Shown here one piece after another: positions 1 through 64,000 of a stretch of DNA of 64,000 nucleotides (position 1 is its first letter; every line of letters begins with the position of its first letter). The position numbers were made by a program, and so were the translations under genes. The notes under the pieces were generated by a model. The model made no database searches and was not told where the DNA came from. It saw nothing but the letters and a program-made list of their open reading frames with translations. Source of the DNA: Candidatus Omnitrophota bacterium (GTDB taxonomy: Bacteria > Omnitrophota > Gorgyraeia > Gygaellales > Profunditerraquicolaceae); assembly GCA_026387335.1 (NCBI GenBank), contig JAPLLX010000007.1, forward strand, positions 243 to 64,242, read 5' to 3'.

Positions 1-755
1 CTTATCCGGGGTTCCTGCAATCAATAGATCCCCGCGTCAAAACCGCTACCTTTTTATTACTTTGTATCGCGGTCTTAATCGCGCGCAATATATACCTGCT
101 GATTTTCCTGTATCTGTTCTGTCTATCTCTTGCCTGCGTTTCCAGGGTTAGCTTAAGATTTTTTATAAAAAGGACCTGGGTTTTTATACCGCTTTTTTCT
201 CTTCTTATCGCTATCCCGGCGTTGTTTAGTTTTATCAGCCCCGGTGAGCCGCTTTTTAGTTTTAAGCTATTCGGTTTAGGGCTGGTGATCACGCGTCCGG
301 GCCTTGCCGGCGCTGTTTTGTTTGTAGCCAGAGTCGCTACTTCAGTATCATTGGTAATTTTGCTTGGGCTAACTACCAGACACGCTACTCTGCTGAGGGT
401 TTTACGCGTTTTTAAGGTGCCGCAGATCTTTGTTATGGTCCTGGGGATGACTTACAGGTATATCTATCTCTTTACCGAGATTGTGGAGCATACGTATCTG
501 GCCATCAAAAGCCGCACCGGCGGGCTCATTCATTATAAAAAAGGCCAGTCAATAGTAGCCTGGAGTATCGCGAATCTCTGGCAAAGGTCTTTTAAGCTCA
601 ATGAAGATGTTTATGGCGCTATGCTTTCCCGCGGCTATACAGGAGAACCGGTTTTATTGGAGGGTTTTAGGAGCTCTCTTAAAGACTGGGTTTGGTTTTG
701 TTCAGTGGCAATAATATTTGTTTTCATAATTCTCTCTAAAATATGGATGAGTTGA
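1..755 (+). CDS. cbiQ: ECF/cobalt transporter transmembrane component CbiQ/EcfT (5' partial; frame is open to the window start)
   Basis: The frame containing ORF 222..755 has no stop back to position 3. The hydrophobic CbiQ-like sequence is followed immediately by an ABC ATPase. Confidence 0.55.
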   Translation, partial: YPGFLQSIDPRVKTATFLLLCIAVLIARNIYLLIFLYLFCLSLACVSRVSLRFFIKRTWVFIPLFSLLIAIPALFSFISPGEPLFSFKLFGLGLVITRPGLAGAVLFVARVATSVSLVILLGLTTRHATLLRVLRVFKVPQIFVMVLGMTYRYIYLFTEIVEHTYLAIKSRTGGLIHYKKGQSIVAWSIANLWQRSFKLNEDVYGAMLSRGYTGEPVLLEGFRSSLKDWVWFCSVAIIFVFIILSKIWMS

Positions 756-1555
756 TTTTTAAGCTAAATAACGTGCATTTTTCCTATCTTCATAAATATC
801 CTGCTTTGTGCGGGATAGATATGGAGATCAGCAAGGGAGAGAAGATAGCGATTCTTGGCGCGAACGGCTCAGGAAAGTCCACACTTTTACAGCTTTTGGA
901 TGCCCTTATTTTCCCTCATAAAGGGAGGGTGGAGGCATTCGGCCGGGAATTAAATGAGACGGATTTTAACGCCGCTTCTTTTTGCCGGGATTTTAGGAGT
1001 AAAGTGGGCTTAGTCTTTCAAAATCCGGATATTCAACTTTTTTGTTCTACGGTAAAAGAGGATATTTTATTCGGGCCGCTGCAGCTTGGGTTGGATAGGC
1101 TCAGGATTAAGCAGAAGATGGATGCAATCGTTGAAGACCTAGGGATAGCGGATTTACTGGAGCGCTCTCCGCATCAGTTAAGCGTAGGCGAGAAACGCAA
1201 AGTTTCCATAGCAACTATTTTGATTATCGAGCCGGAGGTTATTCTTTTGGATGAGCCGACAGCCGGGCTTGATCCGCAGACCGCCAGGCACATTATGGAT
1301 ATTATTATCGAAGCTAATGCGTCCGGAAAAACCATAATTACCGCTACTCATGATTTGCATATTGTGGAAGAGATAGCCGATACCGCTTATATTTTAAACC
1401 GCCAAAAGCAGATAGCTAAGCGCGGTCCGGTGGGAGAGCTGTTATTAGATGAAGAATTACTGAAAAGCCATAATCTTACGCATATACATAAACACAGGCA
1501 TAAAGATGAAGTGCATATACATCCGCATCAGCATATAGACCATCATCAGCATTAA
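743..1555 (+). CDS. cbiO: ECF/cobalt ABC transporter ATPase (CbiO/EcfA) with His-rich C-terminal tail
   Basis: Walker A GANGSGKST, ABC signature LSVGEKRK, Walker B ILLDEP. The C-terminus reads HIHKHRHKDEVHIHPHQHIDHHQH. Confidence 0.75.
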   Translation: MDELIFKLNNVHFSYLHKYPALCGIDMEISKGEKIAILGANGSGKSTLLQLLDALIFPHKGRVEAFGRELNETDFNAASFCRDFRSKVGLVFQNPDIQLFCSTVKEDILFGPLQLGLDRLRIKQKMDAIVEDLGIADLLERSPHQLSVGEKRKVSIATILIIEPEVILLDEPTAGLDPQTARHIMDIIIEANASGKTIITATHDLHIVEEIADTAYILNRQKQIAKRGPVGELLLDEELLKSHNLTHIHKHRHKDEVHIHPHQHIDHHQH

Positions 1556-1598
1556 CTTGGTAATTTTAAGTTGAATTATTAAAACAAAGTGCTAAATT

Positions 1599-2780
1599 AT
1601 GGGTAATATGAAGAAAATAATATTTACAGTTACCATTCTTTTCTGTCTGCCTATATTTATAAATCTAAGTAAGGCATATGGCGATGACACACATACATTG
1701 ATGGTTTTTCATTCGCCAAGCTGTCACAGGTGTATTGAGGTTAAAAAGGATATTCTGCCTGCAATTGAAAAAGAATTTAAGGGTAGGATCCAGATAAAAT
1801 ATTACGATATTACGGATATTAATAATTACGCGTTAGTCTTCGGGCTTAAGGATAAATACAATAAGGATTTTGAGCTTACCCTGCCGGTATTTTTTATCAA
1901 TGGCCGCTTAATTAATGGCCAGGGCGATGTAAAAAGCAATCTTAAATTAGCTATTGACGTTTCTTTGGGAGAGGCCCGTAGGGAGGAAGGAGCGTTGAGA
2001 GTGGATTTAGCCAGTCGCTTCAGTAGTTTTAAACCTTTGGCTATTGCCGGCGCCGGCCTTACCGACGGGATTAATCCCTGCGCGTTTACGGTTATAGTGT
2101 TCTTTATTTCATATCTGGCGCTTCAGGGATACAAAAAGTTAGAACTTATTATCATAGGGCTTTCTTTTATATTCGCTGTTTTTTGCACGTATTTATTGAT
2201 CGGCCTGGGGATTTTTAATTTCCTTTACCAACTTGAGGGTTTTTGGATCCTGGCTAAAGTTTTTAATATTTCAATCGGGATATTCAGTTTAATATTAGGG
2301 GGACTGGCCCTTTACGATTTAATAAAGTTTAGCAAGACTAAAAGCTCGGATGGTCTGCTCCTGCAATTGCCGCAGGCCCTAAAGAATCAGATACATTCCA
2401 TAATCGGGATGCATTACCGTAAGCCTAAAGAGGCCGCTACAAAAAAGAACGCCTTGTTTAGGTTCGCCAGGTTAGTTTTAAGCGCGCTTATTACGGGATT
2501 TTTAGTTTCTATTTTAGAGGCAGTTTGCACCGGCCAGCTTTATCTGCCGACGATCACCTTTATTCTAAAGACTGACACATTTAAGCTAAAAGCGTTTACC
2601 TACCTGTTAATTTATAATATTATGTTTATTATACCGCTAGTCATAATATTTCTTTTGGCGCTCTGCGGAGTTACTTCGCAGCAGTTCGCTCAATTTATCA
2701 GGAAGCATATGGTGGGCATAAAATTGCTCATGGCGGTTGTATTTATCAGTTTAGGCGTATTATTAGTCTGGAGGGGATAG
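1599..2780 (+). CDS. Thioredoxin-fold (CxxC) domain fused to DsbD/CcdA-like polytopic membrane domain
   Basis: Signal/TM segment, then SPSCHRC (CxxC), then multi-TM region with conserved Cys in GINPCAF and CTGQLYLP. Confidence 0.45.
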   Translation: MGNMKKIIFTVTILFCLPIFINLSKAYGDDTHTLMVFHSPSCHRCIEVKKDILPAIEKEFKGRIQIKYYDITDINNYALVFGLKDKYNKDFELTLPVFFINGRLINGQGDVKSNLKLAIDVSLGEARREEGALRVDLASRFSSFKPLAIAGAGLTDGINPCAFTVIVFFISYLALQGYKKLELIIIGLSFIFAVFCTYLLIGLGIFNFLYQLEGFWILAKVFNISIGIFSLILGGLALYDLIKFSKTKSSDGLLLQLPQALKNQIHSIIGMHYRKPKEAATKKNALFRFARLVLSALITGFLVSILEAVCTGQLYLPTITFILKTDTFKLKAFTYLLIYNIMFIIPLVIIFLLALCGVTSQQFAQFIRKHMVGIKLLMAVVFISLGVLLVWRG

Positions 2781-3145
2781 TGCTTAAATCCTTCTTTATA
2801 TTTATTATTTTAGCGGCTGTTTTGTCTGTATGTCAGGCAGAAGATCCTTACGCCTGGGATTTTGGTCAGGTTAAGCCCGGGGAGGTTGTTACCCACGATT
2901 TTATATTCAAGAATGAGACAGGTAAGGAGCTGAAGATAAAAGATACAAATACATCCTGCGGCTGCACTGTTTCAGCGGTTGAAAAGAAAACTCTCCTGCC
3001 GGGGGAATCTACTAAGATCAGCGTTAAATTTAATTCCCAAGGCTATTCAGGCGCTGTGCAGCAGTTTATCTATGTCAACACGGATAATCTTGACAACCCA
3101 GTCATTAGGTTTATAATTAAAGCTAACGTAGCTAATAATAAATAA
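2780..3145 (+). CDS. Secreted DUF1573-family protein
   Basis: Signal peptide. WDFGQVKPGE...FKNETGKELKI...SCGCT...LPGESTKISVKF pattern typical of DUF1573. Confidence 0.5.
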   Translation: MLKSFFIFIILAAVLSVCQAEDPYAWDFGQVKPGEVVTHDFIFKNETGKELKIKDTNTSCGCTVSAVEKKTLLPGESTKISVKFNSQGYSGAVQQFIYVNTDNLDNPVIRFIIKANVANNK

Positions 3146-3298
3146 AACTTTAACATAAAAATACCAATTACCAAATCCCAATGACGAATGAATGATTTAA
3201 ATCCCAATTCCCAATTGGGACATTGGATAATTGTGATTTCATTTGACATTGGAACTTGGACATTGGGAATTAATATGTTTATGAGGAGGTAAATTACA
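3146..3298. repeat. Repeat-rich intergenic region upstream of htpX (CCCAAT / GACATTGG / TTGGGA motifs, palindrome CCCAATTGGG)
   Basis: Direct reading: atcccaattcccaattgggacattgg...gacattggaacttggacattgggaatt. Confidence 0.4.
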
Positions 3299-4261
3299 AT
3301 GTGGTCCTTACAATTAAGGATGTGGTTATTAGTGACAATTCTTTTCGGTTTTATCTACGCGCTTATTGTTGTCGTCGGAAGAACATTCCTGCACGTAGGG
3401 GATTTCAGTTTCTACCTGATTATTTCTCTTGTCCTTATGTTTGTGCAGTATATGATCGGGCCAAAGATCGTGGAATGGACGATGCGCGTTAAGTATATTA
3501 AAAGGCAGGACAACCCCAGATTATTCCAGATGGTAGAGAATTTAGCCAACCGGGCAAATATCCCCACGCCTAAAATCGGAATAGCCCAGATAGAAATCCC
3601 TAATGCTTTTGCTTTTGGCAGGAGTATAGGCGATGGAAGGGTTTGCGTTACGCAGGGTATTTTAGGTTTATTAAGCGATGAAGAATTAAGGGCGGTCTTG
3701 GGTCATGAGCTAAGCCATTTAAAGAACAGGGATGTTTTAACCATAACCCTGCTTTCGGTGATTCCTATGATTATGTACAGGATTGCCTGGCAATTTCTTT
3801 TTTACGGCCGCCGGCGCGACGAAAGGGGAGGAAATACCGTATTAATCGGTTTGGCAGCTTTCGTTTTTTATTTTATTACCAACCTTTTAGTGCTTTATGC
3901 TTCGCGTATCCGCGAATATTTCGCGGATAGGGGCTCTGTGGCTTTAGGTAATCGGCCCTCGGCGCTGGCCTCTAGCCTTTATAAGCTTGTTTACGGGTCT
4001 GCCCGTATGAGTCCGGAGGCGCTCAAGGAATCAGAAGGCCTGAAGGCATTTTTTGTAAATGATCCTTCGCAGGCAAGGAATGAAATCAGGGAATTGGCCC
4101 AACTAGACCTTGATAAAAGCGGGACTATTGACCCTGCGGAGTTAGATATATTAAGAAATAAGGATATACGCTTAAGTTTAGGGGATAAATTAATGGAATT
4201 GCTAAGTACGCATCCTAATATGCTTAAGCGCATCAAGAGGCTTTCGGAGCACAAGGCGTAA
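3299..4261 (+). CDS. htpX: M48 zinc metalloprotease HtpX with C-terminal extension
   Basis: HExxH as LGHELSHLKNRD, N-terminal TM helices, SD aggagg before ATG. Confidence 0.85.
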   Translation: MWSLQLRMWLLVTILFGFIYALIVVVGRTFLHVGDFSFYLIISLVLMFVQYMIGPKIVEWTMRVKYIKRQDNPRLFQMVENLANRANIPTPKIGIAQIEIPNAFAFGRSIGDGRVCVTQGILGLLSDEELRAVLGHELSHLKNRDVLTITLLSVIPMIMYRIAWQFLFYGRRRDERGGNTVLIGLAAFVFYFITNLLVLYASRIREYFADRGSVALGNRPSALASSLYKLVYGSARMSPEALKESEGLKAFFVNDPSQARNEIRELAQLDLDKSGTIDPAELDILRNKDIRLSLGDKLMELLSTHPNMLKRIKRLSEHKA

Positions 4262-4271
4262 CTTTCTAACG

Positions 4272-4320
4272 TTAGGGACGGTTCTATTCGTATAGCCTAA
4301 AGCAATAGAACCGTCCCTTT
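4272..4320 (+). terminator. Hairpin AGGGACGGTTCTATT-N14-AATAGAACCGTCCCT followed by T-rich tract (htpX terminator; member of a repeated hairpin family)
   Basis: Perfect 15-bp inverted repeat read directly. Shares the GGGACGGTTCT stem with 26161..26233. Confidence 0.5.
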
Positions 4321-4323
4321 CTA

Positions 4324-4352
4324 TTGACATAACCCCAATTCCACTATATAAT
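4324..4352 (+). promoter_or_regulatory. Consensus sigma70-like promoter TTGACA-N17-TATAAT; -10 ends 9 nt before lysS ATG (leaderless)
   Basis: ttgacat aaccccaattccacta tataat, ATG at 4362, no SD. Confidence 0.5.
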
Positions 4353-4361
4353 TATAAAACT

Positions 4362-5813
4362 ATGGAGTTGAACGAACTTATCCAACAAAGAAAGGCTAAA
4401 GCCGAAGCGCTTAAAGCCAAAGGGGTTGTTTTATACCCTAGCCAAAGCTCTAAATATGTGAGCATAGGCCAGGTTTTGGTTGATTTTAAGGAAGGCCAGA
4501 AATTAGCCTTTTGCGGCCGCATTACTGCCAAACGTTCGCACGGAAAAGCCGCGTTTTTAGACTTAAGGGATTCAACCGGAAAGATTCAGCTTTATATCAA
4601 AAAGGATATCGTAGGAGAAGATAACTTTTTTATCTTCGAGAATATCGATATTGCTGATTTTGTCGAGGTAACCGGCGAACTTTTTAAGACGCATACCGGT
4701 GAGCCTACGCTTAAAGTAGAAGCAATGAAGGTTCTGGCCAAAGCTTTAAGGCCGCTTCCTGAAAAATGGCATGGCCTGCGGGATGTCGATATCCGCTACC
4801 GGCAGCGTTATCTGGATTTGATTGCGAATGAAGATGTAGCTAAAGTATTCCAGCAGCGTTCAAAAATAATTAAAGCGATCCGGGATTTTCTCGACGCCAA
4901 AGGCTTTCTAGAGGTAGAGACTCCGATGATGCATTCTATTCCGGGGGGTGCCGCCGGCAGGCCGTTTAAGACCTATCACAATGAATATAGTATGGATTTA
5001 TTCTTGAGGATTGCTCCGGAGCTCTATTTAAAACGGCTTTTAGTTGGAGGCTTGGACCGGGTTTACGAGATCAACCGCTCTTTCCGCAATGAAGGCGTAT
5101 CTACCCGGCATAACCCTGAGTTTACGATGTTGGAAGTTTACCAGGCTTATTCTGATTACGCCGGGATGATGCATTTAGCTGAAAGTTTAATAGTAACTTT
5201 AGCGCAAGGCATTTGCGGTAAAACGATTATCAATTATCAGGGTAAGGAGCTGGATTTTACTCCTCCCTGGAAGCGGATTTCTTTTAAAGAATTGGTCAAG
5301 AATGAATTTGGCATTGTTCCTGAGGATGACGCAGCCCAAATGCTCAAAAAGCTTAAAGCCAAAGGTTTTGCCAAAGAGGTAAATAAGCTTTCGCGCACGC
5401 AGATCGCCAAGATCATCGAGGAGGTTCTCGAAGGGCAGATGAGTTTAAATCCTACTTTCGTTACGGATTATTTCAGCAGCATGTGCCCGTTAGCTAAGAG
5501 TAAGTTGGACGAACCCCTAGTCTCGGAGAGGTTTGAATTATATATAGCCGGAATGGAAGTCGGCAATGCCTACTCCGAGTTAAATGATCCCCTTGAGCAG
5601 AGGGCTCGCTTTGAAGATGAGATTAAAGAGCTTGTAACTGCTGAACAGAAGAATATTGACGATGATTATTGCCTGGCGCTTGAGCACGGTATGCCTCCGG
5701 CAGGCGGGTTGGGTATCGGCATAGACCGGCTGGTAATGCTTTTAACCGATCAACCTTCAATCAGGGATGTAATTTTGTTCCCTCTTTTACGTTCGGAGCA
5801 AGAAGATAAATAG
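4362..5813 (+). CDS. lysS: Lysyl-tRNA synthetase (class II)
   Basis: OB-fold N-terminus, class II motifs (FRNEG, GGLGIGIDR). Confidence 0.95.
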   Translation: MELNELIQQRKAKAEALKAKGVVLYPSQSSKYVSIGQVLVDFKEGQKLAFCGRITAKRSHGKAAFLDLRDSTGKIQLYIKKDIVGEDNFFIFENIDIADFVEVTGELFKTHTGEPTLKVEAMKVLAKALRPLPEKWHGLRDVDIRYRQRYLDLIANEDVAKVFQQRSKIIKAIRDFLDAKGFLEVETPMMHSIPGGAAGRPFKTYHNEYSMDLFLRIAPELYLKRLLVGGLDRVYEINRSFRNEGVSTRHNPEFTMLEVYQAYSDYAGMMHLAESLIVTLAQGICGKTIINYQGKELDFTPPWKRISFKELVKNEFGIVPEDDAAQMLKKLKAKGFAKEVNKLSRTQIAKIIEEVLEGQMSLNPTFVTDYFSSMCPLAKSKLDEPLVSERFELYIAGMEVGNAYSELNDPLEQRARFEDEIKELVTAEQKNIDDDYCLALEHGMPPAGGLGIGIDRLVMLLTDQPSIRDVILFPLLRSEQEDK

Positions 5814-5814
5814 A

Positions 5815-7005
5815 ATGAACTCAGAGTTAATGATAAGCTGGCGGTATTTGACCACTAAGAGAAAAGAAAAATTCATCTCTCTTATCAGTATCATCTCAAT
5901 TTTGGGGATAGCTATAGGAGTGATGGCTTTAATCATAGTTATCGCGGTTATGTCGGGTTTTGATAAGGACCTGCACGATAAGATAATCGGAAATTATTCA
6001 CACATTAATTTGACCGCTTTTAAGGCGATAGGGGATAGTGAATACGCGGTTATCGCCAAAAGCGTTTCCGCTAATCCGCACGTTATCGGAATAAGCCCTT
6101 ATATACAGGGACAGGTCTTATTGAAAGATAATAACCGCTATTTTGCCGTAGGATTAAAAGGGATCAACCCCGCGGCGGAAAGCAAAGTCACTAAAGTCAG
6201 GGAATATATAAAGCAGGGCAGTATTGATAATTTAGCGGAAGGCTCGATTATCGTCGGTAAAGAGTTAGCCGGATATTTAGGTTTAGAATTAAATTCTAAC
6301 CTTTCTCTGCAGTCGCCTTTAGGCAAACAATATACCCTGAAGGTCGCCGGGATCTTCAGTTCCGGGATGTATGATTACGACCTTAACCTGGTGTTTACGA
6401 ACTTAAAAACCGCGCAGGATATTTTTGGGCTGAATAACCAGATAACCAGCGTGGCCCTGAAACTGGATAATCCGGATTTAGCGGCTCAAATCAGGCAGGA
6501 ACTGGCTTTGGCATTAGGTTATAATTATAACCTAAAGACCTGGATGGAGGCGAACCAGAATTTCTTTGCGGCCTTAAAATTAGAAAAACTGACTATGTTT
6601 ATAATCTTGACTCTAATCATATTAGTCGCTTCATTTAATATCATCAGTACTCTCATAGTCATGGTGGTCGAGAAAACAAAAGATATCGGCGTATTAAGGG
6701 CGCTGGGGATGAGCGCTTTGAGCATAAGAAAGATATTTACTTATCAGGGTTTAATAATCGGGTCATTAGGGACATTGCTGGGGTCTTTTAGCGGAATACT
6801 TATATGTTTTTTGCTTAAAAAGTACCAATTTATAAAATTACCGCAGGATATATATTATATTGACCGCTTGCCTGTGATCATCCAGATTTGGCCGGATATG
6901 GTTTTAATCGTTGTGTCGGCTTTAGTCATAATTTTAGTGGCGACCATATATCCGGCGTCCCGGGCCAGCCGTTTAAAACCGGTAGAGGCATTAAGGTACG
7001 AATAG
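5815..7005 (+). CDS. lolC: Lipoprotein-releasing system permease LolC/LolE (FtsX/MacB family)
   Basis: N-terminal TM, periplasmic domain, C-terminal 3 TM, followed by LolD-type ATPase. Confidence 0.8.
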   Translation: MNSELMISWRYLTTKRKEKFISLISIISILGIAIGVMALIIVIAVMSGFDKDLHDKIIGNYSHINLTAFKAIGDSEYAVIAKSVSANPHVIGISPYIQGQVLLKDNNRYFAVGLKGINPAAESKVTKVREYIKQGSIDNLAEGSIIVGKELAGYLGLELNSNLSLQSPLGKQYTLKVAGIFSSGMYDYDLNLVFTNLKTAQDIFGLNNQITSVALKLDNPDLAAQIRQELALALGYNYNLKTWMEANQNFFAALKLEKLTMFIILTLIILVASFNIISTLIVMVVEKTKDIGVLRALGMSALSIRKIFTYQGLIIGSLGTLLGSFSGILICFLLKKYQFIKLPQDIYYIDRLPVIIQIWPDMVLIVVSALVIILVATIYPASRASRLKPVEALRYE

Positions 7006-7013
7006 GGATAGAT

Positions 7014-7676
7014 TTGTTAGAAGCTAAAAATATACATAAAGTTTATAATGACGGCAAGCGCGATCTTCCGGTCTTAAAAGGCGTAAACTTAAAGATTGAA
7101 GAAGGCGCCTTTATTGCCATTGTCGGCCCGTCAGGCGCAGGTAAGTCCACTTTATTGCATATATTGGGCGGCCTGGATTCTCCTACGCAGGGAGAAGTCG
7201 TTTTGGGCCAAGAAGATATTTATAAGCTTAGCGATGTAGAGCTTTCACGCATAAGAAATGAAAGAATAGGGTTTGTCTTTCAATTTTATCACCTGTTGGG
7301 CGAATTGTCGGTTTTAGAAAATGTCCTTATGCCTGCCTGGATAAGGGCAAAAGCCTCAGGTGATATAAACGCAAGGGCGCTTAAACTTATTGCTCAGGTA
7401 AATTTAACTGAAAGGCTAACGCATTTACCCGCGCAATTATCCGGCGGAGAAAAACAGAGAGTGGCTATCGCGCGCGGCTTGATGAATAAACCCAGCCTGC
7501 TTTTCTGCGATGAGCCGACAGGTAATCTTGATTCCAAGACGGGTACGGAGATCATTGCTTTAATAAAGAAAGCCAGCTTGGAAGATAAAATGACGGTGGT
7601 TTTAGTAACGCATAACGTGGAATTGACTAAAATTGCGGACAAGGTCTATAATTTAAAAGACGGAGTGTTAATTTAG
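7014..7676 (+). CDS. lolD: Lipoprotein-releasing ABC ATPase LolD (probable TTG start; listed ORF start 6888 overlaps lolC)
   Basis: Walker A GPSGAGKST, LSGGEKQR, CDEPTGNLD. TTG at 7014 begins LLEAKNIHKVY. Confidence 0.8.
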   Translation: MLEAKNIHKVYNDGKRDLPVLKGVNLKIEEGAFIAIVGPSGAGKSTLLHILGGLDSPTQGEVVLGQEDIYKLSDVELSRIRNERIGFVFQFYHLLGELSVLENVLMPAWIRAKASGDINARALKLIAQVNLTERLTHLPAQLSGGEKQRVAIARGLMNKPSLLFCDEPTGNLDSKTGTEIIALIKKASLEDKMTVVLVTHNVELTKIADKVYNLKDGVLI

Positions 7677-7684
7677 GAGGTAAA

Positions 7685-8554
7685 ATGAAAATTTATATCA
7701 ACGGGAAATTTTACGAAAAGAACGAAGCAAAAGTATCTGTGTTTGACCATGGCCTGCTTTACGGTGACGGAGTATTTGAAGGGATCCGTTCGTATAACCG
7801 CCTGGTTTTTAAATTAAGGGAGCATATTGACCGGTTATTTGAGTCAGCCAAGAGTATTATGCTTAATATCCCTCTTTCTAAAGAAGAATTGATCAAGGCA
7901 ACCGTTCTTACGCTAAAGAAGAATAACCTTAAGGATTCCTATATCCGCCTGGTGGTTACGCGCGGAGAAGGGGACTTAGGACTTGACCCGCGTAAATGCA
8001 ACGGTAACGCGACAATTATTATCATTACCGATAAAATCAACTTATATCCGGATAAATTTTATAAACAAGGCCTAAAGATTATTACTGTGCCGACGATCCG
8101 GAATCTGCCGGAGGCGTTAAACCCCCAGATCAAGTCTTTAAATTACCTCAATAATATTTTAGCCAAGATTGAGGCGACCAACGCCGGCTGCGATGAAGCG
8201 ATCATGCTGGATTCTTTAGGTTATGTGGCTGAATGCACCGGGGACAATATTTTTATTGTGAAAGATAAACATCTTTATACGCCTCCGCAATGCATGGGCA
8301 CGCTTAGAGGCATTACTCGCGACGCGGTTTTAGAAATCGCCCGCAAGGAGAAAACTCCGGCGCACGAACATGTGATTACGCGCCATGAAGTTTATATCTC
8401 CGATGAGTGTTTTCTTACCGGAACAGCCGCGGAGATCGTCCCCGTGGTCATGGTAGACGGAAGGGTGATTGGCGATGGTAAACCCGGAAAAGTGACCTCA
8501 GCGCTTTTAAAGAAATTCCGGGAACTCACTAAGAAAGAAGGGGTTAAATATTAA
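7685..8554 (+). CDS. ilvE: Branched-chain amino acid / D-amino acid aminotransferase (class IV)
   Basis: FEGIRSY motif and fold-type IV PLP pattern. Confidence 0.8.
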   Translation: MKIYINGKFYEKNEAKVSVFDHGLLYGDGVFEGIRSYNRLVFKLREHIDRLFESAKSIMLNIPLSKEELIKATVLTLKKNNLKDSYIRLVVTRGEGDLGLDPRKCNGNATIIIITDKINLYPDKFYKQGLKIITVPTIRNLPEALNPQIKSLNYLNNILAKIEATNAGCDEAIMLDSLGYVAECTGDNIFIVKDKHLYTPPQCMGTLRGITRDAVLEIARKEKTPAHEHVITRHEVYISDECFLTGTAAEIVPVVMVDGRVIGDGKPGKVTSALLKKFRELTKKEGVKY

Positions 8555-8555
8555 T

Positions 8556-9056
8556 ATGCTTTGCGATATTTGCGGTAAGAATCCGGCAACCGTGCATCTG
8601 ACCGAGATCCTTAATGACCAGATGACTGAGCTGCACCTGTGTGAAGAATGCGCCAAGCAAAAGAGTATGGCGATGGAGCAGCAGTTTGGCTTAAGCGACC
8701 TTTTGGCCGGTATGGCTGATTCTGATAAACAGGGCAACGAATCCGAGGCCCTGAAAAACCTTAAGTGCCCTAACTGCGGCCTGACCTACGCTGACTTTAA
8801 GAAAATAGGCAGGCTGGGTTGCAGCGCCTGTTACAATACTTTCAGCAGATATCTTGGACCTTTATTGAAACGGATCCATGGCTCAACGCAGCACACAGGA
8901 AAATCTCCGCTTAAAGTGACCAAGGCCTTGAAGAAAGAGATAGGCGTACAGGTATTACGTAACCAACTGCAAAAAGCGATCCAGGCCGAGGCGTTTGAAG
9001 AAGCAGCCAAGTTACGCGACCAGATAAAGGAAGCCGAGAAGAAAGAAGAGAAATAA
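8556..9056 (+). CDS. mcsA: Protein-arginine kinase activator McsA (zinc-ribbon + UVR domain)
   Basis: CDICG...CEEC, CPNCG...CSAC, C-terminal UVR EEAAKLRDQIKE. Confidence 0.8.
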   Translation: MLCDICGKNPATVHLTEILNDQMTELHLCEECAKQKSMAMEQQFGLSDLLAGMADSDKQGNESEALKNLKCPNCGLTYADFKKIGRLGCSACYNTFSRYLGPLLKRIHGSTQHTGKSPLKVTKALKKEIGVQVLRNQLQKAIQAEAFEEAAKLRDQIKEAEKKEEK

Positions 9057-9058
9057 AT

Positions 9059-10111
9059 ATGCAGTTAAACGATTTATTAAATCACACTAGCGAATGGCTT
9101 AAGGGAAGCGGGCCAAATTCGGATATTGTGATTTCCAGCCGCATACGCCTGGCGCGTAACCTGGATAAAGAGAATTTTCCGCATTGGGCCAACAAGTCTC
9201 AAGGCGCGACTGTTTTAAATATCATTAAAGAAGGCGTAGCTAAGGTGGATTATCTAAAACGCACGACATTTTTTAATTTGGCGGATATTGACAGCGTGGA
9301 TAAACAGTTTTTGGTCGAGCGGCATCTTATGTCGCTTGAGCAGGCCCAGAAGAGCGATAGCAAGGCGTTGGTAGTGGACGATGAAGAGATAGTCTCAATT
9401 ATGATTAATGAAGAAGACCATATCCGCATGCAGGTCATGCAATCCGGGTTTAATCTTTTTGAGGCCTGGAACATTATTAACGCGATTGATGATAATTTGG
9501 CTAGGGAGTTGAATTTCGCGTTTCTCTCTAATTGGGGCTACCTGACAGCCTGCCCTACCAATGCCGGGACAGGTATGCGCGGTTCAGTCATGCTACATCT
9601 TCCGGCGCTGGTCATGACCCGTTCAATTGAAAGGGTGATGGCCGCCATTGCCAAGCTTAGTTTTACCACCCGCGGGCTTTACGGCGAAGGAACGCAGGCA
9701 ATGGGGAACTTCTTTCAAATTTCTAACCAGATATCCTTGGGGCCAAGCGAAGGCGAGATTATTGAAAGCATAAACGGCCTGATCCGCCAGATCATTGAGC
9801 AGGAGAAACAAGCCAGAGAAAGCCTGCTTGCTAAAAACAGTCCGCTTCTGGAAGACAGGATCAACCGCAGCCTCGGTATCTTAAAGAGCGCCCGGATCAT
9901 CTCAAGCCAGGAGACAATAGAATTACTTTCAATGGTCAGGTTAGGATGCGACGCAGGAATTATTAAAGATATAGACCGTCGGGTCATCAACGAGTTATTT
10001 ATTATTACTCAGCCGGCGCACTTACAGAAATTAGAGAATAAAAAGATTTCCGCGCAGGAGCGGGATTTAAAGCGGGCGGAATTAATCCGGGACAAACTAA
10101 ATATTCATTAA
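9059..10111 (+). CDS. mcsB: Protein arginine kinase McsB (phosphagen kinase family)
   Basis: Active-site CPTNAGTGMR motif. Confidence 0.9.
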   Translation: MQLNDLLNHTSEWLKGSGPNSDIVISSRIRLARNLDKENFPHWANKSQGATVLNIIKEGVAKVDYLKRTTFFNLADIDSVDKQFLVERHLMSLEQAQKSDSKALVVDDEEIVSIMINEEDHIRMQVMQSGFNLFEAWNIINAIDDNLARELNFAFLSNWGYLTACPTNAGTGMRGSVMLHLPALVMTRSIERVMAAIAKLSFTTRGLYGEGTQAMGNFFQISNQISLGPSEGEIIESINGLIRQIIEQEKQARESLLAKNSPLLEDRINRSLGILKSARIISSQETIELLSMVRLGCDAGIIKDIDRRVINELFIITQPAHLQKLENKKISAQERDLKRAELIRDKLNIH

Positions 10112-10122
10112 GGGAGGGTTGC

Positions 10123-12543
10123 ATGTTCAATCGTTTTACGGAAAGGGCGCGGAAAGTAATCATCTTAGCTAAAGAAGAGGCCAGGCGTTTTAATCATGAC
10201 TATATCGGGACCGAGCATATACTTTTAGGCCTCATCCGTGAGGGAGAAGGTGTAGCCAGCACGGTATTGCAGAAACTCGGGCTTTCGTTAGAAAATATAC
10301 GGATTGAGGTTGAGAAATTAGTCCAGCCGGGGCCGACCACCCAGATTATCGGAGATATTCCTTTTACTCCGCGGGCAAAAAAATCATTAGAGCTGGCAGC
10401 TGAAGAAGCGCGTTCGCTGGGGCATAATTATATCGGCACCGAGCATCTTTTATTGGGCCTAATACGTGAGGGAGAAGGTATAGCTTCGCAGGTATTATTA
10501 AATTTGGGGCTGGATTTGAATTCTGTGCGTAACGAAGTCATGGAGTTGTTGGGTTCGGCTCTTCCCGGAGGCCAGGGCATCCCGGGACAGCAGGCAAAAA
10601 GCAAGACTCCGGCATTAGATGCTTTTGGCCGCGATCTTACCGCTTTAGCCAAAGAGAATAAATTGGATCCGGTTATTGACCGCGTCCAGGAGATTGAAAG
10701 GGTCATCCAGATTTTAAGCCGCAGGACCAAGAATAACCCCGTTCTTTTAGGCGAGGCAGGAGTCGGAAAGACCGCGATTGTCGAAGGCCTGGCTCAGTTG
10801 ATTGTTGCGGGTAATGTCCCGGAGTTATTGCGCGGTAAACGGCTTATTTCTTTAGATCTAGCCTTAATGGTCGCCGGGACCAAATACCGCGGCCAGTTTG
10901 AAGAGAGAATAAAAGCGGTCATGGAAGAGATTAAGCGTTCGCAGGATGTAGTTATTTTTATTGATGAGCTGCATACTTTAGTCGGGGCGGGCGCCGCGGA
11001 AGGCGCGATTGACGCTTCCAATATCTTAAAACCCGCTCTTTCGCGCGGAGAGATGCAGTGTATAGGCGCGACCACCATGGATGAATACAGGAAATATATA
11101 GAGAAGGACGCGGCTTTAGAGCGCAGGTTCCAGACGATTATGGTTGAGCCTCCTTCAGTCGACCAGACTGTGGAAATATTAAAAGGCCTGCGAGATAAAT
11201 ACGAGGCGCATCATCGGGTAACTTTTAAAGACGACGCGTTGGAAGCGGCGGTAAAATTATCCGACCGTTATATTTCCGGGAGATTTCTTCCGGATAAGGC
11301 GATTGATTTAATGGATGAAGCAGGCTCACGGGCCAGGCTTAATGTCCTGATTGTCCCGCCTGACATTAAAAAATTAGAGGAAAAGGTCGAGGGCTTAAGG
11401 AAAGAAAAAGAGTCGTTTATTAAGAGCCAGGATTTTGAAAAAGCCGCGTCTTTACGCGACCAGGAAAGGCAGACGCGCCAGGAATTAGAGCAATTGAATA
11501 AAGAATGGTCGCAGGCCAAAGATAAGATGCGGCCGGAAGTAAACGAAGAAGATATAGCTAAGATCGTGGCTCAATGGACAGGCATTCCCATATTTAGATT
11601 AGAAGAAAAAGAGAGCGAAAAATTACTTAAGATTGAAGAGGAATTACATAAGCGGGTAGTCGGCCAGAACGAAGCGATTGAAGCGATAGCCCACGCGGTC
11701 AGGCGTTCGCGCGCCGGTATTAAGGATCCCCGCAGGCCGATAGGTTCATTTGTATTCTTAGGCCCGACGGGCGTAGGGAAATCCCTGCTGGCCCGGGCAT
11801 TAGCGGAATTTATGTTTGGCGATGAAGACGCTCTAATCCAACTGGATATGTCCGAGTATATGGAGAAATTCAATGTTTCGCGTTTAATCGGCGCTCCTCC
11901 TGGATATGTCGGTTATGAAGAGGGCGGGCAGCTTACCGAAAGGATCCGCCGGCGGCCGTATTCGGTCATTCTTTTGGATGAAATTGAAAAAGCTCACCCG
12001 GATGTATTTAATTTACTGCTGCAGGTTTTTGAAGAAGGCCGCCTGACCGATAGTTTCGGCAGAAAGGTTGATTTCCGCAATACCGTGATCATTATGACTT
12101 CTAATGTCGGAGCGGACTTGATCCGTAAGGCCGGCTCACTGGGTTTTAAGACCCAAAAAGAAGAGGTTACTTACCAGGATATGAAAGATAAGCTGCTGGA
12201 GGAAGTGAAACATACTTTTAAACCGGAATTCTTAAACCGGATTGATGATATTATCGTCTTTAGGCAACTTCTCAAAGAAGACCTTACCCGCATTATTGAT
12301 ATTGAGATAGGGCATGTTGCCGCCAGATTAAAGGAGCAGAATATTTCCTTGGAAGTCAGCCCCGAGGCCAAAGAATTCCTTATTGATAAGGGGTTTGACC
12401 TGGTGTTTGGGGCCCGGCCCTTAAAGAGGACGATCCAGAGATACCTGGAGGACCCATTAGCTTCGGAGATAATATCCAAGAAATTTAAGGATGGCTCGGC
12501 GGTTAAGGTAACGCGTAAAAACGAGGAACTAATCTTTTCCTAA
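10123..12543 (+). CDS. clpC: ATP-dependent Clp protease ATP-binding subunit ClpC
   Basis: Two Clp_N repeats, two AAA+ modules (GEAGVGKT, GPTGVGKS), UVR linker. Confidence 0.92.
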   Translation: MFNRFTERARKVIILAKEEARRFNHDYIGTEHILLGLIREGEGVASTVLQKLGLSLENIRIEVEKLVQPGPTTQIIGDIPFTPRAKKSLELAAEEARSLGHNYIGTEHLLLGLIREGEGIASQVLLNLGLDLNSVRNEVMELLGSALPGGQGIPGQQAKSKTPALDAFGRDLTALAKENKLDPVIDRVQEIERVIQILSRRTKNNPVLLGEAGVGKTAIVEGLAQLIVAGNVPELLRGKRLISLDLALMVAGTKYRGQFEERIKAVMEEIKRSQDVVIFIDELHTLVGAGAAEGAIDASNILKPALSRGEMQCIGATTMDEYRKYIEKDAALERRFQTIMVEPPSVDQTVEILKGLRDKYEAHHRVTFKDDALEAAVKLSDRYISGRFLPDKAIDLMDEAGSRARLNVLIVPPDIKKLEEKVEGLRKEKESFIKSQDFEKAASLRDQERQTRQELEQLNKEWSQAKDKMRPEVNEEDIAKIVAQWTGIPIFRLEEKESEKLLKIEEELHKRVVGQNEAIEAIAHAVRRSRAGIKDPRRPIGSFVFLGPTGVGKSLLARALAEFMFGDEDALIQLDMSEYMEKFNVSRLIGAPPGYVGYEEGGQLTERIRRRPYSVILLDEIEKAHPDVFNLLLQVFEEGRLTDSFGRKVDFRNTVIIMTSNVGADLIRKAGSLGFKTQKEEVTYQDMKDKLLEEVKHTFKPEFLNRIDDIIVFRQLLKEDLTRIIDIEIGHVAARLKEQNISLEVSPEAKEFLIDKGFDLVFGARPLKRTIQRYLEDPLASEIISKKFKDGSAVKVTRKNEELIFS

Positions 12544-13328
12544 TGCTATATGAATTTTTTATTACTCTAGGCTCCCGCGTCATCTCCTTCATGTACTTTA
12601 TGGGAGGGATAAGCAACTTAGGTATTCAGACTGTTTGTTCCATTTTTGTCCCGCCGTTTAAAAAAGACCGCATATTTGAACAGATGAAGAAGGCCGGGTT
12701 TGATAGCCTCCCGATAGTCTCGCTGATCTCTTTATTTATCGGTTTTATATTTGCCCTGCAGTCCGCTTATTTTATGCAACGTATGGGCTCGGAGATCTAT
12801 ATCGCGAGTTTAGTCGCGCTAGCTATTGTGCGCGAACTTGGTCCCGTAATCACCGCTTTGATCGTAGCCGGCAGGGTAGGCGCTTCCATTACCGCGGAAC
12901 TGGGTTCAATGCAGGTCACTGAACAAATTGACGCTTTGGAGACTCTAGCGACTAATCCTATAAAATACCTGGTCATGCCGCGCTTCCTGGCTTTAAGCCT
13001 GATGCTGCCTTTATTGACCCTCTATTCTGACGCGATAGGTATCCTGGGAAGCTATATGATTTGCGTATTTAAGCTGGGCATATCTTCCAGTATGTATCTG
13101 CGGGTTACGGCTGAAGCCCTGTTTTATAAGGACCTCTTTACCGGTTTATTTAAGACTATATTCTTCGGAATGATTATTGCCCTGGTCTCCTGTTACGAAG
13201 GATTTAATGTCGTGGGAGGAGCGGAGGGAGTAGGCAGGGCGACTACCCGCTCGGTGGTTTTTAGTTTTATCATGATTATTATCGCCGACTGTTTCTTTAC
13301 GGCTATGTTTTATTTTATATTCCCTTAA
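12543..13328 (+). CDS. mlaE: Phospholipid ABC transporter permease MlaE
   Basis: MlaE-like TM profile, followed by MlaF and MlaD. Confidence 0.8.
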   Translation: MLYEFFITLGSRVISFMYFMGGISNLGIQTVCSIFVPPFKKDRIFEQMKKAGFDSLPIVSLISLFIGFIFALQSAYFMQRMGSEIYIASLVALAIVRELGPVITALIVAGRVGASITAELGSMQVTEQIDALETLATNPIKYLVMPRFLALSLMLPLLTLYSDAIGILGSYMICVFKLGISSSMYLRVTAEALFYKDLFTGLFKTIFFGMIIALVSCYEGFNVVGGAEGVGRATTRSVVFSFIMIIIADCFFTAMFYFIFP

Positions 13329-13333
13329 AAAAG

Positions 13334-14095
13334 ATGATTGAAATAACCGGATTGCATAAATCGTTAGGAGCGCATAGGGTCCTAAACGGGGTGCACCTAA
13401 GAATCGAAAAAGGAAAGACCTGCGTAATCATCGGCCGCTCCGGCTGCGGCAAATCTGTCCTGCTTAAACATATTGTAGGTATCTTAAAAGCCGATAAAGG
13501 AAAGATCTTAATTGATAATCAGGATGTCGGGGTATTAAGCGAAAAGGAATTGAATGCGTTGCGCCTTAAGATGGGCATGGTTTTTCAGGGAGGCGCGTTA
13601 TTTGATTCGATGACCGTAGGAGAGAACGTCGGTTTCGGGCTTATTGAATTTGACCACCTTACGCATAGGAAACTTTTAGAAAGAATAGAGTCGTCGTTAG
13701 CCATGGTGGGGCTGCATGGGATAGGCAGTCTTATGCCTTCGGAGTTAAGCGGCGGGATGCGTAAGCGCGTGGCTTTGGCCCGGGCAATCTGCATAAAGCC
13801 CGAGATTATATTGTATGATGAACCGACTACCGGCGTGGATCCGATCACGGCCGACAGTATAAATGAATTAATCAAAAGCATGCATGATAAGTTAAATGTT
13901 ACCTCTATCGTAGTCACTCATGATATAACCAGCGCCTATAAAGTTGCGGATAAAATAGCCATGCTTTATCAGGGCAGGATTATTGCCGAGGGCACTCCTG
14001 AAGAAATCCAGAAAACAAAAAATCCTGTTGTTCATCAATTTATTAACGGCTTAAGCACCGGCCCGATAACCGAAACGCTTGATCGTTCCAGATAA
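13334..14095 (+). CDS. mlaF: Phospholipid ABC transporter ATPase MlaF
   Basis: GRSGCGKS, LSGGMRKR, LYDEPT. Confidence 0.8.
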   Translation: MIEITGLHKSLGAHRVLNGVHLRIEKGKTCVIIGRSGCGKSVLLKHIVGILKADKGKILIDNQDVGVLSEKELNALRLKMGMVFQGGALFDSMTVGENVGFGLIEFDHLTHRKLLERIESSLAMVGLHGIGSLMPSELSGGMRKRVALARAICIKPEIILYDEPTTGVDPITADSINELIKSMHDKLNVTSIVVTHDITSAYKVADKIAMLYQGRIIAEGTPEEIQKTKNPVVHQFINGLSTGPITETLDRSR

Positions 14096-14109
14096 CCGGA
14101 GGAATTAAA

Positions 14110-14724
14110 ATGATATTTGGAAAGACAAAATTGGAATTAAAAGTGGGGATTTTTGTTTTTATAGGTTTGATTATACTTATGATTTTTGTCCTTTCTATAG
14201 GCGGGGTGAAGACCTGGGCTTCGGGTTACCGGGTAAATTTCATTTTTGGTTTTATAAATGGCGTCAAGACCGGCGCGCCGGTCAGGTTTGCCGGAGTGGA
14301 TTCCGGAGTGGTCAAAGCAATAAAATTCTATTACGACCCCGAGGCGTTAAAAACCAGAGTGCGTATAACCTGCTGGGTGCATAAGAATGTAAATATACCT
14401 CTGGATTCTAAGATCTGGGTGAATACCTTGGGTCTTTTAGGCGAGAAATATGTTGAGATCATGCCGGGTGAAAATTATAACAATCTGCTTTTGGCTAATC
14501 AGGAGATGTTCGGAGAAGACCCGCTTCCGATGAACGAGATCATGAAAGATGCCAAGCATATTACGGATAACCTGAATACGGGATTAGAGAAGATAATGAA
14601 TAAAGAAGGGACAGTAGGCAAGCTCTTATTTGATGACAAGGTCTATAATGAACTGGACGGTTTAGTCACTGACTTACGTAAGAATCCCTGGAAATTATTC
14701 TGGAAGGCTAAGGAAAAGAAGTAA
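14110..14724 (+). CDS. mlaD: MCE-domain protein MlaD
   Basis: N-terminal TM and MCE domain pattern. Confidence 0.7.
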   Translation: MIFGKTKLELKVGIFVFIGLIILMIFVLSIGGVKTWASGYRVNFIFGFINGVKTGAPVRFAGVDSGVVKAIKFYYDPEALKTRVRITCWVHKNVNIPLDSKIWVNTLGLLGEKYVEIMPGENYNNLLLANQEMFGEDPLPMNEIMKDAKHITDNLNTGLEKIMNKEGTVGKLLFDDKVYNELDGLVTDLRKNPWKLFWKAKEKK

Positions 14725-16130
14725 TGGCCAAACTCAGAACTATATTTACCTGCCAGAGTTGCGGGTATCAATCTCCTAAATGGCTGGGCAGATGCCCGGA
14801 TTGCTCAAGCTGGAATTCTTTTGTGGAGGAGGATTATAGCGCTCCGTCTTCTAAAGGAAAAGAACGGGCCTCTTTATATAAAGATGAGCCGGTATTACTT
14901 AAGGACGTCGAGGCCAGGGAAGAGGAGCGGCTTAAAACAGGCATATCCGAATTAGACAGGGTTTTAGGAGGAGGGATAGTTGCCGGTTCGGTAATTTTAA
15001 TCGGCGGAGACCCGGGAGTAGGTAAATCCACGATATCCTTGCAAGTATCTAACCAGTTGACCAAGCAGGGAATAAAAGTCCTTTATGTAAGCGGGGAGGA
15101 GAGCGTTCATCAGACTAAGCTTAGGGCTAAGCGCCTGGGTTCGCATGAATCCGATTGTCTTTATATTGTCAATCAGACGGATCTATCCTTAATCGTTGAA
15201 TATATTAAGAAGCTTAAGCCGGGCGCTGTAATTATTGATTCTATTCAGGTTGTTTTTGACCCCGGGATCAGCTCTTCCGCCGGAAGTGTGAGTCAAGTAA
15301 GGGAATGCGCCGGGATCCTTACCCAATTAGCCAAAACAACCGGCACGCCGATTTTTATTATAGGCCATGTGACTAAAGAAGGCACAATCGCCGGCCCAAG
15401 AGTCTTAGAGCATATTGTAGATACGGTTTTATATTTTGAAGGTGATCGCTTCTCCCTTTACCGTATTTTACGGGCGGTAAAGAACAGGTTTGGTTCGACT
15501 AATGAGATAGGCGTTTTTGAAATGAACGCTCAAGGGTTAGCCGAAGTAAAAAATCCGTCGGAAATATTTTTATCCGAAAGGCCGCAGGATGTAGCGGGTT
15601 CAGTAGTTACTTCCATAATGGAGGGCTCTAGGCCGCTTTTAGTGGAAATGCAATCTCTGGTCAGTCGGTCAAGTTTTGGTTATGCCCGCAGGCGGGCCCA
15701 GGGATTTGATTCTAACCGGCTCAGCCTCTTGACCGCTGTTTTAGAAAAAAGGATTGGCTTAGCGCTTGAGGCCGAAGACATCTTTGTCAATGTCGCCGGC
15801 GGAATAAAAGTGGAAGACCCGGCGGCAGATCTGGGTTTGGCAGTAGCTATAGCTTCTGCGTTCCGTGAGCAATTAGTCCTGCCGGCTACGTTGATTTTGG
15901 GTGAAGTGGGCTTAAGCGGAGAAGTCAGGAGTGTTTCCCAGATTATGCTGCGGATAAACGAAGCCGAGAAGCTGGGTTTTAAACATTGCATTTTGCCTAA
16001 AAATAATCATAAAAATCTTAAATATTATAAGGGCGCTATTGAATTAATCCCGGTAGCGAATTTAAAGGAAGGATTAGATATCGCCTTAGGCAGACAGGCT
16101 GCGCCTTGCGGCAGCCAAGGAGGGAAATAA
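14724..16130 (+). CDS. radA: DNA repair protein RadA/Sms
   Basis: C4 zinc finger CQSCGY...CPDC, RecA-like GDPGVGKST, Lon-like C-terminal domain. Confidence 0.92.
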
Positions 16131-17095
16131 TGAATTTATTCTTCGCGCGGGTTTTATTCTTGGTCGGTAGCATGACAGTGGGTTATCAGTCAGGAGATAT
16201 GCTCGGCATTCTTATCGGAGGCGGGTTAGGTTTATTAATTATTATTTTAGAAGTAGGTTTACGTAAGGTTTCGGTGAGCGGGCTCTCCAGCAGCGTTTTC
16301 GGGTTGATTCTAGGTTTAATTATGGCAAAACTTGTAGGGGATGCTTTCAGTGTTACTCCGCTTTCCCCCAGCGCGCTCTCTTCGGTCAGGGTGATACTGA
16401 CCCTGGTATTTTGTTATCTGGGTATGGTCATGGCGCTACGCGGTAAAGACGAATTCAGCGTTATTATTCCTTATGTCCGTTTGCGCCGGCAGGATAGCGC
16501 GGGGGATATCGTGATCTTAGATACAAGCGTAATTATTGACGGAAGGATCGTGGATATATGCAAGACCAAGTTCTTAAGCGGTAAAATTATTATTCCTAAA
16601 TTTGTTTTAAGGGAGCTTCAGCAGATCGCGGATTCAACCGACCCGATTAAACGCCAAAGAGGCAGGCGCGGATTAGAAATTCTGCATACAATACAAAAAG
16701 AATCCGGGTTGGATATTGTTATCCATGACGGGGATTTTGCGGAGACTTCGGAAGTGGACGCCAAACTGGTAAAGTTAGCCAAGCTCCTGGAGGCTAAGAT
16801 CCTGACTGTTGATTTTAACTTAAACCGCGTAGCCACCATCCAGGGGATAAAGGTTTTAAATATCAATGAACTGGCTAACGCGCTTAAGCCGGTAGTTTTT
16901 CCCGGTGAAGTGATGCAGCTTAAAATAATTAAAGAAGGGAAAGAGCATAATCAAGCGATAGGTTATCTTGATGACGGGACAATGGTAGTGGTGGAGGATG
17001 CCCGCCGCTTAATCGGACAGGAAGTCAAAGTCGCGGTTACCTCTGTCCTGCAGACGCAGGCAGGCAGGATGATTTTTACTAAGCTAGAACGATAA
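16130..17095 (+). CDS. yacL: PIN + TRAM domain membrane protein (YacL-like)
   Basis: TM N-terminus, PIN-like ([10 protein letters not shown]), C-terminal TRAM. SD aaggaggg before ATG 16130. Confidence 0.7.
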
Positions 17096-17096
17096 A

Positions 17097-17783
17097 ATGT
17101 TTGTAAGCGCTATAATTGTTGCAGCCGGAAACAGCCGAAGATTCGGGAATAAGTTTTCTAAAGCTGTCTTAAGGATAAATTCTAAGCCGGTAATCGCTTA
17201 TTCGCTGGATGTTTTAAGCGAGCATCATAAGATAAAAGAGATTATTGTTGTAGGTAACCTTAAAAATATTGAGAGCCTGCGTGAGATTATCAGAAAAAAT
17301 AAGATACACAAAGCCGTTAAGGTAATTTTGGGCGGAAAAGAGCGCCAGGATTCCGTAGGTAATGGCCTAAAAGTAATAAATCCTAAAGCGGATTTTGTCT
17401 TGATTCACGACGCGGCGCGGCCTTTTATCACTAAAGGACTGGTAACTTTGGTCATCAAAGAGGCTCTGGAATCAAAAGCAGCCATAACGGGGGTACCGGT
17501 AAAGGCAACCATAAAAAAAGCCGATAATAAGGGTTGCGTAAAACGGACGATTGACAGGAATAACCTGTGGGAGATACAAACTCCGCAGGTTTTCTCAAAA
17601 AAGTTGATTTTAAATGCCTATAAAAAATTTGGGCGGTTTAAGGTTACGGATGACGCGATGCTGGTAGAGCGAACAGGGAGAAAAGTGAAGATGGTTTTAG
17701 GGGCGTATCACAATATCAAGATTACTACACCTGAAGATTTGATAATCGCTAAAGGAATAGCTCGATTATGGAAACCCGCATAG
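17097..17783 (+). CDS. ispD: 2-C-methyl-D-erythritol 4-phosphate cytidylyltransferase
   Basis: N-terminal AAGNSRRFG nucleotide-binding motif. Confidence 0.85.
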   Translation: MFVSAIIVAAGNSRRFGNKFSKAVLRINSKPVIAYSLDVLSEHHKIKEIIVVGNLKNIESLREIIRKNKIHKAVKVILGGKERQDSVGNGLKVINPKADFVLIHDAARPFITKGLVTLVIKEALESKAAITGVPVKATIKKADNKGCVKRTIDRNNLWEIQTPQVFSKKLILNAYKKFGRFKVTDDAMLVERTGRKVKMVLGAYHNIKITTPEDLIIAKGIARLWKPA

Positions 17784-18250
17784 GCGTAGGTTATGATATT
17801 CATCGTCTAGTCTCCGAGCGTAAATTATTTATCGGAGGCGTAGAGATACCTTACATCAAAGGCCTGTTGGGCCACTCCGACGCGGATGTTTTAATCCATG
17901 CGATATGCGACGCTCTCTTAGGCGCTATAGCCGAAAAAGATATCGGCGAGCTCTTCCCGGACACTGACCCAAAATACCAGGGAATTTCCAGCTCGGAATT
18001 ATTAAAAGTAGTTTTAGAATTGGTGCGTAAAAAAGGCTATCAAGTTTCTAACTTGGACACGGTTATAATCGCCGAAGAGCCGAAGTTCGCGCCGTTTAAG
18101 AATAGGATCCAGGAATCTTTAAGCAAGATCATGAATATTGATAAAGACCGCGTGGGCCTAAAGGCTAAGACAAATGAGGGTTTGGGAGAGTTGGGGAGGA
18201 AAGAGGGGATTGCTTGTTACGCCACTGTTCTAATTAAGAAGGAGAGCTAA
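17768..18250 (+). CDS. ispF: 2-C-methyl-D-erythritol 2,4-cyclodiphosphate synthase
   Basis: GYDIHRL and HSDADV motifs. Confidence 0.9.
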   Translation: METRIGVGYDIHRLVSERKLFIGGVEIPYIKGLLGHSDADVLIHAICDALLGAIAEKDIGELFPDTDPKYQGISSSELLKVVLELVRKKGYQVSNLDTVIIAEEPKFAPFKNRIQESLSKIMNIDKDRVGLKAKTNEGLGELGRKEGIACYATVLIKKES

Positions 18251-18928
18251 ATGGTTTGCCTTACACAGATATTATTATTTATTTTAGGGTTAATTATTCT
18301 TAAAAATATCGTGATTGCGATTTTTTTCTATTCCGAGATAAAAACAGCTCAGAAAAAGGATCCTGCCGCCAAGAGCTTTATTGAAATCTTACTTTTGTAT
18401 CAGGGTTTACACGCTTTAGTAGCTTATCGGACGGCAAATTTCTTCTATAGAATAAGATTTTTCTTTTTAGCCCGCTTTATTTCGCAGCTGGCGCGTTGGG
18501 CTACCGGTATTGAAATACACCCCGGAGCCAAAATCGGTAAAAGCCTTTTTATCGACCACGGTATGGGTGTGGTAATAGGCGAAACCGCGATAATCGGCGA
18601 TGGTGTGTTATTGTATCAGGGGGTTACTTTAGGCGGCACAGGCCTGGAGCACGGTAAACGGCATCCTACAATAGGAAATAATGTAGTTATCGGCGCGGGC
18701 GCCAAAGTTTTAGGAAATATAACCATTGGAGATAGTTCTTATATAGGTTCTAATGCCGTAGTCATAAAAGATGTCCCGGCAAATTCTACGGTTGTGGGGG
18801 TCCCGGGAAGAATAACCAAACAGGAAGGCAAGAAAATTGATATCAGCCTTGACCATATCCATGTGTTGGATCCCGTAATGCAGTTGATTGAAGAGTTGGA
18901 GCAGCGGATTAAAAAGTTAGAAAAATAA
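18251..18928 (+). CDS. cysE: Serine O-acetyltransferase with hydrophobic N-terminal extension
   Basis: [20 protein letters not shown] plus left-handed beta-helix hexapeptide repeats. Confidence 0.8.
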
Positions 18929-18940
18929 ACTGCCTATCTT

Positions 18941-20338
18941 TTGATGCCTATTTATATATATAATTCCCTAACCCGAAAAAAAGAAGAATTCATCCCTTTA
19001 AGCCCTCAAGAAATCCGGATGTATGTTTGCGGGCCTACGGTTTATGATGAGCCGCACATAGGCCATGCCCGCAGCGCCTACATCTTTGATGTCATCAGGC
19101 GCTACCTCACCTATAAAGGATACAAGGTAAAATTTGTCCGTAATATTACCGATGTGGACGATAAAATCATTAATAAGGCTAAGGAAGAATTCCCGGGCGA
19201 AGATTTAAATTCCAGCTTTAAGAAAGTAGCGCAAAAATACCTTAACTCTTATCACGAAGCCCTAAAAAGTTTAGGTATAGAGGCAAGCGGGATCATTGAA
19301 CCTAAAGCCAGCGAATATATTCCTAAAATGCTCTCCTTTATCCAGAAGTTAATTGATAGAGGAGCTGCCTATGTTGCGGACGGGGATGTCTATTTTGATA
19401 TTACGAAAGCCAAGAATTACGGGAAGTTATCCAACCAGTCATTAGCTAAAATGGAGTCGGGTGCCAGGGTTGTGGTGACGGAGAATAAACATAATCCTTT
19501 GGATTTTGCTCTCTGGAAGTCGGCTAAGGAAAATGAGCCGTCTTGGATGAGTCCCTGGGGAAAGGGCAGGCCCGGTTGGCATATTGAATGTTCCGTAATG
19601 AGCTCGGATATTTTAGGTAATGAATTTGATATCCACGGAGGAGGAATAGACCTGATTTTCCCGCACCATGAAAATGAAATCGCTCAATCCGAAGCCGCCG
19701 GAGAAAAATTCGCTAAATACTGGATGCATCACGGCCTACTTACCATCAACGGTCAAAAAATGTCCAAGTCCCTGGGAAATTTTGTAACGGTAAATAGTTT
19801 TCTGGAGAAATATAAAAACGCCGACTTATTAAAATTGTTATTTTTAGCTACTCATTATTCTCACCCCGTTGATTATACCGATGATAAAATTCAGGAAGCC
19901 AAGCAGGCGTTAGAGAGAATTGTTATCTTACTGGAAAAGACAGACGACAAGAAACCTTGTTCTAAGGCGAAAGATACCGGCTTAGCCGCTCTAAAAAATA
20001 AATTTATGGAAGCAATGGATGATGATTTTAATTCCCCGCAGGCGTTAGCTTCTATCTTTGAATTAGCCAACGCTATGAATAAAAATATCAATGATTCTGT
20101 TTTTATATGCGAGGCTAAGGCTTTGTTGTTGGAATTGAGCGGAATATTAGGTTTGCAATGGGATAAAACAAGCGATAAAGATATATCAAAGGAAGAGCAG
20201 TCCTTAATCAATAAGCGTAATGAAGCTAAGAAGCAGCGCAATTTCGCTGAAGCTGATAAGATAAGAAAAGAATTAGAAGAAAAAGGTATTATCTTAGAGG
20301 ATACTAAAGACGGCACAACTTGGCGTCGTAAGTTATAG
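18941..20338 (+). CDS. cysS: Cysteinyl-tRNA synthetase
   Basis: HIGHARS and KMSKS motifs, zinc-binding Cys. Confidence 0.95.
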   Translation: MMPIYIYNSLTRKKEEFIPLSPQEIRMYVCGPTVYDEPHIGHARSAYIFDVIRRYLTYKGYKVKFVRNITDVDDKIINKAKEEFPGEDLNSSFKKVAQKYLNSYHEALKSLGIEASGIIEPKASEYIPKMLSFIQKLIDRGAAYVADGDVYFDITKAKNYGKLSNQSLAKMESGARVVVTENKHNPLDFALWKSAKENEPSWMSPWGKGRPGWHIECSVMSSDILGNEFDIHGGGIDLIFPHHENEIAQSEAAGEKFAKYWMHHGLLTINGQKMSKSLGNFVTVNSFLEKYKNADLLKLLFLATHYSHPVDYTDDKIQEAKQALERIVILLEKTDDKKPCSKAKDTGLAALKNKFMEAMDDDFNSPQALASIFELANAMNKNINDSVFICEAKALLLELSGILGLQWDKTSDKDISKEEQSLINKRNEAKKQRNFAEADKIRKELEEKGIILEDTKDGTTWRRKL

Positions 20339-20446
20339 TTTATAGCGTATGGCTTGGCTTGTTTCTAAGCAGGGCATGTGAAGTCCAGTAGGCAAGTGTC
20401 CCTGCGGGAAACAAGACAAGGCCAGACGCTAAGGATATAAGATACC
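20339..20446 (+). other. Structured intergenic element (nested inverted repeats) between cysS and tmk
   Basis: ggcttggcttgtttc...gaaacaagacaaggcc outer stem with inner cagggca...tgtccctg. Confidence 0.3.
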
Positions 20447-21061
20447 ATGAGGGGTAAATTCATTACATTTGAAGGTTCGGAAGGCTGCGGCAAGAGCACG
20501 CAGTCGCGTATGCTTTATGATTATCTTAAGGCCAAAGGCAAGCGCGTCATTTATCTACGCGAGCCGGGCGCAACCAAAATAAGCGAGAAGATCCGGGATA
20601 TTTTGCTGGATGCCAAAAATCAGGCGATAATCCCAGAATGTGAAATGCTCCTTTATATGGCTGCCCGGGCGCAAATCGTAGGCGAAGTAATCTTGCCCGC
20701 GCTTAAAGACGGTAAAGTTGTTATCTGCGACAGGTTTCTGGATTCAACCCTGGCTTATCAGGGCTATGGCTTAGGTATGGATATTGATTTAATCAAGAAA
20801 GTCGGGAAATTTACCACTCGCGGCATAACCCCGGATCTAACTTTGTTTTTAGACCTGGCGGTCAAACGCGGGCTTAAGCACCGGCAAGCCAATCTGGATC
20901 GTATTGAGATGCGCTCGGTTAATTATCATTTACGCGTGCGCAAGGGGTATTTAAAATTAGCCAGGCAGGAGCCGGAAAGAATTAAAGTCGTTAAAGTAGA
21001 GAAAGATAAATTCCAAACTCAATCCAAGATAAGAGAGTTGGCTGAAGATTATGTCTTTTAG
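20447..21061 (+). CDS. tmk: Thymidylate kinase
   Basis: P-loop EGSEGCGKST and DRF motif. Confidence 0.9.
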   Translation: MRGKFITFEGSEGCGKSTQSRMLYDYLKAKGKRVIYLREPGATKISEKIRDILLDAKNQAIIPECEMLLYMAARAQIVGEVILPALKDGKVVICDRFLDSTLAYQGYGLGMDIDLIKKVGKFTTRGITPDLTLFLDLAVKRGLKHRQANLDRIEMRSVNYHLRVRKGYLKLARQEPERIKVVKVEKDKFQTQSKIRELAEDYVF

Positions 21062-21956
21062 CGCGATAAAAGGGCAGGATAAGCCGATAGGGATGCTTAA
21101 AACTTATATCGAGAATTCCTGCCTTGAGGGCGGGTATTTATTTGCCGGGCCTGAAGGGATAGGTAAGAAAATGACAGCCCTGGCTTTGGCCGAAGAACTA
21201 GTCGGAAGCAGCCAGCATCCGGATGTGCATGTGATTTCCAATGAAGATACGCAGATAAAGATAGATGTAATCCGCCAGCTGCAAAAAGATATAAACTTAA
21301 AAGCCTATGCAGGCCCTTATAAGGTTTTTATTATTGATAATGCCCATACCTTAACGCCTGAAGCGTCAAATTCTTTATTAAAGATATTGGAAGAGCCGCC
21401 TAAAAAAAGCCTGATTATCCTCATTAGCGACAAACCGAATCTGCTTTTTAAAACGGTTATCTCGCGCTGCAAGATTTTAAAATTCTTACCTCTTAAGAGA
21501 ACGGTGTTAGAGGATATTTTAAGAAAAGATTATAAATTAGATAACGCTTTAGCGCATTTCCTGGCATATTTCTCCGAAGGCAGGCTGGGGGGAGCGTTAA
21601 AATCAATGGACGAGGATATAATTAACAAAAAGAACAGCCTTATTGATAAATTTGTTCTAGCCGCTCGTCCGGCCCTGGATAGTTTCGCCGGGCAAAGCCG
21701 GCCGGAAGTGCGTAATGGTTTAAATTTACTGGTTACCTGGTTTCGGGATATTTATTTACTTAAGTCAGGCATGCCACTGGATGAGGCTATAAATTACGAC
21801 CGGGGGACAGAATTAACACAAGGCGCCCGCCGCCTTTCATTTTCGGATTTAGATATGATATTCGGGAATATAACAGCCGCGATAGCGTATCTAGAGATGA
21901 ATGTAAATACGAGATTATTAATATATAATCTGGGGATGGAGTTATGGAAGGTTTAA
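21051..21956 (+). CDS. holB: DNA polymerase III delta' subunit
   Basis: AAA+ clamp-loader-like (GPEGIGK). Position after tmk as in Firmicutes. Confidence 0.75.
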   Translation: MSFSAIKGQDKPIGMLKTYIENSCLEGGYLFAGPEGIGKKMTALALAEELVGSSQHPDVHVISNEDTQIKIDVIRQLQKDINLKAYAGPYKVFIIDNAHTLTPEASNSLLKILEEPPKKSLIILISDKPNLLFKTVISRCKILKFLPLKRTVLEDILRKDYKLDNALAHFLAYFSEGRLGGALKSMDEDIINKKNSLIDKFVLAARPALDSFAGQSRPEVRNGLNLLVTWFRDIYLLKSGMPLDEAINYDRGTELTQGARRLSFSDLDMIFGNITAAIAYLEMNVNTRLLIYNLGMELWKV

Positions 21957-22786
21957 TTTTTGTGCGCTTAAGGGATTCCGGCCAGGTCTATGCCTATAAT
22001 GCTTTAGGGTTTGCGGTTAAAGAGGGGGATTATGTAATAGTGGAGCATGACCGCGGCCAGGATTACGGCCAGGTAGTGCCGTCCTGCGATGCCAGTCATT
22101 GTAAAGTTAAGGATTCAGCTCCACAAGCAGCCGCGGGAAGCGCTGAAGCAGCTAAAGAGCAGCCTAAGAAAATATTACGCCTAGCCAGAGAAGCGGATAT
22201 AAAGCAGATCGAGGATAATCGGGTAAAAGCAAAAGAGGTGTTTAATTCTTGCGTTAAAAAAATAGAAGAGCATAAATTGGATATGAAACTGGTCCAGGCC
22301 GAGTATTCTTTTGACCGTTCAAAGATCGTATTTTATTTTACAGCTAACGGCAGAGTGGATTTCAGGAATTTAGTAAAGGACCTGGCCAAGATCTTTAAAG
22401 CCAGGATCGAATTGAGGCAGATAGGTGTGCGCGACGAAGCCCGGCTTTTCGGCGGATTTGGCCCCTGCGGAAGAGAGCTCTGCTGCGCGCGGTTCTTAAA
22501 AGATTTTGAACCGGTCACTATTAAGATGGCCAAGGAAGAGGGGCTTCCGTTAAATCCTCCCAAGATTTCAGGTATTTGCGGAAGGCTTATGTGCTGCCTT
22601 TCTTTTGAATATGAAAGTTATAAATTGCTCTCTAAGGGCCTTCCCCGCGAAGGAGAGCATGTGAATACCGCCCAGGGTAAAGGTAAGATCATGAGTGTAA
22701 ATGTATTTAAGCGTTCCGCTTCAGTGCAACTGGAAGACGGGACCTGGATAACGGTAAGTTATAGGGAAAAAGAGTATGGGAAATAA
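21944..22786 (+). CDS. ricT: PSP1-domain protein (RicT/YaaT-like)
   Basis: PSP1 C-terminal pattern with Cys cluster GPCGRELCCARFL...CGRLMCC. Confidence 0.75.
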   Translation: MEGLIFVRLRDSGQVYAYNALGFAVKEGDYVIVEHDRGQDYGQVVPSCDASHCKVKDSAPQAAAGSAEAAKEQPKKILRLAREADIKQIEDNRVKAKEVFNSCVKKIEEHKLDMKLVQAEYSFDRSKIVFYFTANGRVDFRNLVKDLAKIFKARIELRQIGVRDEARLFGGFGPCGRELCCARFLKDFEPVTIKMAKEEGLPLNPPKISGICGRLMCCLSFEYESYKLLSKGLPREGEHVNTAQGKGKIMSVNVFKRSASVQLEDGTWITVSYREKEYGK

Positions 22787-24278
22787 GTTTTATATAACTA
22801 CTCCTCTTTACTACGTAAACGCCTCTCCGCATATCGGCCACTCCTATACTACGATTGCCGCCGATACTCTCAGCCGCTATTTGCGTAAAGTAATAGGAGA
22901 GGATAAGGTTTGGTTTCTTACCGGTACTGATGAACACGGCCAGAAGATCCAGCGCGCCGCGGATGAAGCGAAACTAAACCCGCAGGATTTTGCGGATAAG
23001 ACGAGCTTGCAGTTTAAAAGCCTCTGGAAGGCGTTGGATATTTCCTATAACGATTTCATCCGTACTACTGAAGAGCGGCACATTAAAACCGTGCAAAAAG
23101 TTTTAGCTATCCTCTATAAGAAGGGGGATATTTATGAAGGAAAATACGTTGGCTTGTATTGCACACCCTGTGAAACCTTCTGGCTGGAATCGCAAGCTAT
23201 AGGGGGAGTATGTCCTGATTGTAAAAGGCCGGTAGATAAAATTACTGAGACAAATTATTTCTTTAAATTAACCAAATACCAGGACTGGCTGGTTAAATAT
23301 ATCGAGGCTCCGGCGAATAGTAAATTTATTTTACCGGCAATGAGACATAATGAAGTCTTAAGTTTCCTAAAATTAAATAAGTTGACCGACCTGTGTATCT
23401 CCCGGCCCAAGGAAAGATTAAACTGGGGTATCCCTTTGCCGTTTGCTCCCAGTCACGTTACTTATGTCTGGTTTGACGCGTTGATAAATTATATCAGCGC
23501 GGTCGGAGAGTTTGACGCTAAAGATAAGTATCATTCCAAATGGTGGCCGGCTGACCTGCATTTAATCGGTAAGGATATTTTAAGGCAACATGCGGTATAT
23601 TGGCCGATAATCCTGCAGGCTTTAGGGATAGAGCAGCCTAAGACAATATTCGCCCACGGCTGGTGGATGATCAATCAGGATAAGATGTCTAAATCCAAAG
23701 GCAACGTAATCAATCCGGTTGATATGGTAAATAAATTTGGCCTGGACGTTTACCGGTATTTTATATTACGCGATGTGCCTTTTGGTCTGGATGGAAATTT
23801 TTCGCCAGACGCGATTATTAAAAGATTTAATGGCGATTTAGCGAATGATTTAGGAAATTTAGTTTATCGCACGCTTACGATGGTTGAGAAATATTACGCG
23901 GGGAATATCCCTCCTTTGGATATCTACGGTCTTAAACTTAATGAGCGCGAGGAATTGATCAAGAAGTCTATCCAGGGCCTGCAGCAGGCAGTTTATGCGC
24001 CATTAAGTTCTGATTTTGATTTTAGTTTGGCCCTTGAGAAAATTTGGGAATTGATAAATATGGCGAATAAATACGTTGAAGAGACCAAGCCCTGGAATTT
24101 AGCAAAAGAAAAGAAGGACGCGGAGCTTAAAATATTTATCCGTCTCTTAGTGGAAGTAATCAGAAAAGTCAGCGTTGAGCTCGGCGCGTTTATGCCGCAG
24201 ACAGCCGCTTTGATCAATGAGCAGATCGGTAATGATTCAATCAAGAAAGGCGCTCCGTTATTCCCCCGCATATGTTAG
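22776..24278 (+). CDS. metG: Methionyl-tRNA synthetase (short form)
   Basis: HIGHSYT, zinc knuckle CTPCETF...CPDC, KMSKS. Confidence 0.95.
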   Translation: MGNKFYITTPLYYVNASPHIGHSYTTIAADTLSRYLRKVIGEDKVWFLTGTDEHGQKIQRAADEAKLNPQDFADKTSLQFKSLWKALDISYNDFIRTTEERHIKTVQKVLAILYKKGDIYEGKYVGLYCTPCETFWLESQAIGGVCPDCKRPVDKITETNYFFKLTKYQDWLVKYIEAPANSKFILPAMRHNEVLSFLKLNKLTDLCISRPKERLNWGIPLPFAPSHVTYVWFDALINYISAVGEFDAKDKYHSKWWPADLHLIGKDILRQHAVYWPIILQALGIEQPKTIFAHGWWMINQDKMSKSKGNVINPVDMVNKFGLDVYRYFILRDVPFGLDGNFSPDAIIKRFNGDLANDLGNLVYRTLTMVEKYYAGNIPPLDIYGLKLNEREELIKKSIQGLQQAVYAPLSSDFDFSLALEKIWELINMANKYVEETKPWNLAKEKKDAELKIFIRLLVEVIRKVSVELGAFMPQTAALINEQIGNDSIKKGAPLFPRIC

Positions 24279-25030
24279 TTGAAACGCATTGCCATTTAGA
24301 CTTTCCGGAATTTGACCACGATAGAGATGAAGTCATTCAGCGCGCCAAAGACCAGGGTATTGATTATATCGTCAATATCGGCTCAAGCCTGAAGGGTTCT
24401 CTGGCCTCCGTAGAATTATCCCGGAAATATGAATCCATATACGCTACAGTGGGTATCCATCCTCACGAAGCAGACACATTTGATCTAGAAACGGGAGAAA
24501 CTATTAAAGGTCTGGCTAAAAATAAAAAAGTTGTCGCTATAGGAGAAATAGGCCTGGATTATTTCAAGCGCTATTCTAAGAAGGAAAACCAGCTCCCGTT
24601 ATTTCTTGCCCAGTTAAATTTGGCAAAAGAACTAAATCTTCCGTTGGTTATACATACCAGGGATGCTCAAGCTGACACCTTAAAGATTTTAAAAGAAGCA
24701 ATGCCGGTAAGGGCGGTAGTGCATTGTTTCTCGGGTGATAACCTTTTTTTAAAAGAATGCCTGGACTTAGGTTTTCTAATTTCATTTACCTGCAATATTA
24801 CTTATAAAAAAGCGCAAGATTTAAGGGAAATAGTTAAATTTACCCCCCTTGATAGATTGATGCTTGAGACAGACGCGCCTTATTTGTCGCCGGAAGGTTT
24901 CCGGGGAAAAAGAAATGAACCTGCTCAGATAAGGTTGTTAGCTGAAGCTGTCGCGGCTCTTAAGGGTTTAAAATTAGATGAAGTAGAACGCGCTACTACA
25001 GAAAACGCCCGGAGGTTCTTTAGTTTTTAA
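24272..25030 (+). CDS. tatD: TatD-family metal-dependent DNase
   Basis: HCHLDF N-terminus and TatD pattern. Confidence 0.85.
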   Translation: MLVETHCHLDFPEFDHDRDEVIQRAKDQGIDYIVNIGSSLKGSLASVELSRKYESIYATVGIHPHEADTFDLETGETIKGLAKNKKVVAIGEIGLDYFKRYSKKENQLPLFLAQLNLAKELNLPLVIHTRDAQADTLKILKEAMPVRAVVHCFSGDNLFLKECLDLGFLISFTCNITYKKAQDLREIVKFTPLDRLMLETDAPYLSPEGFRGKRNEPAQIRLLAEAVAALKGLKLDEVERATTENARRFFSF

Positions 25031-26152
25031 ATGAGCTCACAGGTAAGCATTATAAAATGCGCTAGTTACAACCCGGTATTGGTGGAAGTAGCGTTAAGGA
25101 AAGCTATAAATGCAATCGGCGGGATAACCCATTACGTTAAATCGCAGTCAAAAGTATTGGTTAAGCCCAATTTGCTTATGGCGAAGCCGCCGGAGTGCGG
25201 GATTGATACGCATCCGGAGGTGCTGCGGGCGGTGATCAGGGTTTTAAAAGATATTAATTGCCATATCTTTGTCGGAGACTCTCCCAGCGTCTGGGGGAAT
25301 GAAATCGAGAACGTGGATGAGGTTTACCGCAGGTCAGGCATTACGGATGTTTGTGGGCAAGAAAAAGTGGAGCTGGTTAAGTTTGATAAGAGGCGTATGC
25401 GGGCCAAGTTCCCTTTAACTACCTGGCTTGACCATTGCGATTATTTAATCAGTATACCGAAGTTTAAGACTCACGAGCTTACACTATTAACCGGCGCCAT
25501 TAAAAACCTGTTTGGTTTGGTCTCGGGGACTTTTAAGACAGAGCTGCACAAAAATTATTTTCAGCTAGAAGATTTTTCCAGGATTTTAGTGGATATTTAC
25601 GCCGAGGCTAAGCCGGCCCTGACTATTGTAGATGGTATTGTGGCCATGGAAGGCGATGGCCCGGCAACCAGCGGAAAATTGCGGGACTTAGGGATTCTCT
25701 TAGTGGGAGATGACTGTGTGGCGCTAGATAGTATTATGGCTAAGATAATGGGAGTTGAGCCTTTGGATGTATTAAGCACTAAAGAAGCAGCCAGAAGGGG
25801 CTTGGGAGTAGCCGATATAAATGATATAAAGATCTGTGGAGAAACACTCAAGGGTTTAAATACCCGGCCGTTTCTGCTTCCTTGCGCGTCGCGCTTACAA
25901 AGGAGAATCCCTCAGCCGATAATCAAGCTGGCTAAATTATTAATTAAATATTATCCTCATCCTGTGCCTAAGAATTGCACCAGGTGCACAGCTTGTATTA
26001 AGATCTGTCCGGGTAATTGTATAAGTATGGCTAAGCAAGGGATTGTTTTTAATTATAGGAAATGTATCTCCTGTTTTTGTTGCCAGGAGGCCTGTCCGGC
26101 TAAAGCCATTAGAGTGAAGAAGAGCTTATTTGCCAAAATCATCGGCCTTTAA
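25031..26152 (+). CDS. DUF362 domain protein fused to 2x[4Fe-4S] ferredoxin domain
   Basis: C-terminal CTRCTACIKICP and CISCFCCQEACP cluster motifs. Confidence 0.6.
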   Translation: MSSQVSIIKCASYNPVLVEVALRKAINAIGGITHYVKSQSKVLVKPNLLMAKPPECGIDTHPEVLRAVIRVLKDINCHIFVGDSPSVWGNEIENVDEVYRRSGITDVCGQEKVELVKFDKRRMRAKFPLTTWLDHCDYLISIPKFKTHELTLLTGAIKNLFGLVSGTFKTELHKNYFQLEDFSRILVDIYAEAKPALTIVDGIVAMEGDGPATSGKLRDLGILLVGDDCVALDSIMAKIMGVEPLDVLSTKEAARRGLGVADINDIKICGETLKGLNTRPFLLPCASRLQRRIPQPIIKLAKLLIKYYPHPVPKNCTRCTACIKICPGNCISMAKQGIVFNYRKCISCFCCQEACPAKAIRVKKSLFAKIIGL

Positions 26153-26160
26153 TTAAAATA

Positions 26161-26233
26161 GGGACGGTTCTCAACTCAAAGCAAAAGTGTCCCCTAGATG
26201 GGGACAGTTTAAGATTGGCTTGAGAACCGTCCC
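26161..26233 (+). repeat. Hairpin GGGACGGTTCTCAA-N45-TTGAGAACCGTCCC, second member of the GGGACGGTTCT inverted-repeat family
   Basis: Direct reading. Shares 11-12 nt stem core with 4274..4317. Loop contains GTCCCC-tagat-GGGGAC mini-hairpin. Confidence 0.5.
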
Positions 26234-26244
26234 TGGAGAAAACT

Positions 26245-27285
26245 ATGAAAATAATTACTATCGAATGGAGAAATAATAAAATCAAGCTGATTGACCAGAC
26301 TAAGCTTCCGCATAAGCTGGAATACCTATATATAGATAAGTTAGAAGATTTGTGGCAGGCGATCAAACAGTTAAAAGTCCGTGGCGCCCCCGCGTTAGGG
26401 GCGGCAGCCGCGTTAGGGATGTATCTGGGGATCAAGGATGCAAAAGCAAAAGATTTTAAGCTTTTTACTAAAGAGCTGGAGAGGGTCAGCCGTTATATTG
26501 GCAGTTCCCGCCCGACGGCCAGAAATCTTTTTTGGGGGATAGAAAGAGTACGCCGGGTGTTAAAGGTAAACAAAAACAAAAGTGTGCCTACGCTTAAAAG
26601 ACTTATACTGGAAGAAGCTCATAAAGTTATTGCCAGCGATATGGCCAGCTGCCGAAAGATCGCTCAATACGCAAGTAATTTAATCAAAGATAATGACACA
26701 GTGTTAACTATTTGTAACGCCGGGATCCTGGCTACAATTGATTATGGCACAGCCTTAGGCGTGCTTTACCGGGCTAAGGAAGAAGGGAAAAGAATAAAAG
26801 TTTTTGCCTGCGAGACCCGGCCGCTTCTTCAGGGTTCCCGGCTTACTGCCTGGGAGCTTAAGCAGCGCGGTATTGATGTAACTGTAATCTGCGATAATAT
26901 GGCGGCTACGCTTATGCGCCAGGGTAAAATTAATAAAGTAATTACCGGAGCTGACCGGATTGCCGCCAACGGGGATACCGCCAATAAAATCGGCACCTTT
27001 AATCTGGCAGTCTTAAGCAAGTACCATAACATTCCTTTTTATATTGCCGCTCCCGTATCCACCTTTGATTTAAATACGCAATCCGGCGCTGGTATACCGG
27101 TTGAAGAACGCGGAGCCCGTGAGGTGAGGGAGTTATTATTTAAGAAAATAGTCGCGCCCAAGGGGATTAAGGTATTTAACCCGGCGTTTGACATAACGCC
27201 GCATAATTTAATCAGCGCGATCATTACGGATAAGGGAGTTATCCGGCAGCCGTCCAGAAAGAAGATTAAAAAGATATTAGGTTAG
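26245..27285 (+). CDS. mtnA: Methylthioribose-1-phosphate isomerase (eIF2B-like family)
   Basis: MtnA/eIF-2B family pattern throughout. Confidence 0.85.
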   Translation: MKIITIEWRNNKIKLIDQTKLPHKLEYLYIDKLEDLWQAIKQLKVRGAPALGAAAALGMYLGIKDAKAKDFKLFTKELERVSRYIGSSRPTARNLFWGIERVRRVLKVNKNKSVPTLKRLILEEAHKVIASDMASCRKIAQYASNLIKDNDTVLTICNAGILATIDYGTALGVLYRAKEEGKRIKVFACETRPLLQGSRLTAWELKQRGIDVTVICDNMAATLMRQGKINKVITGADRIAANGDTANKIGTFNLAVLSKYHNIPFYIAAPVSTFDLNTQSGAGIPVEERGAREVRELLFKKIVAPKGIKVFNPAFDITPHNLISAIITDKGVIRQPSRKKIKKILG

Positions 27286-27301
27286 TATTGGGGGAGAATA
27301 A

Positions 27302-28198
27302 ATGCAGGCAAAAGATATAGGCGAATTCAGGCTCATTCAGAGGTTTAAGCGGGAAATCCGGGTAGATTCCTCGGTAATTACAGGAAGCGGCGATGACTGC
27401 GCTGTTTTGAAGTTGGATAAACAAAACTACCAGCTTTTAACCTGCGATATGCTTATTGAAGGGGTGGATTTTACCCTTAAAGATAACCCTTATCTTATCG
27501 GAAGAAAAGCTATCGCGGTCTCGCTTAGCGATATAGCTGCCTGTTCCGGCCAGCCCCGTTATTGCGTTATTTCTTTGGGGCTACCCGGGAATACAGCTAT
27601 AAAGTTTATAGATAAACTTTTTCAAGGTATGTTAGATATTTCTAGGAAGTATAAAGTAAATATTGTAGGCGGTGATTTAAGTCGCAGTAAAAAAATTATT
27701 ATTGATGTAAGTATGCTCGGGCAGGTAGAGAAGAAGCGCCTTACCTTAAGGAGTAAGGCTTTACAGGGAGACATAATTTTTGTCAGCGGGCCCCTCGGAG
27801 GGTCTATTTTGGGCAAGCATCTTAAGTTTACGCCGCGCCTGAATGAAGCCAGGTTCTTGAGCCGCAATTTTAAGATTAACGCCATGATTGACATATCCGA
27901 CGGATTAGCCCAGGATTTGGGCCATATTTTAAATCAGAGTAATTGCGGAGCCGTAATATACGAGGATTTGATCCCTTTAAGCAAGGAAGCGGATGGTTTA
28001 TCCGCTGCCTTAAATGGGGGAGAGGATTTTGAGCTGCTCTTTACTCTCTCCAGGAAAGAAGCCGGGAAACTCTTAAAAGTGAAGCGTCCTCACTTTAGGC
28101 CTATCGGGGAAATAATGGCTAAAGATTACGGTTTTAAATTAATAGATAAGCAAAAAAGAGCGCTAAATGTCCGGCCAAAAGGATTCCAACATTTCTAA
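27302..28198 (+). CDS. thiL: Thiamine-monophosphate kinase (AIR synthase-related)
   Basis: GDDCAVL motif and PurM-like fold. Confidence 0.8.
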   Translation: MQAKDIGEFRLIQRFKREIRVDSSVITGSGDDCAVLKLDKQNYQLLTCDMLIEGVDFTLKDNPYLIGRKAIAVSLSDIAACSGQPRYCVISLGLPGNTAIKFIDKLFQGMLDISRKYKVNIVGGDLSRSKKIIIDVSMLGQVEKKRLTLRSKALQGDIIFVSGPLGGSILGKHLKFTPRLNEARFLSRNFKINAMIDISDGLAQDLGHILNQSNCGAVIYEDLIPLSKEADGLSAALNGGEDFELLFTLSRKEAGKLLKVKRPHFRPIGEIMAKDYGFKLIDKQKRALNVRPKGFQHF

Positions 28199-28668
28199 TG
28201 AAGATAATCTCTAATTCCGTTAAAGAGACTTTAAATTTGGGAGCGCTTTTAGCTAGGCATCTTCAGGCAGGGGATATAATCTGTTTACAGGGAGATTTGG
28301 GAACAGGTAAAACTACCTTAACCAAAGGAATTGCCGAAGGGCTGGGCGTAAGTCGAGCCGAAGTCACCAGCTCTTCGTTTATACTTATCCGTCAGCATTT
28401 AGAAGGCAGAGTCCCGTTATTTCATTTCGACCTTTACCGCCTTAAAGAAGCGTGTAATATAGCTGTTTTAGGTTACGAGGAGTATTTTTACGGTGAGGGG
28501 GTATCAGTGATTGAATGGGCCGAGAATTTAAAATACCTTATGCCTAAAGAGCGGCTTATGGTAGAATTATCATATCATGCGGGGAACAAGAGGGCGTTTA
28601 ATTTCGCTGCGATAGGCGCTCGTTATAAAGAATTGCTTGGGAGGCTACGTGAAGATACTGGCCATTGA
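28198..28668 (+). CDS. tsaE: tRNA t6A biosynthesis ATPase TsaE
   Basis: GDLGTGKTTLTKG motif. Confidence 0.8.
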   Translation: MKIISNSVKETLNLGALLARHLQAGDIICLQGDLGTGKTTLTKGIAEGLGVSRAEVTSSSFILIRQHLEGRVPLFHFDLYRLKEACNIAVLGYEEYFYGEGVSVIEWAENLKYLMPKERLMVELSYHAGNKRAFNFAAIGARYKELLGRLREDTGH

Positions 28669-29332
28669 TACCGCGACTAAATATTTATCTCTGGGAATTT
28701 ATGACGGTGATAAAACCTATGAATATAATCTGGAGGTAGGTCCGAAACTCTCCTCGCTTCTGGCGTTGACTATAAAGAGAACGCTTGAGGCAATAGGTTT
28801 AGGCATAGGCGATTTGGATTATTTTGCCTGCGGCCTGGGTCCGGGTTCTTTTACCGGGATGCGGGTCGGCTTAAGCACAATGAAAGGATTAAGTTGGGCA
28901 GCCGCTAAGCCGCTTATCGGGATATCTACCCTGGATATACTGGCGATGAACGCGCTTGCTTATGGCAATAAGATGATTATTCCGGTAATTGACGCCAGAA
29001 GAAATCTTATATATTCTTGTTTTTATAAGAACCAAAACAACCTGCCTAAAAAAATATCTCCATACCTGCTTGTTACCAAGGGAGAATTATTTAAGAAGCT
29101 TAAACAGCCAGCCGCGATATTCGGGGACGCCCTTATTTTATACAAAGAGGATATTTTAAAAAGTATGCCCGCCGCTACACTATTAGATAAAGACGCATGG
29201 TATCCTAAGGCGCACAATATTATTCAGCTTGCGCTCCTGCGTATAAAAAATAAAAAGTTTGACGATTTGTTAAAAATAAATCCTATTTATATCTATCCTA
29301 AAGAGTGCCAGATCAAAAATGCTCATAAATAA
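28637..29332 (+). CDS. tsaB: tRNA t6A biosynthesis protein TsaB
   Basis: ILAIDTATKYLSLGIY N-terminus (inactive Kae1/YeaZ fold). Confidence 0.75.
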   Translation: MGGYVKILAIDTATKYLSLGIYDGDKTYEYNLEVGPKLSSLLALTIKRTLEAIGLGIGDLDYFACGLGPGSFTGMRVGLSTMKGLSWAAAKPLIGISTLDILAMNALAYGNKMIIPVIDARRNLIYSCFYKNQNNLPKKISPYLLVTKGELFKKLKQPAAIFGDALILYKEDILKSMPAATLLDKDAWYPKAHNIIQLALLRIKNKKFDDLLKINPIYIYPKECQIKNAHK

Positions 29333-30437
29333 TAATAAAATAGGCTACCGGCCGACCTGGGCCCAGATTGATTTGAATAACCTGGAGCATAATTTTCTTG
29401 AAATAAAGAAAAGGCTTGCTCCCGGGACAAAAATCCTGGTCACGGTTAAGGCGGATGCTTACGGCCACGGTTTGATTCCTGTCTCTAAAAGGCTGGTGGC
29501 TTGTAAAGTAGATTTCTTAGGAGTCGCTTCAATAGATGAGGGGATAACTTTAAGAAAGGCGGGGATCAAGGTCCCTATCCTGATATTAGGTTTAATACTC
29601 AAAGATGATATTCTTCCTCTCTTTGAGTATAATCTTTCTACTTCTGTCTGCGACGTAGGGCTAAGCCGGGCCTTGAATAAGAAAGCCGCTTTAAAACGTA
29701 AGAAACTTAACGTGCATATTAAAGTGGATACCGGAATGGGCCGTATAGGTGTGTCTCATTATGACGCGCATAAGCTGGTCAAGAATATTCATAATCTTAA
29801 ACACCTAAGGATTGAGGGGTTATTTACGCATTTTGCCTTCGCTGATCTGAACCGGGAGTTTACTTTTCATCAGATAGATTTATTTAATAAACTTATCCGG
29901 AAATTGAGTAAGGATAACATTAATATTCCTCTGGTGCATGCCGCCAACAGCATCGGCCTGCTTGATTATAAATATAGCCATTTTAATATGGTCAGGCCGG
30001 GCCTGATAATTTACGGCCTGCATCCCAAGGAAGAATTAAAGATAAACCTTAAACCGGTTTTAAGCCTAAAGACTAAAGTTATCTTCGTTAAAAAAGTTCC
30101 CGCCGGCAGCGGCATAAGCTACGGGCACGATTATATTACGAGTAGAGCCACCAAAATAGCCACTTTGCCTATCGGTTATGGCGACGGTTATCCGCGTAAC
30201 CTCTCCAATAAGGCCCCTGTTTTAATAAGAGGGAAGCGTTTTAAGATCTGCGGCAGGATTTGTATGGACCAGATCATGGTTGATGTAGGAAATGCTCCGG
30301 TAAAAGTAGGCGATGAGGTAGTCTTGATCGGTTCGCAGGGAAAAAATAAGATTACCGTCGAGGAATTAGCTGAGCTCTCCAATACTATTCCCTACGAAAT
30401 TGTCTGTGGCTTAGGCAGCCGGATCCCGCGAATCTGA
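29319..30437 (+). CDS. alr: Alanine racemase
   Basis: PLP-lysine motif VTVKADAYGHG. Confidence 0.9.
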   Translation: MLINNNKIGYRPTWAQIDLNNLEHNFLEIKKRLAPGTKILVTVKADAYGHGLIPVSKRLVACKVDFLGVASIDEGITLRKAGIKVPILILGLILKDDILPLFEYNLSTSVCDVGLSRALNKKAALKRKKLNVHIKVDTGMGRIGVSHYDAHKLVKNIHNLKHLRIEGLFTHFAFADLNREFTFHQIDLFNKLIRKLSKDNINIPLVHAANSIGLLDYKYSHFNMVRPGLIIYGLHPKEELKINLKPVLSLKTKVIFVKKVPAGSGISYGHDYITSRATKIATLPIGYGDGYPRNLSNKAPVLIRGKRFKICGRICMDQIMVDVGNAPVKVGDEVVLIGSQGKNKITVEELAELSNTIPYEIVCGLGSRIPRI

Positions 30438-30439
30438 TT

Positions 30440-31537
30440 TTAAGGCAGCCGGTTGATTAAAGAGATACTGAAGGCAAGAGCGATTATATGGGCCAGAGAA
30501 GCAGCCAGAAACGGCGGGAGGACCCCCCCGCGGCCTATAGCGATACACACCGCATCGACTATATAATATAAAAATCCCACGATAATTGAAATCCCGATAG
30601 AAGAAATGCCGGTGGCGCGTTTTTGGATCATCAGGGAAAAAGGTATTCCCAGTAGGATTATCACTAAGCTAGCGAAGGGCGCGGTAAATTTCTGATAGAG
30701 GTCTATTTTTAAGTTGCGGATAACCGTTGTTGCTCCGCTGCGGGATAGTTTCCAGATATAATTATCCAATTGATTAATGGTCATATATTCCGGACGCTGC
30801 CTTTGGGCCAGAAAATCATTCGGCGTCTCCGGTATCGTCATTATTTCTTCATCCAGGTATTGCGGTTCTTCAATGATTTGGCCGTTACGGTCAAAGTTGT
30901 AAGTGATTGACTGGTAAAATTTCCACAGCCCATCCTCATAGACGCCCTTGTTGGCCACCACCTTACGGGTCAGGTTCTGCTCTTCGTCCTGCTCAAGTAT
31001 GATTATCCCGTCCATTGTTTTAGTCGAGGGGTAAAACTTGTTGACAAAGAAAAGCCTGTTTTTTGAGCCGTACATGGAAAGGTTGATCAGCGACTCGGTT
31101 TTTTCTTTCTTGCCTATTTTGCCTTCGGCCATTTTGGCCTGTATTCTTTTGGTTTCCAGCATTGCCTGTGGCGCAAAACGGTCGTTGATCCAGAAAACAA
31201 GCAGGCTTATCATAATACCAAAGAGGATAACTGTTTTGGCAATATAAAAGATACTTAAGCCGGACGCGCGCATAGCTATGATTTCGTTATTATGGTTGAG
31301 TTTGCTGAAAGTATAGAGCGTGCTTAAAAGGCAGGCAAAAGGAGCCACCTGAACAAACATGATCGGCAGGTAGGTTAAATAATATTTGATCAGGAGCGTG
31401 TAATGGGTCTGCTGCCTTAGGATATCATCCAGATGCGAAAGCACGTCGATTACTACGTACATAAAGAGGAAGACGAATATGCAGGAGACAAAAATAGAGA
31501 CGACCGATTTTAAGATATATCTGTCTAGGATACGCAT
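30440..31537 (-). CDS. lptG: LPS export ABC permease LptG (YjgP/YjgQ family)
   Basis: YjgP/YjgQ topology. Paired with preceding paralog. Confidence 0.7.
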   Translation of the reverse strand: MRILDRYILKSVVSIFVSCIFVFLFMYVVIDVLSHLDDILRQQTHYTLLIKYYLTYLPIMFVQVAPFACLLSTLYTFSKLNHNNEIIAMRASGLSIFYIAKTVILFGIMISLLVFWINDRFAPQAMLETKRIQAKMAEGKIGKKEKTESLINLSMYGSKNRLFFVNKFYPSTKTMDGIIILEQDEEQNLTRKVVANKGVYEDGLWKFYQSITYNFDRNGQIIEEPQYLDEEIMTIPETPNDFLAQRQRPEYMTINQLDNYIWKLSRSGATTVIRNLKIDLYQKFTAPFASLVIILLGIPFSLMIQKRATGISSIGISIIVGFLYYIVDAVCIAIGRGGVLPPFLAASLAHIIALAFSISLINRLP

Positions 31538-32631
31538 AATCTAAAGGTTAGGATTGAGCCGAGTGTCCCGAATATTATATTGGGGATCCAAATGGCCAGG
31601 GCCGGGTTGATAGCGCCTTGTATCCCTAAGGATTCGCATCCGATAAGCAGCGGATAATAGACCACGATAATGAGTATGGCAATACCGATATTAATGGATT
31701 TTTCCCTGCGCCGGGTAATTATGGCCAGGGGTATACCCATAAGTATAAAGACAAGGCAGGAGAAGGCGAGGGTCAATTTCTCGTGGATCTCATTGATGAG
31801 CGGAGCGGGGTTTATGCCTTCTTTTCTTAATTTCTTTACTTCTTTACTTAATTCCTGGATGGTCATCTCTTTATATTTTTTTTCTATATTAGTGTTTTTT
31901 TGCGCGTCAGCCATGTTTAAATTCATAAAGTAGGTCTTAAAATTGAGCTTATAAAAATTAGTCGGGTTATTCGGGTCAGGCTCATCGCTTGTGCCGTCCA
32001 TAAGTTTTAATTTTACGTTATTTTTCTCCGGGACGCTTATAAACTCACCGCTTCTGGCAACGATTGTGCGCGTAGGCTTATCTTCTCCCTGGGGCTCATA
32101 TATGCGCACATTAAGCAGCCGGTTACGTTTTTGGTCCACCTTATAGATAAAAAGCACGTATTTCTGGAAGGAATTAATAAAAACCCCTTCTTCAAACGCG
32201 GCTGTCGGGTTTTTTACGCCTATTTCAATCAAGGTCTTGCGGTATTCATAATGCGCGTAGGATGCTGCCCGGTCATTGAACAAGACCAGGCCCAGGCTTA
32301 GGATCAACCCCAACGTAAGCACGGGGAGTATGAGTTTAAAAATATTTATGCCGCTGGCCCTTATGGCGATAATCTCATTATCGCTGGAGAGCCTTCCCAG
32401 GGACATAAGCACGGCGACGAGGATAGAGATAGGCAGGGCATAGGTGATTATATAAGGAGTCATCAGCAGAAATACTTTGATCACGCTGATTATATCCACG
32501 CCTTTATTGATGACCAGGTCAGCGATCTTTTTTAAGTTGCCTACTACGACCATAACGAAGCTTAAAACCCCCAGGGTCAGGAAGAAGGGGCCGATAAATT
32601 CTTTTAACAGGTAATTACGCAGTATTCGCAT
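31525..32631 (-). CDS. lptF: LPS export ABC permease LptF (YjgP/YjgQ family)
   Basis: YjgP/YjgQ topology. Confidence 0.7.
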   Translation of the reverse strand: MRILRNYLLKEFIGPFFLTLGVLSFVMVVVGNLKKIADLVINKGVDIISVIKVFLLMTPYIITYALPISILVAVLMSLGRLSSDNEIIAIRASGINIFKLILPVLTLGLILSLGLVLFNDRAASYAHYEYRKTLIEIGVKNPTAAFEEGVFINSFQKYVLFIYKVDQKRNRLLNVRIYEPQGEDKPTRTIVARSGEFISVPEKNNVKLKLMDGTSDEPDPNNPTNFYKLNFKTYFMNLNMADAQKNTNIEKKYKEMTIQELSKEVKKLRKEGINPAPLINEIHEKLTLAFSCLVFILMGIPLAIITRRREKSINIGIAILIIVVYYPLLIGCESLGIQGAINPALAIWIPNIIFGTLGSILTFRLCVS

Positions 32632-32634
32632 ATT

Positions 32635-33360
32635 TTAATTGGCTAAAGTCAATACAAAGACTATATTTGCTCCGGCATTTTTCATTGTGTGGGCCGCTTC
32701 GGAAGAGGTGGCGCCGGTAGTCAGGACATCATCAACTAACAATACATTCTTATTCCTTAAATCATAACTAGCCGCGACGGAAAAGCTCTCTTTTACATTC
32801 AGGAAGCGTTTATTTATAGGCAGTTCTGTCTGGGTCCGCGTCAGCCGATGCCGGATAAGGGCCTGGGGTGCTAAGTTTTTATTAAACTCAGTCGCGATAT
32901 GCCTGCTTAAGGCTTCCGCCTGGTTAAACTCTCTTTCGCGCAAACGCGTTTTATGTAACGGCATAGGGATTATAAAGTCCAGGTAATCAATAGGCAGGTC
33001 ATATTCCCTGATAAATTCAGTCATTAGCTTACTTAAAGGCTTAGCCAGATGCGCCTTGCCTTTATATTTAAATTCATGGATCAATTCTTTTATCACTCCT
33101 TCATATAAGCAGGGGCTAAAGGCGCGGTCAAAACTTAAAGCCTTTTTTAAGCAACCCAGGCAGATATTTTTATGCAGGCTATCTTTCTCCAGGTGCCTTC
33201 CGCAGCTTGAGCAGAAAGGAGGGATATTCCTCTTAATTTTGAGCCGGCATGAGCCGCAGATGTATTCTTCTGTTGCTTGAGCCGTAAGCTTGTGTTTACA
33301 GCTCAAGCACGTTTTTGGATACGCGATATCCGTTAATCCCCGGATAAAACGACGCAACAT
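32635..33360 (-). CDS. comFC: ComF-family protein (double zinc ribbon + phosphoribosyltransferase)
   Basis: CxxC pairs in the N-terminal region and C-terminal PRTase motif VLLVDDVLTTGAT. Confidence 0.75.
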   Translation of the reverse strand: MLRRFIRGLTDIAYPKTCLSCKHKLTAQATEEYICGSCRLKIKRNIPPFCSSCGRHLEKDSLHKNICLGCLKKALSFDRAFSPCLYEGVIKELIHEFKYKGKAHLAKPLSKLMTEFIREYDLPIDYLDFIIPMPLHKTRLREREFNQAEALSRHIATEFNKNLAPQALIRHRLTRTQTELPINKRFLNVKESFSVAASYDLRNKNVLLVDDVLTTGATSSEAAHTMKNAGANIVFVLTLAN

Positions 33361-33405
33361 AAAGATATGATAACAGCTAATTTACTAAAAGTCAAAAGTA
33401 AAAAG

Positions 33406-33434
33406 TTGACACAGGCAGTTAAGGATAGTAGAAT
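33406..33434 (+). promoter_or_regulatory. Consensus-like promoter TTGACA-N17-TAGAAT; -10 ends 9 nt before pyrE ATG (leaderless)
   Basis: Direct reading: ttgacac aggcagttaaggatag tagaat aaataaact ATG. Confidence 0.45.
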
Positions 33435-33443
33435 AAATAAACT

Positions 33444-34001
33444 ATGGGCAACGGTATAAAAGAATTAAAAACCCAGCTACTAGCGCTCCTGGATAAAGAG
33501 GCGTTAAAAAGGGGTAATTTTGTCCTCTCTAGCGGTAAAACCAGCAATTATTATCTTGATGGCCGCGTAATCACCCTGACTCCCGAAGGCGCGTATCTGG
33601 TGGCGAGTATTATACTGGAGCTGCTTAAGGATAAAAAAATAGACGCGCTGGGCGGCCCGACTTTAGGGGCAGACCCTATAGTGGGAGCGGTTGCCTGCCT
33701 TAGCCACATGAAAAATATTCCTTTAAAGACGTTTATTGTAAGAAAAGCGACTAAAGAGCATGGTATGACCCGTCAGATTGAGGGCCCGGAGATAAAAAAA
33801 GGGAGCCGGGTAATTTTGGTTGATGATGTGGCGACAACCGGAAAAGCCCTCCTGGAAGCAAAACATGCCCTGGATAAGATCGGCGTCATTGCCGATACTG
33901 CCCTGGTCATTGTAGATAGATGCGCAGGCGCCACAGAGAACTTAAGTAAAGAAGGTTTGCAGCTGGAATCTATATTTACTATAAAGGATTTCGGTCTCTA
34001 G
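33444..34001 (+). CDS. pyrE: Orotate phosphoribosyltransferase
   Basis: PRTase motif VILVDDVATTG. Confidence 0.85.
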   Translation: MGNGIKELKTQLLALLDKEALKRGNFVLSSGKTSNYYLDGRVITLTPEGAYLVASIILELLKDKKIDALGGPTLGADPIVGAVACLSHMKNIPLKTFIVRKATKEHGMTRQIEGPEIKKGSRVILVDDVATTGKALLEAKHALDKIGVIADTALVIVDRCAGATENLSKEGLQLESIFTIKDFGL

Positions 34002-34016
34002 GGGCCTCTAAACAAA

Positions 34017-35258
34017 GTGTTAAAAAAAAAGATAATAGTAGTCGGCGCAGGCCCAGCCGGAATGATGGCTGCGATAAAAGCGGGCTCACTAGCTCAAGAA
34101 GTAATCCTCGTTGATAAAAATCCATCCTTAGGCAAGAAACTCCTCCTTAGCGGTAAAGGCCGCTGTAATTTAACCAACGCCAGCGATCTAGACTCATTCT
34201 TAAAAAGATTCTCCAAAAACGGGGAATTCTTAAGGGATGCCTTTAAGAAATTCTTTAACCAGGAGCTGATGGATTTTTTCCAGGAGAGAGGGCTGCCCCT
34301 AAAAGTAGAGAGGCAGTTACGCGTTTTTCCGGTTACGGATAGTTCAAACAGCATCGTAAATACGCTGGAGAAAGAATTGCTTAAGCAGAATGTAAAGATC
34401 AAGCTTAATTCCAAAGCAACAGATGTGTTGGTAGAAAATAATCAGATCAAGGGGCTGTATTTAGAGGAGGAAGAGTTTATTCCTTGTGACAAAATAATTT
34501 TAGCCACCGGAGGCGTCTCTTATAGTTTTACCGGCTCAACCGGCGAGGGTTTGGAATTGGCCAAAAAAACAGGCCATAATATTGTAGCCTTACGGCCGGG
34601 CCTGGTCCCGTTAGTCGTGAGTGAAAAATATATTAAAACATTAGAAGGCCTGACCTTAAAAAACATCCGCCTTAAATTTGGCGCGGGCAGAAAGGAGATT
34701 ATCTCCGAGGTCGGGGAGTTGTTATTTACAAGTTTTGGGATATCCGGACCGTTAGTCCTTACTCTCAGCGCTAAGATAGCGAATTGGTTGGCTGACAAGA
34801 AGGAAGTCTTTGCCGATATAGATTTAAAACCGGGGTTAACGGTTGAGCAACTCTCTGCCCGTTTTTTGCGGGAATTTAAGACTAACGCCAAGAAGGGGAT
34901 TAAAAATGTTATGAAGAGTTTATTGCCTATAAAGTTGATTGATTTGTTTATGGAGTTGGCAAAAATAAATCCGCATAAAAAGGCCAATCAGGTTACGCAA
35001 AAGGAACGCGAGACGCTTGTCACTTTGCTTAAGGGCTGGCGTTTAAATATCTCCGGCACAAGGCCGATAGAAGAGGGGATGGTCACCCAGGGCGGAGTTT
35101 CTTTAAAAAACATCAACCCGCGTACTATGGAATCGCGGATAATTAAGGGGTTGTATTTTTGCGGAGAGATGATTGATGTGGACGCGGATACCGGAGGATT
35201 TAACCTTCAGGCGGCATTCTCTACCGGATACTTAGCAGGAGAAAGCGCGGCATTATGA
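34017..35258 (+). CDS. HI0933/BaiN-family NAD(P)/FAD-dependent oxidoreductase
   Basis: GAGPAGMMAA Rossmann motif and HI0933-like pattern. Confidence 0.75.
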   Translation: MLKKKIIVVGAGPAGMMAAIKAGSLAQEVILVDKNPSLGKKLLLSGKGRCNLTNASDLDSFLKRFSKNGEFLRDAFKKFFNQELMDFFQERGLPLKVERQLRVFPVTDSSNSIVNTLEKELLKQNVKIKLNSKATDVLVENNQIKGLYLEEEEFIPCDKIILATGGVSYSFTGSTGEGLELAKKTGHNIVALRPGLVPLVVSEKYIKTLEGLTLKNIRLKFGAGRKEIISEVGELLFTSFGISGPLVLTLSAKIANWLADKKEVFADIDLKPGLTVEQLSARFLREFKTNAKKGIKNVMKSLLPIKLIDLFMELAKINPHKKANQVTQKERETLVTLLKGWRLNISGTRPIEEGMVTQGGVSLKNINPRTMESRIIKGLYFCGEMIDVDADTGGFNLQAAFSTGYLAGESAAL

Positions 35259-36601
35259 AAAATATATATTTAGCTTCTCACTCTAAGGCTCGCCAAAAAT
35301 TATTAAAATCACTGGGCCTGAAATTTAAAGTCCTTCCCGCTAGAATTAAAGAGAGAAGGAGCGCAAAAGGGATATCCTATGCTGACCTTGTAAAGCTAAA
35401 CGCGCGCCAGAAAGCCGAAACTGCTTCCCGAAAAGTAAAGTCCGGGATTATTATTGCCGCGGATACGATTCTGGTCCAGGACGGCAAAATATATGGTAAG
35501 CCCAAAGACTTAAAAAGCGCCCGGCGCATGCTTAAAACAATATCCGCCAAACCGCAAACTGTCTATACCGGTATTGCCGTAATAAAAAAGGGAGAGGGCA
35601 GGGAAAAAATACTGCTGGATTACGAAAAGACCGATGTTTATATGGATAAGTTAAGCGATAAAGATATAGATGCTTATTTTAAGAAAGTTTCTCCTTTAGA
35701 TAAAGCCGGAAGTTTTGACATCCAGGCCAAAGGCGCTCTTTTTATCCGGGGGGTGAGGGGCTGTTTCTATAATGTGGTAGGTCTGCCTTTAAGAAAACTT
35801 TATACGATGTTTAAAAAACTGGATATAAGGTTATATTTGTTTTTTCTGGCTCTGGTTTTCTTAGCCGGTTGTTCTACGGAATATAATATCGTTACCGGAG
35901 AACAGGAGGTCTACTACTATAGCACGGATAAAGAAGTCCAGATGGGCCAGGCTGTTGCCCGGGAAGTGGCCAAGCAATATAAATACACCGATGACCCGCT
36001 GTTACAAAAGCGGGTTGAGGATATCGGTAAGAAAATAGTCGCGGTGAGCGATAGGAAAGAAATAGATTACCATTTTTTTGTATTAGACGAGGATGAGGTA
36101 AATGCCGTTTCCCTGCCCGGAGGTTATGTTTATATATTTAAGGGGTTAGTGGATAAAGTAGCTAACGATGATGAGCTGGCCGGAGTCATAGCCCACGAAG
36201 TCGGCCATATAGTCGCTCGCCACAGCATCAAGAAACTGCAGGCCCTTCAGGGTTATTCCATATTAAGAATACTTGTAGCGGCAGCCCCGTCTTCGGGCGA
36301 AGTAGGAAATGCCGCGGATGTCGCTTTTACCGAGCTGCTTCTAGGCTATTCCCGGGAAGATGAACTGCTGGCTGATCAGTTAGGCGCTCGGTACATAAAA
36401 TCAGCCGGGTATGACCCGCATGCTATGATTTCATTTTTACAGAAACTTCAGGAGGTCAATCGCCGAAGGCCTCTTCAGCCAAAATCATATTATAAAACTC
36501 ACCCCTATACTCCGGACAGGATCAGGGTAGTCAAGGAAGAATTGGGAGAGCGGATTGATTTTGACGATTACATTAATATTGAACAAAATAAACATAAGTA
36601 G
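35255..36601 (+). CDS. maf: In-frame fusion: Maf nucleotide pyrophosphatase (aa 1-184) + lipoprotein M48 Zn-peptidase (YcaL/LoiP-like, internal Met at nt 35807)
   Basis: Maf N-terminus LASHSKARQKLL. Then MFKKLDIRLYLFFLALVFLAGCS lipobox signal. Then HEVGH M48 motif. No stop between. Confidence 0.6.
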   Translation: MKNIYLASHSKARQKLLKSLGLKFKVLPARIKERRSAKGISYADLVKLNARQKAETASRKVKSGIIIAADTILVQDGKIYGKPKDLKSARRMLKTISAKPQTVYTGIAVIKKGEGREKILLDYEKTDVYMDKLSDKDIDAYFKKVSPLDKAGSFDIQAKGALFIRGVRGCFYNVVGLPLRKLYTMFKKLDIRLYLFFLALVFLAGCSTEYNIVTGEQEVYYYSTDKEVQMGQAVAREVAKQYKYTDDPLLQKRVEDIGKKIVAVSDRKEIDYHFFVLDEDEVNAVSLPGGYVYIFKGLVDKVANDDELAGVIAHEVGHIVARHSIKKLQALQGYSILRILVAAAPSSGEVGNAADVAFTELLLGYSREDELLADQLGARYIKSAGYDPHAMISFLQKLQEVNRRRPLQPKSYYKTHPYTPDRIRVVKEELGERIDFDDYINIEQNKHK

Positions 36602-36612
36602 GCTAAATTTAT

Positions 36613-37602
36613 ATGAATAATCCTTTCGGGGTATTGGAATTTTTGCACTGGAACCATCCCTGGAATAATTATAAGTATTCCAGCCCGGCGCACTGGCAAA
36701 AGGTAATAAAGCTGATGAAAGAAGCGGGAGTCGGCTGGGTGAGGATGGATTTCTTGTGGCAGGATATTGAACCCAAGGAAGGTAAGAGCGTATTTGATAA
36801 ATATGATCAGGTCGTAGATTTATTAAATAAGAATAAGATACATATTCTGGGTATTCTTAATTATGGCGTTGAATGGGCTGGGGACTCTAAAAAATGGAAC
36901 TGCCCGCCGAAAGATAACAATCTTTTTGTTAAATACGCTGTCAGGGTAATCCGGCGTTATAAGGATAAAATAAAACATTGGGAGGTTTGGAATGAGCCTG
37001 ACTCCGGAGTTTACTGGTCAGCTCAGGACGGATTAAAGAGCTATTGCGCTTTGCTCAAGTCTGTCTATATCGCCGCTAAAAAGGTTGATCCGGATTGTAA
37101 AATCTTAAACGGCGGTTTAGCCAACGGCTCAAACAGCATTAACAACCTTTATGCTAATGGCGCCAGGAAATATTTTGATATCCTGAACCTGCATTTTTTT
37201 GAAACTCCTTTGCATAAAGGGGGAATAAAGGGGGTAAGCGCTTATACAAAATTGGCCCGTAAGATAATGGTCCGCAACGGCGATGGAAATAAGAAGATAT
37301 GGCTTACTGAAACCGGCTGCCCCGGAGTTAAGCGGGGCCTGAAGACCGGTAATTGGTGGATAGGTAAGAACCCCAGTGAAAGAGAGCAGGCTTCCTGGGT
37401 CAGAAAAGTTTATACTGAATTGCTTAAGAATAAGAATGTAGAGAAGGTCTTTTGGGCATTTTTCCGCGATTGTTCAGGCCATTGGGATAATGGCGTGGAT
37501 TATTTTGGCCTGGTCCGTTGGGATTATTCCCGTAAACCCGCGTTTAAAGCCTATAAAGAATGTTTTAATAAATGGAAAAAAGGAAAAAATGCGAAAAATT
37601 AA
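36613..37602 (+). CDS. Clan GH-A glycoside hydrolase (GH5/GH39-like)
   Basis: WEVWNEPD (acid/base Glu) and IWLTETG (nucleophile Glu). Confidence 0.6.
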   Translation: MNNPFGVLEFLHWNHPWNNYKYSSPAHWQKVIKLMKEAGVGWVRMDFLWQDIEPKEGKSVFDKYDQVVDLLNKNKIHILGILNYGVEWAGDSKKWNCPPKDNNLFVKYAVRVIRRYKDKIKHWEVWNEPDSGVYWSAQDGLKSYCALLKSVYIAAKKVDPDCKILNGGLANGSNSINNLYANGARKYFDILNLHFFETPLHKGGIKGVSAYTKLARKIMVRNGDGNKKIWLTETGCPGVKRGLKTGNWWIGKNPSEREQASWVRKVYTELLKNKNVEKVFWAFFRDCSGHWDNGVDYFGLVRWDYSRKPAFKAYKECFNKWKKGKNAKN

Positions 37603-39166
37603 AGAATTCATCCGCGCCTGCGAAGAGAGCCGCTTAGGTTTTGGTTTATGGATAACATCAGCTTTGTTTATAATCCTTATTCGCGATTCCATTGAGAGCC
37701 TGGTCAGCACGAATTCCTTCCCGCCGCTAAATGCCTTCCATTTTCTGCATGTCCCGGTATTCTTTCTAACGGCGCTTTTGTCAATAATTATCCTGCTGCG
37801 TTTGTTCACCAAAGAAGATATTCTAAAAGTCTCAAAAATATGCCTTTTCTTTTTTGCGGTGATAATCTTTCCGGCTGGCCTGGATTTAATAGTCTCTTTA
37901 ATAACTAAGACCAATATATCGTACGGTTATATTGACCAGAATGTTATAAGGTCAGTTACGAATTTCTTTAATCCGATTTATAAGATTCCCGCTGTTCCCT
38001 ACAGCCTGCGCCTGGAAATCTTATTTATTTGTATTTTCTCTTTTCTATATATACAGATCAAGACTAATAAAATATTTCTTTCTATCCTGGGGGCATTCTT
38101 AGTTTTTTGTTTGTGCACTCTTTACGGAGCCTTACCCGGATTATTGGTAAGCGCTTTCGTAAAGGTAATCGCTTTCCTGTTTCACATTTTTCATCCTTTG
38201 TTCTTTGGAAAGGAAGTCAGGGGTGTGGTGGATGAAAATATTATAGTCATAGTCGAACTGATTTTGGCTTCTTTAGCAGCCGGGTTATGGTTTTGGCTTT
38301 ATGACCCCAAAAAATTCCAGGTTGTCCTGAAAGATTTCAGGTTCAACCGCTACTTTTGCTGCTTTATATTACTGACAATAGGCGTGGGATTGTATCTATA
38401 CTCAGCTAAAGGCTTAGATGTCTTTATCGGGCTTAAGATTTTAGCCATGTTCTTAGCTTTATTCTTCGCTGTGCGTTTTTCGGCGCTGCTCAACGATATA
38501 TTTGACGTAGATTGCGACAGGGTCTCCAATAAGGAGAGGCCGTTAGTAAGCGGAATAATCAGCGCCGGCGAATATCTAAAGGTCGGTTTAGTTTATTTAA
38601 CTTTTTCTTTATTTTTTAGCATCTGGGTAAGTCAGAATTGCTTTGTGCTTAATCTGCTTTTTATAGGAGTATATTTCTTATATTCTGTCCCGCCTTTTAG
38701 GCTCAAGCGTTTTTTTGTCTTCTCTTCTTTGATTACCGGGCTACAGGCATTATTGATCCTGTTAATGGGTCAGGTCTCATTAGCCAAGGATGATACCACT
38801 GTATTATTGTATCCGCCTTTATTATGGTTGGCCTTCCTGATTTTCTTCTTAGGTTCCAATATAAAAGACTTAAAAGATATAGAAGGGGATAGGCTTTGCG
38901 GAGTTTATTCTCTGCCGGTTATCTTCGGAGAGAGGAAAGCCAGGAAAATAATAGGCTTTTTGGTATTTTTAAGCTATCTTTTGTTCCCGGTATTCCTGGC
39001 GGATGTCATCTGGGATATTAAAATAACCGCGCTCTCTTTAATTTTCGCTTTCTTGAGCTATTTTTATATCCGTAAGCCGGATTCAAATGAGCGGATAATA
39101 TTTCTACTCTATTTTCTCTATGTATTTATCGCCGCCTGCTTTTTTATTTTTCCTATTGGAGGATAA
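37589..39166 (+). CDS. UbiA-family prenyltransferase with ~280-aa N-terminal polytopic extension (start at MRKIKEF; listed ORF start 37490 overlaps GH gene)
   Basis: NDIFDVDCDRVSNKERPLVSG (NDxxDxxxD...R) and DIEGDR second Asp-rich motif, more than 14 TM helices. Confidence 0.6.
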   Translation: MRKIKEFIRACEESRLGFGLWITSALFIILIRDSIESLVSTNSFPPLNAFHFLHVPVFFLTALLSIIILLRLFTKEDILKVSKICLFFFAVIIFPAGLDLIVSLITKTNISYGYIDQNVIRSVTNFFNPIYKIPAVPYSLRLEILFICIFSFLYIQIKTNKIFLSILGAFLVFCLCTLYGALPGLLVSAFVKVIAFLFHIFHPLFFGKEVRGVVDENIIVIVELILASLAAGLWFWLYDPKKFQVVLKDFRFNRYFCCFILLTIGVGLYLYSAKGLDVFIGLKILAMFLALFFAVRFSALLNDIFDVDCDRVSNKERPLVSGIISAGEYLKVGLVYLTFSLFFSIWVSQNCFVLNLLFIGVYFLYSVPPFRLKRFFVFSSLITGLQALLILLMGQVSLAKDDTTVLLYPPLLWLAFLIFFLGSNIKDLKDIEGDRLCGVYSLPVIFGERKARKIIGFLVFLSYLLFPVFLADVIWDIKITALSLIFAFLSYFYIRKPDSNERIIFLLYFLYVFIAACFFIFPIGG

Positions 39167-39169
39167 GGT

Positions 39170-40120
39170 ATGCTTAAGCCGATAATTAACTGGCTGGTAT
39201 TTGATGTTCTTAAAATGCGGCAAGGGTCTTTGTTTTCCGAAGCCCTGAACTTTTTCCTCTATGACACGATTAAGATATTCTTTTTGTTGACCGGCATTAT
39301 CTTTGTTGTCGCCATCATCAGGACGTTTTTCTCGCCAGAGAAAACCCGGGCGATTTTAAGCAAAAGCCAAGGCTATTGGGGCAACGTGTTGGCGGCGCTT
39401 TTAGGAATCGTGACGCCTTTTTGCTCGTGTAGCGCAGTCCCCTTATTCTTGGGTTTTTTAGAGGCAGGGGTTTCATTGGGAGTAACGTTTTCTTTTTTAG
39501 TGGCTTCGCCTATGATTAATGAAGTGGCGCTGGTTATGCTATGGGGGCTTTTTGGTTGGAAAATATCCTTTATCTATATCGGTAGCGGGCTGGCTATAGC
39601 TATTTTTTCAGGAATAGTCATCGGTAAACTTAAAGTTGAAGGATTAGTTGAACAACTCGCTCATGTCAAGCAGGGGTGCTGTGCTCAATCAATCAGTATG
39701 GCGTTTAAAGATAGGATTGCTTACGCTAAGGAATATACGGGGAATATTTTGAAGAGTATATGGCTGTTTGTAATTATTGGCATTGGTTTGGGGGCGTGGA
39801 TTCATGGATATGTGCCGGCAGATTTTCTGGCGAGGTATGCAGGCAGGGAAAATTGGTTTGCCGTGCCTTTGGCGACGCTTATCGGCATTCCTCTTTATTC
39901 TAACGCAGCCGGGGTTATCCCTCTGGTCAGCGCATTAACCGAAAAAGGCGTAGCTATGGGAACGGCGCTTTCTTTTATGATGGCAGTAACTGCGCTTTCG
40001 CTGCCAGAATTTATAATACTGCGAAAAGCTATGAAATTGAAGTTGCTTGTAATTTTTGCTTCGGTCGTGGGTATAGGAATTATATTTACGGGATATATGT
40101 TTAATTTTATTCTCAAATAA
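39170..40120 (+). CDS. arsP: DUF318/ArsP-like permease (organoarsenical efflux family)
   Basis: TPFCSCSAVP motif characteristic of ArsP/DUF318. Adjacent ACR3. Confidence 0.6.
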   Translation: MLKPIINWLVFDVLKMRQGSLFSEALNFFLYDTIKIFFLLTGIIFVVAIIRTFFSPEKTRAILSKSQGYWGNVLAALLGIVTPFCSCSAVPLFLGFLEAGVSLGVTFSFLVASPMINEVALVMLWGLFGWKISFIYIGSGLAIAIFSGIVIGKLKVEGLVEQLAHVKQGCCAQSISMAFKDRIAYAKEYTGNILKSIWLFVIIGIGLGAWIHGYVPADFLARYAGRENWFAVPLATLIGIPLYSNAAGVIPLVSALTEKGVAMGTALSFMMAVTALSLPEFIILRKAMKLKLLVIFASVVGIGIIFTGYMFNFILK

Positions 40121-40142
40121 AAAAGTATAAGGAGAGATAGCG

Positions 40143-41186
40143 ATGGCGGAATGTAACGTGAAACAGTTATCTTTTTTAGACAGGTTTCTGACGCTCTGGA
40201 TATTCCTGGCGATGGCCTTGGGAGTTCTGCTTGGCTATTTATACCCGCCGATAGTCAGTTTTTGGAATAGATTTCAGGTAGGAACGACCAATATCCCTAT
40301 TGCCGTAGGCCTTATTTTAATGATGTATCCGCCGCTGGCCAAGGTTAAATACGAAGAAATGGGGGATGTCTTCCGCAATACCAAAATACTAACGCTTTCA
40401 CTTATTCAAAACTGGATAATCGGGCCTGTCCTGATGTTTATTCTGGCCGTGGTATTTTTGAGGGGGTATCCTGAATACATGGCAGGCTTGATTATGATCG
40501 GCCTGGCGCGTTGTATCGCTATGGTCATTGTGTGGAATGAACTGGCCAAAGGTGACACTGAATATTGCGCTGGTCTGGTGGCTTTTAATTCCGTGTTTCA
40601 GGTGCTTTTTTATTCCGTATATGCCTGGATTTTTATTACAGTATTACCGAGCTGGCTGGGACTTAAAGGGTCAATAGTGCGGGTTACTATCGGACAGATC
40701 GCCTGGAGTGTTTTTATTTATCTGGGGATACCGTTTCTGGCCGGGATTATCAGCCGTTTCAGCTTGATTAAACTTAAAGGCCAAGATTGGTATGAACAGA
40801 AGTTTATTCCCCGGATCAGCCCCTTGACGCTTATCGCGCTTCTTTTTACCATAGTGGTTATGTTTTCTTTGAAAGGCGAATATATCGTCAAGATTCCGCT
40901 GGATGTGGTGCGTATAGCGATTCCGCTGGTCATCTATTTCATAGTTATGTTTTTGGTCTCTTTTTATATGGGCAAGAAAGCAGGAGCGGATTATTCCAAG
41001 ACAGCCACGCTTTCTTTTACCGCAGCCAGTAATAATTTTGAGTTAGCGATTGCGGTGGCAGTCGCTGTTTTCGGGATTAATTCCGGCGCTGCGTTTGCCG
41101 CGGTGATAGGGCCGTTAGTAGAAGTTCCTGTCCTGATAAGCCTGGTGAATGTCGCGCTCTACTTTAAAAAGAGGCATTTCGCATGA
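40143..41186 (+). CDS. acr3: Arsenite efflux transporter ACR3
   Basis: N-terminus [23 protein letters not shown] and ACR3 topology. Confidence 0.85.
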
Positions 41187-41203
41187 AGGGGTGTTTTTAA
41201 AAC

Positions 41204-41231
41204 TTGACAAATATAGAAAGAATGGTATATT
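41204..41231 (+). promoter_or_regulatory. Consensus sigma70-like promoter TTGACA-N16-TATATT heading a ~310-nt leader
   Basis: Direct reading. Near-identical to promoter at 62024..62051. Confidence 0.45.
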
Positions 41232-41456
41232 TAATCCAATAAGGCACAAAGAAGTGTCAAAGATAATACAAAGGCGTTCTTTAATGGGAGCGTCTTTTTG
41301 TTTTATATACACGCTTAATCCTCTTTAATGTTAATTAAATAGAATTAAAGGGGAGCGGGGGAACCAAGTTTTTGGGGCGAATATCTAGAGTTCTAGATTA
41401 GGGATTCTCAATCCGAGCCCGGCAGCTAACCTCGTCAGCATATTTTTGAGGAATGT

Positions 41457-41486
41457 AACCAGAGAAAACATTCTCTGGTTTTTTAT
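41457..41486 (+). terminator. Intrinsic terminator/attenuator inside the ATPase 5' leader (AACCAGAGAA-aaca-TTCTCTGGTT-TTTTAT)
   Basis: Perfect 10-bp stem plus U-tract, ~58 nt upstream of start codon. Confidence 0.55.
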
Positions 41487-41543
41487 TTCAGAAGGAAATA
41501 CACCCGCCACTCCGATATGGCGGGGTGTAATCAGGGGGCTTAT

Positions 41544-44500
41544 ATGAAAATATCAGAATTAGTTTCTAAGGACTCGGTCAATATTAATTTAAAATCCCGG
41601 ACTAAAAAAGCGGCTATAGCTGAAATTATTGACCAGCTATATAAAACCCGCAAGATCAAGAATAAAGAAGAAGTCTTAAAAGCCATCTTAAAAAGAGAAA
41701 GCGAGAATTCTACCGGTATAGGGCATGGCCTTGCTATACCGCATGCCAGGATTGAGAATTTAAGAGAGGCAATGGTTTTTATAGGCATTTCCAAACATGG
41801 CATAGATTTTTCTTCCTTGGATGCGAAGCCAGTGTATATAGTTGTGCTTTTCCTTACTCCACTTTTCGATACCGCTACTCATCTAAAGATTCTATCCAGG
41901 CTTGGCGTAATGTTTAACGATGGGCTGCTCTTGGGAGAACTGAGGAGCGCTTCATCCAGCAATGAACTATACTTTATTCTTAAACAGGGAGATCTTGAAA
42001 GAGATGATTTTCGCGCCTTAAATAAAGAAGAGATATTTCTTGAATTAGAAACCAGCGCTGATGGGCTTACTGAGACAGAAGCAAAAAGTCGCTTAGGAGA
42101 ATATGGTTCCAATAGGTTAAAAAGAATAAAAAAGACTCCCCTTCTAGTGCGTTTTGTCTCTCATTTTACGAATCTTCTCGCTATTTTAATGTGGCTTGGT
42201 AGCGGTTTATCTTTTTGGGCTCAGATGCCGGAAGCCGGATGGGCATGCATAGCGGTAATTTTTATTAATGCGATTTTTAGCTTTTGGCAGGAATTTAAAG
42301 CAGAAAAAGCGATAGAGGCATTAAAGGGACTGCTACCTTCATATGCTCGTGTAATCAGGGGAGGGGAAGAGAAGAAGGTGCTTTTAAGCGACCTGGTGCC
42401 GGGAGATATTATATTTATTGAAGAAGGGGATAGTATTCCAGCAGATGCCAGGATTATCGAGGCTCAGGAGTTAAGAGTTAACAATAGCGCATTTTCCGGA
42501 GAATCTAAGCTTTCGCATAAAATAGCCGAAGGATTTGAAACAAAAGGTGATTTTCTATGGTTAGAAATACCAAATCTTGTATTTGCAGGTACTAGCGTTG
42601 CCTCAGGTATGGGTAAAGCCGTAGTCATTGCTACCGGCATGGGCACAGAAATAGGCAAGATCGCCTATTTGACCCAAACCATTAAAGAAGAATTGAGCCC
42701 TTTGCAGAGAGAGGTAAATCGTATTAGTAAATTGATTGCCGCAATTTCGGTTATTATGGGTTTCGCCTTCTTTTTTGTAGGCTTAGCATTTACTAAGATG
42801 ACCCTTATCGCTTCAACAATGTTTGCCATAGGAATTATCTTAGCCAATGTTCCGCAAGGATTGATGCCTACGCTTACTTTGGCGCTTTCCATGGCTGTGC
42901 AGAGGATGGCAAGGAAACATGCGCTTATTAAGAAGCTTTCTTCAGTAGAAACTCTAGGTTGCACTAGCGTCATCTGTACCGATAAAACAGGTACGCTTAC
43001 TACTAATCAGATGAGTGTCAGGAAAATCTGGATTAATCAGAAGGTGATTGAGATTTCCGGGACCGGTTATGAACCAGTCGGTTCATTTAATTTTGAAGGA
43101 AAAGAGCTTCCTCCAGATTCATTTACAGAGGATAATCTTGAGCTTCTATTGAGGATAGGAAGTTTATGTAATACGGCAAAGTTAGTTGTGCCTTCAGAAT
43201 CTCAAAACTATTGGAGTATTATTGGGGATCCTACAGAAGGGGCTTTATTGACCTTAGCCCAGAAAGCAGGCTTCAATAGTGAGCAAGAACGCAAGGCGCA
43301 TATTCTAGAAAAACGTTTTCCTTTTGATTCGGTCCGTAAAAGAATGAGTTGTATAAATAAGCTCGCTAACGGGGAGTTAAATATCTTTGTTAAAGGAGCG
43401 CCTAAAGAACTCCTGGATCTTTCTACCAAAATAATTCTTGGTCATAAGATTGTTGAATTAACAGCCGAGATAAGGACAGAAATTATTTCCAGAATAAATA
43501 ATTTTGCAGAAGATGGCCTGCGCGTTCTCGGATTTGCTTATCGTAAATTTGAGGGCGAGAATGTTGCAGAGGTTACCGTTCAAACAGTAGAAAATGATTT
43601 AATCTTTATCGGAATAACGGCTATGTATGATCCTCCTCGCCCGGAAGTTAAAGATGCTGTTGCTATTTGCAAAAGAGCGGGCATACGGGTAGTTATGATT
43701 ACAGGCGATTATCAAGTCACAGCTTTGTCCATTGCTAAACAGGTTGGTATTGTTAACTCTGAAGATGCAATTGTTATTACCGGAGCGGAGTTTTCTGATA
43801 TAGATGACGATCAGCTAAAAGAAAGGTTACTTAAGCAAGAGGTTGTATTTGCTCGAGTCAATCCCGAACATAAATTGAGAGTTGTGAATATATTCAAAGA
43901 TTTGGGTAATATCGTAGCTGTTACCGGAGACGGAGTTAACGATGCCCCGGCACTTAAGCGAGCAGATATCGGAGTAGCTATGGGTTTACGCGGGACAGAC
44001 GTGGCTAAAGAATCGGCAGAAATGATACTAACTGACGACAATTTTGCCAGCATTGTTTCGGCTATTGAGGAAGGCCGTGCCGTATTTGACAATATCAAGA
44101 AATTCATTACTTATATTTTTGCGCATCTTGTCCCTGAGGCAATACCGTATATTTTCTATGCCTTGCTTAAAATCCCTGTACCTATTACGGTAATGCAAAT
44201 ATTGGCAATTGATTTGGGTACAGAAACTATTCCCGCGCTTGCATTAGGCGTTGAAAAGCCTGAGCCGGGTATTATGGAACTTGCGCCAAGGCCGAGAAAA
44301 AAGGGGGTTATTGATAAGATAGTGCTTTTCCGCGGTTACATAGTCTTGGGGCTACTTAATACAGCCGCGGTGTTAAGCGCTTATTATTTTGTTCTTTTTC
44401 AAGGAGGATGGAAGCCGGGAATGCAGCTTGAGCCTAATGACACGACATTTACAAATCCTCTGCATCTTAAGGCGATGACTATTGTTTTTGTCGGTATAGT

Positions 44501-44765
44501 GGTTATGCAAATTGCCAACATTTTTGCCTGCCGTAGCGAAAAATACTCAGCATTTAAATTAGGTTTCTTCAATAACAAGCTTATTCTTTGGGGAATTCTC
44601 TTTGAGCTTGTTTTTGCTTCCGTAATAATATATACGCCCTTTGCTCAAAAGATATTTAATACGATTGGCTTGGGATGGCAGGATTGGGGGATATTGTTTG
44701 CATTTATGATTGTTGTATTCTTCCTAGAAGAATTACGAAAAAAGATGTCTGTATTAAAAAGGTAG
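41544..44765 (+). CDS. P-type cation-transporting ATPase (type II, Ca2+/Mg2+-like) with N-terminal PTS-EIIA(Ntr)-like domain
   Basis: EIIA-2 motif GHGLAIPHAR, Cation_ATPase_N, DKTGTLT, MITGD, GDGVNDAPAL. SD cagggggc before ATG 41544 (listed ORF start 41517 lies in a hairpin). Confidence 0.85.
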   Translation: MKISELVSKDSVNINLKSRTKKAAIAEIIDQLYKTRKIKNKEEVLKAILKRESENSTGIGHGLAIPHARIENLREAMVFIGISKHGIDFSSLDAKPVYIVVLFLTPLFDTATHLKILSRLGVMFNDGLLLGELRSASSSNELYFILKQGDLERDDFRALNKEEIFLELETSADGLTETEAKSRLGEYGSNRLKRIKKTPLLVRFVSHFTNLLAILMWLGSGLSFWAQMPEAGWACIAVIFINAIFSFWQEFKAEKAIEALKGLLPSYARVIRGGEEKKVLLSDLVPGDIIFIEEGDSIPADARIIEAQELRVNNSAFSGESKLSHKIAEGFETKGDFLWLEIPNLVFAGTSVASGMGKAVVIATGMGTEIGKIAYLTQTIKEELSPLQREVNRISKLIAAISVIMGFAFFFVGLAFTKMTLIASTMFAIGIILANVPQGLMPTLTLALSMAVQRMARKHALIKKLSSVETLGCTSVICTDKTGTLTTNQMSVRKIWINQKVIEISGTGYEPVGSFNFEGKELPPDSFTEDNLELLLRIGSLCNTAKLVVPSESQNYWSIIGDPTEGALLTLAQKAGFNSEQERKAHILEKRFPFDSVRKRMSCINKLANGELNIFVKGAPKELLDLSTKIILGHKIVELTAEIRTEIISRINNFAEDGLRVLGFAYRKFEGENVAEVTVQTVENDLIFIGITAMYDPPRPEVKDAVAICKRAGIRVVMITGDYQVTALSIAKQVGIVNSEDAIVITGAEFSDIDDDQLKERLLKQEVVFARVNPEHKLRVVNIFKDLGNIVAVTGDGVNDAPALKRADIGVAMGLRGTDVAKESAEMILTDDNFASIVSAIEEGRAVFDNIKKFITYIFAHLVPEAIPYIFYALLKIPVPITVMQILAIDLGTETIPALALGVEKPEPGIMELAPRPRKKGVIDKIVLFRGYIVLGLLNTAAVLSAYYFVLFQGGWKPGMQLEPNDTTFTNPLHLKAMTIVFVGIVVMQIANIFACRSEKYSAFKLGFFNNKLILWGILFELVFASVIIYTPFAQKIFNTIGLGWQDWGILFAFMIVVFFLEELRKKMSVLKR

Positions 44766-44796
44766 AATTGATGCGATGATAAAAAGGAGGGGAAAG

Positions 44797-45162
44797 ATGA
44801 AAAAGACTATTTATGTTTTGTTCGTGTTTGGCTTTGTTTGTTCTCTCTCTCTCGTTAAATCGACTCTAGCGGTCGTGCCTGCCCCGATTTCCCCGCAAGA
44901 CTTGGGAATTGTGACTGTTACCGGGAAAATCGAATCCATATCCAAGGAATGTTCTTCAGAAGGGGTGATGGCAGCGATCACTATTGTTGATAAGATTGGG
45001 AAAAGGGTGGTCGTAGAAGTCAAGGCGGATACGGTGATTTATGACGAAGGCGGGAAAACTATCGCTTTGGATAAGGTTCAAAAAGGCGATAAAGTCATCA
45101 TTGAATACCGAGAAGCGAGAAAGACGGTAGAGAAAGCAGAATCCATCAAATTGACAAGATAG
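44797..45162 (+). CDS. Hypothetical secreted protein
   Basis: Signal peptide MKKTIYVLFVFGFVCSLSLV. SD aaaaggagg. Confidence 0.4.
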   Translation: MKKTIYVLFVFGFVCSLSLVKSTLAVVPAPISPQDLGIVTVTGKIESISKECSSEGVMAAITIVDKIGKRVVVEVKADTVIYDEGGKTIALDKVQKGDKVIIEYREARKTVEKAESIKLTR

Positions 45163-45182
45163 GGGTTAACCGTACAATTTAG

Positions 45183-45263
45183 TGCGGAAGGAGGGAGTTG
45201 AACCCTCAAGGGTTTCCCCACATGCTTCTGAGACATGCGCGTATGCCATTCCGCCACTTCCGC
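45183..45263 (-). tRNA. tRNA-Leu (anticodon CAG), type II
   Basis: Hand-folded: acceptor GCGGAAG/CTTCCGC, 3-bp D stem, anticodon loop CTCAGAA, variable arm, T-arm GAGGG-TTCAACT-CCCTC, discriminator A, no encoded CCA. Confidence 0.7.
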
Positions 45264-45383
45264 ATTGTGAGCCATTTAAGTATAGCCTAGCCCGCCTCTC
45301 CTGTCAAACATAAAAGCATTGCCTGCCCATTGTTTTATTGTTATAATATTAATCTTAAACTATTCACAATAAGAGGGTAAATT

Positions 45384-46340
45384 ATGCCTTTAGAGCACTT
45401 TAAGATTACCGGGATTGCTGTATCCCAGATCTTCCTTCTGGCGGCCATGGGCTTTTTTTTGGTTAAAAGGAAGTTTCTGGAGGGCGCGGGGCTGGATGCT
45501 GTCAGTAATTTGGTTTTGGACGTTACCCTGCCGGTGCTTATTTTCTGCCAACTAATCAAGGATTTCTCTTTTCAGGCGTATCCGGACTGGTGGATTTTTC
45601 CCTTACTGAGTATTGGCGTTACGGTCATAGGTTTGGTTGTTGGGTTCTTGCTCCTGCCTTTGATAAAAGGAGAGCAGCATAAATTACAATTTTTAAGCCT
45701 GGTCGGGTTTCAGAATTCCGGATATTTACCTTTGGCGCTGGCAGCGGCTTTGCTTGCGCAAGGGGAATTAAACGCGATGTTTATCTATCTGTTTTTATTT
45801 CTCTGCGGGTTTAACCTGGTGATGTTTTCCGTCGGTGTGTACATATTGAATTTCCATAAAGAGAGAAAATTCGATTGGCAAAACTTTTTGAGTATGCCGG
45901 TTACGGTCACCTTATTTAGCCTGTTAATTATATTTTTTGGTTTAAATAAATTTGTTCCGGATGCCGTTATTAAGCCGTTAAGGATGCTGGGGGATAGCAC
46001 TCTGCCTTTAGCTATGCTGGTAGTGGGAGGAAACCTGGCTGAATTAAATCTTAAGAATATTAATAAGAGAGCGATTTCGCTGTTGATATTGGCAAAAATG
46101 ATTATTCTGCCTGCTATAGGCTTAGGCCTGATTATTGTTTTGGGCATCCCGAAGCTGATAGGTTTACTGATTCTTATCCAGCTGGCTATGCCATCGGCAG
46201 TGACTTTATCGGTAATCTTAAGAAACTATAAAAAAGAGGACCTTTTGGTGAGCCAGGGCATACTCCTTACGCATTTAGCCAGCGTAATCACTATACCCCT
46301 ATTTTTGATTTTATATTTTAGCCGGATTATGCTAAAATGA
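45384..46340 (+). CDS. AEC-family (auxin efflux carrier-like) transporter
   Basis: 10-TM AEC-like profile. Confidence 0.65.
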   Translation: MPLEHFKITGIAVSQIFLLAAMGFFLVKRKFLEGAGLDAVSNLVLDVTLPVLIFCQLIKDFSFQAYPDWWIFPLLSIGVTVIGLVVGFLLLPLIKGEQHKLQFLSLVGFQNSGYLPLALAAALLAQGELNAMFIYLFLFLCGFNLVMFSVGVYILNFHKERKFDWQNFLSMPVTVTLFSLLIIFFGLNKFVPDAVIKPLRMLGDSTLPLAMLVVGGNLAELNLKNINKRAISLLILAKMIILPAIGLGLIIVLGIPKLIGLLILIQLAMPSAVTLSVILRNYKKEDLLVSQGILLTHLASVITIPLFLILYFSRIMLK

Positions 46341-46792
46341 GTAAAATTATCGCTTCTAATCATAAGGGTTACCGGGATTACGCGGTTATCGAATCTTTAG
46401 AGTGCGGTATAGAGCTAAAAGGAAGCGAAGTAAAATCCATCCGCCAGGGTTATATCAACTTGAATGATAGTTTTGCCCGCGTTGAAGAAGGCGAATTGAT
46501 TTTATATAACACGCATATAAATCCTTATACTGAAGCAAGTTATATGAATGTTGAGCCGACAAGAAAACGGCGGCTGCTTCTGCATAAGAACCAAATAGAT
46601 AAAATAGAGGGTAAGCTGACCCAAAAAGGGCTTACCTTGATTCCCTTAAAGGTATATTTTAATGCCAGAGGGTTTGTGAAACTGGAACTCGCTCTGTGTA
46701 AAGGAAAAAAACTCTACGACAAAAGAGATGATATCAAGCGCCGCGAATCGGATCTAACGCTGCGCAGGATCTTGAAAAACAGAAGGAAATAG
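46337..46792 (+). CDS. smpB: SsrA-binding protein
   Basis: SmpB pattern IASNHKGYRDYAVIE...GSEVKSIR. Confidence 0.9.
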   Translation: MSKIIASNHKGYRDYAVIESLECGIELKGSEVKSIRQGYINLNDSFARVEEGELILYNTHINPYTEASYMNVEPTRKRRLLLHKNQIDKIEGKLTQKGLTLIPLKVYFNARGFVKLELALCKGKKLYDKRDDIKRRESDLTLRRILKNRRK

Positions 46793-47222
46793 GGGGTGAA
46801 TTGGGCTCGACTTAGGCCGTCGGGTAAGAGCAGCATGTCGCGGACGCATGGTTAGCCGCGTTAATAACCCGTGCACAATATAAACGCAAGAACAGTATCA
46901 AGTTCTATAGCAAACGAGAGATATAGTGTTGTTCCGCAAATCGGAATGCCTATGTCTTTTCCTGCTATGGCGTTAAAAGCCATTCCTTAATAAAATAAGG
47001 AATGCCTCAATCTGATCTGCCTAAGGGTTGGAATTGAGCGCTAATTTAGGCTGGTCTTCTGCTAGTTGCCTTGCGGCAGGGGATAAGAGCGGTAAAAGGC
47101 TGCGCTTTGCAAATCCTGCCCCGCAGGAGTTGCAAGAGCAAGTTTAAAATGCGGGGCTAAACATGTAGCGGCTTTTATTCGTTTGTTTAAGGACGCCGGT
47201 TCGATTCCGGCCACCTCCACCA
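46792..47222 (+). ncRNA. ssrA: tmRNA (SsrA)
   Basis: 5' GGGGGUGAAUUGGGCUCGAC. 3' GGACGCCGGUUCGAUUCCGGCCACCUCCACCA with G3:U pair. Resume region UAUAGCAAACGAG resembles E. coli UAGUCGCAAACGAC. Tag frame 46910..46987 then UAA UAA. Confidence 0.85.
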
Positions 47223-47250
47223 AATTTTTGCGACAAGCAAAAATTTGGTG
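47220..47250 (+). terminator. Perfect 12-bp hairpin CCAAATTTTTGC-gacaa-GCAAAAATTTGG at tmRNA 3' end (no U-tail)
   Basis: Direct reading. Confidence 0.35.
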
Positions 47251-47263
47251 GCACTCAATAAAT

Positions 47264-48355
47264 ATGAAACCTAAAAACCAGATAATCTTAGCCTTTATTT
47301 TCTGCGCGGTTATTACTTTCTCCGGCTGCGCCACAGCTCCGCTTAAAGAAGCTCTTCCTGTTTACAATATAAAGGGAGCGACTTATTATCCGCTTATTCC
47401 GCTCTGTGAACTAAGAGGAGTAAACTGGCAATACGATACATTCACCAGGATTGTCAGCCTAAGCAAGGGCGCGCATAGGGTAAGCCTTAAGGCCGGGGAT
47501 GATCTAGTCTTGGTAAACCAGAGAGCTTTAATACTTAATCATCCGGTGGATATCTATGAAGGTACAATAGTTGTCCCGGCTAAATTTAAAGAACAGGTTA
47601 TAGATGTATTATTCAAAACGTTAAAATCCACTCCTGCGAAACCCGTAGGTTTTAACATCTCCGCTAAAATCCGGAAGGTGATTATTGACGCCGGCCACGG
47701 CGGTAACGACCCCGGGGCAATAGGCAGGACCGGCTTAAGAGAAAAGGATGTTAACCTGGATATCGCCAAGAGGCTGGCTATACTCCTAAGGTCGGAAGGA
47801 GTCAATGTGGTGATGACCCGCAGCACCGATAGGTTTATCCCTTTGGATATGCGGGTGCAGATCACCAATAACGCCAAGGTGGATTTATTTATAAGTATTC
47901 ATTCCAACGCCAATCATGCAAGAAGCATGAATGGTTTTGAAGTTTATTATGTAGCTACAAGTTTGAATGACGCCAAACGCGCGCTTTTAGCTGCCCGCAG
48001 CGCCAACCTCAATTTAGAGAGCGCGTCTTTTGCCAGTAATTCCCTGGAGCTAAGAGCTATACTTTGGGATATGCTTTATGCTTATGACCGCGCGGAGTCA
48101 ATACAATTGGCCCGCAATATTTGTAAATCGGTCGGCAGTAATATGGATGTCCGGGTCATCGGAGTAAAAGACGCGCGTTACGAAGTTTTGCGCGGGGCGC
48201 GTGTGCCGGCGGTTTTAGTCGAAACCGGATTTTTATCTAATTATAAAGAAGAGCGTATGCTTAAAAATGGATATTACCGCCAGAAGGTCGCGGAAAGTAT
48301 AATGGAAGGCCTGCGCGATTACGCTCAAGGATTAGCATCAACGGAGGGCGTTTAA
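47264..48355 (+). CDS. amiC: Lipoprotein N-acetylmuramoyl-L-alanine amidase (AMIN + Amidase_3)
   Basis: Lipobox FSGCA, IDAGHGGNDPGA motif. Listed ORF start 47183 lies inside the tmRNA. Confidence 0.8.
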   Translation: MKPKNQIILAFIFCAVITFSGCATAPLKEALPVYNIKGATYYPLIPLCELRGVNWQYDTFTRIVSLSKGAHRVSLKAGDDLVLVNQRALILNHPVDIYEGTIVVPAKFKEQVIDVLFKTLKSTPAKPVGFNISAKIRKVIIDAGHGGNDPGAIGRTGLREKDVNLDIAKRLAILLRSEGVNVVMTRSTDRFIPLDMRVQITNNAKVDLFISIHSNANHARSMNGFEVYYVATSLNDAKRALLAARSANLNLESASFASNSLELRAILWDMLYAYDRAESIQLARNICKSVGSNMDVRVIGVKDARYEVLRGARVPAVLVETGFLSNYKEERMLKNGYYRQKVAESIMEGLRDYAQGLASTEGV

Positions 48356-48358
48356 GAG

Positions 48359-49150
48359 ATGAGACCTATAGGAGTTTTTGATTCCGGTGTCGGGGGATTG
48401 ACCGTGGTCAAGGAATTGATCCGTCAGCTTCCGCACGAAAATATAGTCTACTTTGGCGATACCGCGCGTGTGCCTTACGGCATTAAGTCCAAGGAAACAG
48501 TGATCCGTTTTTCTATTGAAAATATCCTTTTTCTTCTAAAGCGCGACGTTAAATTTATCTGCGTTGCCTGTAATACCGTATCTAGCTTTGCGCTCCCGGA
48601 GATTAAAAATCATTTTAGGGTCCCTATCGTCGGCGTGATCACCCCCGGCGCGAGAGAAGCGGTTTATGCCACGCGCAATAAACGCGTAGGAGTTATCGGC
48701 ACTAAGGGCACGGTTAAGAGCCGGGCTTATGAAAAAGAGATCAAACAATTTGATCCTCAGGTCAAAGTCACGGCAGTCGCCTGTCCGTTATTCGTCCCGT
48801 TTGCCGAAGAGGGATGGACCAGCGGCGCAGTTGTTACCACGGTAGCCAAGCATTATTTAAAGCCCCTAAAAGTTGCGGGGGTGGATACAGTCATCCTGGG
48901 GTGCACGCATTATCCGCTGCTTAGAAAAATAATCCAAGATGTACTTGGTAGTAATGTTACTTTGATAGATTCCGCCAAACAAGTGGCTATTGAGGTAAAT
49001 GAAATCTTATCCAACGAAGGCCTGCTGAATAAAAAAGGAAAAGGTAAACAGGATTTTTTTGTCAGTGATAATCCGGAATGGTTTAGCAACCTGGCCCAGC
49101 GTTTTTTAGGCAAGCCGGTAAGAAACGTGAAGAAGGTGAATAATGTATAA
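48359..49150 (+). CDS. murI: Glutamate racemase
   Basis: DSGVGGLTV and GCTHYP motifs. Confidence 0.9.
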   Translation: MRPIGVFDSGVGGLTVVKELIRQLPHENIVYFGDTARVPYGIKSKETVIRFSIENILFLLKRDVKFICVACNTVSSFALPEIKNHFRVPIVGVITPGAREAVYATRNKRVGVIGTKGTVKSRAYEKEIKQFDPQVKVTAVACPLFVPFAEEGWTSGAVVTTVAKHYLKPLKVAGVDTVILGCTHYPLLRKIIQDVLGSNVTLIDSAKQVAIEVNEILSNEGLLNKKGKGKQDFFVSDNPEWFSNLAQRFLGKPVRNVKKVNNV

Positions 49151-49502
49151 AATAAAAATAGAGGGGGATTTTAGCTCCGCGCATAACTTAAGGGGTTACA
49201 AAGGCAAATGCGAAGAGCTGCACGGCCATAATTGGAAGGTAGAAGTCATAGTCGCCAGCAATAAGCTAGATAAGATCGGCATGGTTATGGATTTTAAATT
49301 CTTAAAACAAAAACTCCATAGTCTTTTGGAGAAATTAGACCATAAGTACTTAAATAAACTAGCCTATTTTAAGAAGGTGAATCCTACTTCCGAAAATATC
49401 GCCAAATATTTATATGACCGGCTGAAAACCGAAGCCGCGAATCTTTACTCCGTGACTGTTTGGGAGTCGGATAAGGCCAGCGCCACTTATTATGTTGAAT
49501 AA
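49143..49502 (+). CDS. queD: 6-carboxy-5,6,7,8-tetrahydropterin synthase
   Basis: CEELHGHNW motif. Confidence 0.85.
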   Translation: MYKIKIEGDFSSAHNLRGYKGKCEELHGHNWKVEVIVASNKLDKIGMVMDFKFLKQKLHSLLEKLDHKYLNKLAYFKKVNPTSENIAKYLYDRLKTEAANLYSVTVWESDKASATYYVE

Positions 49503-50142
49503 AAAAGCAGTCGTTCTTTTATCCGGCGGCTTGGATTCAGCCACGGCTTTATATGTAGCTAAAGCAAAAGGGTATAAGTGCCAGTGTTTGATCTTTGATT
49601 ACGGCCAGCGCCACCGTCGGGAAATCAACGCGGCTGTAAAGATAGCCAAGAAGTGCGGTTGCGCCTACCGGATTATAAAAATAAGTTTACCCTGGAAAGG
49701 TTCCAGCCTTTTAGATAAGAAAAAAAAGATTGCGCGTAGCTTTGGGTCGATTATCCCCAATACCTATGTTCCGGGCCGCAATATTATTTTCTTAAGTTTT
49801 GCTCTTTCTTTTGCCGAAAGCATCGGCGCCGCGGCGATATTTATCGGAGCGCACGCGCATGACTATTCAGGGTATCCTGATTGCCGTCCGGAGTTTTTCC
49901 GGGCGTTTAGAAAAGTAGTTTTAACCGGCACAAAAGCGGGAGCGGGCAATAGCGGAATTAAGATTATTACGCCCTTGCTCCATAAGGGTAAAGCGGATAT
50001 CATCAGGTTAGGTTCGCGCCTAAAGGTTCCTTTTGCATTGACCTGGTCCTGTTATCTGGGAGGAAAGAAGCCCTGTGGCAGATGCGATAGCTGTTATTAC
50101 CGCAACAAAGGATTTAAGGAAGCAGGAATAAAGCAAATATGA
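49492..50142 (+). CDS. queC: 7-cyano-7-deazaguanine synthase
   Basis: PP-loop SGGLDS and C-terminal Zn Cys cluster. Confidence 0.9.
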   Translation: MLNKKAVVLLSGGLDSATALYVAKAKGYKCQCLIFDYGQRHRREINAAVKIAKKCGCAYRIIKISLPWKGSSLLDKKKKIARSFGSIIPNTYVPGRNIIFLSFALSFAESIGAAAIFIGAHAHDYSGYPDCRPEFFRAFRKVVLTGTKAGAGNSGIKIITPLLHKGKADIIRLGSRLKVPFALTWSCYLGGKKPCGRCDSCYYRNKGFKEAGIKQI

Positions 50143-50810
50143 AAGGAAGAATAGCCGAGGTTTTTGACAGTATTCAGGGCGAAGGCCTGTATCTGGGCGA
50201 AAAACAGATCTTCGTGCGTTTCTACGGTTGTAACCTGGAATGCCGATACTGCGATACAAAATTAAGCAGTTTTATGGAATATGAACCGGAGGAATTATTT
50301 AATGAACTGAAGCTTTACCGCGATAAGTATCATTCAGTATCGTTTACCGGCGGAGAACCGCTTTTACAAAAAGATTTCTTAAGAGAAATATTAAAGTTGA
50401 CCGGGAAGGGCAATTTTAAGAATTATCTTGAGACTAACGGCACCCTGCATAAAGAATTAAAAGAGGTCATAGATTATATTGATATCGTAGCCATGGATCT
50501 AAAACTTCCCAGTTCAACAGGTTTAAGTGATATGTGGGAAGAGCACCGCTTGTTTTTAGAAATCGCCTCTCAGCGGGAAGTTTTTGTCAAGACGGTTATT
50601 TGTACTTATACCAAAGAGGAAGATTTTATAAGGGGCTTACGGCTGATCCGGGAAGCCGCGCAGGAAGCGATTTTGATACTTCAGCTTAACAGCAACGAAG
50701 ACCGGGCTTACTTGCACGATAAATTAGAGACTTTTAAAGACCTCTGCAGAAGAGAGAGGGTTACCTGCTGCGCTGTGGAGCAGATCCATAAGGTGATAGG
50801 AGTAAAATGA
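50139..50810 (+). CDS. queE: 7-carboxy-7-deazaguanine synthase (radical SAM)
   Basis: CNLECRYCDT motif. Confidence 0.85.
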   Translation: MKGRIAEVFDSIQGEGLYLGEKQIFVRFYGCNLECRYCDTKLSSFMEYEPEELFNELKLYRDKYHSVSFTGGEPLLQKDFLREILKLTGKGNFKNYLETNGTLHKELKEVIDYIDIVAMDLKLPSSTGLSDMWEEHRLFLEIASQREVFVKTVICTYTKEEDFIRGLRLIREAAQEAILILQLNSNEDRAYLHDKLETFKDLCRRERVTCCAVEQIHKVIGVK

Positions 50811-51208
50811 AAAATAAATCCGCTTATGAAGGGTTACAGTCAAATATAAGAAAGCTTAAAACGCCGAAGATTGAAAGCTGGAAGAATCAGTATCCGGATA
50901 AAGAATATACAATTGTTTTGGATATTCCGGAATTTACCTGTATTTGCCCGAAGACCGGCTTACCGGATTTCGCTACCATAAAAATAGAGTATGCGCCGAG
51001 GATTTATTGCGTTGAACTTAAATCTTTTAAGATGTACACGATATTTTACCGCAATATCGGCATATTCCACGAGCACCTGACCAATAAAATGCTGGAAGAT
51101 TTTGTGAATGCCTGTAAACCCCGTTGGGCAAAGATAACCAGCGAATTTAATCCCCGCGGCGGGATAAAGACTACGGTTACGAGGGAATATAAAAATGAAG
51201 ATTATTAA
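50807..51208 (+). CDS. queF: NADPH-dependent 7-cyano-7-deazaguanine reductase (unimodular)
   Basis: ELKSFKMY QueF motif and Cys in CICPKTG. Confidence 0.85.
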   Translation: MKNKSAYEGLQSNIRKLKTPKIESWKNQYPDKEYTIVLDIPEFTCICPKTGLPDFATIKIEYAPRIYCVELKSFKMYTIFYRNIGIFHEHLTNKMLEDFVNACKPRWAKITSEFNPRGGIKTTVTREYKNEDY

Positions 51209-52016
51209 AGCTGAAAAAATTACCAAAACTGTGGCGGATTTATGCCTGAAGGCTAATTGCGTCTTGAGGAAGGACATATTACGTAAACTTAAATCAGCTT
51301 ATAAGCAGGAAAAAAATAGCCGGGCCAAGAAGGCGTTGGGAGCGATTATCGAGAATGCCCGGATAGCGCGCGAAGAAAAACTGGCGATTTGCCAGGATAC
51401 GGGCTTGCCGATTGTTTTTGTTAAATTAGGACAGGACGTGAGGATTACCGGTGATTTTAAAAAAGCAGTGCTTAAAGGGATTGCGCTCGGTTACCAGAGG
51501 GGTAATTTCAGAGAATCCATTATTCAGGATCCGCTAAAAAGGGGAAAGTCCTCATATAAGGGAGCGATCATTCATATAGATATAGTCCGGGGGAATAAGT
51601 TAGGACTTACTGTTTTGCCAAAAGGTTTTGGCTGTGAAAATAAATCTCAAATGAAGATGTTTAATCCTACTGCCGGTATAGAAGAAGTGAAAAAGTTCAT
51701 AGTCAATACGGTTAAATCCAGCGGAGCGGATGCCTGCCCGCCTTATGTAGTCGGAGTTGGTATTGGGGGGAGCGCGGATTATGCCGGATTTCTGGCTAAG
51801 GTAGCGTTGTTAAAGAAGATTGATACTAAAAGGTCAAGCCTTGAGCGGGACTTGGAGAAGGAAATCGGAAAATTAGGCATCGGGCCGATGGGCTTGGGCG
51901 GGAAAGTGACTTGTTTAGCGATTAAAATTGAGAGCTATCCGACCCATATCGCCGGGCTTCCCGTAGCCGTCAATATAAGTTGCCACGCTTTGCGCAGCGC
52001 CAGCGCCACATTATGA
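51195..52016 (+). CDS. Class I fumarate hydratase / tartrate dehydratase alpha subunit
   Basis: CQDTGLPIV Fe-S hydro-lyase motif. Confidence 0.8.
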   Translation: MKIIKAEKITKTVADLCLKANCVLRKDILRKLKSAYKQEKNSRAKKALGAIIENARIAREEKLAICQDTGLPIVFVKLGQDVRITGDFKKAVLKGIALGYQRGNFRESIIQDPLKRGKSSYKGAIIHIDIVRGNKLGLTVLPKGFGCENKSQMKMFNPTAGIEEVKKFIVNTVKSSGADACPPYVVGVGIGGSADYAGFLAKVALLKKIDTKRSSLERDLEKEIGKLGIGPMGLGGKVTCLAIKIESYPTHIAGLPVAVNISCHALRSASATL

Positions 52017-52534
52017 AGAAGATAAATACTCCATTAAGCGAAAATGATATTTTAAATTTACGCGCCGGAGATGAGATCTTATTAAGCGGTGAAATCTATA
52101 CTGCCCGGGATCAGGCGCATAGAAGGGTGGTTGATGCAATAAAAAAAGGCAGCCGACTGCCTTTTGCGCTAAAAAATGCGGTTATCTATTATTGCGGCCC
52201 GGCCAAAACTCCTAAAGGAAAAATCATCGGTTCCTGCGGTCCGACAACCAGTTCGCGGATGGACGCGTTTACCCCTTTATTGCTGAGTAAAGGCTTAAAA
52301 GGGATGATCGGTAAGGGCGCTCGCTCAAAAGAGGTAAGGTCAGCAATTAAAAAGAACAAAGCAATATATTTATTGGCTCCCGCCGGCTGCGGGGCGCTTA
52401 TATCAAAATATGTCAAAAGCGCAAAACCAATCGCGTATCAGGATTTAGGGCCGGAGAGGATTACGAAGTTGGAAGTAAAGGACTTTCCGTTAATCGTAGG
52501 AATAGACGCTAAAGGAAGGAGTATTTATGCTTAG
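52013..52534 (+). CDS. Class I fumarate hydratase / tartrate dehydratase beta subunit
   Basis: Start at MKKINTPL overlapping alpha stop. Beta-subunit pattern. Confidence 0.75.
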
Positions 52535-53240
52535 GCTGGATGGCCGCGGAGCGGATAAAATCCGCAAAGTAAATATTACCCGTAATTATATTAAGTATCC
52601 GGAAGGTTCATGTCTTATTGAACTCGGAAATACCAAAGTTATATGCACTGCTTCAGTTGAAGAAAGCGTGCCTCCTTTTCTAAGAGGATCGGGTACTGGC
52701 TGGGTCACTGCTGAATACGGGATGCTTCCGCGTTCCTGCAATACGCGTATTCCCCGCGGTAAAGATTCCGGCCGCACTTATGAAATACAGCGGCTCGTAG
52801 GAAGGTCTTTGCGCACGGTCACTGAAATGAAATCTTTAGGCGAACGCTGCATCTGGTTGGATTGCGACGTGATTCAGGGAGACGGCGGAACGCGCACTGC
52901 CGCGATTACCGGAAGTTTTATCGCTCTGGTTGACGCGTTGAGTAAAATAAAAAAAGCCGGGTTAATCAAGGATATTCCGATTAAAGATTATGTCGCCGCC
53001 ACCAGTGTCGGCATAGTTAACGGAGAACTGCTTTTAGATCTATGTTATGAGGAAGATTCAAAAGCCGAAGTGGATATGAATATAGTTATGACCGGCTCAG
53101 GCGAATTTATTGAAATTCAGGGCACAGCCGAACGCAACCCTTTTCCAAAAGAGAAGATGGATAAGATGCTCGTGGCTGCTCAAAAAGGAATTGAAGATTT
53201 ATTCAGCATCCAACGTAAATTAGTCGGCGACCTCATCTAA
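52527..53240 (+). CDS. rph: Ribonuclease PH
   Basis: RNase PH pattern DGRGADKIR... Confidence 0.9.
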
Positions 53241-53253
53241 GGTTATCTCGATA

Positions 53254-53853
53254 ATGGAATTAATCGTAGCCACGAAGAATAAGAAGAAGCTTAAAGAAAT
53301 AAAAACAATCCTCAAGGGTTTTGGATTAAAAATAAGTTCTTTAGCAGATTATGGCGCTCTCCCTAGAGTAATTGAAAACGGAAAGACCTTTAAGGAAAAT
53401 TCCATAAAAAAAGCGGTTAAAATCGCTCAGGCCACCGGAAAACTTACTCTGGGCGAAGATTCCGGTCTCTGTGTAGAGGCGTTAAATGGCGGTCCCGGGG
53501 TTTACTCGGCGCGTTTTTCAGGAAAAGGCAAGAGCGACAGCCAAAACAATTTAAAATTGCTCAAGCTTCTTAAAGGAATGTCTCTCAGTAAAAGAAAAGC
53601 ACATTATGTTTGCGCTGTTGCTTTAGCGGATAAGGGTGGTTTAGTTGGTGTAGTAGAAGGAAAATGTAACGGCCTGATTGGTTTTAAGTTAAAAGGCAGA
53701 AGCGGCTTTGGCTATGACCCGTTATTTGTCATTCCTAAATACCAAAAGACTTTCGCCCAGTTAGGCGAGAAGATAAAGCATACGCTGAGCCATCGTTACC
53801 ACGCTCTCAAAAGAGCCAAAATAATTATCAAGAAATATATTGAGAAGCGCTGA
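53254..53853 (+). CDS. rdgB: Non-canonical purine NTP pyrophosphatase (RdgB/HAM1)
   Basis: Ham1 family pattern LIVATKNKKKLKE, GEDSGL. Confidence 0.85.
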   Translation: MELIVATKNKKKLKEIKTILKGFGLKISSLADYGALPRVIENGKTFKENSIKKAVKIAQATGKLTLGEDSGLCVEALNGGPGVYSARFSGKGKSDSQNNLKLLKLLKGMSLSKRKAHYVCAVALADKGGLVGVVEGKCNGLIGFKLKGRSGFGYDPLFVIPKYQKTFAQLGEKIKHTLSHRYHALKRAKIIIKKYIEKR

Positions 53854-53876
53854 CGGGTTGATATAATAAAATTTCG

Positions 53877-53954
53877 CGGGGGATGGCTCAGTTTGGCTAG
53901 AGCGCTTGCTTTGGGAGCAAGAGGTCGAGAGTTCAAATCTCTCTCCCCCGACCA
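53877..53954 (+). tRNA. tRNA-Pro (anticodon UGG), CCA encoded
   Basis: Hand-folded cloverleaf: acceptor CGGGGGA/TCCCCCG, anticodon loop TTTGGGA with G37. Confidence 0.85.
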
Positions 53955-53979
53955 TATTTGACAATTTGAATAAAGAAAT

Positions 53980-54053
53980 GCGCCTGTAGCTCAAATGGAT
54001 AGAGCAATTGCCTTCTAAGCAATAGGTTGGCCGTTCGATTCGGCCCAGGCGCA
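53980..54053 (+). tRNA. tRNA-Arg (anticodon UCU)
   Basis: Hand-folded: acceptor GCGCCTG/CAGGCGC, anticodon loop CTTCTAA. Confidence 0.85.
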
Positions 54054-54066
54054 TAAAAATAAAGTT

Positions 54067-55242
54067 ATGAATAAGACTGAAAAAATCTTAGGACTAAGTA
54101 TCATAAGCCTAGCCATTATATTTGGGGCAATATATATATTCTTAAGCGTAGCCGGCAAGTCAATTATCGCTAAAACCCTTGAGTCCTTGACCCATAAGAA
54201 AACGACCGTAGGTTATTTTAACCTTAGCCCGACGCTGGATTTAGAAATCAAGAAGCTGGATATTGACGGCCTGGCTAAAATAGATTCAATTTATATTTCG
54301 CCCAACCTCTTAAGTCTTTTTAGCGGAAAAGTTATCGTTAACAGTTTTAAACTTGTTTCTCCGGAGTTTACTATTACTAAAGCTCCTCCCGCGGTAGTGA
54401 ATGAGCAAAAAACCAGCGTTGACCTTATTTCGGCGGCGCCGCCTACACCGCCTGAGTCTATCCAGCCTAAAGAATTAAAACTCCTGCCGTTTGGTTTTAA
54501 GCGTATCAGGATTGAAAACGGCATAGTTAATTACATTGATCAAAGTATAAGCGCCAACGGAATAAAAATAGTTTTAAAGGATATAAGTTGTAAAATATCC
54601 AACCTTTATTTTTTCCCGCGGCGCGGAATCACTAATTTTGAGTTAAAAGGGAAGATCCCCTGGAGAGAAGGACAGGTAAACGGCCAGTTGGATATTGAAG
54701 GATGGCTTAATTTCTTTAAGAAGGATATGCAGGCAGCTTTAAAGATCAAGGATATTGACGCTATTTATCTATATCCTTATTATTCTAATTGGGTAAATTT
54801 GGAAAAAGCGCGCATAGAAAGGGCCAAGCTCAATTTTTCAGTCGATATTAACGGTTTAAACAATAATATTATCGCGGAATGCCATTTGGCTCTGACCGAT
54901 ATGGTGCGCAAGCCGCTGGAAGCCGGAGAAGCCGAAGAAAAGGCGTCTAAGCTTACGAATAAAGTTTTAGATATGTTTAAAGCTGTTGATCAGGGCAAGG
55001 TGGAATTGAATTTTAGCGTAAAGACTAAAATGGATAATCCGCAATTTGGATTTGGTAATTTCAAAATGGCTTTTGAGGATAAGATTACCAAAGGTATGAG
55101 TTTGGGCTTTAAGCCGGAGAATGCTTTAGTTTTTCCGCTTAAGGTTATGGAAGGCGGAGTCAGAAGTTTCGCGGATTTGACCCGGGCGGCGATTGACGGG
55201 ATCTTTGCCATCGGTAACGGAGTTATCCAATCCGCTAAATAA
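54067..55242 (+). CDS. Hypothetical membrane-anchored periplasmic protein (AsmA/DUF748-like?)
   Basis: N-terminal TM and beta-rich repeats. Weak family assignment. Confidence 0.3.
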   Translation: MNKTEKILGLSIISLAIIFGAIYIFLSVAGKSIIAKTLESLTHKKTTVGYFNLSPTLDLEIKKLDIDGLAKIDSIYISPNLLSLFSGKVIVNSFKLVSPEFTITKAPPAVVNEQKTSVDLISAAPPTPPESIQPKELKLLPFGFKRIRIENGIVNYIDQSISANGIKIVLKDISCKISNLYFFPRRGITNFELKGKIPWREGQVNGQLDIEGWLNFFKKDMQAALKIKDIDAIYLYPYYSNWVNLEKARIERAKLNFSVDINGLNNNIIAECHLALTDMVRKPLEAGEAEEKASKLTNKVLDMFKAVDQGKVELNFSVKTKMDNPQFGFGNFKMAFEDKITKGMSLGFKPENALVFPLKVMEGGVRSFADLTRAAIDGIFAIGNGVIQSAK

Positions 55243-55304
55243 CGGGGCAATAATTTATTAGTAAGATTGCTCTATTTGTGTTAGGCTTTATTTGATAATT
55301 TAAT

Positions 55305-55381
55305 GGTGGCTATAGCTCAATTGGTTAGAGCGTTAGACTGTGGCTCTAAAGGTTGCGGGTTCGATCCCCGTTAGCCACCCA
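55305..55381 (+). tRNA. tRNA-His (anticodon GUG) with encoded G-1
   Basis: Hand-folded: G-1 + GTGGCTA/TAGCCAC + C73, anticodon loop CTGTGGC. Confidence 0.85.
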
Positions 55382-55434
55382 TAACTTATTGTGCCACAAC
55401 GATTTACAACATTATTTGAAAATTATAAGAATCC

Positions 55435-55482
55435 AGAGCGTTAGACTGTGGCTCTAAAGGTTGCGGGATCGTTCTCCTCGCA
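55435..55482 (+). pseudogene. Degenerate partial duplicate of tRNA-His (D-arm 3' half through T-arm, acceptor arms missing)
   Basis: AGAGCGTTAGACTGTGGCTCTAAAGGTTGCGGG is identical to the tRNA-His internal segment, then mismatches begin. Confidence 0.55.
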
Positions 55483-55498
55483 TAACGGGATAGTTTAA

Positions 55499-55533
55499 GG
55501 CCTATGGTCTGAATTTAGATCATAGGCCTTTTT
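55499..55533 (+). terminator. Intrinsic terminator GGCCTATG...CATAGGCC-TTTTT
   Basis: Direct reading. Confidence 0.55.
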
Positions 55534-55550
55534 AAAAGGACAACTTTTAT

Positions 55551-57362
55551 ATGCTTAGATTGGGAAAACAGGTAGACCTCAAGATAATCATTACAATTGC
55601 CTCCATTTTAATTATAACTTTCTTTTCTTTTTATCCCTGCCTTAAAAATAATTTTACGAACTGGGACGACAATTCATATGTAACAAACAATACAAGCGTG
55701 CGTAATTTATCAACAGGCAATATAAGACGTATTTTTTCCTCTTTTTCTGTGGGCAATTATCAGCCCGCGGTTATCTTGTCCTATTTATTTGAATACCGCT
55801 TCTTTAAGTTGAAACCATTCGGGTATCATTTAACTAACCTTATACTGCACTTACTTAATTGTCTATTTGTGTTTTGGCTGTTTTATCTGCTTACCCGCAA
55901 GATCTCGGTTTCTTGGCTAACAGCCGTCCTCTTTGGCCTACACCCTTTACATGTGGAATCAGTCGCCTGGATCAGTGAGAGAAAAGACGTGCTTTACGCG
56001 TGTTTCTTCTTAGCTGCGCTTATTTGCTATTGTTATTACCTGCGGAAGGAAAAAATAGGAAAATATTATTATTCTTCTTTAATTTTATTTATTTTCTCTC
56101 TTCTATCAAAAGCAATGGCCATCACTTTGCCCGCCGTGCTGTTGCTTATAGATTATTTTTTGCATAGAAAGCGCAGTAAAACCGCGCTCCTGGATAAAAT
56201 TCCCTTCTTTATTCTCTCTTTTATATTCGGGATAATCGCTGCTATCGGCCAATACTCAAGCGGAGCCGTAAGGCAAGAGAGTTTACTTAATTTTGTGAAT
56301 AAAATCGCGGTTTCTAGCTACGGCATAATTTTTTATCTTAATAAAATATTAGTCCCGATCAAGCTTTCTTGTTTTTATCCTTATGCGGGAACAAAAGAAA
56401 TTTCCTTATTTCCCTATACTTTTATCACAGTTGTTATCCTGTTGGCCGCTGTAATTATTTCAAGTAAGCGCACAAGGAAAATTATTTTTGGCAGTTTTTT
56501 ATTTTTAATTACTATTTTACCCGTTTTACAATTTATACCAATAGGCAATATCATCGTTGCCGATCGTTATATTTATATCTCATCGTTAGGAATATTTTAT
56601 CTTATTTCCGAGGGGTTTATCTGGTTATGCGCTTTGAAAACAAAACACCTTTATTTTTTACAAAGTTTGATGATGTTGATAATTTTAACCGGCGCGCTAG
56701 GCATTTTGGCCACATTAACCTGGAAAAGATGCCAGGTCTGGAATAATAGTATAGTTTTGTGGAGTGATGTTTTGAAGAATTATCCTAATGAAGCGACTGC
56801 TTACAAAAACCGGGGAGTGGCCTACCGGGATCAAGGTAACTTTACGCAGGCCATCTCTGATTATAATCGGGCGATAGAACTTAATCCTAATGATGCCGAT
56901 CCTTACAACAACCGCGGAGTGGTCTACCGGGACCAGGGTAACTTTACGCAGGCAATCTCTGATTATAATAGGGCGATAGAACTTAAACCTAACTATGCCG
57001 ATGCTTACTACAACCGTGCCCTTGCTTATCAAGCCCAGGGTAGCCCCGCCCAGGCTATTTCTAATTTCAGTAAGGCCATTAAAATTGATTCCCATCTTGT
57101 TAAAGCTTACAACAACCGCGCGACAGCCTATGTTCAAGAAAAAAATTATGAACTGGCTTTATCCGATCTTAATAAGGCTATTGAAATTACCCCTAATGAT
57201 GGAGAGGTATTTTACAACCGGGCGGTAGTGCGTTTTTTAATGAAAGAATATGATAAGGCCTGGATGGATATTCATCGAGCAGAAGAATTGGGAGAAAAAG
57301 TAGACCCTAAGCTTATTGAATTGCTCCGGAAAGCCTCTAAAAACAAGGAATTGCCTCTCTAA
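55551..57362 (+). CDS. Polytopic membrane protein with C-terminal TPR repeats (DUF1736/PMT-like N-terminal domain?)
   Basis: ~10 TM helices then 6 or more TPRs (AYKNRGVAYRDQGNFTQAISDYNRAIELNP...). Confidence 0.6.
   Translation: MLRLGKQVDLKIIITIASILIITFFSFYPCLKNNFTNWDDNSYVTNNTSVRNLSTGNIRRIFSSFSVGNYQPAVILSYLFEYRFFKLKPFGYHLTNLILHLLNCLFVFWLFYLLTRKISVSWLTAVLFGLHPLHVESVAWISERKDVLYACFFLAALICYCYYLRKEKIGKYYYSSLILFIFSLLSKAMAITLPAVLLLIDYFLHRKRSKTALLDKIPFFILSFIFGIIAAIGQYSSGAVRQESLLNFVNKIAVSSYGIIFYLNKILVPIKLSCFYPYAGTKEISLFPYTFITVVILLAAVIISSKRTRKIIFGSFLFLITILPVLQFIPIGNIIVADRYIYISSLGIFYLISEGFIWLCALKTKHLYFLQSLMMLIILTGALGILATLTWKRCQVWNNSIVLWSDVLKNYPNEATAYKNRGVAYRDQGNFTQAISDYNRAIELNPNDADPYNNRGVVYRDQGNFTQAISDYNRAIELKPNYADAYYNRALAYQAQGSPAQAISNFSKAIKIDSHLVKAYNNRATAYVQEKNYELALSDLNKAIEITPNDGEVFYNRAVVRFLMKEYDKAWMDIHRAEELGEKVDPKLIELLRKASKNKELPL
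56791..56994 (+). repeat. Near-identical tandem 102-bp duplication encoding two TPR units
   Basis: Direct comparison of 56791..56892 with 56893..56994. Confidence 0.6.
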
Positions 57363-57443
57363 ACCCAGAATATTCTTGATATGAGGTATTGCGCATATAA
57401 TTAGGTTAATAAATTGAGAGAGACCCCAAAATTTTTTTAGATT

Positions 57444-57689
57444 ATGCCTTGGTCACTTTACATAGTTAAATGCCAAGATACATCCCTTTACACCGGCATC
57501 ACAACCGATATCCCCCGTCGGCTCAAAGAGCATAATGCCAAGAAGGGCGCGTTTTATACCAAGAATAAGATTCCGGTTGAGCTTGTGTACCAAGAGCCAA
57601 TGCGGAATCGCTCCGAAGCCCTTAAACGCGAATCCGCCATTAAGAAGCTGACAAGGAAACAAAAGCTGCAATTGTTACCCACTAAATAA
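57444..57689 (+). CDS. Small GIY-YIG nuclease-family protein (UPF0213/YhbQ-like)
   Basis: LYIVKCQDTSLYTGITTDIPRRLKEHN motif. Confidence 0.75.
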   Translation: MPWSLYIVKCQDTSLYTGITTDIPRRLKEHNAKKGAFYTKNKIPVELVYQEPMRNRSEALKRESAIKKLTRKQKLQLLPTK

Positions 57690-57738
57690 AATTCTGCGTT
57701 AGATTTTGCCACCTCCTCCGTCTATTTAAGTAGGGTAT

Positions 57739-58026
57739 ATGACTAATGCAATTTCGGTTGAAGTTATAGCTACAAAGATCTTAGAGATAAGAGGTAAAAA
57801 GGTTATGCTGGATAGCGATCTGGCTAAGCTTTATGGCGTAGAAACCAAAGTATTAATTCAGGCTGTAAGAAGAAATAAGGCGCGCTTCCCGCTCGACTTC
57901 ATGTATATACTCACAAGACAAGAGGTTATGAACTTGAGGTCACAAATTGTGACCTCAAGTTGGAGCGGGAGAAGAATTGAGTTATCTTCTTCGTTGTCAA
58001 GCCTACCCAAAAGTGCTATAATTTAA
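57739..58026 (+). CDS. ORF6N (KilA-N-like) domain protein, C-terminally truncated/degenerate
   Basis: IRGKKVMLDSDLAKLYGVETKVLIQAVRRNKARFPLDFMY...RSQIVTSSWSGRR. Family C-terminal region absent. Confidence 0.6.
   Translation: MTNAISVEVIATKILEIRGKKVMLDSDLAKLYGVETKVLIQAVRRNKARFPLDFMYILTRQEVMNLRSQIVTSSWSGRRIELSSSLSSLPKSAII
57995..58022 (+). promoter_or_regulatory. Strong promoter TTGTCA-N16-TGcTATAAT (extended -10) at the 3' end of the ORF6N gene
   Basis: Direct reading. Confidence 0.5.
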
Positions 58027-58042
58027 CAACTTAGGAGAAAAT

Positions 58043-58081
58043 ATGTCTTTAGCTGAGTTTGCGATCACCTTATATTTATAA
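58043..58081 (+). CDS. Candidate 12-codon leader peptide uORF (MSLAEFAITLYL) with strong SD
   Basis: aggagaaaatATG. Stop TAA 10 nt upstream of a terminator hairpin. Confidence 0.25.
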   Translation: MSLAEFAITLYL

Positions 58082-58090
58082 CTATATTTA

Positions 58091-58117
58091 ACCCAGCCAC
58101 GTAGACTGGGTTTTTTT
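58091..58117 (+). terminator. Hairpin ACCCAG-ccacgtaga-CTGGGT + T7 between the uORF and the MazG-like gene (attenuator candidate)
   Basis: Direct reading. Confidence 0.45.
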
Positions 58118-58142
58118 GTTTCACTTTAGAAAAGGAGTTTTG

Positions 58143-58490
58143 ATGAACGAAATGAAAGAAATTACTGAAAAAATCAAGAAATTTAGAGATGAGCGTGACT
58201 GGATGCAATTTCATGATCCTAAGAATATGGCTGTTTCAATAATACTCGAAGCTTCTGAGCTGCTTGAGCATTTTCAATGGAAAACTACCGAAGAAGTAGA
58301 AAGATATTCAAGGAAAAATCTCGCTGAGATTAAGGATGAAATTGCAGACATAGCCTTATATCTTTTTGAATTAGCCGATAATCTCGGTATCAATTTAATT
58401 GATGCGATGGATCAAAAACTTAAAAAAAATGAAATGAAATATCCGGTGGAAAAAGCTAAAGGAAAGCATACAAAATACAATAAGCTATGA
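58143..58490 (+). CDS. MazG-like nucleoside triphosphate pyrophosphohydrolase (small all-alpha NTP-PPase)
   Basis: ERDWMQFHDPKNMAVSIILEASELLEHFQW...EIADIALYLFELAD. SD aaaggag. ATGA overlap with next gene. Listed TTG start 58116 lies in the T-tract. Confidence 0.7.
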   Translation: MNEMKEITEKIKKFRDERDWMQFHDPKNMAVSIILEASELLEHFQWKTTEEVERYSRKNLAEIKDEIADIALYLFELADNLGINLIDAMDQKLKKNEMKYPVEKAKGKHTKYNKL

Positions 58491-60865
58491 GACTCTATGA
58501 GGGGTCAATCAAGGAATTTTCGGAAGACGTAATACATAATCGTATCGCAGATATATTAAAAGATAACTTTCTCGCCTACTATAGAAGACCACCCTCAGAA
58601 CCAGAATATCGTTCCTGGCAGCAGTCACTAAATTTCCTAAATAACGCATTCACGTATTCAGATTTATTGAATAATAAAATAATAGTGGAGTATGAATTAC
58701 CATATTCAACTCGGCGCATCGATGTGTTGGTGTTTGGGAAGAATAATTCAAATAAGGATAGTGTTGTTTTAATGGAGTTAAAGCAATGGTCTAATGAACA
58801 TGTCTATGATTGTGAAAATGAAGGTAATGTAATAATAGATTTTCTTGGTAAGAGAGAGGTAGCTCATCCTTGTTTACAAGTTGAAGGATATCATTTTGAT
58901 TTATTAGATTTTCTGTTGATTTTTAATAGTGATGACGCAGTGCAGCTAAATTCTTGCACATATTGTCACAATTATACTAAGCAAAAAGAAAACATACTCT
59001 CGCTCCCCAAATTCCATAAATTCACCAAGGCTTTTCCTCTGTTTCTCAAAGAAGATGTCAGAGAATTGGGCCTTTATTTGCAGGAGAGATTAAAGAATAG
59101 TGACGGGCTAGAAGTCTTTAGTCGTTTTTTAAATAGCCCTGTTCGACCTTCGAAAAGATTACTAGATCACACTGGCGATATGATTCATAAGCAGCAAATA
59201 TTTACGCTTATTGATGATCAAATCGCTGCTTATAATGCGATTATTAGCAAAGCTAAGCAGTTAACTAAGACAAGTACAAAGTCTATTATTGTTGTAAAGG
59301 GTGGTCCTGGAACAGGCAAGTCAGTAATTGCATTAGAAGTTATGGGCGAGCTGATGCGTCAGGGTAAGGTTGTATATCATGCTACCGGTTCATCCGCATT
59401 TACAAATACATTGAGAAAAATTGTTGGACGTAGAGCATCAAATCTCTTCAAATTCTTTTTTAACTTTACGCAGCACAAGGAGAACGAAATCGATGTTCTG
59501 ATATGCGATGAGGCCCATAGGATTAGGTCGGATAGCAATGATTATGGGGTGCCTTCTAAATTTAAATCAAAAAACCCTCAAATAGATGATCTTATAAGGC
59601 CCGCAAAGTTATCGATATTTTTTATAGATGAATTCCAGATTGTCCGTCCAAAGGAGATTGGTAGTGCTGAATTAATAAAAAGTTCAGCCGCTAAATTTGG
59701 CGTAAATGATAAAGACATTGTAGAATTCGAACTTAGGACGCAGTTCCGTTGTTCCGGGTCAGATGCATATTTACAGTGGTTAGACAAGCTACTGGAGATT
59801 AGAGAGTCTGATATAGATATTTTTGATGCAAAAATGGAGTTTAGAATTTTTGAAACTCCAGTAGATTTAAAAAGAGCAATTGATGAGAAAAATAGACACA
59901 AGGAGAATTTAGCTAGAATTGTTGCTGGTTTCTGTTGGAAATGGAGTGAACCGAATCCAGACGGTTCATTAGTAAAAGATGTTCAAATAGGTGACTTTCA
60001 AATGCCCTGGGAGAAGAAGGATGAATTTTGGAAGTGGGCTACTGATAAGAGTGGTATGGAGCAGGTTGGGACAGTCTATACAGCTCAAGGTTTTGAATTT
60101 GACTATATAGGTGTAATCTTTGGAGACGACCTCGTTTGGCGCAAAGATAAAGGTTGGATTAGTATTCCTGAGAATTCTTTTGATAAACAGGTTTTAAGAG
60201 GGAATCAAAAGCTAACTGATCATCTTAAACATGTTTATAGAGTGTTGATGTCGCGCGCTCATAAGGGAGTTTATTTGTATTTCATGGACAAAGAAACAGA
60301 AATGTTTTTTAGGACTAAGATTGAAAGCAGGGATGGCGCTTTGATGTTTTCTGATATTGTTAAAGAGGATGAAAAGCAGTCTAAAGAGCCAGTGCCGACG
60401 ATCCCGGAAAATCTGCAGTTTAGAGATTATCTCCCTATTTTATCACTTGAAGCGGTTGCAACGTCATTCGGTAAAGAAACACAGGTTGAACAAGAACCGA
60501 TTGGTTGGATCAAGGCCGATATCCCTAGAACTTTGAATAAAGACATGTTTGTTGCGAAAGTGGTAGGTAAGTCAATGGAACCGACTATTCCTGATGGAAG
60601 CTATTGCGTATTTCGCTTTGACAAAGGAGGGACCAGGAATGGATTAGCTGTCCTTGTGGAGTGTCATTTAATTTCTGACCCTGAAACGACGAGGCAGTTT
60701 ACAATAAAGCGGTATAAAAGCGAGAAAGAATATTTTGACGATGGGACATGGAGACATAAGAAAATAATTCTTTCTCCTGATAATAATGATTTTAAAGATA
60801 TCGTTTTGGAAGATGTGCCCGCTATCGAATTTCGAGTTGTAGCGGAGTTTATGTGTGTTTTATAA
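58487..60865 (+). CDS. Multidomain defense-like protein: PD-(D/E)xK nuclease motif + DUF2075/Schlafen-Nhi-like DEAH ATPase + C-terminal LexA/S24-type Ser-Lys peptidase domain
   Basis: E68/D79/E97-x-K99 (VEYE...RIDVLVF...VVLMELKQW). Walker A GGPGTGKS (aa 272-279) and Walker B VLICDEAHRI. C-terminal VGKSMEPTIPDGSYCVF...FTIKRY preceded by LEAVATSFG. Confidence 0.7.
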   Translation: MRLYEGSIKEFSEDVIHNRIADILKDNFLAYYRRPPSEPEYRSWQQSLNFLNNAFTYSDLLNNKIIVEYELPYSTRRIDVLVFGKNNSNKDSVVLMELKQWSNEHVYDCENEGNVIIDFLGKREVAHPCLQVEGYHFDLLDFLLIFNSDDAVQLNSCTYCHNYTKQKENILSLPKFHKFTKAFPLFLKEDVRELGLYLQERLKNSDGLEVFSRFLNSPVRPSKRLLDHTGDMIHKQQIFTLIDDQIAAYNAIISKAKQLTKTSTKSIIVVKGGPGTGKSVIALEVMGELMRQGKVVYHATGSSAFTNTLRKIVGRRASNLFKFFFNFTQHKENEIDVLICDEAHRIRSDSNDYGVPSKFKSKNPQIDDLIRPAKLSIFFIDEFQIVRPKEIGSAELIKSSAAKFGVNDKDIVEFELRTQFRCSGSDAYLQWLDKLLEIRESDIDIFDAKMEFRIFETPVDLKRAIDEKNRHKENLARIVAGFCWKWSEPNPDGSLVKDVQIGDFQMPWEKKDEFWKWATDKSGMEQVGTVYTAQGFEFDYIGVIFGDDLVWRKDKGWISIPENSFDKQVLRGNQKLTDHLKHVYRVLMSRAHKGVYLYFMDKETEMFFRTKIESRDGALMFSDIVKEDEKQSKEPVPTIPENLQFRDYLPILSLEAVATSFGKETQVEQEPIGWIKADIPRTLNKDMFVAKVVGKSMEPTIPDGSYCVFRFDKGGTRNGLAVLVECHLISDPETTRQFTIKRYKSEKEYFDDGTWRHKKIILSPDNNDFKDIVLEDVPAIEFRVVAEFMCVL

Positions 60866-60875
60866 TTTCTAAATA

Positions 60876-61571
60876 ATGTTTAAAGCCGGTGATGTAATTT
60901 CATACATTGAAATGTGCCAAGAAGAAGGTATAAGTCTTCAAAGAGGAATGAACTTTCGACTTAAAGGAAGACACAGTGTAATATTGATGAGTCTCAGACG
61001 CAATGCTCCATATGCTGATAAGGTTGAAGATAATGGCAAGACATTAATATACGAAGGTCATGATATCCCTCGGTTTAATAGAGCTCAAGATTCAAAGCTG
61101 GTTTCTCAACAAATGCAGAATCCCGGAGGTAGTTTAACTCAGAATGGGTTTTTTTATAAAGCAGCGCATGATTACAAAAATAAGAAGTCTGATGCAGAGC
61201 TAGTCAAGGTATATGAAAAAATTCATTCAGGAATATGGGCTTATAACGGTTTATTTAAACTAGTTGATTCGTGGCAAGAAGAATCGAATAAAAGAAAAGT
61301 ATTTAAATTCAGACTTGAAATAGATAAAATAAATTCTAAGGGCAAACAGCCAGAAAATTTTGATTTGGATCGTAACAGATTAATACCTGCATCTGTAAAG
61401 CTAGCGGTTTGGAAGAGGGATAAGGGGAAGTGTACTAAATGCGGCAGCCCTGATAATTTACATTTCGACCACATAATTCCTTATTCAAAAGGCGGGTCTT
61501 CTTTAGTTGCAGAAAACATTCAGTTGTTATGCGCAAGACATAATATTGAAAAGCGAGATAGGATTGAATAA
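60876..61571 (+). CDS. SRA/PUA-like N-terminal domain + C-terminal HNH endonuclease (type IV restriction-like architecture)
   Basis: HNH motif CTKCGSPDNLHFDHIIPYSKGGSSLVAENIQLLCARHN. N-terminus EEGISLQRGMNFRLKGRHSVILMS...KVEDNGKTLIYEGHD resembles the SRA/YDG core. Confidence 0.6.
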   Translation: MFKAGDVISYIEMCQEEGISLQRGMNFRLKGRHSVILMSLRRNAPYADKVEDNGKTLIYEGHDIPRFNRAQDSKLVSQQMQNPGGSLTQNGFFYKAAHDYKNKKSDAELVKVYEKIHSGIWAYNGLFKLVDSWQEESNKRKVFKFRLEIDKINSKGKQPENFDLDRNRLIPASVKLAVWKRDKGKCTKCGSPDNLHFDHIIPYSKGGSSLVAENIQLLCARHNIEKRDRIE

Positions 61572-61657
61572 AGGTTATGAGATGGATAGCGCCGCTTCTA
61601 ATTTTTAGGAAGTAGAAATGCCAATAAAACTAGGGGATGCTTCGGGGGTTTTAAGAT

Positions 61658-62017
61658 ATGTTTGAACAGAAACATCAAAAAATAGCTCCGGTTTCGGTAT
61701 TCATAAGAAGAGTGGCTGTATATATTGGAATCGCCATTCTGGTGATTTTAATCGCCCTGTTCATTGGGGTTGCCGGATATCATTGGATAGCTGGTTTTAG
61801 TTGGGTTGATTCATTGCTAAATGCGTCTATGATCCTGGGTGGCATGGGTCCGGTAAACCTGTTGAGTAATGCAAGCGCAAAAGTATTCGCCTCCCTGTAC
61901 GCGCTTTTCAGCGGTCTTGTATTTATTGCCGTAATGGGAATAGTTTTTACGCCAATCGTGCATAGAATGCTCCATAAATTTCATATGGATGAAAAAGATT
62001 TAAAGGGTTCGATATAA
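61658..62017 (+). CDS. Small 2-3 TM membrane protein, hypothetical
   Basis: Hydrophobic helices. Last gene of the low-GC island. Confidence 0.35.
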   Translation: MFEQKHQKIAPVSVFIRRVAVYIGIAILVILIALFIGVAGYHWIAGFSWVDSLLNASMILGGMGPVNLLSNASAKVFASLYALFSGLVFIAVMGIVFTPIVHRMLHKFHMDEKDLKGSI

Positions 62018-62023
62018 AGAGGG

Positions 62024-62051
62024 GAAATAATACTTGACAAATAGAGAACAA
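62024..62051 (+). promoter_or_regulatory. Consensus promoter TTGACA-N16-TATACT heading a ~200-nt leader with tandem terminators
   Basis: Direct reading. Near-identical to the 41204 promoter. Confidence 0.45.
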
Positions 62052-62092
62052 GTGTTATACTTTTAATAACAGCGATGTTAAAGAGGCACAGA

Positions 62093-62125
62093 AGCCCCAA
62101 AAATGTTTTGGGGTTTTTTCATTTT
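62093..62125 (+). terminator. Intrinsic terminator GCCCCAAAA-atg-TTTTGGGG-TTTTTT in the leader. Two further hairpin+T-tracts follow at about 62137..62175 and 62190..62237.
   Basis: Direct reading. Confidence 0.5.
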
Positions 62126-62253
62126 TAAGGACAAGGACGCCCTTTTTAAGGCAAAAACGCTTTGAAAGGGGCTTATTTTTTATAGACGATGGCGTCTTAA
62201 ATCCAGCGATGGATCAACGACGCCTTTTTTGTTTAGGCGGGAAAAGGGGATAA

Positions 62254-63051
62254 ATGAAAAAGTTGGGGATTCTCTTAATGGTTTTGTTAATGAGTACGCT
62301 AAGTTTTAGCGCGCTTTATGCTACCCCCACAACGCTTATCTGGGCGCCATCTACAGACGTAAAGCCGTTGGGGGTCTTCCATCTGGATGTAGATAATTAC
62401 ACTCCGGTAAGAAGCAGGGACCATAATGATAATAAATTATTTGTTCTGCAGGATTACGGTCTAATGGCCGGGTTGTTGCCGGATAATCCGCAAGAAAATC
62501 CTCTTGGTAAACTTTGGTCTCCTTTAGGCAAGATTTTGGCGGAAACAGGTTTTGACTATAAAAAAGGTTTAGGTTCAACATTAGACAAGTGGCCGGTGTA
62601 TTTCCATTTTAAACTCGGGATTCCCGAGGATGCCTATTTTAGAAATATGCCCGCGTTTGCCGTTGGTTGTTATGATATGGGTTATAAGCATAATTATACC
62701 AACTATAATGTCTGGTATTTAAGGGGGGCAAAGACTATTAATATAGGTAAGATTAATTTAGGCAGGTTCTCCGCCGGTTATTTTAACGGTAATGCCAGGT
62801 TATTGCGCGATAAAAACAGCGAGCGTGATAACGCCGGCGCGATGGTTGCCTGGGAACGGGTTATGACGGAGATAAGCGACAGGCTTTGGATATGCGTGGA
62901 TTATCAGGGTACCCAGTCAACATATGGAGCGCTCAACTACGGTTTATCCTGGAAATTCACCAATAATATTGCGGCTATCCTGGCTTACGATGTATATAAC
63001 AACCCGAATTCGAAGAATACTGTGACATTTCAACTAGACGTTGACTTTTAG
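62254..63051 (+). CDS. Putative outer-membrane beta-barrel (porin-like) protein
   Basis: Signal peptide, alternating beta pattern, C-terminal ...QLDVDF aromatic terminus. Immediately upstream of amtB. Confidence 0.5.
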   Translation: MKKLGILLMVLLMSTLSFSALYATPTTLIWAPSTDVKPLGVFHLDVDNYTPVRSRDHNDNKLFVLQDYGLMAGLLPDNPQENPLGKLWSPLGKILAETGFDYKKGLGSTLDKWPVYFHFKLGIPEDAYFRNMPAFAVGCYDMGYKHNYTNYNVWYLRGAKTINIGKINLGRFSAGYFNGNARLLRDKNSERDNAGAMVAWERVMTEISDRLWICVDYQGTQSTYGALNYGLSWKFTNNIAAILAYDVYNNPNSKNTVTFQLDVDF

Positions 63052-63074
63052 CTAAAAATAAAGGAGAAGAAAAA

Positions 63075-64000
63075 ATGATTAATTCAGGAGATACGGCGTG
63101 GGTTTTAATTTCATCGGCCCTGGTTTTATTAATGACGCCCGGCCTGGCTTTTTTCTACGGAGGTATGGTCAGAAAAAAGAATATTCTGAGCGTGCTGATG
63201 CAATGTTTCATTATTATGTGTGTTTTAAGCCTTCAGTGGGTCCTCTTCGGCTATAGTCTTTCTTTCGCGCCGAATCAAGGTTTTTGGGGCGGTTTTAACT
63301 GGGTTGGTTTAAAGAATGTCGGTTTTACGCCGTATCCGGATTACGCGGCAACGATTCCGCATCAGGCATTTATGATTTTTCAGGCAATGTTCGCGATTAT
63401 CACCCCAGCTTTGATTATCGGCGCCTTTGCGGAGAGGATGAAATTTTCCGCCTTCCTTTTATTTACGCTTCTTTGGGCTACATTTGTATATGATCCGCTC
63501 TGTCACTGGGTTTGGGGTATGGGAGGCTGGTTAAGGAATTTAGGAGCGCTGGATTTTGCCGGTGGAACAGTGGTGCATATCAATGCCGGGATTGCCGCGC
63601 TGGTTACCGCTCTAATATTAGGTAAGAGGGTTAATCTAGATAAGAATGTCCCTACTCCGCATAATATGCCTTTTGTGGTTTTAGGCACGGGCCTCTTATG
63701 GTTTGGTTGGTTTGGATTTAATGCGGGTAGCGCCTTAGCGGCAAATGGCTTGGCGGTCAACGCTTTTGTGGTGACTAATACTGCCGCCGCCGCAGCAGGT
63801 TTGAGTTGGGCGTTTGTTGAATGGATACATAATGGCAAGCCGACAATATTCGGTGTTTGTTCCGGAGCTGTCGCCGGTCTAGTCGCGATTACTCCGGCTG
63901 CTGGTTTTGTTAGCGTGATCCCGGCGATCATTATAGGATTGTTAGTCAGTGTATTTTCTTTTATCGCGGTTACCGTGATTAAGCCAAAATTAGGCTACGA
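63075..64000 (+). CDS. amtB: Ammonium transporter AmtB (3' partial, runs off window)
   Basis: MTPGLAFFYGGMVRKKN...FAGGTVVHINAGIAAL...GFNAGSA Amt motifs. SD aaggag. Confidence 0.9.
   Translation, partial: MINSGDTAWVLISSALVLLMTPGLAFFYGGMVRKKNILSVLMQCFIIMCVLSLQWVLFGYSLSFAPNQGFWGGFNWVGLKNVGFTPYPDYAATIPHQAFMIFQAMFAIITPALIIGAFAERMKFSAFLLFTLLWATFVYDPLCHWVWGMGGWLRNLGALDFAGGTVVHINAGIAALVTALILGKRVNLDKNVPTPHNMPFVVLGTGLLWFGWFGFNAGSALAANGLAVNAFVVTNTAAAAAGLSWAFVEWIHNGKPTIFGVCSGAVAGLVAITPAAGFVSVIPAIIIGLLVSVFSFIAVTVIKPKLGY

Follow-up and report, generated by a model that had tools for sequence, protein, structure and literature searches.

The window, a 64,000-nucleotide stretch of DNA from a Candidatus Omnitrophota bacterium (GCA_026387335.1, JAPLLX010000007.1:243-64242), includes a low-GC islet with genes for GIY-YIG, ORF6N (a PDC-S05 match), MazG-like, and SRA-HNH proteins, among which lies a gene for a 792-aa nuclease-helicase with a C-terminal peptidase module (58487..60865, + strand). 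The gene directly upstream is MazG-like (dCTP-pyrophosphatase-1-like; 58143..58490, + strand). Mechanical ORF calling starts it at TTG 58116, but the likelier start is ATG 58143, which follows an AAGGAG Shine-Dalgarno sequence and yields a 115-aa protein, matching the homologs. The product matches the Pfam family MazG-like (PF12643, 72 bits) and, among PDB sequences, a pyrophosphatase (4qgp, E=5e-25) and dCTP pyrophosphatase 1/RS21-C6 (E=1.4e-18). The ATG start codon of the nuclease-helicase gene overlaps the stop codon of the MazG-like gene (ATGA), and a MazG-like homolog immediately precedes the gene, in the same orientation, at 44 of the 80 related loci and for four of the five homologs that were looked up; the two genes are predicted to form a conserved operon. 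This operon partner was missed in the initial annotation of the locus, which had been made from the sequence alone. A promoter-like site located 5' of the MazG-like gene (57994..58022, + strand; TTGTCA and TATAAT with a 17-nt spacer, 11/12 matches, TG preceding the second hexamer) is only suggestive, the number of promoter-like sites in the region being no greater than expected by chance. No terminator-like sites were found between 58.0 and 61.7 kb, and a motif scan of the 64,000-nt window detected neither recA nor lexA. The SRA-HNH gene (60876-61571) was considered as a functional partner and discarded, being missing from every homologous locus examined.

The main gene encodes, in a single polypeptide, a nuclease, an SF1 helicase, a linker, and an S24 module, and the features described below all lie on the + strand. 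The coordinates of the ORF in the initial annotation are exact, all the motifs listed there were found in their places, with profile matches and conservation far above what chance would give, and the three domain calls hold, the S24 call having the most independent lines of evidence. More than 100 full-length homologs, with 55-91% identity, contain the same pair of Pfam domains, PF09848 and PF00717. The N-terminal part (aa 38-160, 58598..58966) contains the motifs VEYE (aa 67-70), RIDVLVF (aa 77-83), and VVLMELKQW (aa 93-101), with the candidate catalytic residues E68 (58688-58690), D79 (58721-58723), and E97-L-K99 (58775-58783). E68, D79, E97, and K99 are invariant among the 121 aligned sequences, and the predicted order of secondary structure elements fits an alpha-beta-beta-beta-alpha-beta core, with D79 opening strand 2 and ExK lying in strand 3. 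On these two bases only, the invariant motifs of the proposed E-D-ExK triad and the predicted topology, this part is predicted to be a nuclease of the PD-(D/E)xK type.

For the middle part (aa 240-612, 59204..60322), the evidence of an SF1 helicase/ATPase core of the DUF2075/Schlafen group-3 type, as originally predicted, is very strong. The Pfam domain SLFN-g3_helicase (DUF2075, PF09848) matches aa 265-601 (E=1.1e-83) and is aligned in full, from position 1 to position 354 of its 354; the GGPGTGKS of Walker A (aa 272-279, 59300-59323) and the DEAH of the Walker B motif VLICDEAHRI (aa 337-346, 59495-59524) are invariant in the family alignment; and the model has an SF1-like fold, with SLFN11/14, Dda, RecD2, and Upf1 as the top fold matches, a further match to Rep, and Schlafens as the best in Foldseek (SLFN11, E=4.6e-13). 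The query also scores against the PADLOC models of AbiO (47.7 bits), Nhi (45.4 bits), and PDC-S41 (60 bits), with the Nhi and AbiO models covering only aa 155-470, and the link to Nhi and the SLFN helicases that had been suggested is upheld by these matches. For Nhi, they support a shared architecture, short of membership in the family. The helicase is followed by a variable linker (aa 613-645, 60323..60421) that appears to be flexible (pLDDT <50 at aa 614-632) and is the most variable and gap-richest stretch of the alignment. Homologs lacking S24 stop at this linker.

The C-terminal module (aa 646-792, 60422..60862) matches Pfam Peptidase_S24 (PF00717) over aa 679-783 with 28.5 bits against the curated gathering cutoff of 23.3, a score that by itself is just over the threshold. 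A single-sequence search of the PDB sequences with the C-terminal 152 aa retrieved nothing relevant and missed LexA, whereas the PDB matches of a profile built from the module were LexA and UmuD exclusively. The structural model of the module (pLDDT 92) adopts a LexA-like beta fold, cleavage-site region included, and LexA and lambda CI account for its 33 best PDB matches. In the profile alignment, the GKSM of the query falls on GMSM of LexA and TIKR on TVKR, such that Ser696, the predicted nucleophile (GKSMEP, 60572..60574), aligns with LexA Ser119, and Lys741, the predicted general base (FTIKRY, 60707..60709), with LexA Lys156. The Ser box, GKSMEPTIPDGSYCVF, spans aa 694-709, and FTIKRYK spans aa 738-744, with Lys741 located 45 residues past Ser696. 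Wherever the S24 domain is present in the family, Ser696 (115 sequences) and Lys741 (116 sequences) are invariant; across diverse representatives of the module, the Ser is found in 125/127 and the Lys in 126/127, and P0149, the sole representative lacking both, also lacks the site motif. The S24 signature noticed earlier in the last ~145 aa is thus confirmed, together with its dyad, and the module is identified, from sequence and model, as a predicted autopeptidase of the LexA/UmuD/CI type with intact catalytic residues. F688 is near-invariant and, in our mapping, aligns with F111 of LexA, the pocket residue that receives F203 of RecA (bioRxiv 10.1101/2023.10.30.564768). Compared with LexA, the module is enlarged by two insertions, one of about 8 and one of about 10 aa, and has near-invariant residues not found in LexA (W674, R717, D731, Y743, S745, K747, W755, and H757), features that could serve to bind a different partner. 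No HTH family was detected upstream of the module, where Pfam finds the helicase and the N-terminus carries the nuclease motifs; because no HTH domain is joined to S24, the protein is not a repressor of the LexA/CI type.

The predicted cleavage-site region, LPILSLEAVATSFG (aa 649-662, 60431..60472), aligns position for position with the family consensus LPVYSLxAAAGxFG, which itself aligns with LPLVGRVAAGEP of LexA, and with LexA LPLVGRVAAG. The stretch LEAVATSFG (aa 654-662) had been likened to the self-cleavage sites of LexA, CI, and UmuD. The region stands, but its F661-G662 end is rejected as the scissile bond: the alignment places Ala84-Gly85 of LexA on A658-T659 (60458-60463), the bond predicted here, and F661 is a separate near-invariant residue. 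The pLDDT drops below 50 at aa 661-668, right after the site, which is consistent with a mobile loop. Among the 127 representatives, the P1-P1' pairs are AG in 87, CG in 20, AT in 12, and AS in 5; A-G or C-G thus occupies the scissile position in 107 of the 127 sequences (84% of the subtype), and A-T or A-S in 17. With the Ser present in 125/127, the Lys in 126/127, and A-G or C-G in 107/127, the dyad and the cleavage site are, judging from conservation, under selection. The Thr at P1' of the query is a feature that was previously overlooked. LexA requires Gly in this position, and therefore cleavage of the A-T pair may be slow, altered, or absent.

A single-sequence search with the S24 module retrieved 1475 protein clusters at E<=1e-3, of which 807 remained at the stricter E<=1e-10; because the same type of search misses LexA, these clusters belong to this S24 subtype. 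All 77 longer representatives match PF00717 (best E=4.6e-16), and their partner families include ResIII, Type_ISP_C, DUF2075, Eco57I/MmeI, DEAD+MZB, AlwI, Mrr, HNH, GIY-YIG, and STAND. The 25 commonest partner families of these 77 relatives include no HTH family. On this ground, and because the search fails to find LexA, the possibility that the 1475 clusters are ordinary HTH-S24 repressors is rejected. The PADLOC labels found among the carriers are type IIG, I, III, and II restriction endonucleases, DruE (Druantia), DrmMI (DISARM), Nhi, and AbiO; some carriers seem to have a methyltransferase or specificity role (DrmMI, Specificity_II, Methylase_S). Altogether, more than 10 unrelated enzyme architectures carry the cassette, including a type I HsdR-S24 fusion (L093), and the protein that bears the closest S24 relative (71% identity) is type I R-like. 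Identity of the core is decoupled from that of the S24 module, with 53% in the core and 72% in S24 for P0117, and 72% and 46%, respectively, for homologs of the C-G type. Searches of cultured phages produced no match and those of plasmids one match, and neither gave an annotated example of an S24 module fusion. As a portable cassette, this S24 subtype occurs on many restriction and defense DNA enzymes and not on repressor HTH domains. The protein studied here is a single case of this far broader phenomenon, which went unnoticed in the initial annotation.

At 64 of the 80 orthologous loci, the S24 domain is missing from the nuclease-helicase, so that the core enzyme apparently needs no safety catch; the association with the MazG-like gene is similar at these S24-less loci. 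None of the 14 archaeal loci has an S24-bearing form, compared with 16 of the 66 bacterial ones (p=0.03 in a one-sided Fisher test, phylogeny not corrected for). The restriction of these forms to bacteria fits a dependence on bacterial RecA, the contrast being weak (p=0.03).

With the architecture, the S24 fold, the Ser696/Lys741 dyad, the conserved LexA-like region around the predicted cleavage site, and the repeated occurrence of the fusion established, the best explanation of this protein appears to be an Nhi-like nuclease-helicase, co-transcribed with the MazG-like gene, to which a self-cleaving S24 module is tethered for damage-triggered shut-off; we advance this reading tentatively, at slightly less than an even chance. 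The module would cut its own chain at A658|T659, with the self-cleavage stimulated by RecA-ssDNA filaments, as in LexA, UmuD, and lambda CI, and, in the direction that we prefer, the cut would turn the enzyme off during host DNA damage or recombinational repair. Shut-off could result from the removal of the S24 dimerization unit and/or from exposure of a new C-terminus, ...EAVA (...AAA in most relatives), that would mimic the latent ClpX signal of LexA, and the nuclease-helicase fragment would then be degraded. The outcome would be a cis-acting, built-in restriction alleviation that shields the chromosome from a DNA-degrading defense enzyme. Two observations favor shut-off over activation: the cassette can change from one enzyme to another, and S24 is missing from most orthologs. 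The ClpX signal of LexA(1-84) is -VAA; conservation of the -AA tail alone is no sign of a degron, because the S24 active site also requires -AA. As precedents, the latent ClpX signals of LexA become accessible upon cleavage, with degradation of the two fragments (PMC10584840), and HsdR of EcoKI is proteolysed by ClpXP in restriction alleviation (PMC4231737; PMC12707154). Carriers of the methyltransferase/specificity type suit the logic of protecting the chromosome from a nuclease less well.

The initial annotation had proposed the opposite direction, namely, that S24 holds the nuclease-helicase latent until RecA*, formed on intermediates of phage replication or recombination or on damaged DNA, induces the self-cleavage that frees the active enzyme, as an immunity triggered by infection. 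The same structural evidence of an intact self-cleaving module speaks for such a zymogen, the flexible linker would let S24 fold back onto the enzyme, and a trigger would be useful because Nhi-type enzymes, which act on replicating phage DNA, lack methylation-based self/non-self discrimination (Nhi preprint). However, the core enzyme without S24 is evidently tolerated at 80% of the orthologous loci, and the cleaved enzyme would be otherwise unchanged, bearing a ~45-aa tail. Furthermore, the more than 10 unrelated enzyme types among which the cassette has been exchanged include restriction enzymes of types I, IIG, III, and ISP, which need no activation, and the cassette is therefore unlikely to inhibit each carrier via specific intramolecular contacts; many of its carriers are restriction enzymes that discriminate self from non-self and are ordinarily constitutively active. 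We consider the zymogen unlikely, albeit a serious contender.

It is also rather improbable, in our assessment, that the module works independently of RecA*, either mainly as a dimerization or scaffold unit or with its self-cleavage set off by something else, for example a phage protein or a ligand that binds the extra conserved surface. The C-terminal domains of LexA and UmuD dimerize and could join two nuclease-motors, and the type I, III, ISP, and IIG enzymes among the carriers achieve double-strand cleavage by two cooperating molecules. Moreover, the two insertions suggest an additional conserved interaction, as do the near-invariant residues, about eight in number, that LexA does not share, and S24 autocleavage without RecA exists, as described for IrvR (PMC7101444). 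Pure dimerization, however, leaves the near-universal dyad and A-G/C-G site, and their joint loss, unexplained, and the absence of S24-bearing forms from the 14 archaeal loci and the conservation of the hydrophobic pocket residue for RecA F203 also argue against an activity independent of RecA*. Far less probable is that the A-T module of the query is a non-cleaving relic, in which the Gly to Thr change at P1' blocks proteolysis and leaves a structural or binding appendage. The pair A658-T659 and the rarity of A-T/A-S pairs (17/127) point in this direction, as does the G85D mutant of LexA, which is uncleavable (PDB entry 1jhf). Yet, in the T/S subtype, the Ser, the Lys, and the other core motifs are all conserved, with a consensus nearly identical to that of the G subtype; only position 725 co-varies with P1' (E with T/S, Q with G), which looks like adaptation rather than decay. 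In addition, A-T modules occur on enzymes of several classes, ResIII (L090) and a type I R-like protein (P0121) among them. The truly degenerate P0149 lost Ser, Lys, and the site at once.

Among the known systems, the closest in organization are Nhi of S. epidermidis (SERP2475), the 'Nhi-like' proteins (Millman et al. 2022), and lactococcal AbiO, which provide anti-phage immunity through a single nuclease-helicase protein and share with the query the combination, in one polypeptide, of an N-terminal PD-(D/E)xK-type nuclease (predicted in the query) and a DUF2075 (PF09848) SF1 helicase, as well as a defense-island-like locus. The similarity is weak and lies outside the nuclease core; the C-terminal domain is of a metalloenzyme type in Nhi (Nhi preprint) as opposed to the S24 autopeptidase of the query; and the conserved MazG-like operon partner of the query family is not reported for Nhi. 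The human Schlafens of group 3 (SLFN11, SLFN14, and SLFN5) have the helicase family PF09848 in common with the query but possess an N-terminal tRNA-cleaving Slfn domain where the query has its predicted PD-(D/E)xK domain, and they lack the S24 module. With LexA, UmuD, and lambda CI (MEROPS S24), the module shares the fold, the homologous Ser-Lys dyad, a cleavage-site strand-loop that precedes the Ser by about 38 residues, and, in 84% of the subtype, the A-G/C-G pairs. Unlike these proteins, it lacks an HTH, is a C-terminal appendage of an enzyme, and has the two insertions, the extra invariant residues, and Thr at P1'. The resemblance to EcoKI restriction alleviation is functional and hypothetical, with no homology: in both, proteolysis would remove a motor-nuclease and spare the host chromosome, and HsdR, the subunit type proteolysed in EcoKI, is also a carrier of the S24 cassette (L093). 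In EcoKI, however, the protease comes in trans, as ClpXP attacks the complexes while they translocate, and no degron has been identified (PMC4231737), whereas the first cut in the query is proposed to occur in cis.

In the open-access literature, we found no S24 domain fused to DUF2075, restriction, or defense enzymes, and no system combining MazG with DUF2075. The architecture thus lies, as first suspected, outside the described defense systems, and the switching of restriction and anti-phage enzymes by an S24 cassette is apparently an undescribed mode of control. More generally, the LexA-like S24 subtype might be a plug-in cassette that wires restriction and defense enzymes post-translationally to RecA*/SOS, turning them off or on, a generalization that we regard as possible while leaning somewhat against it. 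If true, DNA-targeting immunity would be switchable within minutes of DNA damage, free of transcription. How bacteria survive the nucleases of their own defense is a central question of the field, to which the sole well-studied post-translational answer for restriction enzymes is the ClpXP-dependent alleviation of type I systems, with an unknown recognition signal (PMC4231737); a RecA*-responsive self-cleaving cassette would provide a simple, portable, and testable mechanism. A second lead is the conservation of a dCTP-pyrophosphatase-like MazG next to Nhi-like nuclease-helicases in bacteria and archaea. If confirmed, the S24 cassette would extend the LexA/UmuD/CI paradigm beyond repressors and polymerase subunits to immune effectors, would offer engineering a natural, modular 'damage-responsive degron or switch', and would give the SOS response a direct connection to anti-phage defense and restriction.

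The gene at 58487-60865 (+) is an intact ORF of 792 amino acids (aa); its ATG start and the stop codon of the gene before it overlap, and all the motifs quoted in the initial annotation are located where that annotation placed them. Its helicase and S24 assignments held in Pfam searches as well: aa 265-601 match SLFN-g3_helicase (PF09848, formerly DUF2075; E=1.1e-83), and aa 679-783 match Peptidase_S24 (PF00717; 28.5 bits, exceeding the curated cutoff of 23.3). The full-length AlphaFold2 model, with 91 homologues as input, has a mean pLDDT of 81.7; low confidence is limited to the linker (aa 614-632), two other loops, and the loop 661-668, which directly follows the putative cleavage site. The closest homologues, at 83-91% identity, come from sources named Candidatus Omnitrophota.

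The C-terminal module (aa 646-792) was analyzed separately. A profile derived from 33 diverse copies and run against all PDB sequences matched only LexA (14 distinct sequences, best E=0.0015) and UmuD, aligning the module Ser on LexA Ser119 (GMSM) and the Lys on LexA Lys156 (TVKR), as well as matching the LexA strand ELLPENSEFKPIV. For a model of the domain alone (pLDDT 91.8, pTM 0.86), the top 33 Foldseek matches in the PDB are all LexA or lambda CI C-terminal domains, with TM-scores on the target of up to 0.70 over 143-155 aligned columns, the cleavage-site region among them; next in rank come UmuD' and, from the same clan, type I signal peptidases. Because the Pfam score, the PDB profile search, and the domain-only model with Foldseek agree as independent tests, the S24 claim of the initial annotation is supported, and every criterion of sequence and structure that was applied places the tail in peptidase family S24. 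Unlike LexA, the module contains two insertions, one of ~8 aa ahead of the Lys strand and one of ~10 aa behind it, and the near-invariant residues W674, R717, D731, Y743, S745, K747, W755, and H757. Together, these features define a subtype of S24 and, judging from sequence conservation, could form an added binding surface for another partner. The DNA-binding domain that characterizes the LexA/CI repressors is missing from the query, so that a repressor identity is ruled out.

In the family alignment, the segment preceding the catalytic Ser reads LPVYSLxAAAGxFG and aligns with LexA LPLVGRVAAGEP, so that A658-T659 is the counterpart of LexA Ala84-Gly85; the alternative scissile pair F661-G662 was accordingly rejected. 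Among 127 representatives (clusters at 50% identity), this pair is A-G in 87, C-G in 20, A-T, as in the query, in 12, and A-S in 5; A-G and C-G are the LexA/CI and UmuD types, which the initial annotation had named as well. The predicted dyad is conserved across homologues, with the nucleophilic Ser kept in 125/127 and the Lys in 126/127. In P0149, the sole representative lacking both residues, the site motif is gone too; thus, Ser, Lys, and the site behave as one functional unit. Representatives with Thr or Ser following the Ala, the query included, retain all other motifs and differ consistently from those with Gly at a single further position, 725 (Glu with Thr/Ser, Gln with Gly), which is why this subtype looks like an adaptation rather than decay, as far as can be judged from the alignment.

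The module is portable. A search with the C-terminal 155 aa of the query alone against 1.84 billion representative proteins yielded 1475 matches at E<=1e-3 (807 at E<=1e-10). Given that such a single-sequence search cannot detect LexA, and one of the same kind with the query C-terminus did not, these 1475 matches represent the distinct S24 subtype. In the best 150 of the 1475, the module is located at or near the C-terminus of proteins of 106-1878 aa. PF00717 was matched by all 77 representatives of at least 280 aa, in which the partner domains include ResIII (15/77), DUF2075 and Type_ISP_C (12/77 each), DEAD and Eco57I (6/77 each), MZB (5/77), N6_Mtase (4/77), RE_endonuc, SWI2_SNF2, GIY-YIG, and nSTAND_NTPase5 (3/77 each), AlwI, MmeI, Methylase_S, HNH, and TnsA-like (2/77 each), and Mrr (1/77); no HTH families are among the 25 commonest partners. 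PADLOC labels on the carriers comprise type IIG REase-MTases (at least 10), type I REase-MTases (6), Druantia DruE (5, one at 459 bits), PDC-S41, AbiO, Nhi, DISARM DrmMI, and type III and type II REases. IMG/VR viral contigs encode a type III-like Res protein, a GIY-YIG+DUF2075 protein, and a type I HsdR, each ending in the module. The copy most similar to the query module (71% identity) is located at the C-terminus of a type I R-like protein. Compared with the query, P0117 shows 53% identity in the nuclease-helicase core and 72% in S24, and homologues with the C-G pair show means of 72% and 46%, respectively; identities of the two parts are thus decoupled, indicating that the module moves between enzymes as a cassette. 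In a 239-aa protein, P0125, probably a fragment, the module follows HhH-GPD/EndoIII iron-sulfur remnants, so that the cassette may also reside on a DNA glycosylase, a repair-type rather than restriction-type enzyme. In some type IIG/ISP-like carriers (P0204, P0173, and P0170), the module is not terminal but is followed by ~180-200 aa without a Pfam match.

The PF09848+PF00717 pair is shared by over 100 full-length homologues (55-91% identity; Omnitrophota, Nitrospira, Syntrophaceae, and Elusimicrobiota), and automatic annotation occasionally recognizes the two parts ('DUF2075 family protein/SOS-response transcriptional repressor LexA'). When one genome per species was scanned and the best 80 loci counted, S24 was present in 16, down to 33-35% identity, from Omnitrophota, Elusimicrobia, Bacillota, Verrucomicrobiae, Thermoanaerobaculia, Bacteroidaceae, Binatia, and MAGs labelled Planctomycetales, Enterobacteriaceae, and Bordetella. 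In the remaining 64, the enzyme is the same but lacks S24 and stops directly after the helicase (~612 aa). The domain was found in 0/14 archaeal vs 16/66 bacterial loci (one-sided Fisher p=0.03, with the kinship of loci ignored). The module is very rare in cultured material: no match was detected in 50,697 phage genomes, and 72,556 plasmids yielded one, a Halomonas sp. PA16-9 replicon (NZ_CP040452.1, 3971-6441), the sole match in a replicon of a cultured organism. Here, the nuclease-helicase (686 aa) and the S24 module (159 aa, with the A-G site, Ser, and Lys intact) are encoded by ORFs in different frames that overlap at the linker; a frameshift, a sequencing error, or a natural split would account for this. 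In two loci of one Omnitrophota lineage (L004, 10376-12881, and L005, 3210-5715), the stop of the S24-bearing gene overlaps the start of a second DUF2075 paralogue (661 aa, without S24), followed by a Macro-domain gene; for the same S24-bearing protein, a MazG-like gene lies upstream in L005 and none in L004.

In the window, a MazG-like gene (58143-58490, +; likely start ATG 58143, with AAGGAG upstream) directly precedes the main gene, and a promoter-like site (11/12 matches) is located at 57994-58022 (+). The product of the MazG-like gene is related to dCTP pyrophosphatase 1/RS21-C6 (E=1.4e-18) and also matches an archaeal-type pyrophosphatase structure (E=5e-25). Of the best 80 loci, 44 have such a gene directly upstream in the same orientation, among bacteria as well as archaea and regardless of S24, and ~58 have one within 4 kb, again irrespective of S24; it is also directly upstream for four of five homologues looked up (P0004, P0072, P0100, and P0059, the last in one of its two places). 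The two genes are a conserved unit. PADLOC has no model for the MazG-like partner, no description of the pair was found in the open-access literature searched, and the two genes may together form a defence system not yet described.

Ten nucleotides after the main gene starts a gene for a 231-aa SRA(SAD)+HNH protein (60876-61571, +; SAD_SRA 29.6 bits, just below the Pfam cutoff of 30.7), with a domain layout as in modified-cytosine-dependent type IV restriction enzymes. The homologous loci examined carry a YgjP-like gene or others in its place; hence, it is a neighbour, and a partner role was rejected. Just upstream of the unit are a stand-alone GIY-YIG gene (57444-57689, +; 81 aa; syntenic in the related locus L002) and an ORF6N-domain gene (57739-58026, +; 95 aa) matching the PADLOC candidate PDC-S05 (97 bits); in L009, too, the homologue is flanked by ORF6N genes. 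The G+C content is 35-38% at 57-61 kb vs 41-47% in most of the window, and a tRNA-Pro, tRNA-Arg, and tRNA-His cluster (53877-55380) lies ~2 kb upstream, consistent with a small acquired islet at 57000-61000.

LexA, UmuD, and lambda CI cleave themselves, and RecA-ssDNA filaments stimulate this reaction. By analogy, the module would cut its own chain at the bond equivalent to A|G, with the same stimulation. LexA F111, one of the pocket residues receiving RecA F203 (bioRxiv 10.1101/2023.10.30.564768), aligns in the module profile to the near-invariant F688 of the query. This conservation and the absence of S24 from archaeal loci are compatible with RecA-stimulated self-cleavage, and RecA-independent roles of the module appear improbable to us. 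That the module is a non-cleaving relic in the query protein specifically could be suggested by the pair A658-T659, given that LexA G85D, present among the Foldseek matches as PDB entry 1jhf, is uncleavable; however, with the remaining motifs kept and co-variation confined to position 725, this is a very improbable reading.

Cleavage would switch the nuclease-helicase off by routes for which precedents exist, through loss of the S24 dimer interface or through exposure of a new C-terminus, with the N-terminal fragment ending ...EAVA in the query and ...AAA in most relatives. In LexA, hidden ClpX signals become accessible upon cleavage, and the two fragments are degraded (PMC10584840). Restriction alleviation, the removal of EcoKI HsdR by ClpXP when the chromosome is at risk (PMC4231737; PMC11109961), would thereby have a cis-acting counterpart. 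We tentatively favour this combination of RecA*-stimulated self-cleavage with damage-triggered shut-off, at somewhat less than even confidence. The initial annotation proposed the converse, that S24 holds the enzyme latent until RecA* cleavage releases it. Activation of this kind seems rather unlikely, and shut-off is preferred, because the core lacks S24 in 80% of orthologous loci, because the carriers include restriction enzymes that are constitutively active and need no trigger, and because a cassette that passes between unrelated enzymes is expected to work in a way that does not depend on the particular enzyme.

By analogy, the query enzyme may work like the Nhi, Nhi-like, or AbiO nuclease-helicases; the match of the Nhi family model is partial and weak, and membership in that family proper is therefore left unclaimed. 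No description of S24 fused to DUF2075, restriction, or defence enzymes was found in the open-access literature searched; papers on BREX diversity and bacterial Schlafens describe neither the S24 fusion nor MazG+DUF2075, and a 2025 review of restriction-modification biology mentions no S24, LexA, or peptidase. The S24 fusion is a broad, directly testable phenomenon and hence of high interest, for which the Halomonas sp. PA16-9 locus is a possible experimental handle.

Follow-up and report, generated by a model that had tools for sequence, protein, structure and literature searches.

The window, a 64,000-nucleotide stretch of a Candidatus Omnitrophota contig, contains three genes on one strand that encode, in order, a MazG-like protein, a large DUF2075 protein, and a small protein that joins an SRA domain to an HNH domain (SRA-HNH; Table 1). 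The three are tightly packed: the stop codon of the MazG-like gene overlaps the start of the DUF2075 gene by 4 nt, and the SRA-HNH gene follows almost immediately. The true start of the MazG-like gene is likely the ATG at 58143, which would give 115 residues, as in its homologues. The first terminator-like site past the promoter match lies at 62090–62172. In the promoter and terminator scan the total site counts did not exceed those expected from shuffled sequence, and it is the position of this one 11/12 match that we note; it is weakly suggestive of a single transcript that may carry all three genes. The GC content of the cassette (0.33–0.38) is slightly below that of its flanks (0.40–0.46), a hint of acquisition, though not a decisive one.

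Table 1 Features of the SRA-HNH locus, in positions of the window
Feature	Position	Strand	Details
Sigma-70-like promoter match	57994..58022	+	11/12, extended -10; best match, ahead of the MazG-like gene
MazG-like NTP pyrophosphohydrolase	58116..58490	+	Pfam MazG-like PF12643, E=4.9e-20
DUF2075 neighbour, 792 aa	58487..60865	+	10-nt gap to the SRA-HNH start
SRA-HNH gene	60876..61571	+	231 aa plus stop codon, ATG start; from the ORF list and sequence
SRA (YDG) modified-base reader domain	60876..61325	+	aa 1-150; thumb Q22, pocket Y46/D48/Y59
Variable low-confidence linker	61326..61379	+	aa 151-168; low conservation and many indels, unlike the rest of the alignment
HNH (beta-beta-alpha-Me) nuclease domain	61380..61568	+	aa 169-231

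The SRA-HNH reading frame and the motifs quoted from it in the initial annotation are present exactly as given: the translation contains EEGISLQRGMNFRLKGRHSVILMS, YADKVEDNGKTLIYEGHD and CTKC...HFDHIIPYSKGG...ENIQLLCARHN. With an identical (100%) database protein, named 'HNH endonuclease [Candidatus Omnitrophica bacterium]', and at least 7924 homologue clusters, the best 120 of which have 66–100% identity across ~230 aa, the gene is far beyond chance. Relatives are encoded in 517 of 185,579 species-representative genomes, and their hosts are uncultured anaerobes (Omnitrophota, Dehalococcoidia, Bathyarchaeia, and others). Between distant phyla, archaea included, identity is 59–71%, which implies frequent horizontal transfer of the gene. 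The AlphaFold model of the protein is of moderate confidence (pLDDT 69.6), and residues 153–168 of the linker fall below a pLDDT of 50.

The C-terminal part is a complete HNH domain, as had been proposed. Pfam HNH (PF01844) matches residues 186–224 above its cutoff (E=4.6e-9), HNH_5 matches as well, and this part has PDB matches to the HNH domains of IscB and Cas9. Using analogy to TagI residues C210/C213/C250/D253, H229, N245, and H254 (PMC6212794), we assigned a Zn site (C186/C189/C219/H222), the general base (D198-H199), N214, and N223. Conservation of these catalytic and Zn-binding positions is nearly complete: C186, C189, H196, D198, H199, N214, C219, and N223 are invariant in 89 relatives, and H222 is kept in 88 of the 89.

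Several lines of evidence bear out the assignment of the N-terminal part to the SRA/YDG fold: (i) Pfam SAD_SRA (PF02182) matches residues 31–148 with E=6.7e-7 and 29.6 bits, 1.1 bits below the curated gathering cutoff of 30.7 bits; one relative (L107) scores 32.6 bits, and most homologues have a precomputed PF02182 match. (ii) The family profile, searched against the PDB, matches the SRA domain of SUVH5 over residues 22–148 (E=7.6e-4) and those of SUVH9 and SUVH6 too. (iii) In a Foldseek search of the PDB with the AlphaFold model, all 50 matches at E <= 0.001 are SRA domains, with SUVH5 at the top (E=6.5e-7) and the SRA-HNH enzyme ScoMcrA at E=4e-5. (iv) Q22, Y46, D48, and Y59 are kept in 89 of 89 relatives. 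In the HMMER alignment, Q22/G24/Y46/D48/Y59 correspond to SUVH5 Gln392/Gly394/Tyr416/Asp418/Tyr428, and the pocket and thumb residues of SUVH5 flip and hold 5mC/5hmC (PMC4740795). The alignment of 'YAD...LIYEGHD' to 'GGYEDD...FTYTGSGG', on which the earlier assignment had been built, is correct. As judged from its sequence, this is an SRA domain with an intact flipped-base pocket, comprising two aromatic walls, a carboxylate, and a thumb residue. The rim of the pocket after the second Tyr is an invariant Y-E-G-H-D, compared with Y-T-G-x-G-G in canonical SRA domains, and the preferred modification could therefore differ from the canonical one.

The best match in both sequence and structure is thus the SRA domain of Arabidopsis SUVH5 (PDB 3Q0B-3Q0F, 4YGI), over residues 22–148. 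The thumb Gln, Gly, Tyr, Asp, and Tyr of SUVH5 are all aligned and invariant in the SRA-HNH family. Identity is only 22–24%, the rim after the second Tyr reads E-G-H-D here and T-G-Q-G-G in SUVH5, and the fusion partner of the SRA domain is a histone methyltransferase in the eukaryotic protein and a nuclease here.

The initial annotation had placed the protein among SRA-HNH type IV enzymes of the TagI/ScoMcrA type. Enzymes with this pairing of domains are a known bacterial defence against invaders. Given the domain, fold, and pocket evidence, this reading holds by architecture, but a relation in sequence was not detectable: neither TagI nor ScoMcrA was matched by phmmer or by hmmsearch with the family profile among all PDB chain sequences, even at E<=10. 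The likeness to ScoMcrA is structural only, and the proteins therefore appear to form a sequence family separate from the enzymes characterised so far, with the architecture, and probably the mechanism, in common. An N-terminal SRA domain, a flexible linker, a C-terminal Zn-bearing HNH domain, the HNH catalytic set, and the occurrence as a single gene, here probably without a cognate methyltransferase, are shared with TagI, ScoA3IV (Sco5333), and TbiR51I, and so is the Tyr/Asp/Tyr pocket logic (Y55/D58/Y67 in TagI, Y46/D48/Y59 here; PMC6212794). The differences concern the spacing of the pocket Asp, which is at Tyr+2 here as in SUVH5 and at Tyr+3 in TagI; the Zn site, which is CxxC...CxxH here and CxxC...CxxD in TagI; and the last metal ligand, which is Asn (HNN), unlike in TagI-type enzymes. 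At 231 aa, the protein is also shorter than the ScoA3IV homologues SAV_3746 and AmaNI (515–540 aa; PMC6765204) and the ScoMcrA chains (462–530 residues). Enzymes of the TagI/ScoA3IV type occur in Actinobacteria and Proteobacteria, in contrast to the uncultured anaerobes that host the present family.

The DUF2075 neighbour consists of a PD-(D/E)xK-like N-terminal domain (D79, E97-x-K99), a DUF2075 (PF09848) / Schlafen-group-3 helicase at residues 265–601 (Pfam SLFN-g3_helicase, E=1.1e-83), and a LexA-like S24 peptidase domain at residues 679–783 (Pfam Peptidase_S24, E=1.3e-6); D79/E97/K99 and S696/K741 are invariant among its relatives. Its PADLOC matches are PDC-S41, AbiO, and Nhi, all weak (E 1e-12 to 1e-17; Nhi E=1.1e-12). 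Nhi-like proteins are defined by an N-terminal nuclease and a DUF2075 helicase in one protein (Millman et al.), a layout that the neighbour shares through PF09848 and its invariant D79...E97-x-K99 motif. It differs from Nhi, AbiO, and the PADLOC candidate PDC-S41 in its LexA-like S24 C-terminal domain. Nhi and Nhi-like proteins are described as single proteins, the Nhi-type nuclease-helicase acting alone, whereas the DUF2075 gene here is accompanied by a conserved MazG-like gene and followed by a variable nuclease. Of 80 DUF2075 loci, 66 have a MazG-like gene upstream, mostly directly adjacent, and the pair is strongly conserved on its own. The downstream slot holds SRA-HNH in 7 of 61 DUF2075 loci, at no fewer than five separate tree positions, with gaps of -4, -4, -4, -4, -1, -1, and +3 nt; in the other ~89% it holds another gene or nothing, and the alternative occupants include HNH_2, PtuB-like HNH, Mrr_cat, and a pPIWI-associated nuclease. 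The MazG-like gene, the nuclease-DUF2075(-S24) gene, and the variable nuclease downstream look like a defence module. None such was found in the literature searched, in which we also found no paper on the MazG-like and DUF2075 pairing or on a DUF2075-S24 fusion.

We consider it likely that the product of the SRA-HNH gene is a type IV (modification-dependent) restriction endonuclease of SRA-HNH architecture that acts autonomously, and for this enzyme we infer modification dependence, a target base, dimerisation, and a role in defence, as follows. The SRA domain would scan duplex DNA and insert Q22 of its thumb loop by way of the minor groove, and a cytosine with a C5 modification (5mC and/or 5hmC) would be flipped into the pocket, where it would be stacked between Y46 and Y59 while D48 reads its Watson-Crick edge. 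The flexibly linked HNH domain would then nick or cut the DNA nearby, with H199 as general base, D198 and N223 holding the catalytic metal, and C186/C189/C219/H222 holding a structural Zn; it may also mediate dimerisation, as the HNH domain of TagI forms a dimer (PMC6212794). No cognate methyltransferase would be needed, the host presumably being without the target modification. A regular-expression scan of the ORFs of at least 150 aa in the 64-kb window gave no C5 (PCQ-type) or N6/N4 (DPPY-type) methyltransferase motifs, which is a weak negative, and the neighbour surveys of SRA-HNH loci gave no recurrent DNA methyltransferase; one lineage adjoins an N6/N4 methyltransferase and a NotI-like enzyme. 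At the present locus, the gene is the last of a MazG-like / nuclease-DUF2075-helicase-S24 cassette and occupies its variable nuclease slot. Autonomy is supported by the neighbours in 71 distinct SRA-HNH loci, which are mostly unrelated housekeeping genes, by contexts without the helicase (P0034, P0089, P0119), by the P0003 lineage, where gene calling gives two ORFs for DUF2075 and an intact SRA-HNH, and by the characterised SRA-HNH enzymes, which act as single proteins (PMC6212794, PMC6765204).

The gene had also been described as coupled to the nuclease-ATPase, with a logic resembling McrBC/GmrSD. As a family property the coupling fails: a DUF2075 helicase gene is adjacent in only 2 of the 71 distinct loci, and the closest DUF2075 relatives (L091-L099, 79–94% identity) are without SRA-HNH. 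Obligate co-inheritance as in McrBC was rejected on these counts, together with the 7 of 61. The pairing itself does recur, often with a stop/start overlap, so a facultative functional link is possible, and this repeated overlapping arrangement speaks against full independence for some SRA-HNH copies at least. The most plausible view of the association is that SRA-HNH is an optional addition to the cassette, perhaps a synergistic one, and not an obligate subunit. The present pairing shares with McrBC/GmrSD the broad concept of a reader of modified DNA combined with an NTPase and a nuclease. The analogy is a loose one, since the ATPase here belongs to the DUF2075/SF1-like helicases and bears its own PD-(D/E)xK nuclease, in place of the AAA+ GTPase or DUF262 of McrBC/GmrSD; the SRA-HNH reader, too, bears its own nuclease and, unlike in those systems, co-occurs with the NTPase facultatively. 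A precedent for a modification-dependent nuclease gene beside a DUF2075 NTPase/helicase is the McaZI group, whose members adjoin DUF2075 NTPases and for which Lutz et al. 2019 suggest cooperation (PMC6765204); the reader-nuclease there is DUF3427-DUF3883, not SRA-HNH, and neither a MazG-like gene nor an S24 domain is mentioned in that paper.

These neighbourhood data also bear on whether SRA-HNH could be the modified-DNA sensor and nicking subunit of an obligate three-gene MazG-like / nuclease-DUF2075-helicase(-S24) / HNH defence system, similar to McrBC/GmrSD or Septu, in which it would depend on the ATP-driven nuclease-helicase for its action. The close packing on one strand, with a good promoter match and no terminator between the genes, would fit such a system, as would the recurrence of the cassette in relatives P0003, P0004, and L015 (in L015 with DUF2075 proteins only 43% identical), the repeated placement behind DUF2075 genes, the fact that the alternative slot occupants are nucleases too, and the McaZI precedent. 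Nevertheless, we regard it as quite unlikely: the helicase is rare at SRA-HNH loci, the slot is otherwise filled or empty at most DUF2075 loci and among the closest DUF2075 relatives, the MazG-DUF2075 pair is conserved alone, and both the SRA-HNH enzymes characterised so far and the Nhi-type nuclease-helicase act singly. Also doubtful is a scheme in which SRA-HNH is the interchangeable reader-nuclease of an undescribed three-gene cassette, composed of the MazG-like gene, a PD-(D/E)xK-DUF2075 gene (often with a LexA-like, self-cleaving S24 domain), and a nuclease that varies between HNH, Mrr, and other types. In that scheme, nicks at modified cytosines of invading DNA would be entry points for the nuclease-helicase, maybe with a RecA-filament signal releasing an S24-gated helicase, and the MazG-like enzyme would remove modified dNTPs.

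Two further alternatives concern the ligand and the role of the gene. The SRA-like domain might read m6A, a hypermodified pyrimidine, or a damaged base, or might just tether the HNH domain to DNA, whether modified or not. The altered rim and the absence of a sequence link to characterised 5mC-dependent SRA-HNH enzymes are in line with this, an archaeal-virus SRA-wH-HNH enzyme has been reported to be m6A-dependent (PMC10101028), and specificities vary among PUA-superfamily-HNH enzymes (PMC6765204). However, the Tyr/Asp/Tyr triad, which in TagI selects cytosine over thymine and excludes purines (PMC6212794), is fully conserved, as is the thumb Gln, and the nearest structure and sequence matches are 5mC/5hmC-binding SRA domains of the SUVH5 type, so that we think a different ligand improbable. 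The high identity over distant phyla and the solitary position among housekeeping genes would also be expected of a selfish mobile or homing-type HNH gene, and the only recurrent partner, a small Xre HTH gene directly upstream in 11 of 71 loci, could suggest a toxin under the control of that gene. HTH 'controller' genes are a typical feature in restriction systems, though, and the conserved reader pocket would have no role in homing. Nor is the gene found in introns, inteins, or phage genomes: tblastn against plasmids and cultured phages gave matches to the HNH domain only and no SRA-HNH family member, and the 2.9 million viral contigs of IMG/VR contain one partial copy. This near-absence fits a gene for cellular defence and led us to reject the idea of a mobile element or phage weapon; we hold a selfish gene or toxin to be very improbable.

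The SRA-HNH gene is thus most likely an autonomous endonuclease for C5-modified cytosine that sits in the variable slot downstream of a MazG-like/DUF2075 pair. If this activity is real, it would be a very compact modification-dependent endonuclease of the SRA-HNH kind, highly conserved and widely transferred. Such enzymes serve as reagents for mapping 5mC/5hmC, and the altered rim could bring a new specificity. The MazG-like and nuclease-DUF2075(-S24) pair with its variable nuclease slot may matter more than the SRA-HNH gene itself. If the reading is true, the spread of the family in uncultured anaerobic bacteria and archaea would suggest that invading DNA with modified cytosine is commonly met there.

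The open reading frame of the SRA-HNH gene and all of the motifs quoted in the initial annotation were found in the translated sequence. An identical protein is present in public data, where it is labeled only 'HNH endonuclease [Candidatus Omnitrophica bacterium]'. The proposed C-terminal nuclease is borne out by a Pfam match to HNH (PF01844) that covers aa 186-224 and clears the cutoff (E=4.6e-9), and by an alignment of 89 relatives, in which the catalytic and Zn-binding residues are kept in 88-89 sequences. Zn ligands C186, C189 and C219 are invariant and H222 is present in 88/89; also invariant are D198-H199 (the general base and the preceding acidic metal ligand), the structural N214 and the last metal ligand, N223. 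These residue classes correspond one by one to those of the active site and Zn site of TagI, a characterised SRA-HNH enzyme (C210/C213/C250/D253, H229, N245 and H254), whose HNH domain is a dimerisation module (PMC6212794).

Features of the cassette and its surroundings in the window.
Feature	Position	Strand	Description
tRNA-Pro, tRNA-Arg, tRNA-His genes	53877-55380		3-4 kb upstream of the cassette
GIY-YIG domain protein	57444-57689		81 aa, just upstream of the cassette
ORF6N/KilA-N-like DNA-binding protein	57739-58026		95 aa, upstream of the cassette; PADLOC PDC-S05, E=3e-28
Low-GC interval across the cassette	58000-61800		GC 0.33-0.38 vs 0.40-0.46 in the flanks
MazG-like pyrophosphohydrolase	58116/58143-58490	+	PF12643, E=4.9e-20
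792-aa protein	58487-60865	+	PD-(D/E)xK-like N-terminus, DUF2075/Schlafen-group-3 helicase (E=1.1e-83), LexA-like S24
LexA-like S24 peptidase domain	60521-60835		aa 679-783, C-terminus of the 792-aa protein
SRA-HNH gene	60876-61571	+	ATG-initiated, 231 aa
Predicted membrane protein	in 61658-62172	+	119 aa, no family match
First terminator-like hairpins	62090-62118, 62139-62172		both past the 119-aa membrane protein gene

For the N-terminal domain, Pfam reports SAD_SRA at aa 31-148 (E=6.7e-7, 29.6 bits, 1.1 below the gathering cutoff), and a profile built from 36 family members matches the SRA domain of the plant protein SUVH5 over aa 22-148 (E=7.6e-4), as well as those of SUVH9 and SUVH6. The AlphaFold2 model is of moderate confidence (mean pLDDT 69.6), with several N-terminal-domain blocks averaging 72-94. 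Foldseek comparison of this model with the PDB gave 50 matches at E<=0.001, all of them SRA domains, including SUVH5 (E=6.5e-7), KRYPTONITE, SUVH6/9, ScoMcrA (E=4e-5) and UHRF1/2. The initial annotation would have yielded to a non-nucleic-acid-binding fold; the model instead has the SRA fold, which binds nucleic acid. The HMMER alignment spans the QSG (Gln392-Ser393-Gly394) and GGYND (Gly414-Asp418) motifs of SUVH5, in the numbering of PMC4740795, and pairs Q22 with Gln392, G24 with Gly394, Y46 with Tyr416, D48 with Asp418 and Y59 with Tyr428. In SUVH5, Gln392 is the thumb residue that fills the gap left when the base is flipped and pairs with the orphan G, Tyr416 and Tyr428 stack on the flipped 5mC or 5hmC, and Asp418 reads its Watson-Crick edge (PMC4740795). 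All five aligned residues are conserved in 89/89 relatives, including a deep clade with 47-52% identity to the window protein in which Pfam does not detect SRA.

The architecture is common to TagI, ScoA3IV and TbiR51I (PMC6212794, PMC4333417, PMC6765204), and as far as sequence can tell the window protein behaves like an SRA-HNH enzyme. The initial assignment to the TagI/ScoMcrA type thus holds for architecture but not for sequence relationship: searches of all PDB chains by sequence or profile matched neither TagI nor ScoMcrA even at E<=10, and the likeness to ScoMcrA is structural only (Foldseek). The window protein is also smaller, and the hosts of its family differ from those of the ~160 ScoA3IV homologues, which are reported to be mostly Gram-positive, GC-rich Actino- and Proteobacteria (PMC6765204). 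The family is best kept apart as an uncharacterised subfamily of its own, and membership in the TagI family by descent should not be assumed.

At least 7924 homologous clusters turned up in a word-indexed search, and the best 120 are all ~230 aa long and share 66-100% identity with the window protein. Among 50%-identity representatives, which were searched exhaustively, 138 matched at E<=1e-30, indicating a compact, strongly conserved family. Scanning one genome per species, we found relatives in 517 genomes (0.3% of species genomes). The best 80 of these share 59-71% identity with the window protein and come from Dehalococcoidia and other Chloroflexota, Omnitrophota, Bathyarchaeia, Nitrospirota, delta-proteobacteria, Bacteroidota (including the cultured Pontibacter ruber), Acidobacteriota, Planctomycetota and others. 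Such identity across bacteria and archaea implies that the family has been horizontally transferred under strong purifying selection.

Our preferred reading, which we consider probable, is that SRA-HNH acts autonomously as an endonuclease dependent on modified cytosine. Its SRA domain would flip the modified base into the pocket formed by Y46/D48/Y59 while Q22 fills the gap, and the HNH domain, on a flexible linker (aa 151-168, variable and below 50 in pLDDT), would cut the DNA nearby. It is unlikely that the same fold reads another ligand or that cleavage occurs without modification dependence. The SRA-wH-HNH enzyme HHPV4I is reported to depend on m6A (PMC10101028); in TagI, the carboxylate makes the pocket choose cytosine rather than thymine and keeps purines out sterically (PMC6212794). 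After the second Tyr the family carries an invariant E-G-H-D, whereas UHRF1, SUVH5 and TagI have T-G-x-G-G, so the exact modification preference should not be assumed. The family is nearly absent from the phages, plasmids and viral contigs searched, and a search for methyltransferase motifs in window ORFs of at least 150 aa found none, both of which fit a cellular defence gene; a selfish HNH or a toxin is highly improbable.

The neighbors of SRA-HNH bear on whether it instead belongs to an obligate three-gene system, which we judge quite unlikely. In the window, the stop of the MazG-like gene and the start of the helicase gene share 4 nt, and SRA-HNH begins 10 nt after the 792-aa gene. The highest-scoring promoter-like match (11/12) immediately precedes the MazG-like gene and the first terminator-like site comes only after 62090; such pattern matches are not statistically enriched. 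Two close relatives, P0003 (85%) and P0004 (79%), also have the cassette, as does the Omnitrophota locus L015; three other relatives (P0034, P0089 and P0119) lack it. Across the genome set, DUF2075-S24 proteins are 2/71 distinct upstream neighbors. The sole recurrent partner, in 11/71 distinct loci, is a small Xre-type HTH gene (~70-100 aa) that lies directly upstream of solitary SRA-HNH and in most cases abuts the SRA-HNH start or overlaps it (L002-L005, L012, L020, L074-L077, L083, L084, L086, L088). It is reminiscent of the controller (C) proteins found in restriction systems, and the window gene is without it. The remaining neighbors are housekeeping genes (tRNA synthetases, GcpE, CoA-transferases), and the family is thus essentially solitary. 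A true three-component, modification-sensing cassette is improbable.

Several loci bear on how the genes are arranged. In several independent samples of the P0003 lineage, gene calling splits the helicase gene into two ORFs (396 + 392 aa), and an intact SRA-HNH and a PDDEXK_1 gene follow it (e.g., L001:183-2070). L015:5203-8690 (JBAZGN010000004.1) has the same three genes as the window, with identities of 89% for MazG-like, only 43% for DUF2075-S24 and 69% for SRA-HNH; this uneven divergence suggests that modules were swapped or that the helicase is under diversifying selection in a conserved locus. In Candidatus Tritonobacter (L002-L005:8729-11736), solitary SRA-HNH adjoins an N6/N4-type DNA methyltransferase and a NotI-like endonuclease, a type II system beside a type IV-like gene. 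The two can coexist only if the base made by the methyltransferase is not the one read by SRA. In the window, the low GC of the cassette is consistent with horizontally acquired DNA. The 119-aa gene that follows may share the SRA-HNH transcript, as the hairpins lie only past it; it is not conserved at the P0004 locus. Upstream of MazG elsewhere, ORF6N-like (L112) and GIY-YIG (L091, L094, L106, L168) matches recur.

The 792-aa protein has thousands of homologs, including ~615-aa forms without S24, and D79 and E97-x-K99 in its N-terminus are invariant. The LexA-type Ser696/Lys741 dyad of S24 is invariant in 21/21 homologs, and an 'AAA|G' cleavage-site motif precedes the domain in 14/21, with Ala-Thr at this position in the window's clade. 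This suggests that S24 is a self-cleaving gate on the nuclease-helicase, one that may respond to RecA*; about 2/3 of the related DUF2075 loci recovered are without it.

A MazG-like gene (36-94% identity) lies upstream of DUF2075 in 66/80 metagenome loci (L091-L170), directly adjacent in most, and the two look like a conserved module. Downstream sequence was long enough in 61 loci; in 7 of these (11%) SRA-HNH follows immediately on the same strand, at gaps of -4, -4, -4, -4, -1, -1 and +3 nt, behind both S24-bearing and S24-less helicases. With the family in only 0.3% of species genomes, this adjacency is far above chance. Helicase-linked copies fall at >=5 separate positions among solitary ones in a poorly resolved neighbor-joining tree, plus one deep clade that is entirely helicase-linked; the closest relatives of the window helicase (L091-L099, 79-94% identity) have no SRA-HNH. 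Elsewhere the position holds HNH_2 proteins (L099, L113 and one more), small PtuB-like HNH proteins (L104, L106), an Mrr_cat nuclease matching type IV models (L114), a pPIWI-associated nuclease (L096), a second DUF2075 paralog (L095, L108), HAD hydrolases (L160, L167) or unrelated genes. The coupling to the nuclease-ATPase initially proposed therefore stands as a recurrent arrangement (7/61) but not as a property of the family (2/71): the association is real, yet facultative in both directions. Another group of modification-dependent enzymes, McaZI, had already been noted next to DUF2075 NTPases, and a joint test was proposed (Lutz et al. 2019; PMC6765204).

In our reading, a conserved two-gene module is followed by a slot whose nuclease varies. 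SRA-HNH in the slot is likely co-regulated with the upstream pair; synergy is possible but unproven. A search of the literature found no description of such a pair with a variable slot. SRA-HNH itself is a known kind of enzyme, correctly identified at the outset, in an unusually conserved uncharacterised subfamily, and would not surprise a specialist, since standard domain annotation already recovers both SRA and HNH. The conserved MazG-like and DUF2075 pair with its variable slot is the more interesting finding.
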